Notes under the pieces: generated by a model | The model's database searches: none | The model's input: the letters and a program-made list of their open reading frames with translations, nothing else | Told to the model about the DNA's origin: nothing | Translations under genes and position numbers: made by a program | IMG/VR virus record: IMGVR_UViG_3300014502_000001 | Span: 1 to 64,000 of that record | DNA from: a virus | Strand: one strand, 5' to 3' | DNA length: 64,000 nt | Shown here: positions 1 through 64,000 of the stretch, in pieces | How positions within the stretch are numbered: position 1 is the first letter of the stretch | How the letters are laid out: every line of letters begins with the position of its first letter

Positions 1-95
1 GCGTCGTTCATCATCTGGTTGAGGGAGTCAAATTGCTGCTCAAGCAGCATAGCGCCCGTATGACGTACACGAGCTGCAAGTTTGTTGTCGCTCAT
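1..95 (-). CDS. Partial CDS (5' end only; MSDNKLAARVRHTGAMLLEQQFDSLNQMMND...), probably the next head gene
   Basis: ATG at 95 overlaps the upstream TGA (ATGA coupling); frame open to the window edge. Confidence 0.6.
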   Translation of the reverse strand, partial: MSDNKLAARVRHTGAMLLEQQFDSLNQMMND

Positions 96-796
96 TGTCC
101 AATCTCCATTAACTGACCTGTAAACGAAGCTGCCAACTCCATACTAGGAGCCAGCTTCTCTCTGTGCCATCTAGAGTGTTCACTCATCTTTCTTCGTGTA
201 TTGGCACTGGGGTGTCTACCATAATTGTGATGCTCCGAGCCCACACACCCTTCCATTTTTGTCCGAAACTCTGAATTCCGCCACTGCCTCTTGGCATTCT
301 CGCTTCGCTTCCTGCGTGTATCAAGAGAAGCGGGAGCTCTGCGTTTTGAGCCTTCACTCATTTTCTTCAGCGTTTCTTGAGAAAGATTTTCTCTCTTGTG
401 TGACTTACTCAAATTCACCCTATGCTCGTCTGAGAAAATCTTCTTTTTGCCAGAAACACTCATCTTCAATCTTGTCTCAGCACTAGGATTCATTATGCCA
501 TCACCGCCGTCGGTAGAATTAGTGAGTCTATAACCTAGCGCCCTATACTTTTTAATCATTGCCATTTCATCAGCATTCCAGATTGCATTGCTTTTCAGCA
601 ATCCAATTCTGACTTCATAGCCACTTTCACAGACAGATCGTATCCAGCGTGCAATGTATGTATCAGCACTTTTCCTTGCACCACTTCTGTGAACAGCTAA
701 TCTCTTTTCCAGAGAACGTTTTGTTTGTCCAATATATCTCATTCCAGAATTACCAGGCTCTGTAGAATAGAGATAATAAACTTTGATCAGACTCAT
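92..796 (-). CDS. GIY-YIG homing endonuclease with NUMOD3-like repeats
   Basis: VYYLY...RYIGQT..LEKRL..H, conserved E and N (LTNSTDGGDG), repeated S.ETR.KMS motifs. Confidence 0.85.
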   Translation of the reverse strand: MSLIKVYYLYSTEPGNSGMRYIGQTKRSLEKRLAVHRSGARKSADTYIARWIRSVCESGYEVRIGLLKSNAIWNADEMAMIKKYRALGYRLTNSTDGGDGIMNPSAETRLKMSVSGKKKIFSDEHRVNLSKSHKRENLSQETLKKMSEGSKRRAPASLDTRRKRSENAKRQWRNSEFRTKMEGCVGSEHHNYGRHPSANTRRKMSEHSRWHREKLAPSMELAASFTGQLMEIGQ

Positions 797-1530
797 TTCT
801 TATTCACGCCGTACTCGGAGAGCTTGGATTCAGCGGTGCGTACAGAGCGCACGCCCGCCCGCGCCGCAAGGCGCTTTATGATAGCCTTGGCTGCAGAATA
901 TGTTTGTGTGCCCTGCACAAAGCGAACCTTTTTGTTGAGCTTGAAAGCCCACTGGCCTGTACCACGTGGCTGGCTGCCGTGGCTGTAAAGATATCTCGTC
1001 GTATCAAAATGAACAGAGCCTTTGGGGATACGATGAAAAGCGCCCTTCTGAGAGCCTGTACCTTTGTCTCGGAGATCCTTACTGGTTCCCCACTTCATGC
1101 CTTGAACGCCGTACTCGTCAATGGACTCTTTCGCCTTCTTCATTTTCTGAACAAGTTTGCCTTGCCTGAATCGTGCAGTGTCTAGCCAATTCTTAGCAGC
1201 TATGAGACGATCAGCACCTTTTCTTGTTTTGGCCACATTGACGTTGCTCAGCGCTCTGTGCTGTAAAAAACTTCTCTCGTGGTCGTTAACACCAAAGGAA
1301 CCACGAGCAGGACTTTTACGCTCGCCCCACTTCATTCCTTGAACGCCGTACTCGGAGATGACCAGATTCTCACCGCTGAGATATCCCTCAGTGCGATAGG
1401 CTGGCACCTTCACGCCACCCTTGATCAGCTTGTCACGCATGCGAGCGTGAAGCTTGTGAAAGTGCTGCACCGCTAGCTTAGCAGACGGGCTGTGCATACC
1501 TGCTACACCGTATTCATTCAAAGTTGTCAT
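793..1530 (-). CDS. Basic polyprotein with four E|YGV(xGMKWG) tags; putative virion internal proteins
   Basis: LNEYGVAGM, ISEYGVQGMKWG, IDEYGVQGMKWG and terminal LSEYGV separate K/R-rich segments. Confidence 0.7.
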   Translation of the reverse strand: MTTLNEYGVAGMHSPSAKLAVQHFHKLHARMRDKLIKGGVKVPAYRTEGYLSGENLVISEYGVQGMKWGERKSPARGSFGVNDHERSFLQHRALSNVNVAKTRKGADRLIAAKNWLDTARFRQGKLVQKMKKAKESIDEYGVQGMKWGTSKDLRDKGTGSQKGAFHRIPKGSVHFDTTRYLYSHGSQPRGTGQWAFKLNKKVRFVQGTQTYSAAKAIIKRLAARAGVRSVRTAESKLSEYGVNKK

Positions 1531-1937
1531 TTGTCCGGATCTCCTGCGCCCGCTTTCTTGGCTCCGGTCGCTTCATTGACAGCCGGAGTAGCAGCAATGG
1601 ATGTGACAGCCGCCGCCACTGCATTGACCATAGCAGGATCGGAAGTTGTTTTAGCAGTGGTCACCACCGCAGCAACTGCGTCCTTTTTCTGATCAGAATC
1701 CGTACGCTCTTTGAAATATCGCTTGGTCAGCATGACGCCCAGTCCAAGAGTCAGCTGAGTTGCGAATGCCAAGAATGGCAGGTTAGGGAACCAGATTATA
1801 AGGATGTACGCAACGAATAGCAGAAGCAAATACAGAAGAATAGCATCGGCAGAAATGATCTCAATGTTGAAAAGTGATCGCTTATACAGGGAGCGAGATC
1901 TCTCATCGGCGATCGGGCCATTTGCCACTACCAGCAC
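1527..1937 (-). CDS. Membrane protein, holin candidate
   Basis: Two hydrophobic helices and a charged tail; near the GH25 endolysin. Confidence 0.45.
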   Translation of the reverse strand: MLVVANGPIADERSRSLYKRSLFNIEIISADAILLYLLLLFVAYILIIWFPNLPFLAFATQLTLGLGVMLTKRYFKERTDSDQKKDAVAAVVTTAKTTSDPAMVNAVAAAVTSIAATPAVNEATGAKKAGAGDPDK

Positions 1938-2027
1938 TCCCAGCCTTTATGTGCTAGTGTGCCGCTCACGCCCCACGAGCAGCCTCGTATAAGAGGGTGC
2001 AGAACCTAATTCATTCTGCTCAAATAA

Positions 2028-2055
2028 ATTATACGCGCAAAAAAACCAATAGCAA
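2028..2055 (-). promoter_or_regulatory. sigma70-like promoter TTGCTA-N16-TATAAT
   Basis: Intergenic, upstream of the holin candidate. Confidence 0.55.
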
Positions 2056-2065
2056 GCCTCTTTTT

Positions 2066-2890
2066 TTATATGACTTTCAAGACTTTCAGGATGAGCACAA
2101 TAACACCTATACCACCCGCCGTTTCCAAGGCTGTTCTCAGTCCTATCCCTGATGTAGATTTTACTATAGCTGCATTATCTTTTTTACACAGTGCAAGGAG
2201 ATCTTTGTAGCTATTCAGGTCGGTGGAAATAAGCAGATTCGACGCCTTCAAATCGCCCTTCTCGCGCTCCAGGGAGTCACGCTGATCAATGGCCAATTTT
2301 TTATCTGTATCACAGTTGGTGTACTTCTGCATCCAGTAGCTAGCGTCTGTGAATACGGACTGAGCCTTTTGCGCCGCCTTTAATGTGAAGCGGAAAAAGT
2401 CTCCAGCCAGCAGCGTCACCTCGCCAGTGCCAACGGTCAGCTCCAGTTGTTTTACCAGCTGCGTGGGAGTCAGCACAGCATTTTTGGCCTGGTCATCTTT
2501 GTGCTGTTTTTCCAGCTTAGCATTGTCAGCGTAAAGCTTCGCACGCTCAGTTTCCAGTTTTACGCGCAGCGCCGTCTCCACAACGGAAGCATGATCGTAC
2601 TGCGCAATCTGGTCGGCATGCTTTTTGTCGGTGAGTTTTTGGGCAGCTTCCTTGGTCTCAAGCTGAGCGCCCAGTGCCACAGCTTCCAGCTTCCAGTAAT
2701 TGCTGCGACAGTTCTGATACCAGAACAACGAGATTGCAAGCAGCCCTGCAGCCAAGAGTATTGTGACTTTGTACTTCTTCAGGAAGTCCAAAATCTTATT
2801 TGTCTTTGTCGGCGTCGTCGGAGGAATCACTGGCGCTGCGGGCGGTACAGGCGCTGGGGTCGTCGGAGGGATCGCTGATGTGCCGTTCAT
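2066..2890 (-). CDS. Membrane-anchored coiled-coil protein (spanin-like candidate)
   Basis: Pro-rich N-terminus, TM helix, long coiled coil, hydrophobic C-terminus. Confidence 0.4.
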   Translation of the reverse strand: MNGTSAIPPTTPAPVPPAAPVIPPTTPTKTNKILDFLKKYKVTILLAAGLLAISLFWYQNCRSNYWKLEAVALGAQLETKEAAQKLTDKKHADQIAQYDHASVVETALRVKLETERAKLYADNAKLEKQHKDDQAKNAVLTPTQLVKQLELTVGTGEVTLLAGDFFRFTLKAAQKAQSVFTDASYWMQKYTNCDTDKKLAIDQRDSLEREKGDLKASNLLISTDLNSYKDLLALCKKDNAAIVKSTSGIGLRTALETAGGIGVIVLILKVLKVI

Positions 2891-3296
2891 TGTCGTCTCC
2901 TTTCGTCTGAGCCCTTTCGCGCTCTAGACGATTGATCTGTTCAAACGTATCAAACCAAGATATGAATCTCAGAGCTCTATCATCAACATACAAAATTGCA
3001 CATGGTTTCATTCCTGTTAAACTATCATATACAAATCCGCAAGCATGCAGATATTCATCAATCCATCTAAAATATTCCGAGACAAGGTCCTCGCGATAGC
3101 TCTCAGGATTTAGCCGTGCTGTGTAAATCACAATGCGCCAGCCCGCGTCACGCAACCGCTGGAGTGAGCTAACAGCGTGATTGATAGGCTTACCCAAGTG
3201 ATTCATGCCTCGCCAGGCATCATATTCCAGCAGGACGCCGTCCATGTCGATTGCAATTGTGCGATCTAATTCCTCAGAAGTCAGCAATTTCCTCAC
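2796..3296 (-). CDS. HAD-family phosphatase
   Basis: IAIDMDGVL motif I, YTAR motif II, KP and YVDDRA motifs III/IV. Confidence 0.8.
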   Translation of the reverse strand: MRKLLTSEELDRTIAIDMDGVLLEYDAWRGMNHLGKPINHAVSSLQRLRDAGWRIVIYTARLNPESYREDLVSEYFRWIDEYLHACGFVYDSLTGMKPCAILYVDDRALRFISWFDTFEQINRLERERAQTKGDDNERHISDPSDDPSACTARSASDSSDDADKDK

Positions 3297-3984
3297 AGAG
3301 AGAACTCCTCTTTAACAGTCCAAAATATTCCTTCCACGATGCTCTATATGAATTCACTTTAGAATTGCAGCCTATGCAGAGCTCTGTTAGATTACCAGGC
3401 CAGTTGTGTTTTTTATTGTAATCTATATGATGAACAGGATGTTTTCTATCACCTTCTTCAGCATTACAAAGCTGACAGATATGACCATCACGATCACGAA
3501 TTTGTGCTTTAAGCCTATTATCAAATTCAGGACCATAAGGAAGACGAGAAATACCACCTAACCAGTTAGAGCTATTAGAGCCGCTTATTTTGGCTATCTG
3601 CTCAGGAGTCAGAGAAAATCTGTTGCCCAGTGCAAACTTATTGCCAATTCTATCTATACTCATTTTATTCTTAATCTGTCTAGCCTTACTGTGGCCATAA
3701 ATTTGCTCATATGTCTTTCCTCTACGCAAAGCTCCTACCGCTTCTCTGGTTCCATCAGAGACGGCATGACCAAGTTTTGCTAGTCTTATTTTCATCTTGG
3801 TGTTTTCACTTGTAACATGACCAAGGCCAGCAGCACTCAGCTTGCTGCGAGTCTCTAGACTGACAATTTTATTCTTCTGAGCTATGCTGGATCTTCTGCG
3901 AGTTTCTGGATTCATCCAGGCTATTCTTGCAGAATCTCCCAGCCTTATTCTGGTATCTTCACTGTGATGACTGCCTTTTCTCAT
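3274..3984 (-). CDS. NUMOD3-HNH homing endonuclease
   Basis: RDGHICQLC...VHHIDYNKKHN...NLTELCIGCN; N-terminal S.ET+.K repeats. Confidence 0.85.
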   Translation of the reverse strand: MRKGSHHSEDTRIRLGDSARIAWMNPETRRRSSIAQKNKIVSLETRSKLSAAGLGHVTSENTKMKIRLAKLGHAVSDGTREAVGALRRGKTYEQIYGHSKARQIKNKMSIDRIGNKFALGNRFSLTPEQIAKISGSNSSNWLGGISRLPYGPEFDNRLKAQIRDRDGHICQLCNAEEGDRKHPVHHIDYNKKHNWPGNLTELCIGCNSKVNSYRASWKEYFGLLKRSSLCEEIADF

Positions 3985-3990
3985 CTGTGT

Positions 3991-4248
3991 TCACTGGTCA
4001 ACATGAGTCTCTCCGACCACGATGATCTTCTCCTTTTTTGCAGGAGTATAGCGCCGCACCATCCAGTGCACATATTTGCCAGCAATAGCCCCAAGCCAAT
4101 CCCAAATGATCTCGAACAACCTGGCAGGCGTTGAGAATATCTTTTCCAGCACCATGAATATCAGAGCAAAAAGGCCCAGCACTATCAGTCCTAATATGGC
4201 CACCAGCAAAATGATGGTGGTAGCAATCTTCCTCATAAATTTTTTCAT
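3991..4248 (-). CDS. Small membrane protein
   Basis: Long hydrophobic N-terminal helix. Confidence 0.55.
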   Translation of the reverse strand: MKKFMRKIATTIILLVAILGLIVLGLFALIFMVLEKIFSTPARLFEIIWDWLGAIAGKYVHWMVRRYTPAKKEKIIVVGETHVDQ

Positions 4249-4259
4249 GCCCTGTCTCC

Positions 4260-4914
4260 TCAGTGTCGATAGCCGTCTAATGGGATGAACAGCATCAAAG
4301 CGTCCAGCTCTCTTAAACTGCGCTGGGCCTCAATGGTCTCCAGCCGCTGCAGGCGAGTCACCATTTCACTGATGCAGTTTGCTATTGTCGATATGTTGTT
4401 GGCCAGAGCCAAGTGTGCCTGGCTGTCTGTCCTGGTGTTAGAAAACAGTGCGCTGGATAAATCAGCAAGGAGTTTTTGTAACTGTCGATATTCATCGTCC
4501 GTCATGGGAATACCTCAGCCCTTTTCCTCGTTCAATTCCTCGCGATGAATTTCTCCCTCGGAGCCCACCACCTCTACCCGCTCAATTTTACTAGCAGGTT
4601 TGTAGATATAGCGGTCACGCCCCTTCACTCGAAATCCCTCCTGAGTAATCTTGTGAGCATAGCGCTTAGCCGTTATGACATCACGCACTGTATATGTGTA
4701 GTCGGTTCCGTCGGTGAAGAATACCTTAACTTGAACGGACATGGGACTGGTCTCCTTTTAGATTATCATCCAGCTCCTGCTGACGCAAAGCAACCATGTT
4801 CTCCAGCTCCTGCCTCGTCAAGCGGAACGCCTTCATCAACTTGTCCCAGCATATGCCATCAGCCCGCGCCTTCATCACGCTGTCTGCAACTAGCCGCGCT
4901 GGTTCTGATAGCAT
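4260..4914 (-). other. Three small hypothetical ORFs (4260-4505, 4515-4742, 4726-4914)
   Basis: Tightly packed, co-oriented ORFs. Confidence 0.55.
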
Positions 4915-4919
4915 GTGTG

Positions 4920-5438
4920 TCAGCCTTCCGTCTGATGCTTAACGACGCGCATCTTGTTTGCCGTCTTTGCGATGCCCATCAACGCATTAAGCTCCACCGG
5001 AGCGTATCTGTGGACATCCACTCCAACGTTGATGGCGAGAACATCCGGCGTTAAAAACTTCCACAGCCACGCCCTGTGGACATGCCCGACAAAGGCCAAA
5101 CCAGGAGCCATTAAATCGACATCATCAGGATTGTGTACAACCTGAATGTTATGGCCTTTGTATCGGAGAGTCAGGCTTGTGATTTTATAGCGGGCTGGAT
5201 TGTCGTGGCTGCCGCGCAAAAAAACATCATAGCCGTTCCATTCCTGGCCATCCAGGAAAAGCTTTTTATTCCACGACAGATCACCCACATGGATACAGCA
5301 ATCCTCTGGCCTAACTAGCCGCGTATAGTTAGACCACAGAACGCGATTCATTTCTTCCACGGTAGCAAACGGACGATGCTCATACGATATGATCTTCTCG
5401 TGATCATAGTGCTCGTCCGCTGTCAGGTAGTGCTTCAT
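4920..5438 (-). CDS. Calcineurin-like metallophosphoesterase
   Basis: ADEH, VGDL, GSHD, H, GHVH motifs; start moved to ATG 5438, which overlaps the endolysin stop. Confidence 0.85.
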   Translation of the reverse strand: MKHYLTADEHYDHEKIISYEHRPFATVEEMNRVLWSNYTRLVRPEDCCIHVGDLSWNKKLFLDGQEWNGYDVFLRGSHDNPARYKITSLTLRYKGHNIQVVHNPDDVDLMAPGLAFVGHVHRAWLWKFLTPDVLAINVGVDVHRYAPVELNALMGIAKTANKMRVVKHQTEG

Positions 5439-6100
5439 GGAATTATGATCTCTGCCTTCGCAAAGTTGACATCCACCATGCCGCGTATGCCGGGAATATT
5501 GGCCTGGTCGCTGTACTGCCAAATTGTCCAGTCGGCCCAGAGACTCGGCAGCATAGCGGGCTCGGCGGAAATGTCTGGCAAGCGAACAGGATACTGGGCC
5601 AGCCAAAGCGGGTGCTCCGACAGCGAGGATCCGGCTGGCAGCACTGCATTCAGAAAGCTCGCGCCGCCGTAAATGTAGATTCTCCGAGGATCCTGATCCA
5701 TGGCGGCAGGGTCTGACTCATCAAAAACAGAAATGAAATCCTTGACCCACTGCTCGTATTCCGCCGCGCCCATGTTCTCAGCGTTGCGCTCCAGGTCCAG
5801 CATCCAGCCTAGCTTGCTAGGCGGCAACACGTCCAGCGCAGCCTTGAACGCCCGCGCCTCGCCCTCGGCGTCACCAGCCTTGTGCTGTGGATAGGCAAAA
5901 TGATAATACCCAAACGGAAGACCCATATCACCTGCACCAAGAGCGTTAGTCTCGGCACGGTGGTCGATGACGGTTGCGCCTTCGGTACACTTGATGAAAG
6001 CAAATTTCACCTGGCCGTCGATGGCCACCGCGTCCCAGTTGATATTGCCTTGCGCGTACGAAACATCAATACCGACGATTCTGTCGCTCATGTGATTCAC
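5435..6100 (-). CDS. GH25 muramidase (endolysin)
   Basis: GIDVSYAQG, KCTEG, GYYHF, LDLE, LWLAQY, WQYS, VDVN. Confidence 0.92.
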   Translation of the reverse strand: MNHMSDRIVGIDVSYAQGNINWDAVAIDGQVKFAFIKCTEGATVIDHRAETNALGAGDMGLPFGYYHFAYPQHKAGDAEGEARAFKAALDVLPPSKLGWMLDLERNAENMGAAEYEQWVKDFISVFDESDPAAMDQDPRRIYIYGGASFLNAVLPAGSSLSEHPLWLAQYPVRLPDISAEPAMLPSLWADWTIWQYSDQANIPGIRGMVDVNFAKAEIIIP

Positions 6101-6438
6101 TCCACCAGCAAAGGCTCAATGACCTTTACGCTGAGAATACGACTTCCAGACGAAAACTGCTCCCTGACATATTTCTGGGCTGTGCTCATAAGCCAGACCA
6201 GATTGTTGTCCATGGAATCGACACTCCGGACCAGAGGCTCGTTCCTTCCTACCCTGATTTGCACAGTCAACGGCGCAGCAGCCACAGTGTTCACAGCCAT
6301 AGGCTCAGGTACAGTACCAGCATGGACATTGGGCTGCAAAGAATCTGGACGGAATAAAGTTTTATCTCCGTCGACAAATGGGACTAATGCCACAATTTCT
6401 ATGGTCTTCATTTTGATTCTCGCATGATCTCGCGCCAC
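6097..6438 (-). CDS. Hypothetical protein (start may be ATG 6411)
   Basis: ORF coupled to the endolysin start. Confidence 0.55.
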   Translation of the reverse strand: MARDHARIKMKTIEIVALVPFVDGDKTLFRPDSLQPNVHAGTVPEPMAVNTVAAAPLTVQIRVGRNEPLVRSVDSMDNNLVWLMSTAQKYVREQFSSGSRILSVKVIEPLLVE

Positions 6439-6473
6439 ACGAGCCGGAGCTCACGCCGCGTGCGCCAGCGAAC

Positions 6474-6507
6474 CCACCACCCTCTGATGCGGATCAGAGG
6501 GTGGTGG
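6474..6507. repeat. Perfect 15-bp inverted repeat (hairpin)
   Basis: CCACCACCCTCTGAT-gcgg-ATCAGAGGGTGGTGG, intergenic. Confidence 0.85.
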
Positions 6508-6549
6508 CCTATGGTCGCGACGCCGATAGGCTTTGGTTTGCCGCTCATG

Positions 6550-7286
6550 TCACTTGCCGGAGAAATGCTTGTTATACGCCCGCACCGCCGCCGTCAGCTT
6601 CTTGTGCCAGTCTTCGCTGGGAATCTCGAAGTGGGCGTGGTCCTCTTCCTTGCGGTCACCGCGCACGTACAGACCATCGCGGTGGATCATGGTGGACGGC
6701 CCGTGGGAAGACCGCAGCAGGAATTCTTCGTGAAGGAAGTCGCAGCCAGGCATGGAGCCGTCATCGGCCGCACGGCCGAAATTCTCGCAGGTTTTGGTCT
6801 GCTCTTCCACCTTGCCATACCGCTCGCCGTTCTCGCTGGTCCGAACTCGAATCGTCAAGTGTTTCATTCTCATCACTCCTGTCTTTTTATTCATCACGGT
6901 ATGTCACAACCGCTGATGTCCAGATCTACCTTTCCAACATCCACGTCCACATTACACTGCTCGGCAACTGCGCGCTTCATACCGTTGAAGGCGTAATCTA
7001 TGATCACGTCCGATGGATCAAAACCCAAGTCCTTCATGCTGCACAAAGCGCTCAGCGACCAGGTCTGCTTGAGCTTATGGGTGTCCTTACAGCCCGCGCA
7101 CTTATAGGTGCTAATGACAATAGCAGCATCAGACTTTTGGTTTTTAATCATCCGATGCAGCTCCTTTATAGTTGTGGAGCGCTGAGGGAGCTCAGACACT
7201 GGGTGGAAAGTCAACCAAAAGAGCCCAGCATCCCAGGCCGGGAGTACAGCCTGTTTCAGTCTTGCCTCAGCGCTCCGTGTTATCAT
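6550..7286 (-). other. Two hypothetical ORFs (6550-6897, 6894-7286)
   Basis: Coupled ORFs downstream of their own promoter. Confidence 0.55.
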
Positions 7287-7292
7287 GATTTT

Positions 7293-7321
7293 ATTATACT
7301 GTTATCCATCCCTGATATCAA
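7293..7321 (-). promoter_or_regulatory. sigma70-like promoter TTGATA-N17-TATAAT, leaderless start
   Basis: -10 box 6 nt upstream of ATG 7286, no SD. Confidence 0.6.
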
Positions 7322-16377: not shown

Positions 16378-18375
16378 CTATCTGATGATCCGGTTAAAGC
16401 CAAAACTTGAGGCAATCTCGTCCTCAGCCTCTTTCAGTGTGCTAGCCCGCCGCTGTTCCACTGGGTCAGCCATTGGATTGGTCTGCTTAGCCCGCTGAGG
16501 CAGCCGCGCCTCTTGTGCGTCGGGATTGGTGCGCGCCTCATTCAGGAACGCACCCCAAGCCGCTCCGCACAGTGCGTCCGCAACGTCCTTGCTACCATTG
16601 GACGGGTGATCAACCTTTTCACCCTTTTTTTCCAGCCGCCCTAGCTCAGTGACCAGCACCTCGTGCTTGTAAATTCTGATACGCTTGTCGTAGAAGGAAT
16701 CCTTCAAGTTGACATAGGGCGAAATGTCCGAGTCCACGCTCAGCGTGTCAGCTCTAAAGCCTTCGGCCTGGAGCTTTTGGATGGAGTGAACGCTTTGCCA
16801 CGAGTCATACGTGACACTGTAAATGCTCATGCCGTGATTGCGGAGCATGCGCACTACGTCCAGCACGCGGTCAAAGATGATCTCGCCACCCCTGGGCGCC
16901 ACCACTCGTAGCACCATGTCGGCCTCGTACACCGCTTCAATCACCCGCGCTCCGGAGCGCATTTGCGTTTGCCAGTCTCCAATGTGGACGACCCCTATGC
17001 CGCAGGCGTCACCGTTCTTTGCCAAGTCAATGTGGATGTAACGCAGGCGAGAGGGATGACGTGTTGGCTTCCAGCGCTTTAACTTTTCATCGTACGTGAA
17101 GAGCGCCTTTTCTACCAGCCCAGAGCCATCCTGCAGTGTGGTCTCCTCGTTGGTCCACGGGTGCTCCAGACCAACGAGCCGCCCTGCTTCTATGGCCTCG
17201 TAGATGGGATCCGACGAAGAGAAGAATGGATTGATAGCCCGCGTGACCTCGCCTGCAAAGTCACGCACTGAGCCTTCAATGTCTCTGTAAAAGTCGTCGT
17301 ACAGCTCTACAGGAGGATCGATGACTTTACCTTCCACCGGCCCTGCTGTAGAGCTGAATTGTACAGGCGCAACGGTGCCTGTCTTTTTGTCCACCTGATC
17401 CAGCATGCGAGAGCCACGCCTGCTACTGCCAACTTCAACACGGAACGTGCGACCACTGAAAACTGGATTCCCCTGGATGAACACTCCACGTTTTGCCTCC
17501 CAAATGGACTTGCGCACCAGCTTCACTGTGCGCCCTAGCTCGCCTGCCTCCTCAGCCTCCCTGATGCGCCTTTCAATAAAGTCGTCAGGATACTGCGCAC
17601 TGCTGAGGAGGAAGAACTTGCCCAGCTGCAACCCGCCGCTGCTGAAACGCCCTTTCATGCGTCGACTGATTACATCGTAAAGGCGCTGCGCCGGATCGAG
17701 CGCTTCACCAAACGCCCGCTTAGACTTTTCAATGACTCTGAAAAAGTTAAGCTCATCGCCCGCGCCCGCGTAGATGTCATCACCCAGTGCGCTGAGTGAA
17801 TCGCCCGTTCCAGGCTTGAACATGAGTTGGGGACCTGTGTGCTCTGCGACATCTGACTCTAGGCCTGACAACCGCCACACGAGCGTGTCTTGAAGACGCA
17901 TGTCACGCGTGAAGCGCTCCCTAAAAAAAGGGCTGCTATCCACCATTGTCTTGACACGAGTGAAGATCACTTCCTTGGCTTTCAAGGCATTGATGCTCAT
18001 GTTCACGATGACGATCGGTGATGCAGGGCTAGCGCCTAACCAGCGATGCGGATTCTTGAAGTGCCCTATGTGGCCAATCATGTACGTCAGTGCCAAACTC
18101 GTCATGAAGGTCTTGCCAATACTTGTCCCTCCGGTCATGATCACTTCAATGTAGTGTGAGCCGCTGGAAAAGATGTCGATCAATTCGGGCTTGTTAGATG
18201 GATAGAGATCCTTAGCAACTTTGCCCATGTAGTAATCGTCTTCCAGGTACTGCTCTATGTCAACAAACGGGTGACCGTCTTTATAGATCTCAAGAGAACT
18301 AGCGTCCAGATCCTGCTCAGAGACCATGTCGGCGCTGAGCTGATCTATGATGCGCCAGTCATCGAATTTAGGCAT
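16378..18375 (-). CDS. terL: Terminase large subunit
   Basis: Walker A GGTSIGKT, Walker B AGDE, nuclease HIDLA, YDSWQS and DHPSNGSKDVADA. Confidence 0.9.
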   Translation of the reverse strand: MPKFDDWRIIDQLSADMVSEQDLDASSLEIYKDGHPFVDIEQYLEDDYYMGKVAKDLYPSNKPELIDIFSSGSHYIEVIMTGGTSIGKTFMTSLALTYMIGHIGHFKNPHRWLGASPASPIVIVNMSINALKAKEVIFTRVKTMVDSSPFFRERFTRDMRLQDTLVWRLSGLESDVAEHTGPQLMFKPGTGDSLSALGDDIYAGAGDELNFFRVIEKSKRAFGEALDPAQRLYDVISRRMKGRFSSGGLQLGKFFLLSSAQYPDDFIERRIREAEEAGELGRTVKLVRKSIWEAKRGVFIQGNPVFSGRTFRVEVGSSRRGSRMLDQVDKKTGTVAPVQFSSTAGPVEGKVIDPPVELYDDFYRDIEGSVRDFAGEVTRAINPFFSSSDPIYEAIEAGRLVGLEHPWTNEETTLQDGSGLVEKALFTYDEKLKRWKPTRHPSRLRYIHIDLAKNGDACGIGVVHIGDWQTQMRSGARVIEAVYEADMVLRVVAPRGGEIIFDRVLDVVRMLRNHGMSIYSVTYDSWQSVHSIQKLQAEGFRADTLSVDSDISPYVNLKDSFYDKRIRIYKHEVLVTELGRLEKKGEKVDHPSNGSKDVADALCGAAWGAFLNEARTNPDAQEARLPQRAKQTNPMADPVEQRRASTLKEAEDEIASSFGFNRIIR

Positions 18376-18392
18376 GTTCAGATTCTATGCTG

Positions 18393-19138
18393 TCACTTTC
18401 CAAAAAGCCTTTTGCGGTTGTATGCCAGAACAGCTTCCATCTGCAAGAGGCTGCTGGTGTGATCAGGCGCATGAAGGAACTTTATCGGCACAGCACAGCA
18501 CTGGATCACCTGCTCTTTCAGCCGCCGCTGCTGCTCTAAAAAATTCAGCTCTCTCGTGAGCGCTTCACTCATGTTTCACCTCTTCCTCGTCTATAGGCTT
18601 GTACTCGTACCACTCTATCTCATTCACGCGCCGCCACTCTCCACTGCCACTAACGCCCACCAGCGTCAAGTGAACCACACCTGCTGTGCTCATGTCATCA
18701 ATGTCGGCCAGCTGGAACGCACCGAACAGATTGATACGCAATCGCCACAGTATGCGTATGCCGACTTTCATCGGCTGGGTGGGAGCGAACGGCGGCAGAA
18801 CTATGCCACCAGGCTTTTCAGCTTTAACAGGCTTTTCAGCTTTAGGGCTCAATGCACTGTTCCTTGTTGATCAGGGCAACTTTAATCTTTTCCCTCTTGC
18901 CGCACTTCCAGCACTCGTCCACAGCGTTGTCCTCACCAGGCTTTGCACCTAAGATGACAGTGGTAAAGAATTTGTGATCGCAAGCCGCTTGCCTATTCTT
19001 CTGTGCCAGCGTCATCATCTCAGCGGCCAGCTGGAATTGCTCACTGATGGAACACTGCTGGAATAATTCCCTGACAAGGCCAACGGGATCTTTTGCATTA
19101 GCGTGTATCGCCACAACCGCTCTGGGTGTAAGGAACAT
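18393..19138 (-). other. Small hypothetical ORFs (18393-18572, 18565-18852, 18842-19138)
   Basis: Co-oriented, coupled ORFs. Confidence 0.5.
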
Positions 19139-19258
19139 GTCAGCGCTCTCCTCTTCTGCTGCTGATCCACTTTGTGCAGAACCAAACTATTCCAGCAATT
19201 GCACCAAAGATCAAAAGTGTTATAAGGTTGGCCAGGACTTTAACCAGTATCGCGGCTA

Positions 19259-19747
19259 TCATCGATCTCGCTCCTCTGCCACGCGCTGGTCGTGGATGGC
19301 CACCTTCACGCGCTCCACAAACCAAACTATCAGCTCAGCCTTCCTATCGTTGAATTCATCCCAAAGGCGATTGCGTGTTTGCTCGTCCAGTTGCTGAAAG
19401 CTCTCTTCCACAAATCCACGCCTCACCTGTTTTTCAGTCTGATTGAGCAGAGGCTCCATCTCCTGGAAGAACTTTTCGCTCTCCACCATCCAGCTGGCCA
19501 CCAGCCTAGCCACGCCGAGCTCCTTGAACGCGCTGTCACCAAAGCCACCGCTCTTCAGTTTTTCAGCTTGGGTGGTGATGTAGCCGTTATACGCATCGGC
19601 CACTTTGTTGTAAGCTTCCAGGCGGGATCGCACGCGGGCGATTGTTTTGAAGGCCAGATCAGTTGTCTCACTGCGGACAACGTCTGAAACGGCTGACTCA
19701 GCTGCTACGCGGCTTTGGTCATCACGGATGATGGGGTTGTTTGGCAT
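19259..19747 (-). CDS. Helical protein, possible terminase small subunit
   Basis: Size, helical character, first gene behind a promoter upstream of terL; no diagnostic motif. Confidence 0.3.
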   Translation of the reverse strand: MPNNPIIRDDQSRVAAESAVSDVVRSETTDLAFKTIARVRSRLEAYNKVADAYNGYITTQAEKLKSGGFGDSAFKELGVARLVASWMVESEKFFQEMEPLLNQTEKQVRRGFVEESFQQLDEQTRNRLWDEFNDRKAELIVWFVERVKVAIHDQRVAEERDR

Positions 19748-19782
19748 TGGGTGGGATCGTCCTTTTTTTTCCTCTCTACAAC

Positions 19783-19811
19783 CTTATACTATACTGTGCC
19801 AGCCCTGTAAA
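19783..19811 (-). promoter_or_regulatory. sigma70-like promoter TTTACA-N17-TATAAG
   Basis: Intergenic, upstream of 19747. Confidence 0.5.
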
Positions 19812-19831
19812 GTGCCCTGGCTTCCAGCCCA

Positions 19832-22800
19832 TTACTCAGGCTTGGGTTTTCCGGCCCGCTGCTGCCCTTCCTCGGCCTGTTCCTTGTCCGTATCCTCCTG
19901 CGCCAGCAATGAAAGGACAGCATTCAGCTCCTGATGATTGGGCTTGAATTCTCCCATGTTGGTCTCGTAAAATGAATTCGCTTTGCGCGCCGCCCTTAAC
20001 AGCCTTATAAACAGCGGACGCAGATACTCGTGCTCGGCCAGCTTTTTCATGACCTCAGCCAACTCCTTATTAGCCGCAAACAGGGGATGCTTATCACATG
20101 TCCTGATATGCTCAGCCACGCTTTCAGCCGCCTCATTATCCAACGGGAATTCCTTCCCGCAATAGGCACAATATGTGCCGCGCCGCCGCTGGGGTTGATG
20201 AAGCAATTCAGCGATCAAATCCCTGGTATCCAGTGCCACCTCGAGCTCCAGGTTTTTGCGCCACAGATGATGGTCACCTTCTTCGGGATTGTAATATAAA
20301 GATTCAATCTCTCCACGCTCTCTGATGTCTCTCATGACTTGTTCTCCTTATTGTCGCAGATGATAATGAAATCCTCTTTCATTGCTTCCTTACCTGTTTC
20401 CAGCATCTGGCCCAGAGCGACGTCCTGCAGGTCACACCGCCCAAGAGTGTCACCCTGGATTCCTGCATGAACGACAATACGCTGGCTGCCAGCTGTACGC
20501 CTTCCTTGCTCAAGGTGTCCGCCTGTTCCACGTTTGCAGCGCATGGCGCTCTTGACGAAAGTATTTAACACCAGCCGCCGCGCAAGGGCGATCACTGCCG
20601 TGACGCAGCATCCACTCCCCACGACCAAAATGCACAATGTCTGCCGTGCCTCCGCAAAAAGGACATGGCTTCATTTTAGCTTTCCCTCTGGCCTTGCTCA
20701 TGGCTTCCGCGCCTTTTCGATTTCCTTCACGATTTCCTTTATCGCATTGACATTGGCCATCAGCCCGTCGCTGCTCCAGGCCGCAATGTCCTTAGCCTTA
20801 TTCAGCAGCTTTTCCCACAGCGGCGCTAGCCGCTCGTGCATGGCTAGGTGCGCCATGGTCAGCGCCATAGGATGCTTTGGACAAAGGCTGATATGTTCAA
20901 CCAGCTGTGCGTCCGTCACCGTATCCCTGGGAAACTCCTTGCCACAGAATGCGCAGCCTGTGACATTCTGCTTTATGACCACGTTGCGCACAGCCGCAAT
21001 TACAGGAGCCGACTCGGCGCTGCGATGGTGGCCCTTTTCATATGCCAGCCACTGTAACATTTGTTCCTGCGTGACAGGCTTCTTCTTTTTTTCACTCATC
21101 TCATTTTCTCCTCATCAGATAATAAACCAGCCTATTGAAGATGCTGATTTTCTTGCCCGTGCGCGGATCTATTATACCTCCGGTGGTACGATAATTACAA
21201 AGACAATCTTCGCAGAACGTGGGGCTGTCGGGATATGCACAATCAAACTCCTCGCCGTCCGTCGTACTCGTGTGACTCATCAAACATATGGGACGCTTCA
21301 CGACCTCACCTCATTCAATATAGTCCTGCTTATAGTTTCATACAGATCAACCGGCCCGCTGCTACCAGTGTGATAAAGGGCCAGTGCCTTGATCTGCTCT
21401 TCAGTCAGCACAATGCTCACAGCTCTGTATGATGGAGAATCTCCACATAGCACCATAGGTGCATCGTCCCTGATTATTACTGTGAGAACATTGGATGGAT
21501 AACGCGGATCTTTAGGCTTCATAGCTTTATCCCATCATCAGGCATTTTATTCACCTTCACGGTCAGCGGATCGTCCGTCACCACTTCCGCCAATATGCCC
21601 ATCGCTATTAGCCGCTGTACGCGCTCGGCGCTGATGCGCTCCTTCGCTCCGTCGGCATACGTGATTTCCACCAGACCGTCGTCTTTCATGGCACCACCTT
21701 TATACCTTTGTTCTCCAGCCAGTCGATCAGATATTCTGTTCCCGGCTGTGATATCTCCTCAACCAAAAACCCAAACCAGGCTTTTGGCATTTTCTTCAGC
21801 ATTTCATCAATCTCATAGCGGCTGAGAGTAATTGCCTTCGGCGCTGGGCGCACACCAAAAGAGCACTCAATACAGTCGTGAACATAATTGAGTTTCTCAA
21901 TCTCAGCTTCCTTAAACTCGTGAGAATCCTTTTTGTTCAGCGTCAAGCGCCACTTATCTTCCACCCACTGTTTCAGCTCTTTAGCCGAGTATTTTGGCAT
22001 CATGGCTTAGGTCCTGAAAAATAATACCCATCACGCTTGATGGTGATAAGCCAGCGTCCATGGCGACGCAGCTTTATTTTCTTACGCAACCGTTTTGATC
22101 TGCTCATCGGTGACTCCTTTCCCACGGCGGACGCCGTTCCCAGCGCCTTAGCTTTTTAGGCTTCATTTTATTCATCACCTGTTCCATATGCTGGAAAGCT
22201 TCAATCGCTTGATAAACCACAGCTGTGTGATGATTCATAAAAGCAGTCAGCGCATCCACATACGCCGTCACGAGCCTGATCAACTCCTTCATCACCTGCT
22301 GTCGCTGAGCACGATTGAATATCCGCATGCGGAACGCCCGCTCCCATCGCCACACATCACTCCTCAAAACGATGTTGCTCATTTTACTTCCAGCAATATA
22401 TGGAATTGCCGTACACCACCATATTCAGATGGCAGGATTTACACTCTGCCTTTTGTCCATGCTCAGGGATAGGCATAATTCCCTTACACTGCGGACATCG
22501 CAAATCAACAATGCCGATATATTTACCTGGTGAAATTTTAGAAGCAATTTTAGAATAAGCATGAAAATCCGACAGCGTAAAATGCTCAGCTCTCTCTGGT
22601 GGATCATAAAAGCCGGAGCCCGCTCCGAACAGATTCTGCAACTGATGCGCTGCAACTATTTCTGAAACCAGCCGCCGTATAAACAGCAGCAGTAAAGCCA
22701 CAAACAGAACAAGCACAATAGCGGCTTTCCATATCTGTCCACTGGCCAAGAAAAAGGTGAACCCGCTCATTATGGTAATGGCCCCAAACAGCGGCGAAAA

Positions 22801-23246
22801 TAAGTCATGCTGTTTCTTCAAGATACTCATGTCTGCTCCTCATTTAACCTTATTCATCTTTTCTGCAAATAACACTGCTCTTTTTAACGCACCGTGACCC
22901 ATAAATTTTACCCGCTTGCCATCCATCCAATTGGGAGGATAAGCATAGTGTTCCATTCGACCATACGCATCGTATGACTGAATATCTGTTCTGCCCACGT
23001 GCCAAACAGAACCATGCAGCAAAACAGCTCTGGACACCCAATATTTACGACCACGGAATATTCTCAATCTTCCTCCTCACAGCATTCGCAATAGTGTTCC
23101 CAGTCGTCGCCTTGCAATTTCCAGCGCCAGCCCTGATCACGCGCCTCTTCCAGAGCAGTCTTAAAATCAGGACTCTCCAAATATATGGTCTCGCCACAAA
23201 GGCTGCATGTCATCTCAAAGCCACTGGACGTTTGCTTTATGCTCAT
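19832..23246 (-). other. Cluster of small ORFs, many with Cys-x2-Cys zinc ribbons
   Basis: CAYCGKEFP...HIRTC.KHP (19832-20335) and its paralogue CAFCGKEFP...HISLC.KHP (20698-21099); other CxxC ORFs at 21101, 22384, 23064. Confidence 0.6.
20510..20701 (-). CDS. Lar-like restriction alleviation zinc-ribbon protein
   Basis: MKPCPFCGG...A...WNRR. Confidence 0.7.
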   Translation of the reverse strand: MSKARGKAKMKPCPFCGGTADIVHFGRGEWMLRHGSDRPCAAAGVKYFRQERHALQTWNRRTP

Positions 23247-23653
23247 TTTGGGTACAGCGTTTTGCGCATATCCAGCATCAGCCCTTCAAACTTATTACGA
23301 TAGGCTCTGTTGGCCGCCCGCTCTACCGCTGCCTTGGTCGGTGCAGGAGGCTTAGCCGCTCGCGCTGCGTCATACGTCTGGCCAACCTTTTCCACGCTGG
23401 TGTTGAAATATACGGCCAGCTGTTCGCGGTTGACTTTGCTGTCTTCCATGTCCAGCATATCCTTTATAACCGCCGTGCGGAAGCTACCCCACAAATCCTC
23501 AACACGAGGAAATGATACCCGCTCACCACTGAAAGTGACCAATATTTTGCTCACCGTTTCCACATCAAACAGCATCAGCAAATCACAGACAACACTATTG
23601 GGGTTGGCATCAGCCGCCACCATAATTGCGTCTGTAAATGTGGCATCATTCAT
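23243..23653 (-). CDS. Mor/C-like transcription activator
   Basis: ILVTFSGERVSFP followed by HTH NREQLAVYFNTSVEKV. Confidence 0.55.
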   Translation of the reverse strand: MNDATFTDAIMVAADANPNSVVCDLLMLFDVETVSKILVTFSGERVSFPRVEDLWGSFRTAVIKDMLDMEDSKVNREQLAVYFNTSVEKVGQTYDAARAAKPPAPTKAAVERAANRAYRNKFEGLMLDMRKTLYPK

Positions 23654-24314
23654 GGGCTATATCTATGGCCGATTGCATGCTGACCTTTTGGCTGAAAATA
23701 TCCACAGCCCAAGGATGGTCCTTATATCTCTGTCTAGCTAGCTCCGCCAGGTCACGATCAAACTGCTCCAGTGTTTCTTTCATTTCATACTGCTTAGCTG
23801 GATCAATAAATGAATTCTCGCAGTGCTCAATCATAGCGCTGGCTTCCTCTATCGGAACCAGGCTCACACGTGCCAGCTTATCTCTGCCGCGATCGTATAT
23901 CTTACGCGCTTCACTTTCTTTAACATTGGTGACAAAAGCAATGTCTGGAAAGTCCTCACCCTCGTCATGCATTTTCACGATGACTTGTTCAATCTTTGTG
24001 GGCACCATAGGAATTTGATATGCTCTGGCACAGCGCAGCACTGCGGTGTGAAGATAAAAATGCACTCTAAAATATAAAAATGTCGTTGGGCTCCTCAGCT
24101 CCTTGCGCAGCTGCTTATGATTCTTCAGCCCAACGAACATGGCCAATTTCACTTCCTGCACGAGATCATCCACCCACGGTGAAAAGGCTTTATATCTCCC
24201 AGCAATTTTCCTGATCAGGCCGTCACAGCTTTCGATCATATCTGAAAAAGCCTTTTTACGCCCAGAGGCGCAATACTTTTCGAAAGCCTGCGTGATCAGC
24301 TTTTTGTCATACAC
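23646..24314 (-). CDS. Phage sigma-70-like factor
   Basis: Region-2-like LIRKIAGRY...DDLVQEV and a downstream HTH. Confidence 0.65.
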   Translation of the reverse strand: MYDKKLITQAFEKYCASGRKKAFSDMIESCDGLIRKIAGRYKAFSPWVDDLVQEVKLAMFVGLKNHKQLRKELRSPTTFLYFRVHFYLHTAVLRCARAYQIPMVPTKIEQVIVKMHDEGEDFPDIAFVTNVKESEARKIYDRGRDKLARVSLVPIEEASAMIEHCENSFIDPAKQYEMKETLEQFDRDLAELARQRYKDHPWAVDIFSQKVSMQSAIDIAHE

Positions 24315-25254
24315 GAGTTATTTTCCTGTCGAGATCGTAGTCCTCGTCGTACGGCTTAGCTGTTAAAAAAGCCTTGTCCACTTGGTCCTGTGTGGCCTCG
24401 TCAGGATCCTTAGCGTCCAACGCACACATCATCACCGTCCACCCGCTGCGCCGCAGCCTAGCCGCTATCAGCTCATTTTCTCTGGCTGCGTCCTTATCCA
24501 GCATCATCCATATTGTACGATCCTTGCCGAGATTTGACAGCTTATTAAATTGACGTTCACTCATAGCCTTGCTCAGCAGTGCCATAGGCCATAAACCTTT
24601 ACACGTTTTGCGCCTCAATGAAATAGCATCAATGATGCCCTCAACCAGCACGATATCATCCTTGTACTCTTCTCCCAGCAGCGTGTCTGTACAGAATATG
24701 ACATCAGCCGCAACATGCACCGTTTCACCTTTGTGGGGATAGAGATATCGTGGCTCAAGGTTTGGCATGAACGACCGCGCTGAGATACAAACAATTTCGC
24801 TGCCTTCATATATGGGGAAAATCACTCGCCCATAATACCGCGCCTTTTCCGCAAAGCGCACATCATAGAGCTCTATTTCCTCTGTAGTGAATCCACGCCT
24901 TAGCAGATATTGTGTGGCCAGCCCATCCATCACTGATCCCACCGTACCAATTTTTGGGAATAAGCTACAGTCAATCAGAACAGGCGCTATGGCCTCAACC
25001 GTAGCAGTCTGTGGAGCACGATGATATTTGATAGCGTTAGCCGCTTCATCCAGCCCCATGAATTTCAGCAGGGCAGAAAGCAGTCCTTCCTCACTACATT
25101 TTTTGCAACTGAAGAGGCGCTTCTTTACGTTCACATAGCAGTGACTGTGTGAGCCAGCGGATTCCTCACAATATGGGCAAGGGATGACATATTCATCCTC
25201 CGACGCCCAGCGCCCGCCTTCAATCAGCTGCTCAATATCGACAACCTTATTCAT
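24307..25254 (-). CDS. DNA primase (zinc finger + TOPRIM)
   Basis: CPYC..H...CKKC; YLLRRG; VEGIIDA; LDKD; KDPDE. Confidence 0.88.
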   Translation of the reverse strand: MNKVVDIEQLIEGGRWASEDEYVIPCPYCEESAGSHSHCYVNVKKRLFSCKKCSEEGLLSALLKFMGLDEAANAIKYHRAPQTATVEAIAPVLIDCSLFPKIGTVGSVMDGLATQYLLRRGFTTEEIELYDVRFAEKARYYGRVIFPIYEGSEIVCISARSFMPNLEPRYLYPHKGETVHVAADVIFCTDTLLGEEYKDDIVLVEGIIDAISLRRKTCKGLWPMALLSKAMSERQFNKLSNLGKDRTIWMMLDKDAARENELIAARLRRSGWTVMMCALDAKDPDEATQDQVDKAFLTAKPYDEDYDLDRKITRV

Positions 25255-25388
25255 GCTCATATTATACGCTTATTTCAGAAGAAAAGCCAGAGACAGATTG
25301 CTCGGACATTAGCCGGAGTAGAACACGGCGACAATGAAAAGCGACAATCTGAATACCCACAGCGTTCTCTCACTGTCTCTGGCCAAAT

Positions 25389-26176
25389 TTAACCTGTGAT
25401 AATAAGCTTGTGCCCTGGACGCGGCTGCACTCCAGGCACAACGAGCAGTGACCTTTTAGGTGCCACCGCATCAGCAAACTCCTGCATATTTTTGGCAAAA
25501 TTCTCATCCGCAGCAAGCCGCTTTGTTATGGACATCACGACCTCCGGAGGAACACCAAATATGTTCTCAAGCAGGTTGCCACAGAACGCCTCTTCAATTT
25601 GCAGCCGCATCATCTGAGGAACGGCGTCACGCTTTTCCTTTTTAATAACTTTTATCGTACCGTTGGCCAGCATCCTATAGGCCACCAAGTGTTCCACCGC
25701 CGCTAGGAAGTGATCCTTCTTTATCGTCGCTTTAGTTTGCGGAATGCCCATTTTATTCTCCTAAAACCAATTGGTCTCTTTTCCGAGCTCTTCAATCTCT
25801 TTCTCGATCTTATCGTCAATTACTTTTCCACATTCCTTGCAAAAACCACCCATTTCACATTCCTTACAAATAAACTTTCCACACGAGATACAAACAGCAG
25901 CTCTGTACCACGGAACCACGTTTCCGCAGCTACAGATGGAAACTGCTTTCAACCTTAAAATCCCTTTCTGAAATATCGCCATGCCATAGCGCTGGTGGTA
26001 TCCACCCATTTTCTGCCAGCAGCGGTGCGCATTTTTTCCACGAGCCCTTTACGCTCCAGGGCGCGCAGCTCTGTGCGTGTTAGGCCGCTGCCGTTGGGTC
26101 GGACAGATGTGTCCTTACCAAATATGGCCTTAGCCTTTTCTATCAGCTCGTCGTTAACCTTTACCTTTTTTGACAT
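25389..26176 (-). other. Hypothetical ORFs (25389-25751, 25761-26009, 25955-26176)
   Basis: Co-oriented small ORFs, one Cys-rich. Confidence 0.5.
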
Positions 26177-26618
26177 CGATCTTCGCTCCTCTTTCCATCA
26201 AACTTCCATAATAGGAAATAAGCAACGCGTCCGCATTGCCGTGGGTGATAAGCTCCTTTGGGAACAACCGCTCCGCCGCCGCCTTAGATATGTTTTTGTC
26301 GCCATGGGTAGAACACCCCAGCGCCTTCTGCCAGGCTTGCGGCGTCACTTCCACTGTCCGCACCTTACCAACAACCAGGGCGCGCAACAGGCCGTATATC
26401 CATCCGAACTTGAATGAGGAGGCCACACCCTGCTTAGGCATGGAGTGAACCTTCTCGATGTAGCAAACGTCTGCCGACGATACACAGATATTGACCTCAT
26501 CTATGATGGTCGTTTCTGTTTGCCCAGCAAAAGAGTATGAAGCCGCAACATCAGCAGCGTCTGATATCAGAGCAATGCCGCCGCCCCAGCCAGGATCAAT
26601 ACCAGTAATGAATTTCAT
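26154..26618 (-). CDS. RuvC-like Holliday junction resolvase
   Basis: GIDPG, IEKVH, F.FG..YG, PQAWQK, ADALL. Confidence 0.85.
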   Translation of the reverse strand: MKFITGIDPGWGGGIALISDAADVAASYSFAGQTETTIIDEVNICVSSADVCYIEKVHSMPKQGVASSFKFGWIYGLLRALVVGKVRTVEVTPQAWQKALGCSTHGDKNISKAAAERLFPKELITHGNADALLISYYGSLMERGAKIDVKKGKG

Positions 26619-26718
26619 TTCTCTTTACCTTCTCTTTTTATCTCAACGAGAGCCTTGACAAGACCAATAACCACAGCTGCAAGTAGCACGATAGCTATGA
26701 TCAAAGTGATGATGCTTT

Positions 26719-26982
26719 TCATAGCCGCCCTTTTTCTGTCCTATATTTGGAGCCTAGCAAAAATCGTAATGCCATAGCCGCCGTATGGACAGCTTCCTGT
26801 TTCATGTGCTCCTCGTCAAGCTGTCGCCCATAAAAATAATCCAACGCGGCTTGCGTCAGCTCACCACTTTCCTCAGCCACAATAGCAGCAGCATGAATAG
26901 GATCAATAGGCCAGCTAGGGAAAAGCCTCTCCGCTCTGGACAGCTCTGTCACTATGGCCGCTAAAGCCTCTTCGGGCGTCAA
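26719..26982 (-). CDS. MazG-like nucleotide pyrophosphohydrolase
   Basis: AEESGEL...QEAVHTAAMA. Confidence 0.65.
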   Translation of the reverse strand: MTPEEALAAIVTELSRAERLFPSWPIDPIHAAAIVAEESGELTQAALDYFYGRQLDEEHMKQEAVHTAAMALRFLLGSKYRTEKGRL

Positions 26983-27650
26983 ATTCCTTTCTCCTTATAT
27001 CTGCGCTGAAGATCGAGAACGCCCTTGCCATATTCCAAATTGGGCATCATTTTGCTTTTGTTCAAAAGATCCCAAACAGGACTCGTTCCCCAGAAATAAC
27101 TGTTGACCGTGATGAGCCAAGAGTCCAGCCCTTCGCTCATCCAGTATTTGCGCAGCTCCACCAGAACTCTGATACCAACCTCTGTGCAAATAACAGGATC
27201 CAGCAGCAGCGCATTCGTAGGATTAACATATCCCATTTCCAGCAAGTGACGCCTAGCCGTTAAAGGATGAACCTGCATAATGCCATAACACTTGGCCGTG
27301 GATATGATAGCAGGCTCAAAATTGCTCTCACGCTCCATCACGCTGAGCACCAGCGAAGGCGTCAGCTCAATGCTCTGATTCAGCTGACACTGGGTGATGA
27401 TGATACGCGCCATTTCTGTTATTTGAAAGGCCGTCAGCTTGTTCTTTGAGGAATCCTGCAAGCTGTTCACGAGCTGCATATATTTAGCCACAGCAGGCAG
27501 CTGACGCGCATTGGCCTCTATGCGAACGTCCCGATCCAGATTAGACGCACGCATAACTCGAAGCTCATGCGTGTTAGAAATGGCAGCAAACGTACCGATC
27601 AGAGCTGCCATCAGCAGAACCGCCCAATAAGCGATTACAGTCTTTTTCAT
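26979..27650 (-). CDS. Membrane-anchored SLT lytic transglycosylase
   Basis: N-terminal TM; ERESNF catalytic Glu; GIMQV. Confidence 0.8.
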   Translation of the reverse strand: MKKTVIAYWAVLLMAALIGTFAAISNTHELRVMRASNLDRDVRIEANARQLPAVAKYMQLVNSLQDSSKNKLTAFQITEMARIIITQCQLNQSIELTPSLVLSVMERESNFEPAIISTAKCYGIMQVHPLTARRHLLEMGYVNPTNALLLDPVICTEVGIRVLVELRKYWMSEGLDSWLITVNSYFWGTSPVWDLLNKSKMMPNLEYGKGVLDLQRRYKEKGI

Positions 27651-29560
27651 GTCATCTCCTCAATGGTTGAAATACCATCCACCTTTCTCGCAATTATCTC
27701 GTTTTGGAAATAATCCTTAAATTCAGATAAATGCGAGATTACATATATGGCCTTCTCTTCGGCCTCCTCCGTTAATAGTCCAACAACGCGCTCAATGCCT
27801 GTACGATCCAGCGAATCAAATACCTCGTCCAGCGCTGAGATATTGATGTTCACCGAAGAGCGTTCAAATATAAGACTCTGAAGTGCCATCAGAATACTCA
27901 CATCAACGCGCCGCTTTTCCCCTGCAGACAAGGAAGCATATTCCACTTCCTCACCGTCGATGTTGAGCTTGATAGAGAACTTATCTCGCGCCTCGCCTTT
28001 AGCCGTCATGCTCTCGGTGTCAAATATGATCGTCGATTTGGCATCCATCAGCGCTGAAAGATAATAATTAGCCCGCCCGTTCAAGTGTGGCAGCACCTCA
28101 TCAATCAGAAATGACTTTACGCCGCGATTGGAGAATCCCTCTTCCCAAAAGCGCAGATATAATACCTTATCATTGAGCCCTGCGATCGCTTTGTCCGACG
28201 CCTCGCAAAGACGATTGTACTCTTTTATATCCTTCTGCATGGTGGCCTGAGTTTCCTTCAAGCCACGCTCGCGCTTGGCAAAGGACTCCTCAACACCACT
28301 TATCTGGGCTCTTAAATTTGCAATCAGCGTTCCTGTATTGCGTGACTCTGCTTGCAATTTAGCTAGCCTATCAGCCACACGGCGGTCGGCCATATCTGTA
28401 TGGTTCTTGAGGGTCATGATCTCTTTAGCATCACCATCAAATTGTTCTCTGACTTGCACAAGTTTCTGGGCAAGTATATTTATTTTCTTCTTAAACTCTG
28501 CAGACTCTTTAATGCTATGCTGTCCCAGCTCCACCCAATGTTTGACAAGATCATCTTTGCATTGCTCTGTAACATTCTGTCCACAGGTTGGACAGACAGC
28601 GCCCGTAGCAAGCCGCTCCGCATCATTCTTGGATGTATTGCAAACACGAATCGCCTCATCTGCAATACGAGCCTCAGTTCTTTTTACAGCTAGCTCGCGC
28701 TCCACAGCAGTCATAGCCGCATTGCGTTTTGTCTCCACTTCACGCATGGTCGCAAATATAGAGGAGCTCTGTTCCACCAATTCAGCACGCTCACGCTCCA
28801 GCTCCATCCGCTCAACATTCAAATCAGCCTGCTTTATTTCCAAGCCAGCCATATCCTGTTTAGCCTTCTGGATGCCAGCCACCGCCTGCTCACGCTCAGC
28901 GGCTAGGCGCAGGAGCTGTGGATTGATACTATCGTGAAGCGCATTGAATAAAGCCAGCGCTGCGGACGATTGGCTAGCACGCTGGTTTGTATGCTGGGAT
29001 ATATCAGCCTCAATACTTTTGATCTCATCCTTTACCGCCCGCTGAGCTTCCAGATATTGCTGAAGCATCAGGATCTCGTCGAATACCTTTTTCTTATCAG
29101 CTTCGGAAGCTTCAATAAAGCGCTGAGCCTTTTCACCAAATATGACCGCCGTAGAAAACAGCAACCAGCTCATCCCGATGTACTTGTCCAGCATTTCCTG
29201 GGTGGCAGCGGCTGAGCCCTGCGTCATGTCGTCGCCATCGACCGTCAGCGTCAGCAGAGGCATATTTTTGACATCACGCGTGCGAACGACTTCACACTCG
29301 TGATCGTGGTCGTCGCTGAATATGATAATAACTCCTGCGCCGCTAGATCCGCGCCTTACGAGCTTTTTGACTTCTCTAACAGTTTTGCCATACAGACCCC
29401 AACTGAGTGCTTCAAATATGGCAGACTTGCCAGCACCATTGCTGACGTTAGGCGAGCCGTTCACCTCACCTCCGACGAAAAATAATCCTGACTCTGGGAA
29501 GTTGTAATCCAAAGCCGCAAAGGACATAAAATTGGTGGCACTGATAGTTTTGACTCTCAT
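27647..29560 (-). CDS. SbcC/Rad50 (gp46-like) ATPase
   Basis: NGAGKS, CPTC zinc hook, LSAGE signature, LDEVFD, ISH. Confidence 0.92.
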   Translation of the reverse strand: MRVKTISATNFMSFAALDYNFPESGLFFVGGEVNGSPNVSNGAGKSAIFEALSWGLYGKTVREVKKLVRRGSSGAGVIIIFSDDHDHECEVVRTRDVKNMPLLTLTVDGDDMTQGSAAATQEMLDKYIGMSWLLFSTAVIFGEKAQRFIEASEADKKKVFDEILMLQQYLEAQRAVKDEIKSIEADISQHTNQRASQSSAALALFNALHDSINPQLLRLAAEREQAVAGIQKAKQDMAGLEIKQADLNVERMELERERAELVEQSSSIFATMREVETKRNAAMTAVERELAVKRTEARIADEAIRVCNTSKNDAERLATGAVCPTCGQNVTEQCKDDLVKHWVELGQHSIKESAEFKKKINILAQKLVQVREQFDGDAKEIMTLKNHTDMADRRVADRLAKLQAESRNTGTLIANLRAQISGVEESFAKRERGLKETQATMQKDIKEYNRLCEASDKAIAGLNDKVLYLRFWEEGFSNRGVKSFLIDEVLPHLNGRANYYLSALMDAKSTIIFDTESMTAKGEARDKFSIKLNIDGEEVEYASLSAGEKRRVDVSILMALQSLIFERSSVNINISALDEVFDSLDRTGIERVVGLLTEEAEEKAIYVISHLSEFKDYFQNEIIARKVDGISTIEEMT

Positions 29561-30588
29561 TTTAAGAACTCCATTCCTACCTTATAAAGCCGCTCTGCAT
29601 CCAGTCCCTCATTGCGAGCCTCAATATATTTCTTAACCACCTGCTCGCGCGAGTCGCCCGCCACTAGCTGAGCACGCACCTTTGCTGCCTTGCTAGATAT
29701 GAGCGACACTCGTTTCCACTTAATCGTATTCACCCAATCAGGAATTTTATTGCCAGCCACCCTGATCCTGAAATAGTCCACGTCTGCCCGTCCACCATTG
29801 AGATCAGGCACTCGCATATTTTCATCTATGTCAAGAGTTATAAACTGTGGCGACTTGGTGTTCTCCAGAAACTGAACAGTATTTTTGTCGGTGTCCAAAA
29901 GCCACCAGCCTTTTTTCTGTCCCTCTTCACCGAAATTCTGCATCGTGGGACTGCCAATGCTGATGACATTTCTTAACACTTTATTTGCGCCGTGAAAATG
30001 ACCCACAAAACACCAGTCAAATTTCGCTCCTATTTGCTCGGCCGCTAGCCCGCGCTTGGCCACGATGCCACTGTACTTCATTCCATATATATCATTGTGA
30101 AACACACCAATGGTCTTTGCACTTCCACGCATGTCTGGAATAACTGATATAATGGCATTGGTCTCTTCAACGTTCCTGGCAAAGGGATAACATTTGATAG
30201 TCCAGCCGTCACGCACCAGCGCTGGAGATCCTGGCATATCAACTATCGTCACCTCTTCAAGAAGATCACGAAACATCCAAAGCAAAAATGAATTCTTGCT
30301 CCAGCCTTTATAGTCGTGATTGCCTGGCACGATGATGAGCTTGGCCAGACCAGAAAGGATGGCAAACTTATCAGCGATCAGATATATAACCTGCGAGTCA
30401 ACGAAATTTTTCAAATGGAAAACGTCGCCAGCAAACACGACACAGTCAGCCTGGTGTTTCCTGATGTCACTTTCCAGAGCGTCAAATGTCTGGAGCTGTT
30501 CATCCAGTCGAGAATTGACCTCATCATCTATCGTGGCAAACTCTTCAAAGTTGTGCCCGTGAAGGTCTGAAAAAAATATGGCTCTCAT
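29557..30588 (-). CDS. SbcD/Mre11 (gp47-like) nuclease
   Basis: SDLH, GDVF, GNHD, GHFH. Confidence 0.9.
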   Translation of the reverse strand: MRAIFFSDLHGHNFEEFATIDDEVNSRLDEQLQTFDALESDIRKHQADCVVFAGDVFHLKNFVDSQVIYLIADKFAILSGLAKLIIVPGNHDYKGWSKNSFLLWMFRDLLEEVTIVDMPGSPALVRDGWTIKCYPFARNVEETNAIISVIPDMRGSAKTIGVFHNDIYGMKYSGIVAKRGLAAEQIGAKFDWCFVGHFHGANKVLRNVISIGSPTMQNFGEEGQKKGWWLLDTDKNTVQFLENTKSPQFITLDIDENMRVPDLNGGRADVDYFRIRVAGNKIPDWVNTIKWKRVSLISSKAAKVRAQLVAGDSREQVVKKYIEARNEGLDAERLYKVGMEFLK

Positions 30589-31520
30589 ACTATCTCCCTT
30601 CCTCTTTTTATCAGCTCCCTTTCCATCTTTATCAACTGCTCAAAAGGCGTCAGAAATATAGCCAGATTCTCCATGATCTGGTCAAAGCCATATTTCTGGC
30701 ACACCTCAATCACGCCCGTTGTCAGCTCGTCCTCATTAAAGCCGCCGCCGCTAGCGCCAGCCTGCATCTCATCACGCGGGATATAACGAAACTCCATAAG
30801 CTGTAACATAAGCGGAAGCTGCTCTTCCATGCGATCCAGAATTTTCATGTCGCTTTCGCTGGGCACCGCTCCGCGCAGAAATGTTCTGACTAGCCGCCGC
30901 GCTGCTACTGGCCCAACACCGCGCACCCCAGGAAGATTGTCCGAGCCGTCACCAACCATGGCCTTGTAATATAAATACTCGTTGGCCTCAACACCAAACT
31001 CCTTGAGCACCCGCGCTGAGTCATATTCAGCTTTTTTTATTGGGCTCCACACTCTGGTGTTTGGGTATAGGCCAATCAGCTGGTACATATCCTGATCGGT
31101 GCTAATCACCTCAACATCCCATCCACGGATGGGATGTTGATAATAGCTGCAAAGTGTATAAATGACGTCATCAGCCTCACGCCCGCGCAGCTTATACTGT
31201 TTCAGCCCCATCGCCTCAAATACCTTTTTGGTGCAGCGCAGCTGTTCGAAGAAACATTCCTTCTCGGTTTTTTCAACCTCAGTCAGCTCGCGAGCCTTTT
31301 TCTTTTTTTTGTAATCAGGATATAAAGCCAATCGTGAAGCGTCACGCCCGCCGTCCCAAGTGATGATCAGGCTGTCGGGATGAAACTTCTCCAAATATGA
31401 TCTGACCATGGTCAGCGATATTTTCATGACTTCTGTACGCTGGCCTTCAAATTCCATTGGAGCCATTCCAAAAGCGCGAAAGCCTAGATTATTGCCGTCC
31501 AGGATCAGAACAAGCCTCAT
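30585..31520 (-). CDS. 5'-3' exonuclease (FEN / T4 RNase H-like)
   Basis: LDGNN, EADDVI, STDQD, GDGSDNLPGVRGVG. Confidence 0.92.
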   Translation of the reverse strand: MRLVLILDGNNLGFRAFGMAPMEFEGQRTEVMKISLTMVRSYLEKFHPDSLIITWDGGRDASRLALYPDYKKKKKARELTEVEKTEKECFFEQLRCTKKVFEAMGLKQYKLRGREADDVIYTLCSYYQHPIRGWDVEVISTDQDMYQLIGLYPNTRVWSPIKKAEYDSARVLKEFGVEANEYLYYKAMVGDGSDNLPGVRGVGPVAARRLVRTFLRGAVPSESDMKILDRMEEQLPLMLQLMEFRYIPRDEMQAGASGGGFNEDELTTGVIEVCQKYGFDQIMENLAIFLTPFEQLIKMERELIKRGREIV

Positions 31521-32491
31521 CACTTCTCCTTTACTACCCATTTCTCATAAGTCGCTGGGAAATCTTTCTCCAAGAAAACTCTCTTGGAATCAGCAAAGTT
31601 ATATTCAGCGCCTTCCTTGTGAACGATACTGTGTCTCACAAAGTAATCTAGCAAGCCGCTATATTTGTCTATGGGCTCGTCCACCGGCATGATAAAATTC
31701 ACCTTGCCAAACGGTGGCCCGACCTTGCATTTTTCAACAACGAACATCCCTTCAAAGCCATTCACCTCATCTGTTTTCTTATTCTTCAGTTTGTGCGTGA
31801 CAGTGCAGTGGATACGAACAGACGACGTAAATTTCAGTGCCCGCCCGCCGACCGTTGTCGACTTCTCGCCATACATAACATTCATCTTATCTCGCAACTG
31901 GTTGATGAACACCAGCACGATGTTGTGGCGATATACCTCTGACATGAGTTTTTTCAGGCCATCAGATATAACCTTGGCTCTGCGCATGGCCGCTGTGTTC
32001 ATGCCAAGCTCATTTTCCAGATCTTCCAGTCCTGGTGTAGCTGCCACCGAGTCCCACACGATGGTCAGCAAAGCGTCTGGTGCATATGCGCGTATGCCTC
32101 CCACAGCATCCATCATCACAGTAAAAACGTCCTCAATGCTTTTTAGCTTTTTATTTGGATCGGGATAAATCAAAGTGCTCATATCCAGACCAGTCAGTGT
32201 AGCCAGCCCTGTGTCTAAGCTGCGCTCCACATCAATCAGGACGGCGATCCCCCCAGCCTTTTGTGTCTCGGCGAGTATGTGGCAGGCAATGCGACTTTTT
32301 CCGCTGGAGAAATCACCGAATATTTCGGTCAATCGGCGTGCTGGTATGCCTCCGCCTGTGACCATATCCATAGCGATATTTCCTGTTGACACTCTGTAGC
32401 CAACTGCCTCTTCCATACGACCAGATAGATCTATCACACCCAGCTTGCTAGCTAGGAGCTTGGGGAGATTCGCCGTCCTGACTTGCTTCAA
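31520..32491 (-). CDS. recA: RecA/UvsX recombinase
   Basis: GGGIP..RLTEIFGDFSSGKS, WDSVAA, FINQLR, GGRALKF. Confidence 0.92.
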   Translation of the reverse strand: MKQVRTANLPKLLASKLGVIDLSGRMEEAVGYRVSTGNIAMDMVTGGGIPARRLTEIFGDFSSGKSRIACHILAETQKAGGIAVLIDVERSLDTGLATLTGLDMSTLIYPDPNKKLKSIEDVFTVMMDAVGGIRAYAPDALLTIVWDSVAATPGLEDLENELGMNTAAMRRAKVISDGLKKLMSEVYRHNIVLVFINQLRDKMNVMYGEKSTTVGGRALKFTSSVRIHCTVTHKLKNKKTDEVNGFEGMFVVEKCKVGPPFGKVNFIMPVDEPIDKYSGLLDYFVRHSIVHKEGAEYNFADSKRVFLEKDFPATYEKWVVKEK

Positions 32492-32496
32492 GTTAT

Positions 32497-33672
32497 TTAG
32501 TCCTTTTTGGCATGCTTAGCGCGAATCGCTTCGATGCGAGCACGCACAGCATCCTTGGTGTTGGAAAGCGCCGACGCTTTGGGTGCAGGAGCAGCCGCTT
32601 TGGGCACAACCGCAGGCACAGGCTTCACCGCCGCCTTGATAGTCGCTTTGCTGACTTTGGGCGCAGGAGCTTCCTCTTCCTCTTCGGGAGCAGCTTCCTC
32701 GGCCTCGGGAGCCTCTTCCTCAGGCGTGTCTTCGGCGGGAGGCTCGGTGGACACTTCCTCTTCCTCAACGGGCTCGTCCTCTTCCTCAACGGGCTCTTCG
32801 GGCTCCGCTGCGGCAGGCTTGCGTCCAGGGATAGGCCGCGCTTTGGGAGGAGCAGGCTTTTCTTCTTCGGGCTCCGCGCCCTCGGCCTCAGCCAGATCAC
32901 GCAGAGCCTTTCTCAGCTCAGTGCGTTCATCCAGCGTGCCAAAGGTTTTGGTGTGCGCCACGTCATAATCGATGGGCGCATACATCTCAATGTTCTCGGG
33001 AATGAGCTCGGTGATCTGTTTGGCCCACTTAGCGATATGCTCCTTGGTGCCCAGCGGCGTCGGATCGGTGACCTGGAGCTGATACATTCTGCTCGGATCC
33101 AGCAGAGGATTGAAAACCAGAATGATATCCCGGCCCGGAGCCTTGACAGTGCCGTCCTCGTTGAAGGTGTCGAAAATGTTGGACATGCGACCCTTGGTTT
33201 TCACCAGCCGCACGATCCACTCCCAAACCGACTTGATGGGAGCCTCGTACAGTTTCACTTCGGGGAACGGCGCGGTGCCTTCCAAATACTGCTGATAGAG
33301 CTGGCGATCGATGACGTTGAAGACGCCGTATCGCTTGACCTGATACAGACGCGCCTTAACTTTATTGGTCTTGATCAGCTCGGAGAACTCTTCGCAACCA
33401 GGGCACGGCTGGCCATAGGTCTCCTGCATACACACATAGCTCTCAATGTCCTTGCGCCCGTCCGGAAGGAAACCATGATTGATGAAATGACGACCATAGC
33501 GCATATGCCAGCTGGCCTTGCTACCAGCCTTGCGCGGCAGCACGCGGATCAGATTTTCGACTTCCTTCTGCGGCTTCCAGAACATCTTGGCATATTTCGA
33601 TTTGCGCTTGTCCTCGTCGGCCAGCGCCTTGCCGTCCTGTTCTTCGTCCGGTCGATCAAAATACTTTGGCAT
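32497..33672 (-). CDS. Single-stranded DNA-binding protein (gp32-like) with acidic tail
   Basis: FWKP...IRVLP, C.....G.PCPGC, NVIDR, GRDI; Glu/Pro-rich C-terminus. Confidence 0.7.
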   Translation of the reverse strand: MPKYFDRPDEEQDGKALADEDKRKSKYAKMFWKPQKEVENLIRVLPRKAGSKASWHMRYGRHFINHGFLPDGRKDIESYVCMQETYGQPCPGCEEFSELIKTNKVKARLYQVKRYGVFNVIDRQLYQQYLEGTAPFPEVKLYEAPIKSVWEWIVRLVKTKGRMSNIFDTFNEDGTVKAPGRDIILVFNPLLDPSRMYQLQVTDPTPLGTKEHIAKWAKQITELIPENIEMYAPIDYDVAHTKTFGTLDERTELRKALRDLAEAEGAEPEEEKPAPPKARPIPGRKPAAAEPEEPVEEEDEPVEEEEVSTEPPAEDTPEEEAPEAEEAAPEEEEEAPAPKVSKATIKAAVKPVPAVVPKAAAPAPKASALSNTKDAVRARIEAIRAKHAKKD

Positions 33673-33683
33673 ATATTTCTCCT

Positions 33684-34190
33684 TTATGCCTTTGACGTGT
33701 TACGGCCCGGACCCATCTCTGGCTCATTCTCGGAATTCGGCTTGCGGATATAAAGTGTGGAGTCAGCTTGGATGCGCATGTTCGATGCAAGCGTCACCAG
33801 CATATCCTTGCGGTGACGAAACGCCTCTTTAATAGCGCCTAGCAATCCCACATTTTTACGCGCCACATTCACTCTGAGAACTGCCGCGATATAGTCCTCG
33901 TCAACCTTGACACTGTTGGCCACCAAATTTTCAGTGACCTTGCCCATCGATGCCAGCTGCTCACGATATTTCCCATCCAGGGAAGCTGTCGTTGTGTCCA
34001 GCTGGAGTTTTGCCTCCGCCAGTGCGGCCTCGGCCATTTCTCCGAGCACCGCATAATAAGCGTAAAGAGACGGCTGGTCCCTTAGCTCATTGTTGATCTC
34101 CTCCTCTGATAATTTTAATTCGTCCTCATAATCCAGATTGACGGTCTGTTCCTCTGAGATGATGAGAGTCAGCGGTCCGAGCTTTTCCAT
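33684..34190 (-). CDS. UvsY-like recombination mediator
   Basis: Helical; TE..V...V..DEDY and AF..RKDML; next to SSB and RecA. Confidence 0.6.
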   Translation of the reverse strand: MEKLGPLTLIISEEQTVNLDYEDELKLSEEEINNELRDQPSLYAYYAVLGEMAEAALAEAKLQLDTTTASLDGKYREQLASMGKVTENLVANSVKVDEDYIAAVLRVNVARKNVGLLGAIKEAFRHRKDMLVTLASNMRIQADSTLYIRKPNSENEPEMGPGRNTSKA

Positions 34191-34507
34191 TCTTCACTCC
34201 TTGATTTTATTTTATCCTTCTCCGCATCAAGCGCTTCAAGCTGCTTAATGATCTCCTCGACAAAAGGATGTCTTTTGAAAACCTCCGACAGACAAACAGG
34301 GCACATCGCAAATATGTACCATCTTTTTTTGTCTAGAGCAGTGGGAACCTGGTCTGGGGTCATTCTTTTTTTGCAGTGAATGCACATAAGCTTTGCAATG
34401 GCCTCATCACGCGTCATGCCAAAGCTCCGCATCGCAACCAGGTCATTAAGGCTAGGAGTAGAGCCGCCGTTCTCTTTTTCCACGTTCTCCCCTTGTAATT
34501 CTCTCAT
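34169..34507 (-). CDS. Hypothetical zinc-binding protein
   Basis: CIHC...CPVC; SD GAGGTG. Confidence 0.6.
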   Translation of the reverse strand: MRELQGENVEKENGGSTPSLNDLVAMRSFGMTRDEAIAKLMCIHCKKRMTPDQVPTALDKKRWYIFAMCPVCLSEVFKRHPFVEEIIKQLEALDAEKDKIKSRSEEWKSSDR

Positions 34508-34518
34508 TTCGCACCTCT

Positions 34519-34546
34519 ATTATACTGTTCCCCAGCTTTTATTCAA
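34519..34546 (-). promoter_or_regulatory. sigma70-like promoter TTGAAT-N16-TATAAT
   Basis: Heads the recombination operon. Confidence 0.5.
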
Positions 34547-37500
34547 CCGGAATAATGCGCAAAAACATATCTGAAAACACCTTCACCGCCGCGTCCAACT
34601 CGGCCCTATGACTAGCATCATAGCTAACCATTGAAGGGTGGATACAATAGACCAGCCACGCACCCAGCGACTCACTCCATTCAGCCGTGCCGTTACGATC
34701 CATAATGCTAGCCTTATTGTCACCTGTGACCCAATGAAGCGCTGTTTTGCCAAGCGACAATATCAGCCTTGGCTTTTGCACCGCTATTTCTTTCCTGAGC
34801 CACTGAGCACTGCAAAACGCAGGAACGCGCAGATCAACAATCTTATTATCCTTGGGTCTACATTTCAGAACGTTGGTCACCCAGAAAAGATCTCTGCTCA
34901 GTCCATGCTTATCCAGAGAGCCCCAGAGCGTCCTACCCGCCTTGCCTACAAATGGAAGACCAGAAGCGTCCTCATCAGCGCCTGGAGCTTCACCAATAAT
35001 CATGGTCTGGAATATGCCCGCTGAAAAGGGTGTTGGTCTTTTGCATATCTTGTACGCTGGGCAAAGCTCGCACTTCTGAATATCAGCGGCCAGATTTATG
35101 GCCTCACGGCGTGTGTCAACATACGGCACTATGCCTCTGTAATCAAGCATTCCCAGATCGCCCTTTTTAATGTAATCCATAAATTGGAATCGATCCATGA
35201 ATATGTTTGACGTTTTGGCTGGCTTATTGGCACGCATGATGATCATACGGCTAGCAATTTCTTCAATCTCGCCCTTTAGCTCTGAATGATATAGCTTGCC
35301 AGTCACCGTTGAATAGGTCAGAGAAGTGTCGTCTCTAAATATGCCATAGCAGCCGCCCAGGTCTGACGCATATCCTTTAACATCCACATCACTGCCCGTG
35401 CCGTGCGACTGTTCCACCTTTTGCCTGAATCCAAACTTGATCTCATCATATTTGCCAATGTGATAAGAGTATTCCGGTATGGCCTCGTTCTCTCGGCCGG
35501 ACAGATATGAAAGCTTCTTCACGCGGAAGTGTCTGCTCAGCAGCTCCACAAGAGCCTTATTCTGGGTGAGATATTCCTCTGGCATTTCATAGGCTAGCAC
35601 GTCTGTCTCGACATATGCAGAAGCGTCAATATCCTTATATTGCTTCTCGCTGGTGGGAAACTTTTTCTTAGTCTCAAGATGCAGAACAAGCTTTTTGCGA
35701 TCCTCTTCAGATATGATTGAATCCAGAGCCTTGGAGCGCAGCAGGACTCTGATCTTTCCGATGTTGATCAAGCGCCTAGGAATATTGGCCGCAAAGTCAA
35801 ATATGTCCTCAAATTTACCGCCGTGCGCCTCCCGCGCCTTTACCAGCTCCAGGGCGGAGTTGGTACTGATACCTTTGATGATATCAAAGCCGCCGCGCAG
35901 CACGCCTGTATCTTCAATCGTCCATGAATATCCCGAGCAGTTAATGTCGGGAGATTTGATCTTCATGCCATGACGCTGAGCATCAGACAACAGTGGCACG
36001 ATGTCATCGTCCGAGGCTCGTACCAGAGTAGCATGGAAAAACTCTGTGGGATAATATACCTTTAACCACATCGTCCAATATCCCAGCATCGTATATTCAA
36101 CCGAGTGAGACTTATTGAAGCCATATGAATTATGGCTGACAAAATTGTTCGCGATGAAATTTGCAGGCTCTTCTTCCATCTCCATATCATAGGTCTCTCT
36201 CTCGCCTATAAACTTCTTCTCCACAATCTCCTCATCCTGAGTGAAATATCCTACACGATAGCGCCTGAACAAAGCGCTGTCAGTGTACGCTCTGTGATGC
36301 TTTCTGCAAAGAAGCATCGTGTTGTCCTCGGAATTGTCGGTCGTGTCGCCATTGATATGATGCATTTCAGGAAAACTCCCGGAGCCACAGACCTGGCAGC
36401 GACCACCATACTGATCCACAAGATGCTCACGACGCGCTTTTTCCTCATTAGTCGGACCCTCGCCTTTTCTGAATCTAGGACAAGTCTGGCCAAAGGACCC
36501 CGAGCCATATCCTTCTCCGTGTAATTTCTTCGGCAATTTCAGATCGCTGACTCTGATTCTGTCACCGACACTGATCTCAGAAACTGTCTTCCACTCTCCA
36601 CCAACCATAAAATGGTGCTCAGCGCTAGCGCGAACTGTTTTGTTACCGGCTGTCCTTATCAGATATACAGGCTTCATCCCTGTCTTCCATACTCTCTTTA
36701 TCGTATTGTAACGGACAAATCCATCATCATGCATCGATAGAATTTTCAAGCCACGACGCTTGAAATTATAATTATCCTGATACTTATACGCCTCCTCAAT
36801 AGTCATCTCGGAATCTTTGTGCTGATTAGAAGCACACCTGTATATTTTTGTATCACCAGTCAGGCATCCGAAGAATTTCATCAGCGTAAAAACCTTCTGG
36901 GCATCAGCCACCGACATGGTTCCAAGCTTTTGAACGCCCGCCAGCCAGTCTTTTCTGAATGTCTCAAACTTATCCTGGCCCTCAGATTTAGAAACTACCT
37001 TTCTGATGACATCCACCGTGCGCCAGGGGATGCCAGAAAGCTTATTCAGAATCCTCATCATCTGCTCTTGATAAAGAACGATGCCATATGTCTCGCCCAG
37101 CAGCTCTTTCATCTGAGCATTGATATAAGTTGGCTTTTCCACGCCGTCTTTATAAAGAATGAATTTGCTAGCCATACCGCTGCGCAGCGTGCCAGGTCTA
37201 AATAATGAATTCACCTGCACGAGCTCGTTGAAATTTTTAGGCTTAAAGTTGCGGATATACTGAATCATGCCCGCTGAGCCAAACTGAAATATGCCCGCCG
37301 TATCAGCCTTTGTAAAAGCCTCAAGCACTTTTGGGTCATCCAGCGGCAGCGTTGAATAATCAGCGACCACATTGTGACGGCGCTTTATCTCCTCTTTAGC
37401 TAGGCGCAGGATATTCAGCGTCTTCAGACCCAGAGCGTCTATCTTCATTACGCCGGCAAATTCAATATCATGCTTGTCCCAGTTGACCGCTAAATCGCCA

Positions 37501-39086
37501 GACTTGGTTTTCACCACAACACATTTGTGGCCTGAATATAAGTCCTCGACATCCACAACCAGACCCGCCGCGTGAACACCTTTAGTCTTAATGTTACCTT
37601 CGATCTTTTTGCAGATCTGGATAACATAGGGATATTTCTTATTAAACTCCTTAGCATTTTCGAACAGTGCCACTGTGTCCTCAACAGAAAAGTCAGCTCG
37701 CGCATCGCCGCCTGACCTGACCAGAATCTGTTTGGCTATTTGATCCACCTCAACCAGCGGCACCGAGAACACTCGTGACACGTCACGCACTACGCCGCGC
37801 CCCTTCATCGTGGAAAAGGTGCTCACAGCCGTCACAGAACGCTCACCATATTTGTCACGCATGTGCTGAATAACACGGTCGCGCTCAGCATCCTCAAAAT
37901 CCAAATCGATATCTGGCAGATCGTGACGCTCTGGGGAAATGAAGCGCTCAAACATCAGCCCATACTCGAGTGGATTCACGTCGGTGATGCCCAGCAAATA
38001 TGCCACCAGACTTCCACCCACAGAGCCGCGTCCAGGACCCACCATACAGCCATTGTGTTTAGCCCACAGAACCATTTCCTGAACAAGCAGAAAATATTCC
38101 GCAAAGCCTAGCTTGATGATCTCTCCCAATTCATATTCACAGCGCTCTACCACTTCCTCTGTACCCAGGGACTCAACATTCTCTATGACGTTGAAACACT
38201 GCTCACGCAAATATGCGCCAGGATCTTCACGCGCTTCCTCATAGGCTAGCGGCACACTGACCTTGCCCGCCTTAAATTCCCATGTGCACTTAGCCGCCAC
38301 CTCATCCCAGATCTCTGCCATCATCAGCTCTGAGTTCTTGAACCCAAGCTCCTGCGCACAGACCACCATTTCCTCATATGTTTTAAGATGCAGATCAGCC
38401 ATATCTGCGGGCGCGGGCTCGTTAGGTAGCATCTTCTGGTTGAAGCTCAAGCGCCTTATGACCTCACGCGCTTGCCAGTCCTCTGGCTTTATATAATGGA
38501 CATCACCAGTGAATATGATCTTACCACCCATCAGCTCCTGCATATCTCTGAGCAGTTGACTATACTCCCTCTGGGGAAGATAGTTCTTGAGCATTGGAGC
38601 TTCCCAATAAAAGTCGTCACCAAATTTATCCATGATCTGCGGAACCAGGTCACCCATATTTGGATGAGCCAGCACACCCTCTGTGCAAGCCGTCAAATAT
38701 ACACAGTCCTGTATCTCGCTCAAGAGATATTTCCAGTCAATACGCGGACGGATATAAAAGCCTTCTGTATTGGCCTTTGTTAAGGCACGCATGATGGAGC
38801 TAAAGCCGTTGCTATTTTTGGCCAGCAGCACAGCATGCCAGCGCCGCTTATCGCTGCGGTCAGCCAAATCATCAACGACATAAAACTCGCAACCCAAAAT
38901 GGGATTTGCGCCTGCCTTTTTAACGGTCTGATAAAACTGAATAGCTCCATCCACCGTTCCATGATCAGTTAAGGCTATGTCCTTAATGCCATATCCCTTG
39001 ATCACAGCATCAAGCTGATCAATGCGAATGATGGAATCTTGAATCGAGAACTCTGAATGGAAATGGAAAGCGCTAACAGGCTTCAT
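34539..39086 (-). CDS. dnaE: DNA polymerase III alpha with intein and C-terminal family-4 uracil-DNA glycosylase
   Basis: PHP HFHSEFS/TDHG, GRGS, PDIDLDF, HAAG, KIDALGL, YGFNKSH; UDG GEAPG..ED..G.PFVG.AG, TNVLKC, HPS. Confidence 0.95.
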   Translation of the reverse strand: MKPVSAFHFHSEFSIQDSIIRIDQLDAVIKGYGIKDIALTDHGTVDGAIQFYQTVKKAGANPILGCEFYVVDDLADRSDKRRWHAVLLAKNSNGFSSIMRALTKANTEGFYIRPRIDWKYLLSEIQDCVYLTACTEGVLAHPNMGDLVPQIMDKFGDDFYWEAPMLKNYLPQREYSQLLRDMQELMGGKIIFTGDVHYIKPEDWQAREVIRRLSFNQKMLPNEPAPADMADLHLKTYEEMVVCAQELGFKNSELMMAEIWDEVAAKCTWEFKAGKVSVPLAYEEAREDPGAYLREQCFNVIENVESLGTEEVVERCEYELGEIIKLGFAEYFLLVQEMVLWAKHNGCMVGPGRGSVGGSLVAYLLGITDVNPLEYGLMFERFISPERHDLPDIDLDFEDAERDRVIQHMRDKYGERSVTAVSTFSTMKGRGVVRDVSRVFSVPLVEVDQIAKQILVRSGGDARADFSVEDTVALFENAKEFNKKYPYVIQICKKIEGNIKTKGVHAAGLVVDVEDLYSGHKCVVVKTKSGDLAVNWDKHDIEFAGVMKIDALGLKTLNILRLAKEEIKRRHNVVADYSTLPLDDPKVLEAFTKADTAGIFQFGSAGMIQYIRNFKPKNFNELVQVNSLFRPGTLRSGMASKFILYKDGVEKPTYINAQMKELLGETYGIVLYQEQMMRILNKLSGIPWRTVDVIRKVVSKSEGQDKFETFRKDWLAGVQKLGTMSVADAQKVFTLMKFFGCLTGDTKIYRCASNQHKDSEMTIEEAYKYQDNYNFKRRGLKILSMHDDGFVRYNTIKRVWKTGMKPVYLIRTAGNKTVRASAEHHFMVGGEWKTVSEISVGDRIRVSDLKLPKKLHGEGYGSGSFGQTCPRFRKGEGPTNEEKARREHLVDQYGGRCQVCGSGSFPEMHHINGDTTDNSEDNTMLLCRKHHRAYTDSALFRRYRVGYFTQDEEIVEKKFIGERETYDMEMEEEPANFIANNFVSHNSYGFNKSHSVEYTMLGYWTMWLKVYYPTEFFHATLVRASDDDIVPLLSDAQRHGMKIKSPDINCSGYSWTIEDTGVLRGGFDIIKGISTNSALELVKAREAHGGKFEDIFDFAANIPRRLINIGKIRVLLRSKALDSIISEEDRKKLVLHLETKKKFPTSEKQYKDIDASAYVETDVLAYEMPEEYLTQNKALVELLSRHFRVKKLSYLSGRENEAIPEYSYHIGKYDEIKFGFRQKVEQSHGTGSDVDVKGYASDLGGCYGIFRDDTSLTYSTVTGKLYHSELKGEIEEIASRMIIMRANKPAKTSNIFMDRFQFMDYIKKGDLGMLDYRGIVPYVDTRREAINLAADIQKCELCPAYKICKRPTPFSAGIFQTMIIGEAPGADEDASGLPFVGKAGRTLWGSLDKHGLSRDLFWVTNVLKCRPKDNKIVDLRVPAFCSAQWLRKEIAVQKPRLILSLGKTALHWVTGDNKASIMDRNGTAEWSESLGAWLVYCIHPSMVSYDASHRAELDAAVKVFSDMFLRIIPVE
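36129..36866 (-). mobile_element. Intein (246 aa) with HNH endonuclease
   Basis: FFG|CLTGDT ... NFIANNFVSHN|SYGFNKSH; block B ASAEHHF; CQVC...HHINGDTTDN..DN...LCRKHH. Confidence 0.92.
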
Positions 39087-39089
39087 GCA

Positions 39090-40008
39090 TCACCATACCA
39101 ATTCAAATTTGATGGGCTCTTCTCTCTTCACGTTTATTTTAGTGATTGACTCAATAGCAGCACAGGCCTGCCACCAAAGCGCCGTATCACTAATGGGAAT
39201 CTTAGCGATCCAGAGATCATCATAGTCAGGATCTCTTTCCACGACAATCCTGCCAAATGTCCGACGAGTCTGCCAATAGGCTAGTCGCACAGTGACGATG
39301 CCGTCTCCCACATTTTCAATAAACGCCCTTATCCCTGGCAAGCGCTTAAATTCTGGAGTGGTATCATCGCGCCACTCAGCAGATTGTCGCACCTCTCTAT
39401 TCACCAGCCTATTCACTGCCGCTTCTATTTCCATAGGTCAGAATCTCAACAGAGCTTCAATGGGCCATTCCGGCTTGACGTCGAAATTGCCGTGCTCTTC
39501 AAGCACACATCTGCATGCGTGCCAGAAATTTTCGTCCTCATTTCGAAATACTCTGAGCACCCAAACATTTCTCGCCTTGCAGTCTTTCTCAAGGAAAGCC
39601 ATAGCGACGCCCAGCAGAGAACCATTCAGGCGCTTTAGTGTCACAGGAACGTGATTTGGCGCTTTCTCTTCTGGACAATAAAAACCCAGCATTCCTGGCA
39701 TCAGCTTGTAACGCTCAGGCAGCTGTTTCCACCACGCAGAGTTCTCCTTTTCTTCTCCGATCCGCTTGAAGAGTTTCACTTCTTTCATGATCATAATCAT
39801 TTCTCCTTTACAGATATCTTCCGTTTTCCCAAAGCACAGCTCCTGTCGTGGAGCTAACAACTCTCACCTTTTTGACTCTTGCACCGTCCCCAGAATCACG
39901 AATAGATATTGCAGCTTCTACTGCAGACTCTAGCGTATCTGTGACCTTAAAGTGAGCCCAGTTGAATTCTCTATTCCAGACTAATTCCACACAGAACTGA
40001 TCTCTCAT
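39090..40008 (-). other. Three hypothetical ORFs (39090-39434, 39438-39860, 39808-40008)
   Basis: Co-oriented, tightly packed. Confidence 0.55.
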
Positions 40009-40010
40009 GA

Positions 40011-40748
40011 TCAGCTCTTCACGAAATCTTTGATGCTCTGGACATATTTGCCTTCCACCGTTTCCAGCTTAGGCTTAAAGCCGCAGCCCTCGGCGTGAGG
40101 ACAAAAGCCGATATGCTCGCACGGCTTTTTGAACATGGGCCTGAATACGTCACCCATTTTCAGGCACACTTCCTCAATCATCAGAGCACTGACTTCTCGA
40201 ATTTCTCCCTGAGCCATCAGACAAAGGCGCGAGGATAAAAATGTCGAGAGATTGCGGAAGTTGATTGCCATCGTAATGGGTGAATGGATATTCAGCGGTA
40301 AAAGGCCGCGTGCCACTTGCACCTTTTCACCACGCTGAATAAGATGATTGTAGATGTCTTCGACCTTGAGCATGGATTGCTCATAGGCCATAGGATCTAT
40401 AACGTCGGGAGGCGTATGGTAGTCACCCGCCGTAGCAAAGCCTTCCTTGCTCACCACGCGCAAACTCTGGATGGAATATGCGGCGGTGCGGTGACGCGTG
40501 AGCTGCTGCTGAAAGGCACGACTCACATTTCTGAACAGCCAGTTGGTCAGGATGAATTCCTGCACGCCGCCCGTCAGCGGCTCGGCAGCCATGTACTCGA
40601 CAAAATCATTTTCCAGCTGCCGACTGACATGGCCCATAAACAGCGGATCATCAGAAACTTGACCGTGCATGTTCTTAAAAGCGAACAGCATTGTCCTCAA
40701 AGGCTCCGGCGTAAAATTGAAAAGAATGACCTGTGCGGTCTTACTCAT
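40011..40748 (-). CDS. thyX: Flavin-dependent thymidylate synthase
   Basis: SRAFQQQLTRHRTAAYSIQSLR, ARGLLP, NFRNL, R.C..AQGEIR. Confidence 0.88.
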   Translation of the reverse strand: MSKTAQVILFNFTPEPLRTMLFAFKNMHGQVSDDPLFMGHVSRQLENDFVEYMAAEPLTGGVQEFILTNWLFRNVSRAFQQQLTRHRTAAYSIQSLRVVSKEGFATAGDYHTPPDVIDPMAYEQSMLKVEDIYNHLIQRGEKVQVARGLLPLNIHSPITMAINFRNLSTFLSSRLCLMAQGEIREVSALMIEEVCLKMGDVFRPMFKKPCEHIGFCPHAEGCGFKPKLETVEGKYVQSIKDFVKS

Positions 40749-40767
40749 GGTGTTCTCCTATGGTCAT

Positions 40768-40796
40768 ATTATAGCCCAAACGAAAGACAAAGTAAA
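40768..40796 (-). promoter_or_regulatory. sigma70-like promoter TTTACT-N17-TATAAT
   Basis: Upstream of the thyX SD (AGGAG). Confidence 0.6.
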
Positions 40797-40807
40797 TGGG
40801 AAACATC

Positions 40808-41752
40808 CTATCGTTCCCACGACAATTTGACGGCTGCAGTATAAGGTTTTCCCCTTGAAGCCAGTCGCAATATCTTGTCGTCGCCAGGCAGCGGCTTGCG
40901 CGTCCGCTGAACAAGACCTATGCGCGGCTGCTTAGCGTCACAGCCTTTACAGACAGATATGTCACGCTGGCCCCAATAGAGCTTGCGCCGCGCCGCCGCG
41001 AATATGGGTGAGTCCCAGATCTTTTGTACGCCCTCTTTGGCCACGTTGCCTATTTTTAGCACACCTCTGAAATCATTGCAACAAATGGCCACATTTCCGT
41101 CCCAGCGTATAGACAGCTCTCTGAAAGGAAGCACACACCGCTTGCCAGCCATTTTTTCATTGGGTGGAGCTCCGCAGCCGCAATGGTTGGACAGATATGA
41201 ATGGGTGCCGCGCTTAGCCTTAGTGATATCGTCGATGATGACAAGAGTGTGATCATTCGGCCTGCGCCGCTTATGAGGATTAGCTATTTTTTCATCAGGA
41301 TATAAACGCACATCAATAGCTGTCTCGCCAGCCAGAACCTGATCCAGGACATCAGCCACAGTCGTGCTGCCGGCATGACGATAGTCGCTCATGCCAATCG
41401 TGTTCAGGCCTGCTTGGAATATAGCGTTGATCTGCGCAGCGGCGTCCTTCACAAAGCCGTGACCGTTGGTCAGCATGAGCATGCTGGCCTTGGGCAACGC
41501 CGCCCTGAATATGGAGACGATCTCGTCCTTGTCAGGATTCAGGCTAGGCTCGCCGTGCATATTAAATTCAATCCTGCTATTCCAGCCCGCCGCCGCTATG
41601 CTCTCAGCAATTTTCTGGGCAGTGGCTGGAGTCATATATTTGAAATCAGGACGCGTGCCTCTGATTCCATTTATGCCACAGTAGCTACACCGCCGCGAGC
41701 AGCCCTCTGTCAGCTCAACCTGGATGCTCCAAGGCGCTTTACTAGCCTTCAT
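40808..41752 (-). CDS. Radical SAM protein with SPASM/twitch domain
   Basis: CSRRCSYC, HGEP, TNG, C..PF.ELSIRWDGNVAICCND, C..C. Confidence 0.9.
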   Translation of the reverse strand: MKASKAPWSIQVELTEGCSRRCSYCGINGIRGTRPDFKYMTPATAQKIAESIAAAGWNSRIEFNMHGEPSLNPDKDEIVSIFRAALPKASMLMLTNGHGFVKDAAAQINAIFQAGLNTIGMSDYRHAGSTTVADVLDQVLAGETAIDVRLYPDEKIANPHKRRRPNDHTLVIIDDITKAKRGTHSYLSNHCGCGAPPNEKMAGKRCVLPFRELSIRWDGNVAICCNDFRGVLKIGNVAKEGVQKIWDSPIFAAARRKLYWGQRDISVCKGCDAKQPRIGLVQRTRKPLPGDDKILRLASRGKPYTAAVKLSWER

Positions 41753-42090
41753 GCGAGAGCCTTTTTTTTGAGCTCCTGCTGCTCGTAAAGCTTGGCAACG
41801 ACTCTGGCTGCAGCACCCTGGCCCAGATCCCGATCATATCCCCACTCCTCAAACTGATCAGGATTTTCGAGATTGACTTTCATGACTCGTCCGTACAGAT
41901 AATCGAATTTTTTGCTTGGCCCCATGCCAGGATAATCAGGCAGAGTTTGTTTCCCTTCCAGCAGCTCAGCGGCCTGTTCCCTGGTCATATCCCCAGGACG
42001 AGCCTGCAGAAAGCCCATCCCCTGGACATGCGATGCGTTATACAGTGCGGCCAGAACATCAGCGGGCAGAAGTCCTTTTGTCGAAATCAT
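41749..42090 (-). CDS. Hypothetical protein
   Basis: Start moved to ATG 42090 (SD GGAG); FDYLYGRVMKV, YDRDLG.GAA. Confidence 0.6.
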   Translation of the reverse strand: MISTKGLLPADVLAALYNASHVQGMGFLQARPGDMTREQAAELLEGKQTLPDYPGMGPSKKFDYLYGRVMKVNLENPDQFEEWGYDRDLGQGAAARVVAKLYEQQELKKKALA

Positions 42091-43064
42091 GATTGGTTCT
42101 CCTTGGATTTTTGCTGTTCCATTTTCTTCAGCCAGGTAGGAACATATATGACCTTTTTTGTGGCCAGGTCGATCATAGGTCGCTGGCTCATTGTGGCCCA
42201 GCGATCCGACTTCATGCGCATTTCCTGCATGTAGTTGCAAACGTCTTTTGCAAAATTGCCCGTCTCTTTGTGAAAGGTATTCCACATCAGATCCAGCCAC
42301 CGCGTGCCACCCGCGAAATATGGCGACCGCCCTAGCTGCTCAATTTCACAATGGCGCGTAAAAGCGCAGCGGCTGTTTGTGTACCACTTAGGCGAGAAAA
42401 ATGCATTGACGTCGATATCACGCATGCCAAAGCCTAGACCAGGATTATACCAGTGATAGGCGCAGCCCGCGTAAAGAACATATCCTCGCACGTTGGCAAT
42501 TTTCTTAGGATTCTTTTTGTGCAGGAACTCTTCCATCATAGATATGGCTTTCTTCCGAATGCGCGTCAGATTCTTTTTGTCCTGATGCCAGTCGTAATTG
42601 CGATACGTGCTGAGTGTTTCAGCATCATATATTTTCTCTTCCAGCTGTGGATTGCCCAGCTTCACGATAAACTCTTTCAGCTTAACTGGATTACCGGCAG
42701 GGTGTTTGCCATATCTGACAATGGTGGGGAATCCAGGCTTGACCGGGATGTTGGGATATTTCACCACATAGTCCACGTCATATAGCAGCGCTAGCTGGCG
42801 CATCTGATCCACCATTTCATAGCCCTTACGCGGGTGGATATAGTACCACAGAAAAACAAACTTGCGTGCCATGCTAGTCAGCAGATCGAACATGGGCTTG
42901 CCATGCTCGTCCTGCGCATAAACGTGATCCTCGCCATCAATGTCGTTGACGACATAAACCTTAGACTCTGGGAAATGATCCTGAAATTTGACCGCCATCG
43001 CGATCGTCACATCCAGAATCTTTTCCTCGTCCTCATCAGGATTAACCACAATCACATCATTCAT
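42087..43064 (-). CDS. Protein with C-terminal Pol-beta-like nucleotidyltransferase domain
   Basis: LYAGCAYH...GMRDIDV and a third Asp in RWLDL. Confidence 0.55.
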   Translation of the reverse strand: MNDVIVVNPDEDEEKILDVTIAMAVKFQDHFPESKVYVVNDIDGEDHVYAQDEHGKPMFDLLTSMARKFVFLWYYIHPRKGYEMVDQMRQLALLYDVDYVVKYPNIPVKPGFPTIVRYGKHPAGNPVKLKEFIVKLGNPQLEEKIYDAETLSTYRNYDWHQDKKNLTRIRKKAISMMEEFLHKKNPKKIANVRGYVLYAGCAYHWYNPGLGFGMRDIDVNAFFSPKWYTNSRCAFTRHCEIEQLGRSPYFAGGTRWLDLMWNTFHKETGNFAKDVCNYMQEMRMKSDRWATMSQRPMIDLATKKVIYVPTWLKKMEQQKSKENQS

Positions 43065-44290
43065 TTGTACTTCTCCACGACCTTAGCAGATTTTTCCCAA
43101 TACATTTTTTCAAAGTCCGCTGTATCAAAACCAAACAGCAGATATATTGAAAGTAGGAACTTGAAGATATCCGTCAGCTCCTCAAGGATCCTTTCCCTGT
43201 CCAGCTTTACCGCACCAGGCTTGCTGCCGAACTTCCAGTTGATGGTGTCCAGGAAGTCATTGCTCTCGCTGAATAGATGGAGAACGTAGTTTTTAGCCGC
43301 CCGTTGGACGGCCTCTAAATCTGGCGCATAGCTAACAAACTTCCTGTTGAACGCTTTCTGATCGCTGAATATGCTCTCCATAAAAAATTTATTGGAGCTG
43401 CGCTGAATAACTGCCTTCATCGTGATGTCAGGATTCCACTCGCCATAGCGCCCGAGGAACATCACGTTGGGTGGAGCTATGTTTTCATGGCTGCGCAGAA
43501 TCCGAGCTCCAGGCATAATAATGGAATCCTGAAAAGGCAAAGAACCTTCAATGGCGATGACGTCTCCTTGTAGCACCTTGGAACGCCGCACTCGATCAAA
43601 GCCAAATTTCTCCTCAGGGAAATATACCATGGACTCTTCGGGCAGCTCCGGATAGCCACATCCTAGCCACTGGTCATCTGACATCGTGCCCGTATAAAGT
43701 GGAAACGACATCAGCACCTTATGCTCGGCGTGTGGGCCTTCATAAATCTTCCAGAATACATTCGCAGGAATCGTACTCACCAGATGGCTGTATTCCAGCG
43801 CCTTATCATTATCCAGAACAATCTGCTTTTCAGATATGGAGACAACCTTTCTGTTAATCACTCTTTTCTCAGCCAGCCTATAGTGAAGCAAATCCAGCAG
43901 TGTTTTGGCACTAAGATGATATGTGTGCATAAGGCCGCGATCACCGCTCACGTATGGGCCGGCAAGGATGTCCTCAGCAGGGAATAAAGACGGTGGCCGC
44001 TCATGGCCGCTGAGCTTTTTCTTCATCAGGTCACGCTTTACATCATCAGGTGGTTCACCCTGATTATATTTTCCGTCCTTGAAATATCCGATGGTGATGT
44101 CCAACTGCGACGAGCTTATATCCAGGTCAGCCAGGAACTCGTCGCACGCCTTACACTTAGGCAGGATAAGGCTGTGTTGAAAGCTAGCCACGTCCGACTG
44201 CGCGCCCGCCGCTGGAGCAATTCTGGTGTACTCTGGATTGTAAAACTGAAAAATTTTAGCACTCAACCCATTACCAAGTATAATCTTCAT
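43061..44290 (-). CDS. FAD-dependent oxidoreductase-like domain fused to an all-alpha dUTPase/dCTPase
   Basis: IILGNGLS Rossmann start, LVSTIP, FLGRYGEW; C-terminal Q..FN, E....L..INWK, LEELTD.FKF. Confidence 0.7.
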   Translation of the reverse strand: MKIILGNGLSAKIFQFYNPEYTRIAPAAGAQSDVASFQHSLILPKCKACDEFLADLDISSSQLDITIGYFKDGKYNQGEPPDDVKRDLMKKKLSGHERPPSLFPAEDILAGPYVSGDRGLMHTYHLSAKTLLDLLHYRLAEKRVINRKVVSISEKQIVLDNDKALEYSHLVSTIPANVFWKIYEGPHAEHKVLMSFPLYTGTMSDDQWLGCGYPELPEESMVYFPEEKFGFDRVRRSKVLQGDVIAIEGSLPFQDSIIMPGARILRSHENIAPPNVMFLGRYGEWNPDITMKAVIQRSSNKFFMESIFSDQKAFNRKFVSYAPDLEAVQRAAKNYVLHLFSESNDFLDTINWKFGSKPGAVKLDRERILEELTDIFKFLLSIYLLFGFDTADFEKMYWEKSAKVVEKYK

Positions 44291-44835
44291 CACACTTCTC
44301 CTTGCAAAAGAATCGCTGGAGAAAAATACTCTCCGACTATAATCCATCTGAAATATTCCTTCCAGCGTTTTCTATTTGAATTAACTTTAATATTACAACC
44401 AGTACAAAGCTCTATCAAATTATTAGACCAATTATGCTTTTTATTGTAATCAATATGATGAACAGGATGTCTTCTTTTTCCCTCTTTAGTGTTACAAAGC
44501 TGACATATATGACCGTCACGATCACGAATTTGCTCTCGCAATTCAGGCGTCCATCTTGTACCATATTTTTCAGAGCTCTTGCCGCCCAGCCAGCTAGGAT
44601 GATTCACAGGATCTACAAAACGTCGTATCTGAGCTAAACTCTGTTTTGCAATTGTTTCTTCACTATGCTGCTTACCGAGATTACCGTGTGCATTCACATT
44701 ACCAAGTTTTGCAAGACTCATCTTTGCTCGTGTATTCTTGCTGTGTTTTCTGCCATAGAAAGGATTATTTGCACCAGCAGTAATCAGACTTATTTTAATC
44801 TTGGCCTCTTTGCTGTGGTGACTTCCCTTTCTCAC
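44290..44835 (-). CDS. NUMOD3-HNH homing endonuclease (paralogue of 3274-3984)
   Basis: MRKGSHHS; NNPFYGRKHS; QIRDRDGHICQLC...HPVHHIDYNKKHNW. Confidence 0.85.
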   Translation of the reverse strand: MRKGSHHSKEAKIKISLITAGANNPFYGRKHSKNTRAKMSLAKLGNVNAHGNLGKQHSEETIAKQSLAQIRRFVDPVNHPSWLGGKSSEKYGTRWTPELREQIRDRDGHICQLCNTKEGKRRHPVHHIDYNKKHNWSNNLIELCTGCNIKVNSNRKRWKEYFRWIIVGEYFSPAILLQGEV

Positions 44836-45173
44836 AGCTTCTCCTTTTCTATTTGCGCATCGATGTCCAGCGCATAATATAGAACCGCAAAATTGATGAT
44901 ATCAATAACTGAGTCGCGCACATCAGCACCGACATCACGCTTGCAATTACTCAGAGATATAAGGCGACTCGTCTTTTTGATGATCTCGTAAAGCGCCCTA
45001 TGCGCTGGAATATCCATGTTCAGCTTCAGCAGCTTGCATATTTCAGCGTCACGCTTGAACGAGTCCAAGAAATCGGAGTTGATGGCATTATAGCGCCCGC
45101 CTTTATCCACCAGCATATCTGCGCAGTTTTTGAGCAGCCCGTCAGCGATGGGTTTGAATTCCTGATACTTCAT
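44832..45173 (-). CDS. Nucleotide-modification-associated (Nmad1/DUF1599-like) helical protein
   Basis: L..KG..Y......F...K..RL...DSVID.INFA. Confidence 0.6.
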   Translation of the reverse strand: MKYQEFKPIADGLLKNCADMLVDKGGRYNAINSDFLDSFKRDAEICKLLKLNMDIPAHRALYEIIKKTSRLISLSNCKRDVGADVRDSVIDIINFAVLYYALDIDAQIEKEKL

Positions 45174-46543
45174 TATTTCACCTCTGGATCTGGAGTGGCT
45201 TCAACATCTGCGGCGATTGCGTCCTCGTCAGAAACGCGCTCGCCGATGATATGGCACAATTCCCTTTCAATGATAACATGCGCAGTACGACGATCCTTAG
45301 CCTTGCGCCCACCGGCCAAGAATATTCTTAGCTTTTTTACCTTGGCCTCTTCGATATCCTGATTCAACGTCAGGATCATATCTGCGTCACGCATCGGCTC
45401 AAGGGAATCCGCTGAATCATCCAGATCAACAGTGTGCTTTTTCTTTGCACCACGAGTAGCTTGATGGAGCAGCCAGACGGGAACGTGATAGCGCTGAGCC
45501 AAGGAGATCAGCTCTTTGCATATTTGACCAAGCACTTCATAGCGCTCTCCTGGTCGCGACACCCATCTTCCATTAGTGATCATCAGCGTCAGATAATCAA
45601 CAATGACCAAAGCTGGAATAAACTTTTCCCTTGCCCGCATGCGAGCTAAGTGGTTTTCAATCGCCAGCGTGTTACACGTCAGCGCTGGGAAATGCTTAAT
45701 GACCAAGCGCCCGTTAGCCGCGTCGGCACGATGGGCCTCAACTCTTTCGCGCACTTCATCCTCGTGCGCCCTAAGCTGGTCTCTGGGGATACCAGATATG
45801 AGACAATCATAATTGTCGGTGATGTCGGTTGGTGTGCCTTCCATAATATAGTGGGCTACATTTTTCTGATTCCATACGGCGTTGGCACCCAGGTTCACCG
45901 ACAATGTGGTCTTACCTTTTTTAGCAAAGCCAAGGATAACGCCCAATTCACCTGGAGCTAGCCCGCCGCCTAATATGTAATCCAAATGCTGAATGCCTGT
46001 GCTGATAGCCAACTGGGCACGCGTGATGCCGCTGCGCCTGTCCTCTAGGCGCTTTTCCAAGTCCTCATAATATAGCGTCCCAAGGTCTTTACTGTTTTCT
46101 CCGATGGCCAGGGCCACGCGTACCTTTTCCAGGATATCGTTGTAATTCTTTTTCTTGCGAATGATGTCAGCGCTTTCAGCCATAGCCGCTTTGATGCCCT
46201 GATACCGCGCAAATTCTACCGCCTTATCTTTAACATATGAAAAGTCCGCAGAGTCCACCATGCTGGTCACTTCCTGATAGACGGTCAGGTACTCGTCCAC
46301 AGGGAGCTTTTTCTTACTCTCCAGAAATGTTTCAAACTCCGTCGTCAGCTCATCCAAGTCTGGCAAGCGATTATATTTACCATGGAAGGCATAGACGATC
46401 ACCATGATGTCAGACACCGCTGGGTTGTCAAACATTTCTGGAGTTATAGACTCCGCCGTATCAAGAAATTCCTCATCAGTGGAAAGGATCCACGCCGCTA
46501 TTTTTTTCTGGATAGGATCTGAAAAAGGAAACTGTTCAGACAT
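45173..46543 (-). CDS. DnaB/gp41-like replicative helicase
   Basis: STGI..LD..LGGGL..GEL, GFAKKGKT, IVDY, HQATR. Confidence 0.88.
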   Translation of the reverse strand: MSEQFPFSDPIQKKIAAWILSTDEEFLDTAESITPEMFDNPAVSDIMVIVYAFHGKYNRLPDLDELTTEFETFLESKKKLPVDEYLTVYQEVTSMVDSADFSYVKDKAVEFARYQGIKAAMAESADIIRKKKNYNDILEKVRVALAIGENSKDLGTLYYEDLEKRLEDRRSGITRAQLAISTGIQHLDYILGGGLAPGELGVILGFAKKGKTTLSVNLGANAVWNQKNVAHYIMEGTPTDITDNYDCLISGIPRDQLRAHEDEVRERVEAHRADAANGRLVIKHFPALTCNTLAIENHLARMRAREKFIPALVIVDYLTLMITNGRWVSRPGERYEVLGQICKELISLAQRYHVPVWLLHQATRGAKKKHTVDLDDSADSLEPMRDADMILTLNQDIEEAKVKKLRIFLAGGRKAKDRRTAHVIIERELCHIIGERVSDEDAIAADVEATPDPEVK

Positions 46544-47237
46544 ATTGCGCCATCCTTACTTTGGCAAACTTTTCTTCCAGCGCCACGCGTGCCTCGGCCA
46601 GCTTATCCTTTTCCTTGGGTCTGAGCTTAGCATATACCTGCTGCTGAATAATGACCAGATATTCAGGCGTCCCCTCTTCCCACAGCAACGGATGAGTGGC
46701 AATATAAGTCTTGGCCAGTTTTCCCAACCGCGCTGCCTGCTCCAGCTGCGCTATTGCTATTGTTTTATTCATTTCCCCATAAACCTTCTCCACGTGTTCC
46801 AGGCGTGCCGTGAAAATCTCCGCTGAGGCAATCAGAGGATTCAGATATCCTTTGAAAGGAACGCTCATCTCTGCCTTCACTCGTTCATCGTCCAGCTCAT
46901 AACTCTGGGCCAGCCGCTCTTTCCAGGCCTTTACCCGCTTTATAGCCGCTGGAGAAGCCAGCATCGACAACGGCGGATATTTGAGACTGGGATTAACATT
47001 TTTCAGCCACGGCATTATTTGCTCAAATTGAACCTTGATATAAAGCTCCAGCGATAGCCCACAATCCATAGCCTGTCTTATGATGCGTTCAAACATTTTG
47101 ATATTGCGCTGGCCTTTAGGTGTGCTCTCTCTGAAAGAGAATCTGAAAATAGCTTCTGGAAAAAATCTGCGAGCATAACTTTCATAAATTTGGGCCACTG
47201 ATAAGCACTCATCAATCGAGATAACGCTGGTCTTCAT
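46536..47237 (-). CDS. Hypothetical replication-associated protein
   Basis: Coupled to the helicase gene. Confidence 0.55.
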   Translation of the reverse strand: MKTSVISIDECLSVAQIYESYARRFFPEAIFRFSFRESTPKGQRNIKMFERIIRQAMDCGLSLELYIKVQFEQIMPWLKNVNPSLKYPPLSMLASPAAIKRVKAWKERLAQSYELDDERVKAEMSVPFKGYLNPLIASAEIFTARLEHVEKVYGEMNKTIAIAQLEQAARLGKLAKTYIATHPLLWEEGTPEYLVIIQQQVYAKLRPKEKDKLAEARVALEEKFAKVRMAQYV

Positions 47238-47652
47238 TTCTTCCCAGCGTCTTTTTCTGGAATTGTCTTTGCCGAAGGCTCTCCGGTCCGCAACGCGGAC
47301 GGAGAGTGGGACTTATTATGTTTATTGGATTCCATCCTATCGACTATCTCGCATGACAATACTATCTCGCTTTGCTCGATAGCATTATCATGCTCGATTT
47401 TCATATTTTCCATAGTGACTGAATGCATTCTATTCCAGTTATAATTTTTATTCAATCTATTCTTCTATGGTTTCAACTGATATATGCTTTCCACGCGTAC
47501 CGCGCCCGCGCCCGCGCTAGCGCGAACCTTTATTATATGGCGACAATAGGATGGTATCCGTCCTCGGAGGATATAGGATGATAGCCAGCCTGCATAGGCT
47601 GGGATCCGTCCTCGGGACGATTCGCTATATAAACGTGAAAACAAAGAAGATA

Positions 47653-47961
47653 TCATATGCTTTTGAGCAGTTTATAAACCATTGTATGGCCGGCAATACC
47701 TTTAAGCTCTCGAATAATATATTCAGATTTCTCAAGAGCCGAAAGGCAGGCTTGGACTTTCCAGCGGCTATATCCGCATAGCTTCACGATCTCCGTCAAA
47801 GACATTTCGCTGTAGTCCTCAGCGTCAGCCGCCGACAGCAGAATAAGAAATACCTCAAGAGCTCCTTCCCTGATGCGGATGAATTTCTTGATGGTTCCAC
47901 TGGTGGCGATGTCCTCTTCGCGCAAGAGGCATTTGTTTTCCTTCTTCTTGGTGATAGTCAC
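47653..47961 (-). CDS. Winged-HTH protein
   Basis: SLTEIVKLCGYSRWKVQACLSALEKSEYI. Confidence 0.65.
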   Translation of the reverse strand: MTITKKKENKCLLREEDIATSGTIKKFIRIREGALEVFLILLSAADAEDYSEMSLTEIVKLCGYSRWKVQACLSALEKSEYIIRELKGIAGHTMVYKLLKSI

Positions 47962-47973
47962 GGCGTGCTCCTT

Positions 47974-48833
47974 TTAATATGCTACAGAACTTTTTTCAAA
48001 CATGACTTTGTAAAGCATCTTATCGTCGTTCTGGATAGGCTCCTGAACAAGCAATGCTTTGGCTTCCAGGGCATCAAATTTTCCTTTCAGATCAATAACA
48101 GTTGCCAGTCCTGTTACGGTGATACGAAAACCACTAGCGTCCTCAAAAACATGATAGATGCCATTTTTACGATCTGATCTGCTAGCATCAGAGAACCAGA
48201 ATGCTAGCCCTATAACTTTGTCCTGTGACGACTCTGGGTCTGTAATGCCATAGACCATGCAAGTGGAATGATAGCCAATCATATTGAGAGCCGCTTTGTT
48301 GAATCTCAAGGCTCTAGAGCGACTGTGTTTCTTACCAGCATTGGCAATGTGAACACAAGGAAGTGGAAAAATAGCACCACTGTTTTTCTCCATCTCGATG
48401 TTCGTGAACAGCGTTAGTTTTTCACTCATTTGGGATCCTCCTTGATCCTGATGTAATAGTCAGTCCCTTTTCGATATACATCTACCAGCTTTCCTACAGG
48501 AAAACCATGTAAATCTGGACTGCCATATCCTGATTTGGTGATGATTTTAATATCACCAATTTTCAGCTCATAAACGCCCATTTCCTTTTGCTGCTCGGCG
48601 CTTAGCCTATAGGTGCCAACATAATCAGCCGCTGAAAGATGTTCCCCTATAGGCGTCCTCATAAAGACTGCAATCACCCAGGCAAAAAATAGAGTGCCAA
48701 ATATAACGGTCGCAATCCCACTAAATAATTCTTTTAGCTTTTCTTTTTTCACAGGGAAATCCTTCGGCCTTATAAATGGCCACGCGCTCGGCGCTATGAT
48801 CACAGAGATATTTGCTGCTATCCAAAAAGTCAT
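47974..48833 (-). other. Two hypothetical ORFs (47974-48429; 48426-~48833, membrane protein)
   Basis: Co-oriented, coupled. Confidence 0.5.
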
Positions 48834-50118
48834 AGACCTTTAGCTTTGATCCATCAGCCTTGGGCCTCAGTCCTCGGCCTATACGTTGAATGGTCAGGAC
48901 TTCTGACTTCCCGCCCGCCGCTATAATAAGAGTGTTAATCTCAGGGATATCTACACCTTCGCTGAATATAGGCGAGGCGATCAGTACAAAATTCCCTGTC
49001 TCATTGAAATCAATCATGGCATATTCACGCGCCTCAGAGCTGTCCTTACCTGTTAGAAAAATAGATGACACTCCACGCGCTGATAGCATATCTGTTATTT
49101 CATTGCCGTGCTCAATTATGCGGATAAGGATCAGAACCTTATTTCCCGCCTTGTGCTCCTCGGCCGCTATTTGGGCTATGGTATTGTTACGACTCCACGA
49201 GTGCACAATACCATTCTCATATATGTCTGGCCAGCGATAGCCGCTCACCTGCTCAGGATTTGATACCAGCTCAATATTGATGCCAGACAGATATCCTTTG
49301 TCCATCAGTGCCTTTGATCTGATGCGCTGAATAGGCGCTCCAAAAACTGAAAGCATTTTCATGTTGGATAGCATGTCACGCCGTAGCACGGTGCCCGATA
49401 GGCCATATCTATAATACGCCGAGTGCGCATACATTCCAATTTTATACCAGGTTGAAGCGCTGGAATGATGAGCCTCATCCTGGAATAGAACAAAAAATGA
49501 ATTGATCAGATTTTTGAATCCCTCAGGGTCGCGGTGAGAATATGCCGACAGGGACTGGACTGTGGCAACCACCACTGCTGGGTTTGTGTTAAATTCACCA
49601 TCACCGACCATTCCTATGGTTTGGCCCAGGCGCTCAGTGAAGCGCTTAGCTGTTTGACGCAGCAGGTCCTGGGTGTGAACGAGGAAAAGTGTTTTCAGTC
49701 CTAGGTGAATGATAATCCCTGCAGCGATCTCGGTTTTGCCTGAGCCCGTGGGCAGCTCCAGCACGCCGCGCTTAGCCTCTGCCGCTTCCTTTATAGCATC
49801 TAGTTGGTAGTCGCGCAGCGTAATGCCACCTAGCATGTCTGCAGAGATATCTTTCTTGCATGAATTTGGAATTCTGCGCAGGTCAATGATTTCAAAATCA
49901 ATATTGTTTCTTGCAAAATATCCAACCACATTGGGAAGCAGGCCGGTCGGGAATTTAAGTGATGGCACCTTTAAGGCGTGCCACATGCCATCCCACAGAC
50001 CAGCTTTATATTTCGGGCTGTACTGATATCCCTCATAGGTGAATGTCAGTTCTTTTTCCAAAGCCATCGTATAGCCGCTGAGTTGGCTTTGGACGTTGCT
50101 CACGAAGATCTTGTACAT
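48721..50118 (-). CDS. SF2 helicase (UvsW-like)
   Basis: LRDYQ, PTGSGKT, DEAHH, SGT, EGVDIP, QRIGRGLR. Confidence 0.9.
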   Translation of the reverse strand: MYKIFVSNVQSQLSGYTMALEKELTFTYEGYQYSPKYKAGLWDGMWHALKVPSLKFPTGLLPNVVGYFARNNIDFEIIDLRRIPNSCKKDISADMLGGITLRDYQLDAIKEAAEAKRGVLELPTGSGKTEIAAGIIIHLGLKTLFLVHTQDLLRQTAKRFTERLGQTIGMVGDGEFNTNPAVVVATVQSLSAYSHRDPEGFKNLINSFFVLFQDEAHHSSASTWYKIGMYAHSAYYRYGLSGTVLRRDMLSNMKMLSVFGAPIQRIRSKALMDKGYLSGINIELVSNPEQVSGYRWPDIYENGIVHSWSRNNTIAQIAAEEHKAGNKVLILIRIIEHGNEITDMLSARGVSSIFLTGKDSSEAREYAMIDFNETGNFVLIASPIFSEGVDIPEINTLIIAAGGKSEVLTIQRIGRGLRPKADGSKLKVYDFLDSSKYLCDHSAERVAIYKAEGFPCEKRKAKRII

Positions 50119-50179
50119 ATGCTTTCCATCCTAGACGGCTGGAGAAAAATGATCTATGGAGAAAACTGTGTTCATGGTT

Positions 50180-50281
50180 TTACTGGATAGAGAAAAAACA
50201 GAGGAGGCAGAAAACTCTTAACTGGGAGGAAAAGAGTGTCGCGCTAGGCCGCGCAACTATGGGGAGACCGTTGGCCGTCAT
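50180..50281 (-). CDS. Putative 33-aa leader peptide
   Basis: Strong SD GAGGAGG; MTANGLPIVARPSATLFSSQLRVFCLLCFFSIQ*. Confidence 0.35.
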   Translation of the reverse strand: MTANGLPIVARPSATLFSSQLRVFCLLCFFSIQ

Positions 50282-50311
50282 ATTCCGCCTCCTCTTCCTA
50301 TCCAAAGTCGT

Positions 50312-50340
50312 ATTATACTCTGCTACTTTTTTTAAGTAAA
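50312..50340 (-). promoter_or_regulatory. sigma70-like promoter TTTACT-N17-TATAAT
   Basis: Precedes a structured ~190-nt leader and the helicase gene. Confidence 0.6.
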
Positions 50341-51297
50341 GGGCTCTGTACAAAACATTGAAAGCCTATTACATGCTTTGCAGTTAGCACTTTACAGTCG
50401 TTTGCGCAGTGCAGGCATACGGCCATGACCTTTGTGCGTGAGTCAATCCTGGCCAGGATATCTCCAGCCATCTCGCGCCGCAGCGGGTCGGCGTGCTGGA
50501 GAACGCCTATGATATGTCTCTTAATGGATTGGGAGCTGACTGCTCTTTTCATCTTCCATATCCTTTTGAGGAATCAGGCTTTTCCTCAGCGGCAAATTCG
50601 CTGGGCACCAGATCCTTTTCAGCCATAGCCGCCCGCGTAGCATCAGCGCCCAGTGCGTCCTCAGAAAAGTGGACAGAGGGAAACTGCGCAGACAGAAAGC
50701 TGCGCAGATGCATTGGACACTTGACGTATATGGCCAGCAGCATAGCGTCCCGCCGCATGACGGGAACTTTGCAAAGCTTGCGGATAGCGTTCCACTTATC
50801 GTTCTGCTCACGATAAACGGAAAGCACGGTGGACAGAGATGGCAGATTTTTCTTCACGCTTTTGCGCTGGCTGATAATCTCTCCAGTCTCTTTCAGCAAT
50901 GCGACATAAAGATCAAGCACCGCCTTTTCCACTGTATCATCAGCTCCCTTAGACGGGGTCGCCAGATACTTGGCATAATACTCTTTTGCTTTCATCGTGT
51001 TACTCCTTTTTATTTATCCAGCGCGAAATGATGCACAAATAATGCCCGCCTTGGTGCCTGTGGTAGCTCTGCCAAGATATCTCGCCTTGACATGGTCGGG
51101 ACTTTCCACCCACGTCTCGCCGACCCATTGCTGATATCTGCCCGTCCACATTTCAGATTTAGGATCCCATTTCTGACTCTTGTCCGGGTGGATTCTTTTA
51201 GCCTCAGCCTCAGTGGTAGCTGCTACAACCATAGCGTCGTATGTGTCATAGTGCTTTGTCTCGTTAGTGGGATAGACCAGCCATAGCTTCATAGTTT

Positions 51298-51726
51298 TCA
51301 TATCCTTACTCCTATTTTCAGCAGAACCATGATATCGAATTTCCTGGCATAGCGAATTTTGGCCCATGTACTGGTGCTCAAAATTTCCTCTTCAACTTTA
51401 GGCGTAGTGATGAGCGCCTGGCAATTACTGATGATGTCCCTATTGCACTGGGCAAAAGGTTTTGCTGGCCAGTAATAGTCGCCCATGCATAGCGCCCGCA
51501 TTTGGTCATTGTCGGAGGGATGAATGATAATCGTGTACCCAATTTCACGCGCAATTGCGTGAGCCTGTTTGTCGGAGCCGATACAGTCGCTGTGGTGAAA
51601 CTCACAAAATCCTTTACCGTAAAGGCTCTGAAGAGTTTTCTGCACAAAGCGCTGCTGCTCGTCCGTCAAGCTATCACGCGTGCCAGCGAAGCCAACAGAT
51701 TTGAATCCCTGACCTGATTGAGGCAT
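51298..51726 (-). CDS. SLOG-family nucleotide-binding protein
   Basis: VGFAGTR, FHHSDCIGSD..AH, CNRDII, STSTWAKIRYA. Confidence 0.55.
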   Translation of the reverse strand: MPQSGQGFKSVGFAGTRDSLTDEQQRFVQKTLQSLYGKGFCEFHHSDCIGSDKQAHAIAREIGYTIIIHPSDNDQMRALCMGDYYWPAKPFAQCNRDIISNCQALITTPKVEEEILSTSTWAKIRYARKFDIMVLLKIGVRI

Positions 51727-54700
51727 TTTATCTCTCCGGACGAGAATTTGGATTGTACCGCTTGCCGCACTCAGGGCATTTGTAGGACTTCGGAAGCTGC
51801 TTGAGCTTGACGCGGCAGTCGGGACAAATCGGGATATCCCGCCAGTATGGCATGCAAACGCTGCAGTGGTCATAGTCCACACCATAGCTGTGAGCCTCTC
51901 CACGGCAAACTGACCAAACGGGATTGGGCAGTATTTTTGCGACGCTGGTTTCACTCATATCGCACCAGATGAAATACCTTGCGCGCAATGCTGACGGCCT
52001 GTTCATAAGGTAGCGAATTGCAAATCATAAAAGCTCCATCATCACCGCGACCCTTCATACGGTCAGCGTCCAGCACGACCTCAATGACCTCATCCCTGGT
52101 GCTCCAGCTGCGCCCGTCCTCGCGCGCGAGCGCCGCTAAATCACTGCCGACAGCTTCATAGGTGCGCCACATCAGGCGCTTGATTCTGTCCAGTAGATCG
52201 GGCGAAAGCTTGATCTCTTTAATTTTTTTCATCGTCATTCTCCTCTACCAGTTTGAATTTTCTGCCTTCCATAGTTTTGTCGATAAATTGGCCGTTATTT
52301 TCACCATAAGCCAAAAGGTAAAACTGGCGAGTCAGCACCCATGTTCTGCCGCCATCGTAGGACACCATCGAGCTTTTAAGCTTTACGGGAGTGATTGTTG
52401 CCACCGTCAGTCCTGGTGTCATATCAGTCCAGCCTGTCTTCCATCTCAGCGATAGCCGCCCGCGCCCGCCGCCACGCCGCCACACCGACGCTGAGGATAT
52501 GAAGATTGTATTCCGTTTCCTCATATGCTTTTGTCGCCGTATCGATCCAGCTCAGGTTGGAGCCCCACTCCTCGTTGAGCGTTTTGATGGCGATGGCGAT
52601 GTCCATATTGCGCGTCGACATCTTTTTGATGTCTTCCGCCATTTTCTTCAGGCTGGCTTCCATCATTTCCCGCTTGCCGTGATTCAGCGTCCAGGCGTTC
52701 TGTTCCTGCATCTCGCGGTTGTGCTGGCGCCACTGTTCCTTTGTCCAGTTTTTGCGATCTTCGATGATCATGATTTACTCCTTTTCTTCGGACTTCATTC
52801 CAGGAACTTCACCAGGCTCCAGCATTTCACTGCCAGGGAAAAGCTCGTGATCCTCTTCGGACAGAATCGGTCGCTCAGCTTTTTCTTCTTTACGATTTGC
52901 ATGGACGACGAAATAAGGAACTCCGCCAGGAAGTATGCTCCAGATCTCCCGAGGAAGCTGGATGCTTGCCCAGCCCGCCGCCACGCCTAAAACCAGAAGA
53001 GCCTCGACATCTCTCTGTTGTCCCCAGAGCTCCCCATTTTTTGTCATGCAGGCGTTCAAGAAAGACCACCCGCCGCCGCCGCCTTCCGTCTCTTCGAGAA
53101 ACTGCTGAGGAAGCTGATGGAGAAGCCATCCGATCCTTTCCGCATATTTCTCGATCTTGTCTTTGCTGAAACAGAAGTTTCTGACAATACTATGCGCGAT
53201 CACATAGCTGTCACCTTCAACCGGAGCGTGTCCCAGCAGACAGGCCAGGATAATTCCTTCGACTTCATTGGCCGTCAAATTCTCGTTCATATTTTTTTCC
53301 TTTTTATGAGATCTGTTTGATCGTACCCAGGCACCGCAAGCATGGAGTCCATTTCCGCGAAAAGGTTTTCGCCATCTTGCCCGCCCGCGCCTTACGCCCA
53401 CAGCTACACCGTCCATGATTGGATGCGGTGCGCGCCCGCGCCTTGGTACAGTCCAGGCAAACGTCCCAGCGCAGCGCCTCAATCACACCTAGCGGCTTTC
53501 CACAGCCTGTGCAGTCCATATTAGCCTTCCTTCGGCTGGGTGGATTCCACAGCCTTTAGCGCTGAAAGATTCACGCGCCACTTGATTCCGCTGGCCTCAG
53601 AAATGTCGGCGCTGACTTGGTTGATCTTGGTGATACGACCCGTCACCCGTCCACGGTGCCGCCCGCTGAAAGTGACCTGCTGGCCGACTGCGAAGATGAA
53701 TTTTGCCTCCAGCGCCCGCTGCCCGTTGATCGTTTTCCAGTGGTCGCGGATAGCGTTATTCACCGCCTTCAAATCGTCCAGGCTGTTCAGCTTGTAAATC
53801 TCGTTGATCAGATCTTGTTTGGTCATATTATCATTCCTGACCAAGGATGGCGGCTTTGAAGGGAGCGACGATTTCGTCCAGCCGCGCGATGGGGAACTCT
53901 GCACAATTCACGCCGGTCAGCAAGAAAAACTCTGAGCCGTCCGGGCTGACGAGAAAGCGCAGATCCAGATAACTGGTGTATTCGGAATCTTTGAAGAAGA
54001 GCCGAACTGCCGCGCTATTGGTACCAGCGTTGGCCTTGAATTTATAGCCAGCGAACCTTTCCTTTAAGCGAACGGCCATGGCCTTCACGCTCTCGGCCCG
54101 CGCGATCTCGGCGAGATGGTTTTCGATACGGCTGGAAAGCTCGGCCTGGAGTGCGGTGAGCATAGTGCTGAGCTTAAGAAAGTGGGCGTCATGCTGGCCG
54201 ACGCGCTGGAAGCCATAGCGCATATCCACTTTTCCACGGTTGCGCCGGGTGGTGGCCGCGACGCTGTACCACACATTGGTTTTGACCGTTGTGTCCTTGG
54301 CCGTATAGGTGGCCACGAGGGCGACCAGGTCCGCGCTGCTGGCGACCCATTCATCTTCCGTCATGGCGAGCTTGAATGATAATTCGCTCGGCCCCTGTCC
54401 GATGACATGAGTCGTCCACTCGGCCAGCGCCGCGTAAGAGGCTTTGCGCGCCATCAGCTTAGTGGCCGCTTCGGCGGTGTCCAGCATCAGGAAAAAGTCT
54501 TTGGCCTTTTCGATCAGCTCCGTCCAGTCCAGCTCCGCGCCTAAAAACGTTCTCGCGCCTTCGACGAGCTCCATTAATTCGCGAGTGGCATCGAAGCTGC
54601 CCGTGCCATGTTCGGTGGAGCTGTACTTGCCGTCCCAGGATTTTCCGATCACGACGGTGTACTCTTTGCTGCCGGCCACCGCCATGACCTTAAAGATGGC

Positions 54701-55238
54701 AGCGGTGCCACGGCGATTTCCCGGCGCTGCCGGTCCGCTCACGATGATGGGCTTGATGGTTTTGAGCGCCGCGTTCTGAGCAACCGCTTGCTCGGCCTGA
54801 GGAGTGTTGAGATTTGAGTTTGTCATTTTATTCCTTTATATTTTTGAAATAGCTTTTTTGGACATCACGTCGTTGACGAGCTTAGCGCACCGATCGTGGA
54901 TGCGCCGTACGAAATTTTCCTCGCCCTTGGAGTCGAAATAATCCAGCGGGCGCTGGAGCTGGCCGACCAGGATATCCCGTATTACCCGCGCCTCAGCCAC
55001 GCTCAGGGTCATGCGTTTTGTTCGCATGTTAGTTTCCTTCGATCATGCCGCAGGTGGCCTTGAGAGTAGTGCGTCCGGGCTCGGGGTGAGCCATCTCATA
55101 TTTCCTAGCCCGCTCGCAATTCACACAAGGATCAAAGCCGAAGCAGGAATCGCTGCAGTCCACACAGGGGTGAACGTCCAGCGCCGCCGGAGCCGTTTTC
55201 ATCGCTTTGGTTTTCATTTTTCTTTTTCTCCCACCTAT

Positions 55239-55283
55239 ATTATCCTCTTATCAGGCTATGGAGTCAAGTGGAATCCAGCCTAT
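55239..55283 (-). promoter_or_regulatory. Promoter TTGACT-N17-GATAAT with upstream box ATAGGCTGGATTCCAC
   Basis: Box abuts the -35 and is shared with the 59346 promoter. Confidence 0.7.
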
Positions 55284-57363
55284 TTAGAAAATAAGGTAAA
55301 ATACCGAAACAAGCGAAATACAGCCCTTTTGGTGGCCCAAATAACCGCATGGCAGCGCATTTAAGACCATATCTTTTAGCTCCTCGTGGTATCGGGCGCA
55401 CTTTTGCTGCGGAGCCTTTTAAGGCCGCAATGCGTATTTGGGTGGCACTGCGTACAGCCCTCTGAAATCAGATATAAAGCGCCGCAGTCGATGCACCGCG
55501 TCATGTCATTTTTGACAGAAACACGCTCAATGCCAGCCGCCTCCGCCGCTAGCTTTTCCCGTTCAATGCGGGCGGACTCAGCTCTGGTGATGGCCAGCTT
55601 AGCTTCCCTCTCGGCACGAGCCTCGCGCCGCGCCTTGCATTTCTGCCGCTTTTTTTCGCGCTCAGATATGACCGCCGCCTTAATCTCCTTTTTGATTGTC
55701 AGCCGTTTGCGCTTCAACTCGCGCTCCGCTCGGCGCTCATTGCGACCTTTGATCAGCGCCGCCCGCGCTATGTGTCTGCGGAGCAGGTCGGCTTTCTTTG
55801 CCTTTATCTGCAGAGCTGTGAGCTGCTTGGCAATTTTGGCTTTCATATTTTCCCATCCATTAAGTCGGCCGCTAGCTTAGCCATTTTTGCCATGCGGTTT
55901 TTGTGGATCTTGGCCAAACAGATATGATCGTAAAGGCGCTTGATGCGACCACCTTCGAGCATTTTTGAGAAGTCCTCATTGCTCAGCCATTCACGATTCT
56001 TTTTGCGCCGCTCGATCTCGCCGAACTTTTTGGAATATGCAGCCAGGAACAACTGCTTGATCTCACAGAACTCGGCCACCCGCGCCTTTGCCGCCTTACA
56101 GCGTTCTGTGGTGACAGGATTCATTTCCTGCGCCGCACCGCGATCACGCTCAACCTTTATAATAAGGTTGCTACCATGGTTTGCGCCGCCGCAGTGGCAG
56201 TTGCACTTTGGTCCCTGCGCACCCGTACAGCGATCATCACAGGGTGTCAGGAATTGCGTTTCCACTACGCGCTCGCGCTCGACCTGGCCCATGTAGCTTA
56301 GCCGCCCACCGCAGAAAACGCAGGGCTGCTCGTAGAGATACTTTTCCGTGGTCATGACTTCCAAGCAGTCCAGACACTTGTAGTAATGAAGCTGCCGCAC
56401 ATTATCATTCATGGCGACCTCAGTTGTCCTTGCTGACCAGCCGCGCCTGGGCCTTAATGCTGACGACGTAGTCGTCGCCGAATTCCCAGCCACCGAAAGT
56501 GTACGGCGACTTCACAGCCACCAGCCAACGAGCAAAAGGATTGCTCAGCTCCTTTTCAGGAGACTGGTACTTTTTCAGCACCCGCCATTCCCAGCCAGGT
56601 GCCACCCAGATCTCATACGGCTTTTCCACAGGCCGCGTTTTAGCACAAAGATTTTTGCTCACAGCGCACTCCTCTGATTCCCCATAACGGGATTATCATT
56701 GCGCCGCGCCGCCGCCTCCGCGTGCGGGATGAGCTGGCGCCAGTAGTGAACCATGCGCCGCTTCACGATTGCCATCTGTTTAGGACTGAGAGGAGAATCA
56801 TGCCGACCCGCGCCCGCGCTATTCCAGCGCTGTACCTGTTTAGCAAAGCTGGTGAGGATCTCCGCGTCCGCTGAGCTAAAGCCCACACCGTTGAGCATGT
56901 AGGTGCTCTCGGCGTTTTTCTCCATCAGTGTCTGCTGCTCAAATACGAGCATCAGTGCCCGCACCGCCGCTTTGTCGTTGGACAGGATTGCGTTCACGAT
57001 CACCGCCTTCAAATCTTTTTTGGTCATAGCGTTTCTCCTTCATATCTTTTGGTTAGCTCTTTGCGTACCTCAGCCCATACCGACTGAAATACTTTTGACG
57101 AGCAGCAATCGCTGCGCAGCAGAACGTGAGTCAGCTCGTGGGCGATGCTGTCGGTGACGTCCGTCACATTTTTGTTGTAGCTTAAATTGATGAATATGGA
57201 AACAGCCGCGCCGTTGCGTTCCACCGCGCTCCGGATATTTGCCGGCAGCGCCGTGGTGCTTGCGTGAATGGAAATGACCACGTCTTCGCTCAGGCGCTCT
57301 TTTACCATCGTCGCGCAGAGCTCTTGGAGTCGCAGCCATTTAATATTGTTGTTCATGACGTCC

Positions 57364-58173
57364 TCACTTTCCGCCGTACCGCACGTTGGCAAAAACATTG
57401 TAGTCCGGTCGGCGAGCCGTATCGATTTTTTTCTTATCGGGCCAGCTATTTTTGTCGGGCCAGCTGAACGACGGCTTTGGGGTGAAATACTTATTGTCGT
57501 CATCCCGGTCCTGACTATATTTGAAATAGGTGGGATGGATGTTGGCCACCGCCGCCGTAACAACCGCGCTTTTTTTGCAGCCGTGCTGGATCGTATAAAG
57601 GCGCGGAAGCCAAGCTAAGCTTGAGAACTTGACTCCATTCCGATTTTCGAACGGCCCGATCAGCCGCATGGTCTTGACGCTGAAAACTGCCACACGACTT
57701 CCATGCGAGCAGTCGTTCAGACCATCAGGGCTCAGCGCTTGGACTAGGGCTAGCACCCGCGAGTCGCTCATGGGAAGTTTGTCCACCTTTTCGGCCCACA
57801 GCGGTCCGAGATTGTCACCCAGGATTTTCAGCGCCGCGTCCCACTGGACAAAGACGCCGTTATGGAAAAGCGCCGACTGCGTGCCCTTATAAGATAAAGG
57901 TAGTGAGCCGTGCTTGTCGCACAGGTACGGGTGAGTGAGCTCCTGGCAGACGCCGCCGTGAGTGGCCCAGCGGAAATGAACCACGTGCGGGAAAGGAAGC
58001 TTTGCGCCGTAGTAGAATTCCTCAAAGTCCCTGCGCTTCATGAATCCCTTTTGGTAAAGGACTTCATTTCCTTCCCGCCACGCCGCGCCCGCGCCGTGGG
58101 GATTGTTGTCCCAGATGGCCTTGACCTCATCTCGGCTCAACCGCCGCTTTTGGCATACCGCGATAACACACAT
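57364..58173 (-). CDS. Class II (Ntn) glutamine amidotransferase
   Basis: N-terminal MC, NPHGAG, HFRWATHG, HP, HNG, SDS. Confidence 0.85.
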   Translation of the reverse strand: MCVIAVCQKRRLSRDEVKAIWDNNPHGAGAAWREGNEVLYQKGFMKRRDFEEFYYGAKLPFPHVVHFRWATHGGVCQELTHPYLCDKHGSLPLSYKGTQSALFHNGVFVQWDAALKILGDNLGPLWAEKVDKLPMSDSRVLALVQALSPDGLNDCSHGSRVAVFSVKTMRLIGPFENRNGVKFSSLAWLPRLYTIQHGCKKSAVVTAAVANIHPTYFKYSQDRDDDNKYFTPKPSFSWPDKNSWPDKKKIDTARRPDYNVFANVRYGGK

Positions 58174-58175
58174 AA

Positions 58176-59324
58176 TTATCTCCCTTGGCCGTCACGCGTC
58201 AGAGCCGTGATAAGCCTGTTTTGAAATTCGTTGGCCTGAGCCGTCGTGCAAGTACCCATGCGGAAGGCGCGAGGAACACCAACCGATGCCCGCCCGTCGT
58301 TCATATTCCAATAAGCGTTGGCCTGAGAAACCAAATTCATGGATTCGATCGAACCGGGAGTGCCCACAAACGTGGTTGCCCAACCGCGATCCTCGCGCAG
58401 CCCGAAAAGGTTAAGCTCAAGATTCCTGCTAGGCCGCACCCGCGCTAGCGCCGTGCGCACACGAGTGGCAACCGCCGGAAGCCACTCATCGCTGAAATTG
58501 ACTCGTACCGAATTCGCCTCAGTACCAGGCTCCACGCCCGTAGTGTGGTGCGGTGCGGGCACCGACCAGAGCGCCATCAGATCCTTACAGCTCCGGTCGG
58601 CCAGGTCATCAGCGATGCAGCGGCGGAAGGCGCTCAGGTCAGCCGTGCTGATCCGGGCGATCCGTTTGTAATCCGAGTCGGAAGGAGTGGACTCATAAGT
58701 GATTTTGTCGTGGACCAAGCACATCCAAAAAATGCGCTTGACCATTTTCAGAACGGTCTCAGCCATTTCCTTATTCCGCCACAGGTTAGTGGGCGGAACG
58801 CGGTACTCAACACCCCAGGTCTGCCGCCGCCACGCGCCGAGGCTGTCATAGCCCGAGCCGCGCCGCGCTGAGCCAGCCAGATCGCGCAGAGGCTTGCCGA
58901 TGAAATCGTCCAGCACCTTTACGATCTCATTCATCTGGCCGTCGTTGAGATATACGCTTGTCTCTTCCTTGAGGCCCAGGTGGATATGGCCACCCAGCGA
59001 ATATCGATCGCCTCGGATGCTCAGCGTGTAATTGGCATAGCGCCTATTAAAGCCACGCAGCAGCCGCGCAAAGTCGTGAACCACGCGCCGAGTGGAATGA
59101 TGAAAACGCGGGCGGAACTCAACCTGGTCGCCGGAGCCGTCCACTCCGATCTGAGCATGGGTGCCGCCGCTGACCAAACGGCTAGCGCTGACGACCCGCT
59201 GACTGGAACGCTCCATCAGCTCAAACTCAGGATCCGCTCCAACCGTAATCTGGCTGGCCGAAAGGCTGCGCAGCTTAGGAGCCTGGTCCTCCGTCTTCCG
59301 AATGTTACGAGTGACTTTTGGCAT
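58176..59324 (-). CDS. phiEco32-like COOH-NH2 ligase (amidoligase)
   Basis: VGADPEF, DG..VEFRP, GGHIHLG, GVEYR. Confidence 0.8.
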   Translation of the reverse strand: MPKVTRNIRKTEDQAPKLRSLSASQITVGADPEFELMERSSQRVVSASRLVSGGTHAQIGVDGSGDQVEFRPRFHHSTRRVVHDFARLLRGFNRRYANYTLSIRGDRYSLGGHIHLGLKEETSVYLNDGQMNEIVKVLDDFIGKPLRDLAGSARRGSGYDSLGAWRRQTWGVEYRVPPTNLWRNKEMAETVLKMVKRIFWMCLVHDKITYESTPSDSDYKRIARISTADLSAFRRCIADDLADRSCKDLMALWSVPAPHHTTGVEPGTEANSVRVNFSDEWLPAVATRVRTALARVRPSRNLELNLFGLREDRGWATTFVGTPGSIESMNLVSQANAYWNMNDGRASVGVPRAFRMGTCTTAQANEFQNRLITALTRDGQGR

Positions 59325-59345
59325 TTTCTTTTCCTCCCGAGTATG

Positions 59346-59408
59346 ATTATACTCCGTTATTAACAGGAGTCAAGTGGATTCCAGCCTATTGGGTGGATTC
59401 CAGCCTAT
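59346..59408 (-). promoter_or_regulatory. Promoter TTGACT-N16-TATAAT with tandem ATAGGCTGGAATCCAC boxes
   Basis: Boxes at 59374-59389 and 59393-59408; SD GGAGG before ATG 59324. Confidence 0.75.
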
Positions 59409-59490
59409 ATACTGCTGAAAATAAATGAGATAAAAAGATGTGAAAATTTCACAATTTTACTTGTGAATTTGGGGAGGAATTCTGTAAATT

Positions 59491-59955
59491 TTAGGCTATA
59501 TACGGCTGATGATTCTTGCGCCAGACCTTTAGCTTAGTCTGCCATTCGGATTTTTCTTTTCTTCTTTGCCTGGAACACGAATCTTTTTCAGATAGAAAAT
59601 TTTTTCTGTAATATGCAGTCAGCAAAGCCTGATAATGTTTCCGACAGTTCTTGCGATTAGCAGTGAACGCTCCCTGGCCGCCGCTTGTTGAATTGACTAA
59701 ATTATATCCAAGCTCTATATATTTCTTGATCTGCTCTTTTTCCGTTACACCCCAAACAGCATTAGATTTTAGCAAACATATTTTAATCTTATGTCCTTTG
59801 TCAGTGACTGATCTTATCCACTCATTACAGCTATTCGCGCCCGTCACCAGGATGTGCTGTTTCAGTCTCTCCTCTAACAATCTGCTGGTCTGTCCAATAT
59901 ATCGCATAGCAGAATTACCAGGCTCTGTGGAATAGAGGAAATAAACTTTGGTCAC
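59491..59955 (-). CDS. GIY-YIG endonuclease (paralogue of 92-796, no NUMOD3 tail)
   Basis: KVYFLYSTEPGNSAMRYIGQT...LVNSTSGG. Confidence 0.8.
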   Translation of the reverse strand: MTKVYFLYSTEPGNSAMRYIGQTSRLLEERLKQHILVTGANSCNEWIRSVTDKGHKIKICLLKSNAVWGVTEKEQIKKYIELGYNLVNSTSGGQGAFTANRKNCRKHYQALLTAYYRKNFLSEKDSCSRQRRKEKSEWQTKLKVWRKNHQPYIA

Positions 59956-60004
59956 GATCTGATTATAACTATTACACGAATATATTACAACCAGATCGTG
60001 ACCA
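59949..60004 (-). promoter_or_regulatory. Promoter TTGTAA-N17-TATAAT enclosed by a perfect 13-bp inverted repeat
   Basis: TGGTCACGATCTG (59949-59961) / CAGATCGTGACCA (59992-60004). Confidence 0.7.
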
Positions 60005-60020
60005 GCAAATGGAAGCAGAT

Positions 60021-60275
60021 TCAGCCGCCGACGCGGGCGGAGTGCCTCATATTGTCACGTACCACTGAGAGAAATCTGTCCAGCTCATTTTTGGCTTTTC
60101 TGAGATGGCAGATTGTCTCTTCATAAACCGTTCCAACGCCCACTAGCTTTGCATAGTCCATGCCAAGCTTTGTTTCCAGTTCTTTGTTGCGCAGCCGCAT
60201 TTGCTCCAGCGTCTCGTTCACAAAGCGAACCTGCGCCAGCGCAAGCTGCTCCGCCTCAGGCAGCGAGATTGTCAT
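60021..60275 (-). CDS. Hypothetical coiled-coil protein
   Basis: ORF with upstream SD-like sequence. Confidence 0.55.
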   Translation of the reverse strand: MTISLPEAEQLALAQVRFVNETLEQMRLRNKELETKLGMDYAKLVGVGTVYEETICHLRKAKNELDRFLSVVRDNMRHSARVGG

Positions 60276-60289
60276 TATTCACCCCTTCA

Positions 60290-61672
60290 TTATTTTCCCG
60301 CTAAAGCTTTCAGCACGTTCCACGGATCGCTGTCGGGATTGGCAGCATCACCAGCGAGAGCATTATCGATAGACTCCCACAGTGGGTCTTTATTCTCGCC
60401 GTAGTTGTTGAAGAAGTTGTAATCCTGAATTACTTCGGAAATGAAAATGCTGTACATTTCCTTGGCTTGCGGAACGGTTGGTCCGGTTGACCAGCCGGAG
60501 AAATGACCTTGGGCCAGTGGGTCCTGGCTGTCACCATCAATGCGAATAGGCCAGCCCATTGTTTTAGCCTGCCCAATCATTTTTCTCAGCGACTCCGGAC
60601 TGTTGGGCAAATGCCATTCAACGCGCAGTCCGGGATAATCCTTGAACAGCACAGGCATGAACAGGGTCATGTCATGCGCGCCAGCGGCTGAAATGATAAT
60701 CTTGTTGTTAGCCGCGCCCGCCGCTGAAACATTCTGCACAAACCATCGCAGAAAATCTCCAAAGATTTTGTCGTTCTGCTCTTTGGTCTCATAGGATTCT
60801 TGGCCACGGCTGACCTCGTTGGTGCTGATCTCGTACTGGACGCCCGAGGAGACAATCCTTTTAGTGATCCACTGAAAATAAATACCCATGTATTCTTTCT
60901 GGGTTCCGGTGTCCGCGCCGAAGCCACCAAACATGCCGCCCGTATGGATGCGGAGGCCGTGCTTGATGCTGCCGTCCAGTCCGAAATATTCGCCCGGATC
61001 ACTAGCGCTCTCAGCACCGATATGCTGATGGCAAACGATCCACGGGTGATGCCTAGAATCCCAAGGAGCGTTAGGACCTGAGTAATTCAATCCACAAGCG
61101 ATTGAAACATTGAGCAGGATATCTCGTTCCTTACAGAGCTGAATAAGATAATCCAGCTTGTCGATGAAATTGGGATCCCAAGGCTCGCCATATTCGTCGG
61201 ACTGCGCAATCGTAAAGACCGGAAAATGCTCATCACCGAATTTAGGCTCAGTGAAATATCCCACAATCTTATAGACTGTATTTTTCCAGCCTTCTACTGG
61301 AGCAATGCCCCAGACATCATTCAGCATGATGCGCAAGCGCGAGCCTTTATATTTTACCATCTTGTCCACGTATTGTTTCATCTGGGGTTTGCTCCAGGCA
61401 TAAAGATGATAGGAGTCCAGGCCAATACGAGGAATAGACTGATCTGCTTTTTCAATCGGCGGCGTGGGCGGAATGACTGAGTGCATTTTGCAGATCTCAG
61501 CAGGAGCCGCTTGGTCGGCGGGCGGCTTAGCGTCCTTGTAATATCTGCGATCCGCCTTGTGAGGACAGGCCGGATTGGACAGGAACAGTGGATTGTCCAG
61601 GCAGATGTTCACGACGACCGTGGGACGCTTGGGACAGAACCATCCAAGATGCTTACAGAACCAATTGCTCAT
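60290..61672 (-). CDS. Putative glycoside-hydrolase-like TIM-barrel protein with Cys/His N-terminal domain
   Basis: RLRIML, D..FIDKLDYLIQLCKERDI.L.V and ISTNE, typical of clan GH-A barrels. Confidence 0.45.
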   Translation of the reverse strand: MSNWFCKHLGWFCPKRPTVVVNICLDNPLFLSNPACPHKADRRYYKDAKPPADQAAPAEICKMHSVIPPTPPIEKADQSIPRIGLDSYHLYAWSKPQMKQYVDKMVKYKGSRLRIMLNDVWGIAPVEGWKNTVYKIVGYFTEPKFGDEHFPVFTIAQSDEYGEPWDPNFIDKLDYLIQLCKERDILLNVSIACGLNYSGPNAPWDSRHHPWIVCHQHIGAESASDPGEYFGLDGSIKHGLRIHTGGMFGGFGADTGTQKEYMGIYFQWITKRIVSSGVQYEISTNEVSRGQESYETKEQNDKIFGDFLRWFVQNVSAAGAANNKIIISAAGAHDMTLFMPVLFKDYPGLRVEWHLPNSPESLRKMIGQAKTMGWPIRIDGDSQDPLAQGHFSGWSTGPTVPQAKEMYSIFISEVIQDYNFFNNYGENKDPLWESIDNALAGDAANPDSDPWNVLKALAGK

Positions 61673-61674
61673 TG

Positions 61675-61860
61675 CTATCTCCTATAGGCAAGAAATACTG
61701 GAATGATAATCCCGACCACAATAAACAGAACTATGGCCAGGACTCTCCCTGACTGATGTGGCGCTGTTAGCTCTGAGATAGAGGCATAACACCCTGTCAT
61801 AGGCAGCAGCACCACCACAGGCCATTTCAATTGCTTGCGCAACTGACTTTTGAATATCAC
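61675..61860 (-). CDS. Small membrane protein
   Basis: Two hydrophobic segments. Confidence 0.45.
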   Translation of the reverse strand: MIFKSQLRKQLKWPVVVLLPMTGCYASISELTAPHQSGRVLAIVLFIVVGIIIPVFLAYRR

Positions 61861-61894
61861 TTAGTCCTCTGATCTGGAATAATTGTTAGAAGCA

Positions 61895-61924
61895 GGGCTG
61901 ACAGCCCAACTGGACTGCCAGCCC
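61895..61924 (-). terminator. Stem-loop, possible terminator
   Basis: GGGCUGGCAGUCC-aguu-GGGCUGUCAGCCC (13 bp with G-U pairs); weak U tail. Confidence 0.45.
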
Positions 61925-61946
61925 CACCATGCGTCGCGCTCTCCCG

Positions 61947-62258
61947 TCAAACGCCCGGTTCGGCAGGAGTGTTGGCGACGACCGCAGCGGCCAGGTTGTC
62001 GGCGGACGTCTTCAAAGAATCAGCGAGAGCCTGAATCTTTGCAGGGTCGTCCTTGATCGCAACCAGCTCGGTCGCGATTCCTTGAATGAGGACGAGCGCG
62101 GACTGCTCAGCGTCTTCATTCGCTTTGACCTGGAGTGTGAGGGCATCGAGTTCCTTGGACATTTGTATCTCCTTTCGCTGGATGGATTCCAGAATAGCCA
62201 AAATCCTGTCCAGCTTATTTTGTGACGCGTCTTCGTGAATATGAATGTGGATATTCAT
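61947..62258 (-). CDS. Helical hypothetical protein
   Basis: ORF with SD AGGAG. Confidence 0.6.
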   Translation of the reverse strand: MNIHIHIHEDASQNKLDRILAILESIQRKEIQMSKELDALTLQVKANEDAEQSALVLIQGIATELVAIKDDPAKIQALADSLKTSADNLAAAVVANTPAEPGV

Positions 62259-62269
62259 AGTTGTTCTCC

Positions 62270-62815
62270 TTACTTTCCTTTGGCCTCAAAGCTTATAACT
62301 TCGGGCTGCTTGTTTGCTTGAGCTCGTGTCTTATATACACTAACACCAAGGCCGGCAATGCTAATTATTATTGCGATTATCATGGACGTTTGTGATGCTT
62401 TTCCTGTGGCTACATCGCGGATCTTATTCAGCTCATCCAGATTTGTCTGAATCTTATTCATAATAAGGGTCAGCTCAGCTCTGGTAACAAAAGTTGCGCT
62501 CTGGTCTTTAAGTGTAGCACGAAATTCATTCATGCCAGTCAAGCGTTCGTTCATCGTGGCCTCGGCTTTATCAATAGCCCGCTGAGTCTCGGTGAACCGA
62601 AGATCGATGTACTCTCGCAGAGTAGGATTCTGCGTCATAGGAGCATTAAGCTCTGCGGCAAGGATCTGTGTCGACTCGGAGCTCCAGGAAATTGGGTATT
62701 TTTCACTCCCAAAATAGGATCCTCCGAAAAGTGCAGAAGCTGTATGAAACAACACAGATCCAAGAATAACCGAGAGCAGACCGGCCATAAAAGCTTTTAT
62801 ATTGTTAGACCTCAT
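62270..62815 (-). CDS. Membrane protein with coiled coil (holin/lysis accessory candidate)
   Basis: N- and C-terminal TM helices. Confidence 0.45.
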   Translation of the reverse strand: MRSNNIKAFMAGLLSVILGSVLFHTASALFGGSYFGSEKYPISWSSESTQILAAELNAPMTQNPTLREYIDLRFTETQRAIDKAEATMNERLTGMNEFRATLKDQSATFVTRAELTLIMNKIQTNLDELNKIRDVATGKASQTSMIIAIIISIAGLGVSVYKTRAQANKQPEVISFEAKGK

Positions 62816-62822
62816 TTGCTCC

Positions 62823-63692
62823 TCACCACTCTACCGACATAAGATTGAATTTCAGACTTTTCGGCTCATCAACCATTATCCAGATGCAAGGCCAAAGACC
62901 TATGAATGGAATATCCGCAGAAACCGTTGCCACGACAGCCCCATTAATTTTGTAGACGACCGTGGTCGCGGTGGCGACAATCTCGAATTCATAGACAGTG
63001 TTTGGAAGAATGGTGATATTTGAATCTACTTCATTGTGTCCAGCTCCAGCTCTGGAACACGAGAAGAAATGACCACCATCATGTGACACGAAACAGAGAG
63101 CGTCGCTGTCGGGATAATCAGCGTCGTTTGCACCGGAAGTTCTCATTCCTAGCATGAAGCGCCAGTTGCTCACAGAGGCTTGAGTTTTCACTCTGCAAAA
63201 GAAAGAAAAGTTAAAGGAAGCTCTGACATGCTCCTGTGCCATATAAAGCGCTCCAGCTGGAGTGAAATCAGACCACAGCTCCCACAAAAAATCTGCATCC
63301 GGCGAGGATGTTTTTGATCCTGTTCCATGGATTGATGGTGCCAGGCAACCGTAGTAGTACATGGATCCCGGCTGGCTAGGACTAGGCATGACCACCAGTT
63401 TTCTTCTAGGAATAACTACAGCTGTGACTGGAGCAGAATATGGAGCTCTATTTTCCCAGCGTGCAAGAATAGCATTCCAGGTCAGGACGTTTGCTTCTGC
63501 TGGGGTGGGCACTTCCACGTCGGTCAGATCGTCAAGCTTTTGAGCACCGCCGCCGCTGGCTGGAACAGGAACGTGATCATCAACCTGGATTGTGGAAGTC
63601 TCGCCAGGAGCAAGCGTATGGGCTCTTCCAAGGTAATCGTAATACACCTGCATGATCAAACTGTGGTTGGTCACCGTCTGTGTGATAATCAT
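62823..63692 (-). CDS. Tail fibre / receptor-binding-like protein
   Basis: LDDLTDV....P.EANVLTWN....WEN fibre repeat; C-terminal beta-rich lectin-like region. Confidence 0.55.
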   Translation of the reverse strand: MIITQTVTNHSLIMQVYYDYLGRAHTLAPGETSTIQVDDHVPVPASGGGAQKLDDLTDVEVPTPAEANVLTWNAILARWENRAPYSAPVTAVVIPRRKLVVMPSPSQPGSMYYYGCLAPSIHGTGSKTSSPDADFLWELWSDFTPAGALYMAQEHVRASFNFSFFCRVKTQASVSNWRFMLGMRTSGANDADYPDSDALCFVSHDGGHFFSCSRAGAGHNEVDSNITILPNTVYEFEIVATATTVVYKINGAVVATVSADIPFIGLWPCIWIMVDEPKSLKFNLMSVEW

Positions 63693-63701
63693 ATTTTTCT
63701 C

Positions 63702-64000
63702 CTATGCTCTGATTCCTCTCGGACGAATTGCCTTGAACCATTCCACATCACAGGATATGGCATGATAGGCTCCACCATCACTCCAATTTTTCAGACAGAA
63801 GCCTGCCCACCACGGCTGACTGCCGGCATAAATGTTTGTCCACGTGATAGGATTGCCGCCGTTCATCAACTGAGACCAGGACACTCCATCTGTCGATATC
63901 CAGAATGTAAATTGGTTCTTTACAATTCCTCCGATCATTCTGATCTTCAGATATATGGTTGTAGATGAGCTAGCAAATGTGCCGGGCAGGCCTGATGTAC
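63702..64000 (-). CDS. Partial CDS (3' end), ConA/LamG-like beta-sandwich tail protein
   Basis: Frame open to the window edge: IYLKIR...FTFWISTDGVSWSQL...VEWF. Confidence 0.55.
   Translation of the reverse strand, partial: TSGLPGTFASSSTTIYLKIRMIGGIVKNQFTFWISTDGVSWSQLMNGGNPITWTNIYAGSQPWWAGFCLKNWSDGGAYHAISCDVEWFKAIRPRGIRA

What the first reader, a model, noticed from the sequence alone, without database searches (positions are those of the whole stretch)
40011..45173. Candidate novel DNA base-modification pathway
Seen: contiguous Nmad1-like, (HNH), FAD-oxidoreductase-dUTPase, NTase-like, hypothetical, radical SAM-SPASM and ThyX genes between helicase and polymerase. Known: radical SAM, flavin enzymes and Nmad domains recur in phage thymidine hypermodification loci. 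I saw no hmU kinase, aGPT-Pplase, dCMP hydroxymethylase or 7-deazaguanine genes here, and ThyX reads QSLRV rather than the usual SxRY. Inference: an undescribed nucleotide-level modification.
Basis: partly seen in the sequence, partly recalled or inferred. Interest (0 to 1): 0.75.

Follow-up and report, generated by a model that had tools for sequence, protein, structure and literature searches.

The report
Phage ThyX-flavoprotein-radical SAM nucleotide cassette
An uncultured 93-kb peat/permafrost phage carries, between its helicase and DNA polymerase genes, a variant of a widespread uncharacterised enzyme set that probably gives the phage a chemically altered, possibly sugar-bearing thymine, though no chemistry has been measured.

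Summary
The genes are there as described. On the minus strand lie an Nmad1-like ORF, an inserted HNH homing endonuclease, a flavoprotein::all-alpha NTP-pyrophosphatase fusion, a Pol-beta NTase-like protein, an orphan ORF, a radical SAM enzyme and a histidine-less ThyX, between DnaB and DnaE-UDG.

The linkage is conserved. The flavoprotein fusion sits beside a divergent ThyX on at least 11 independent viral contigs, with DnaE or PolA backbones.

Two results are new here. The radical SAM protein is BtrN-like, that is, a sugar/cyclitol-alcohol dehydrogenase type. It also nests inside a large viral family whose usual neighbours are a 5-hmdU DNA kinase, a TAGT-type glycosyltransferase and a dUMP-hydroxymethylase-type ThyA.

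The complete genome has none of those three genes, nor aGPT-Pplase or deazaguanine genes.

Best reading (about 0.45): a pool-level pathway to a C5-modified, possibly sugar-type, thymidine. It is related to the cassette of PB1-like phages, whose DNA carries hypermodified thymidine with no genes assigned. Plain dTMP supply remains a serious rival.

This scan has flagged the core cassette before in at least 21 other genomes.

The parts
45173..46543 (-). DnaB-type replicative helicase (upstream flank of the cluster)
   Evidence: Pfam DnaB_C 4e-21 and phrog_19 7e-65. It holds the same position in L002, L099 and L104.
44832..45173 (-). 113-aa helical ORF, weakly Nmad1-like (PF07659/DUF1599)
   Evidence: PF07659 E 0.029, 15.2 bits, below the 25-bit cut-off. 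Three of the small ORFs scanned with it reach 1.3e-5; which three the tool did not report. Orthologues (36-38% id) lie directly after DnaB in L002, L099 and L104.
44290..44835 (-). Free-standing HNH-NUMOD3 homing endonuclease. It is a mobile insertion, not part of the pathway.
   Evidence: NUMOD3 1e-19 and many HNH PHROGs. It is absent from the syntenic L002, where the 113-aa ORF abuts the flavoprotein gene.
43061..44290 (-). Flavoprotein (small UGM/amine-oxidase-like FAD domain, residues ~1-300) fused to an all-alpha NTP pyrophosphatase (MazG/dUTPase_2-like, ~305-409)
   Evidence: - N-terminal GxGxxA, 'VSTIP' and 'FLGRY' motifs; conserved E342, E370/E371 and D374 in the C-domain.
- dUTPase_2, 28.3 bits.
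- AlphaFold model, pLDDT 73; Foldseek top hits are UDP-galactopyranose mutase 4dsh/4dsg, E 3e-10.
- BFVD rank 3 is a Pbunavirus PA5 protein.
- Family size: 1086 cluster representatives at E<=1e-10, both fused and ~300-aa unfused forms.
42087..43064 (-). 325-aa two-domain protein. The C-terminal half is a Pol-beta-type nucleotidyltransferase-like fold; the N-terminal alpha/beta domain is of unknown function.
   Evidence: - No Pfam, NCBIfam or PDB sequence hit.
- 45 metagenomic homologues with invariant G200, D216, D218 and D258.
- Model pLDDT 87.
- Fold matches: ANT(4') E 0.013; TENT5B Z 5.7, ANT(4') Z 5.5, CCA enzyme Z 5.2.
- It lies directly upstream of DnaE in L005, L008, L009, L010 and L011, without the flavoprotein or rSAM.
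41749..42090 (-). Small ORF (113 aa from the first ATG after the upstream stop; the longest frame, 183 aa, overlaps the NTase gene). It is an orphan.
   Evidence: No family hit and no tblastn match in any fetched locus. In L002 the NTase and rSAM genes are only 30 nt apart.
40808..41752 (-). BtrN-like radical SAM enzyme with a twitch/SPASM auxiliary-cluster domain
   Evidence: - C18xxxC22xxC25 motif; Radical_SAM and SPASM Pfam hits.
- PDB: BtrN (4m7t) E 8.5e-17 over residues 9-129 and 187-272, with Cys aligned at BtrN's C-terminal cysteine positions (C206, C224/C225, C268, C271). The next hit is PqqE at 0.0033.
- Nested in a viral family of over 300 proteins.
40768..40796 (-). Promoter-like TTTACT-17-TATAAT in the 59-nt gap before ThyX
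   Evidence: Consensus scan, 10 of 12 matches. Such sites are only about 2 sd above the shuffles, so this is weak.
40011..40748 (-). Divergent ThyX (Thy1 family) lacking the histidines of the HxSxxEH segment
   Evidence: - Thy1, 100 bits; TIGR02170 65 bits, below its 87.9 equivalog cut-off.
- RHRx7S kept; R85, R87, R147 and R174 invariant in the clade; 'GGVQEF' and 'SLRV' replace the usual motifs.
- At most 31% identical to any cultured-phage ThyX. 289 of the 406 matching phage records are Pseudomonas phages, including a Pbunavirus (H22), and the longest full-length matches include Kyle, Pluto and MyoSmar.
39090..40008 (-). Three small ORFs (39808-40008, 39438-39860, 39090-39434) between ThyX and DnaE. 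This slot holds an HD (YfbR-like) nucleotidase in relatives.
   Evidence: No family hits. L002 and L104 carry an HD/YfbR-like gene here, at 1.5e-24.
34539..39086 (-). DnaE-type polymerase with an HNH intein and a C-terminal family-4 UDG domain (downstream flank; the presumed consumer of the nucleotide product)
   Evidence: DNA_pol3_alpha 3.5e-75, Intein_splicing 1e-13, UDG 1.4e-23.

Best explanation
The cluster is a variant of a widespread, uncharacterised phage cassette that rewrites the thymidine nucleotide supply for the phage's own DNA polymerase.

Proposed steps, all inferred:
1. The all-alpha NTP-pyrophosphatase domain converts a pyrimidine dNTP (dUTP and/or dTTP) to the monophosphate.
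2. The histidine-less ThyX, working with the fused UGM-like flavoprotein, puts a one-carbon or larger substituent on C5 of dUMP that is not simply reduced to methyl. 5-hydroxymethyl-dUMP is the simplest product.
3. After phosphorylation the base enters DNA through DnaE.
4. The BtrN-like radical SAM enzyme oxidises a hydroxyl of a sugar-like or hydroxymethyl side chain. The Pol-beta NTase-like protein may nucleotidylate a hydroxyl, in place of the 5-hmdU DNA kinase of classical clusters.

Shown here: the domain identities, the conserved flavoprotein-ThyX linkage, and the kinship of the radical SAM gene with those of 5-hmdU kinase / glycosyltransferase / dUMP-hydroxymethylase clusters. Not shown: any substrate, any product, or any modified base in this phage's DNA.
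For: 1. Synteny. L002 has DnaB, the 113-aa ORF, the flavoprotein fusion, NTase, rSAM, ThyX, HD and DnaE-UDG in the same order.

2. Linkage across distance. Flavoprotein::NTP-PPase homologues at 23-50% identity lie next to or within two genes of a divergent ThyX on at least 11 non-redundant contigs, including a PolA backbone. Contigs: L100-L104, L107, L109, L110, L115, L123-L128, L130. This argues against mere co-inheritance with DnaE.

3. Free-nucleotide enzymes travel with the pair in relatives: HD/YfbR-like, HAD/NT5C and thymidylate-kinase-like genes. This parallels the dTTPase / dTMPase / hydroxymethylase / kinase logic of hmU phages (established knowledge; phiW-14 summary in PMC5977210).

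4. The ThyX keeps its RHRx7S motif and dUMP-binding arginines but has lost the histidines of the HxSxxEH segment. It scores below the ThyX equivalog cut-off.

5. rSAM context. The family has over 311 proteins and 180 IMG/VR loci. In the 77 loci analysed its neighbours are TAGT-type glycosyltransferase (60), ThyA-like (60) and 5-hmdU DNA kinase (57). That ThyA is 42-44% identical to those of PaMx11 and Ab18 and to Bordetella-phage genes annotated 'deoxyuridylate hydroxymethyltransferase'. The window's rSAM nests inside this clade, with SH-like supports of 0.81 and 0.98 on the path. It is followed by ThyX where the others are followed by ThyA.

6. The rSAM is BtrN-like, E 8.5e-17, with Cys aligned at BtrN's C-terminal cysteine positions. 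BtrN is an alcohol-to-ketone dehydrogenase of a sugar-like substrate.

7. Cultured relatives. Pbunaviruses carry a small GxGxxG flavoprotein, ThyX and DnaE in the same module. hhalign to the flavoprotein family gives 78% probability, E 1.9e-5, and a Pbunavirus PA5 protein is BFVD fold rank 3. F8 and 14-1 virion DNA holds hypermodified thymidine, with nucleosides of 362 and 390 U replacing about a quarter of T, read as tetrose-alcohol and pentose derivatives, with no genes assigned (PMC12191111).
Against: - No analytical data exist for this uncultured phage.
- A dUTPase-like domain followed by ThyX is also the textbook route to ordinary dTMP.
- The Pbunavirus mark is confined to TG contexts. 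A pool-level enzyme alone cannot explain that.
- The complete genome lacks 5-hmdU kinase, TAGT, ThyA and aGPT-Pplase, so the classical downstream chemistry is missing.
- The rSAM's nearest tree neighbours (L050/51, L076, L090) sit in fragmentary records with neither ThyX nor ThyA.
- rSAM and NTase are present in only a minority of flavoprotein-ThyX loci, and the NTase tracks DnaE rather than the enzymes.
- Homology to the Pbunavirus flavoprotein rests on modest scores.
- The slot between DnaB and DnaE is variable, so some genes may be unrelated cargo.
Confidence: 0.45

Rival explanations
1. Ordinary thymidylate supply and uracil hygiene. The MazG/dUTPase_2 domain is a dUTPase that feeds dUMP to a sequence-divergent but functional ThyX making dTMP. 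The fused flavoprotein supports ThyX redox or one-carbon supply. The rSAM, NTase-like and small ORFs are unrelated cargo in a variable slot.
For: - The Thy1 domain is well above Pfam gathering, with RHRx7S and the dUMP arginines intact.
- The dUTPase_2 hit.
- The polymerase carries a UDG domain, so uracil control matters to this phage.
- The genome has no other thymidylate synthase.
- rSAM and NTase are absent from most flavoprotein-ThyX loci.
- A later check recorded in the scan's notes reached a similar reservation for the Pbunavirus cassette.
Against: - The ThyX histidines are lost, and the score is below the equivalog cut-off.
- An obligatory, widely conserved UGM-like flavoprotein partner has no role in known ThyX biochemistry.
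- dTMP-destroying-type enzymes (HD/YfbR-like, NT5C-like) accompany the pair in relatives.
- The rSAM comes from a hypermodification-cluster family.
- Cultured phages with the related module do have modified thymidine.
Confidence: 0.3
2. Post-replicative or non-DNA chemistry. The BtrN-like rSAM, the NTase-like protein and the flavoprotein make or modify a small molecule, such as a nucleotide-sugar or aminocyclitol-like metabolite or an anti-defence nucleotide, or they modify RNA. Virion DNA is not altered.
For: - BtrN and ANT(4'), the best sequence and fold matches of two of the proteins, both act on aminoglycoside-type small molecules.
- UGM acts on a nucleotide-sugar.
- The genome has a separate glycosyltransferase/methyltransferase island that could use such products for non-DNA targets.
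Against: - The cluster sits between helicase and polymerase and is coupled to ThyX and nucleotide hydrolases across many phages.
- The rSAM family is otherwise embedded with a DNA-acting 5-hmdU kinase.
Confidence: 0.12
3. No functional unit. The genes are a chance assembly of independently mobile accessory genes in a recombination-prone slot of the replication module.
For: - The slot differs between close relatives (window, L002, L104, L099) and holds a homing endonuclease.
- The window's rSAM is closer to rSAMs of unrelated phages (45-50% id) than to the syntenic L002 copy (31%).
Against: - The same enzyme types recur together at 23-30% identity in different backbones and in different orders.
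- Genes overlap or abut, which suggests translational coupling.
Confidence: 0.08

Closest known systems
ThyX-flavoprotein-phosphatase module of PB1-like phages (Pbunavirus F8, 14-1, PA5), Pantoea phage Kyle, Luteibacter phage Pluto
   Same: A divergent ThyX lies just upstream of the phage DnaE, preceded by a small GxGxxG flavoprotein. F8 and 14-1 DNA contains hypermodified thymidine with no genes assigned.
   Different: In the window the flavoprotein is fused to a MazG-type NTP-pyrophosphatase rather than accompanied by a PNK/HAD-type phosphatase. ThyX identity is only about 26-30%. The window adds a BtrN-like rSAM and an NTase-like protein. The link between the genes and the modification is unproven even in Pbunavirus.
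5-hmdU-derived thymidine hypermodification clusters (M6, ViI, PaMx11, phiW-14, SP10; Lee et al. 2018, 2021)
   Same: A TS-family enzyme, nucleotide-pool hydrolases and tailoring enzymes that include flavin and radical SAM classes sit beside the polymerase. The window's rSAM family normally lies inside clusters with 5-HMUDK and a dUMP-hydroxymethylase-type ThyA.
   Different: The window has no ThyA-family hydroxymethylase, 5-HMUDK or aGPT-Pplase. The characterised rSAM (M6 gp53) is spore-photoproduct-lyase-like, not BtrN-like. PaMx11 gp47, the characterised flavoenzyme, was not among the top fold matches listed.
BtrN, radical SAM 2-deoxy-scyllo-inosamine dehydrogenase (PDB 4m7t)
   Same: The sequence match covers the rSAM core and the auxiliary-cluster domain, with Cys aligned at BtrN's C-terminal cysteine positions, E 8.5e-17.
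   Different: The viral context and unknown substrate. The window protein is about 60 residues longer, with a family-specific insert between the two matched stretches.
UDP-galactopyranose mutase (Glf/UGM; 4dsg, 4dsh)
   Same: Best solved-structure match of the FAD domain, E 3e-10. Both are non-redox-type small GR2 flavoproteins that handle nucleotide-linked substrates (the second point is an inference).
   Different: About 300 residues against 380-500, with TM only 0.4-0.46 and 11% identity. The mutase substrate domain is not evident, and UGM catalytic residues were not tested.
Bacillus phage SP-15 (two Thy1-family genes; 5-(4',5'-dihydroxypentyl)uracil made at the nucleotide level)
   Same: It is a precedent in print for proposing a ThyX-family protein as a hydroxymethyl-dUMP synthase, and for a sugar-derived C5 side chain built before polymerisation (PMC5977210).
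   Different: The SP-15 assignment is itself a hypothesis. No sequence comparison with SP-15 gp130 was made here.
T4 / SPO1 nucleotide-replacement sets (dCTPase/dUTPase, hydroxymethylase, dNMP kinase, dTMPase)
   Same: The logic is the same: destroy the canonical dNTP, then build and phosphorylate the replacement.
   Different: The enzyme families differ throughout: ThyX instead of ThyA, and MazG-type instead of trimeric dUTPase-type. The window itself has no kinase.

Membership tests
ThyX, flavin-dependent thymidylate synthase (Pfam Thy1 / TIGR02170) | Thy1 domain above the Pfam gathering score | tested here: met
   100 bits against 24.8.
ThyX, flavin-dependent thymidylate synthase (Pfam Thy1 / TIGR02170) | Score above the NCBIfam equivalog cut-off (same function as characterised ThyX) | tested here: not met
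   TIGR02170 65 bits against a cut-off of 87.9.
ThyX, flavin-dependent thymidylate synthase (Pfam Thy1 / TIGR02170) | RHRx7S signature and dUMP-binding arginines | tested here: met
   RHRTAAYSIQS is present. R85, R87, R147 and R174 are invariant and align to the canonical ThyX arginines.
ThyX, flavin-dependent thymidylate synthase (Pfam Thy1 / TIGR02170) | Histidines of the HxSxxEH segment (T. maritima His53 region, near flavin and folate) | tested here: not met
   The segment reads PLTGGVQEF, with no His in any register. C. glutamicum ThyX has HTALLEH at the aligned place.
ThyX, flavin-dependent thymidylate synthase (Pfam Thy1 / TIGR02170) | dUMP to dTMP activity | not testable with these tools
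   Needs a thyA complementation test or an enzyme assay.
BtrN-like radical SAM dehydrogenase (twitch/SPASM) | CxxxCxxC radical SAM cluster motif | tested here: met
   C18, C22 and C25, invariant in 20 family members.
BtrN-like radical SAM dehydrogenase (twitch/SPASM) | C-terminal auxiliary [4Fe-4S] cluster cysteines aligned with BtrN | tested here: met
   C206, C224/C225, C268 and C271 align to cysteines in BtrN's C-terminal domain; which BtrN cysteines ligate the cluster is recalled, not shown by the tool. Whole-protein E 8.5e-17, next hit 0.0033. SPASM Pfam hit 1e-12.
BtrN-like radical SAM dehydrogenase (twitch/SPASM) | Oxidation of a secondary alcohol of a cyclitol or sugar | not testable with these tools
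   Inferred from the nearest characterised relative only.
5-hmdU-derived thymidine hypermodification cluster (Lee et al. 2018/2021) | ThyA-family dUMP hydroxymethylase | tested here: not met
   No PF00303 hit in scans of all ORFs. tblastn with 12 cluster ThyA proteins gave only a 26%-identity match at E 0.002.
5-hmdU-derived thymidine hypermodification cluster (Lee et al. 2018/2021) | 5-hmdU DNA kinase (PF18723) | tested here: not met
   No match at E<=1 in the complete genome.
5-hmdU-derived thymidine hypermodification cluster (Lee et al. 2018/2021) | aGPT-Pplase / amino-acid:DNA transferase | tested here: not met
   No such Pfam family among the hits from about 115 ORFs. A very divergent member could be missed.
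5-hmdU-derived thymidine hypermodification cluster (Lee et al. 2018/2021) | Tailoring enzyme shared with such clusters | tested here: met
   The rSAM nests within the family found beside HMUDK, TAGT and ThyA in 57-60 of 77 loci.
Pbunavirus-type ThyX-flavoprotein-phosphatase cassette | Histidine-less or divergent ThyX next to the phage DnaE | tested here: met
Pbunavirus-type ThyX-flavoprotein-phosphatase cassette | Small UGM-like flavoprotein homologous to the Pbunavirus one | tested here: inconclusive
   hhalign probability 78%, E 1.9e-5, over the N-terminal 93 residues only. A Pbunavirus PA5 protein is BFVD fold rank 3, E 2.7e-8.
Pbunavirus-type ThyX-flavoprotein-phosphatase cassette | HAD/PNK-type phosphatase fusion | tested here: not met
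   None in the window. A MazG-type domain is fused to the flavoprotein instead. A HAD/NT5C gene is present in the relative L104.
All-alpha NTP pyrophosphatase (MazG / dUTPase_2) | Family HMM above cut-off and conserved acidic metal-binding residues | tested here: met
   PF08761, 28.3 bits against 22.9. E342, E371 and D374 are invariant in A1. Substrate specificity is unknown.
Pol-beta superfamily nucleotidyltransferase | hG[GS]...DxD plus a third carboxylate on the NTase fold | tested here: inconclusive
   The motif is present and invariant: G200, D216, D218, D258. Fold matches are only Z 4.7-5.7 and Foldseek E 0.013. There is no Pfam NTase hit. ESM Atlas gives leads only.
Nmad1 (PF07659, nucleotide modification associated domain 1) | Family HMM above the gathering score | tested here: not met
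   The 113-aa ORF scores 15.2 bits against 25, E 0.029. Three of the small ORFs scanned with it reach 1.3e-5; which three the tool did not report.
UDP-galactopyranose mutase | Full UGM architecture and sequence family | tested here: not met
   No Pfam GLF or NAD_binding_8 hit. The domain is about 300 aa, with TM 0.38-0.46 and 11% identity to 4dsg/4dsh. It resembles UGM in fold only.

The most novel reading that the evidence does not exclude
A ThyX-family enzyme has been re-tooled, with a dedicated UGM-like flavoprotein::NTP-pyrophosphatase partner, into a flavin-dependent dUMP C5-hydroxymethylase or alkylase. It would make a non-canonical pyrimidine nucleotide that is polymerised by DnaE. A BtrN-like radical SAM dehydrogenase would then tailor it, and a Pol-beta-type nucleotidyltransferase would stand in for the 5-hmdU DNA kinase. 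That would be a second, evolutionarily independent route to sugar-type hypermodified thymidine, and the genetic basis of the unassigned Pbunavirus modification.
Probability: 0.22. Interest if true: 0.88.

Novelty: new variant of a known kind. Interest (0 to 1): 0.62.

Why it matters
Phage DNA hypermodifications defeat restriction and CRISPR-type defences, and they supply new enzymology. PB1-like therapeutic phages were found in 2025 to carry a modified thymidine whose genes are unknown. The core pair here, a histidine-less ThyX with a small flavoprotein, is the leading candidate for it.

This window adds an independent line of evidence. Its BtrN-like radical SAM gene is shared with classical 5-hmdU kinase / glycosyltransferase clusters. 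That points to sugar or alcohol side-chain chemistry on thymine and makes the question testable with a defined four-gene set.

If the ThyX really hydroxymethylates or alkylates rather than methylates, that would be a new reaction for flavin-dependent thymidylate synthases.

Tried and rejected
Contexts of most metagenomic homologues (P0002-P0182) could therefore not be read, and I relied on the search for related loci.
- GenBank phages: no DNA match to the cluster. No tblastn match for the flavoprotein fusion, for the NTase-like protein or for a distant flavoprotein homologue. Only one weak hit for the rSAM.
- Single-sequence IMG/VR scans for the flavoprotein and the NTase found nothing. Alignment-based scans were needed.
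- NTase-like protein against TAGT and the unknown families c12 and c21 of the HMUDK clusters: no relation.
- A1 against the Pbunavirus and Pluto flavoproteins: not significant. The broader profile A9 gave 78%. A9 against the Pbunavirus 'polynucleotide kinase': no match.
- PDB sequence search of the flavoprotein and NTase proteins: nothing useful.
- Laid contigs from three peat/permafrost DNA runs and one metatranscriptome. Near-identical phage DNA is present in other studies. No contig bridges an HNH-less junction. The RNA contigs are too few to show transcription. These are assembled contigs, so they cannot report base modification.
- The records holding the rSAM's nearest tree neighbours have neither Thy1 nor ThyA, but they are 36-79% complete fragments.
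- The promoter and terminator scan is barely above shuffles.
- I considered that the NTase-like protein is a polymerase accessory or a base-excision-repair gap-filler, given its adjacency to DnaE-UDG. Nothing tests this.

Full report
**Setting**

The window is the first 64 kb of a complete 92,771-bp virus record with direct terminal repeats. Nearly all of its genes lie on the minus strand. It encodes:
- a T4-like portal and Gp23-type capsid;
- DnaB, primase, RecA, a gp32-like protein, SbcCD and a UvsW-like helicase;
- a DnaE-type polymerase with an HNH intein and a C-terminal UDG domain.

Near-identical DNA occurs in permafrost and peat metagenomes from several studies. No cultured phage matches it at the DNA level.

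**The observation**

- **ThyX** (40011-40748) and the **radical SAM/SPASM protein** (40808-41752) are unambiguous Pfam hits.
- **Flavoprotein fusion** (43061-44290, 409 aa). The database homologues begin at MKIILG, so the 428-aa frame is too long. It has a C-terminal dUTPase_2/MazG-type domain above the Pfam cut-off. Its N-terminal roughly 300-residue domain has a GxGxxA motif. The model (pLDDT 73) matches UDP-galactopyranose mutase first, then protoporphyrinogen and amine oxidases and flavin halogenases.
- **325-aa protein** (42087-43064). It has no family. Its 45 metagenomic homologues share an invariant G...DxD plus a third Asp. A confident model (pLDDT 87) shows a C-terminal half weakly resembling Pol-beta-type nucleotidyltransferases: ANT(4'), TENT5, CCA-adding enzymes and CD-NTases, at Z 4.7-5.7.
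- **113-aa ORF** (44832-45173). It reaches only E 0.029 against Nmad1/PF07659, so 'Nmad1-like' is a lead, not a membership.
- **HNH-NUMOD3 gene**. It is a homing endonuclease, absent from the syntenic relative.
- **Small ORF** (41749-42090). It has no homologue anywhere I looked.

The listed absences hold for the whole genome. A direct family search found no 5-hmdU DNA kinase. There is no ThyA-family gene. Pfam scans of about 115 ORFs found no aGPT-Pplase, TGT or Que family.

**Is the linkage conserved?**

Yes, but unevenly.

A 15-kb contig (L002) repeats the order DnaB, 113-aa ORF, flavoprotein fusion, NTase-like, rSAM, ThyX, HD nucleotidase, DnaE-UDG, at 31-60% identity. Another close relative (L104) has DnaB, 113-aa ORF, unfused flavoprotein, HAD/NT5C nucleotidase, ThyX, HD, DnaE.

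Flavoprotein::NTP-PPase homologues at only 23-30% identity lie immediately upstream of divergent ThyX genes on many further contigs: L100-L103, L107, L109, L110, L115, L124-L126. These include a PolA-type backbone. They are sometimes accompanied by an rSAM/SPASM protein (L101, L103), a thymidylate-kinase-like gene (L103) or an HhH-GPD::ThyA-fragment fusion (L101).

The flavoprotein family is large. It has 1086 cluster representatives at E<=1e-10, as roughly 400-aa fusions and roughly 300-aa stand-alone proteins.

The NTase-like gene behaves differently. In more distant phages it sits directly in front of DnaE, with a small MazG/Nmad1-like ORF but without the flavoprotein or rSAM. I therefore treat it as an optional or polymerase-linked component.

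**The ThyX**

The window protein belongs to a divergent clade.
- It keeps RHRx7S and the arginines that bind dUMP in solved ThyX structures.
- Where canonical enzymes have HxSxxEH it reads GGVQEF, with no histidine.
- It has SLRV for SxR[YF].
- It scores below the NCBIfam equivalog cut-off.

A second clade that is also linked to the flavoprotein even has RNR in place of RHR. No cultured-phage ThyX is more than about 31% identical. Most of the 406 matching phage records (289) are Pseudomonas phages, among them a Pbunavirus, and the longest full-length matches include Pantoea phage Kyle, Luteibacter phage Pluto and Serratia MyoSmar.

**The radical SAM enzyme (the new evidence)**

It has more than 300 homologues at 40-50% identity and 180 IMG/VR loci. 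I clustered the neighbours in 77 loci and annotated the clusters. The recurrent partners, in variable order, are:
- a TAGT-type glycosyltransferase (60 loci);
- a ThyA-like gene (60 loci);
- a 5-hmdU DNA kinase (57 loci);
- PolA (57 loci);
- an HD hydrolase (40 loci).

That ThyA is 42-44% identical to the ThyA homologues of PaMx11 and Ab18 and of Bordetella phages, annotated there as deoxyuridylate hydroxymethyltransferase. Lee et al. showed that PaMx11 builds its hypermodification on 5-hmdU, and Ab18 is predicted to do so.

In a tree rooted with the L101 and L103 rSAMs, the window's protein nests inside this clade (SH-like supports 0.81 and 0.98 on the path). The L002 copy is basal. So the rSAM slot of the ThyX cassette has been filled from a 5-hmdU-type cluster. 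The gene that follows the rSAM is ThyX here, where it is ThyA there.

Against the PDB, the window protein alone matches BtrN at E 8.5e-17. The match covers both the core and the auxiliary-cluster domain, with cysteines aligned at BtrN's C-terminal cysteine positions. The next hit is PqqE at 0.0033 (family profile). BtrN oxidises a hydroxyl of an aminocyclitol to a ketone. This is a different rSAM type from the photoproduct-lyase-like isomerase gp53 of phage M6.

**Connection to cultured phages and earlier notes**

The scan's notebook shows the ThyX / UGM-like flavoprotein / phosphatase cassette flagged in at least 21 other genomes. It pointed me to Pbunavirus and to Yee et al. 2025. I checked both leads.
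- A Pbunavirus record has a 333-aa GxGxxG protein, then ThyX, a PNK-like gene, DnaQ and DnaE.
- The flavoprotein-family profile aligns to that protein at 78% probability.
- A Pbunavirus PA5 protein is the third-best viral fold match.
- The preprint reports that F8 and 14-1 virion DNA contains thymidine derivatives of 362 and 390 U. They replace about a quarter of T, in TG contexts, and are read as tetrose-alcohol and cyclised pentose derivatives. No genes are assigned.

By my arithmetic these masses equal 5-hmdU plus a tetritol or a pentose, minus water. Kropinski et al. 2018 had already hypothesised a Thy1-family hydroxymethyl-dUMP synthase in SP-15.

**Mechanism and its weaknesses**

The most economical reading has four inferred steps:
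1. NTP-PPase: dNTP to dNMP.
2. Altered ThyX plus flavoprotein: dUMP to a C5-hydroxymethyl or larger adduct.
3. Incorporation into DNA by DnaE.
4. Side-chain tailoring by the BtrN-like rSAM, and possibly by the NTase-like protein.

Only the domain assignments and gene linkages are shown.

Against this reading:
- dUTPase followed by ThyX is also the ordinary dTMP route.
- The TG specificity in Pbunavirus needs a DNA-level enzyme.
- This genome lacks the kinase and transferase of classical clusters.
- rSAM and NTase are minority add-ons.
- The rSAM's closest neighbours sit in fragments without any TS gene.

I put the modification reading at about 0.45, plain dTMP supply at about 0.30, and the remainder on other chemistry or a non-unit.

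**Novelty**

This is a new variant of a known kind, namely phage thymidine-modification clusters. It belongs to an uncharacterised cassette that this scan has met repeatedly. It is distinguished by the flavoprotein::MazG fusion, the BtrN-like rSAM borrowed from 5-hmdU kinase clusters, and the NTase-like gene.

Noticed in passing
IMG/VR loci L016-L094 (e.g. L067:1-16960, L044:1-13626): A very common viral cluster type: 5-hmdU DNA kinase, TAGT-type glycosyltransferase, BtrN-like radical SAM and a dUMP-hydroxymethylase-type ThyA, usually with PolA and an HD hydrolase (57-60 of 77 loci). It often includes unknown families c12 (342 aa) and c21 (284 aa). It suggests a glycosylated, then oxidised, 5-hmdU, and I found no description of it.
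   Followed up: partly
Genome 82.2-88.0 kb, outside the window (L096:4246-10036, minus strand): An island of glycosyltransferases and a methyltransferase: a GT2 (253 aa), a class I SAM MTase (243 aa), a 901-aa protein with GT9+GT2+GT9 domains, and a 343-aa GT9. It could glycosylate DNA, virion proteins or host surface.
   Followed up: partly
window 34539-39086 (-): DnaE polymerase carrying an HNH-type intein (residues ~760-986) and a C-terminal family-4 UDG domain (residues 1362-1493). In L005 the UDG-like part is encoded upstream of the DnaE N-terminus instead.
   Followed up: no
L101:12281-13174 (+) and homologues in L124-L127: A fusion of an HhH-GPD DNA-glycosylase-like domain with a ThyA-family fragment lies directly after the divergent ThyX in the second cassette clade.
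   Followed up: no
window 58176-59324 (-): A phiEco32-like COOH-NH2 ligase (PF14395, 8.7e-15) among otherwise family-less early genes.
   Followed up: no
Whole genome (positions not mapped, except Tpt1, probably within window 7318-9585): Pfam hits to topoisomerase IB, a PARP catalytic domain, Tpt1/KptA RNA 2'-phosphotransferase, six DUF7211 paralogues, and a second NUMOD3/HNH endonuclease.
   Followed up: no
window 40669-40926, 44166-44454, 45288-45512: Short contigs from a wetland metatranscriptome run (X19) match these parts of the cluster at 99-100%. They are too few to separate transcription from carried-over DNA.
   Followed up: partly
L116:6323-7758 (+): A homologue of the unknown family c12 from the HMUDK clusters lies directly upstream of a divergent ThyX and DnaE. 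This would be a second gene family shared between the two cluster types.
   Followed up: no
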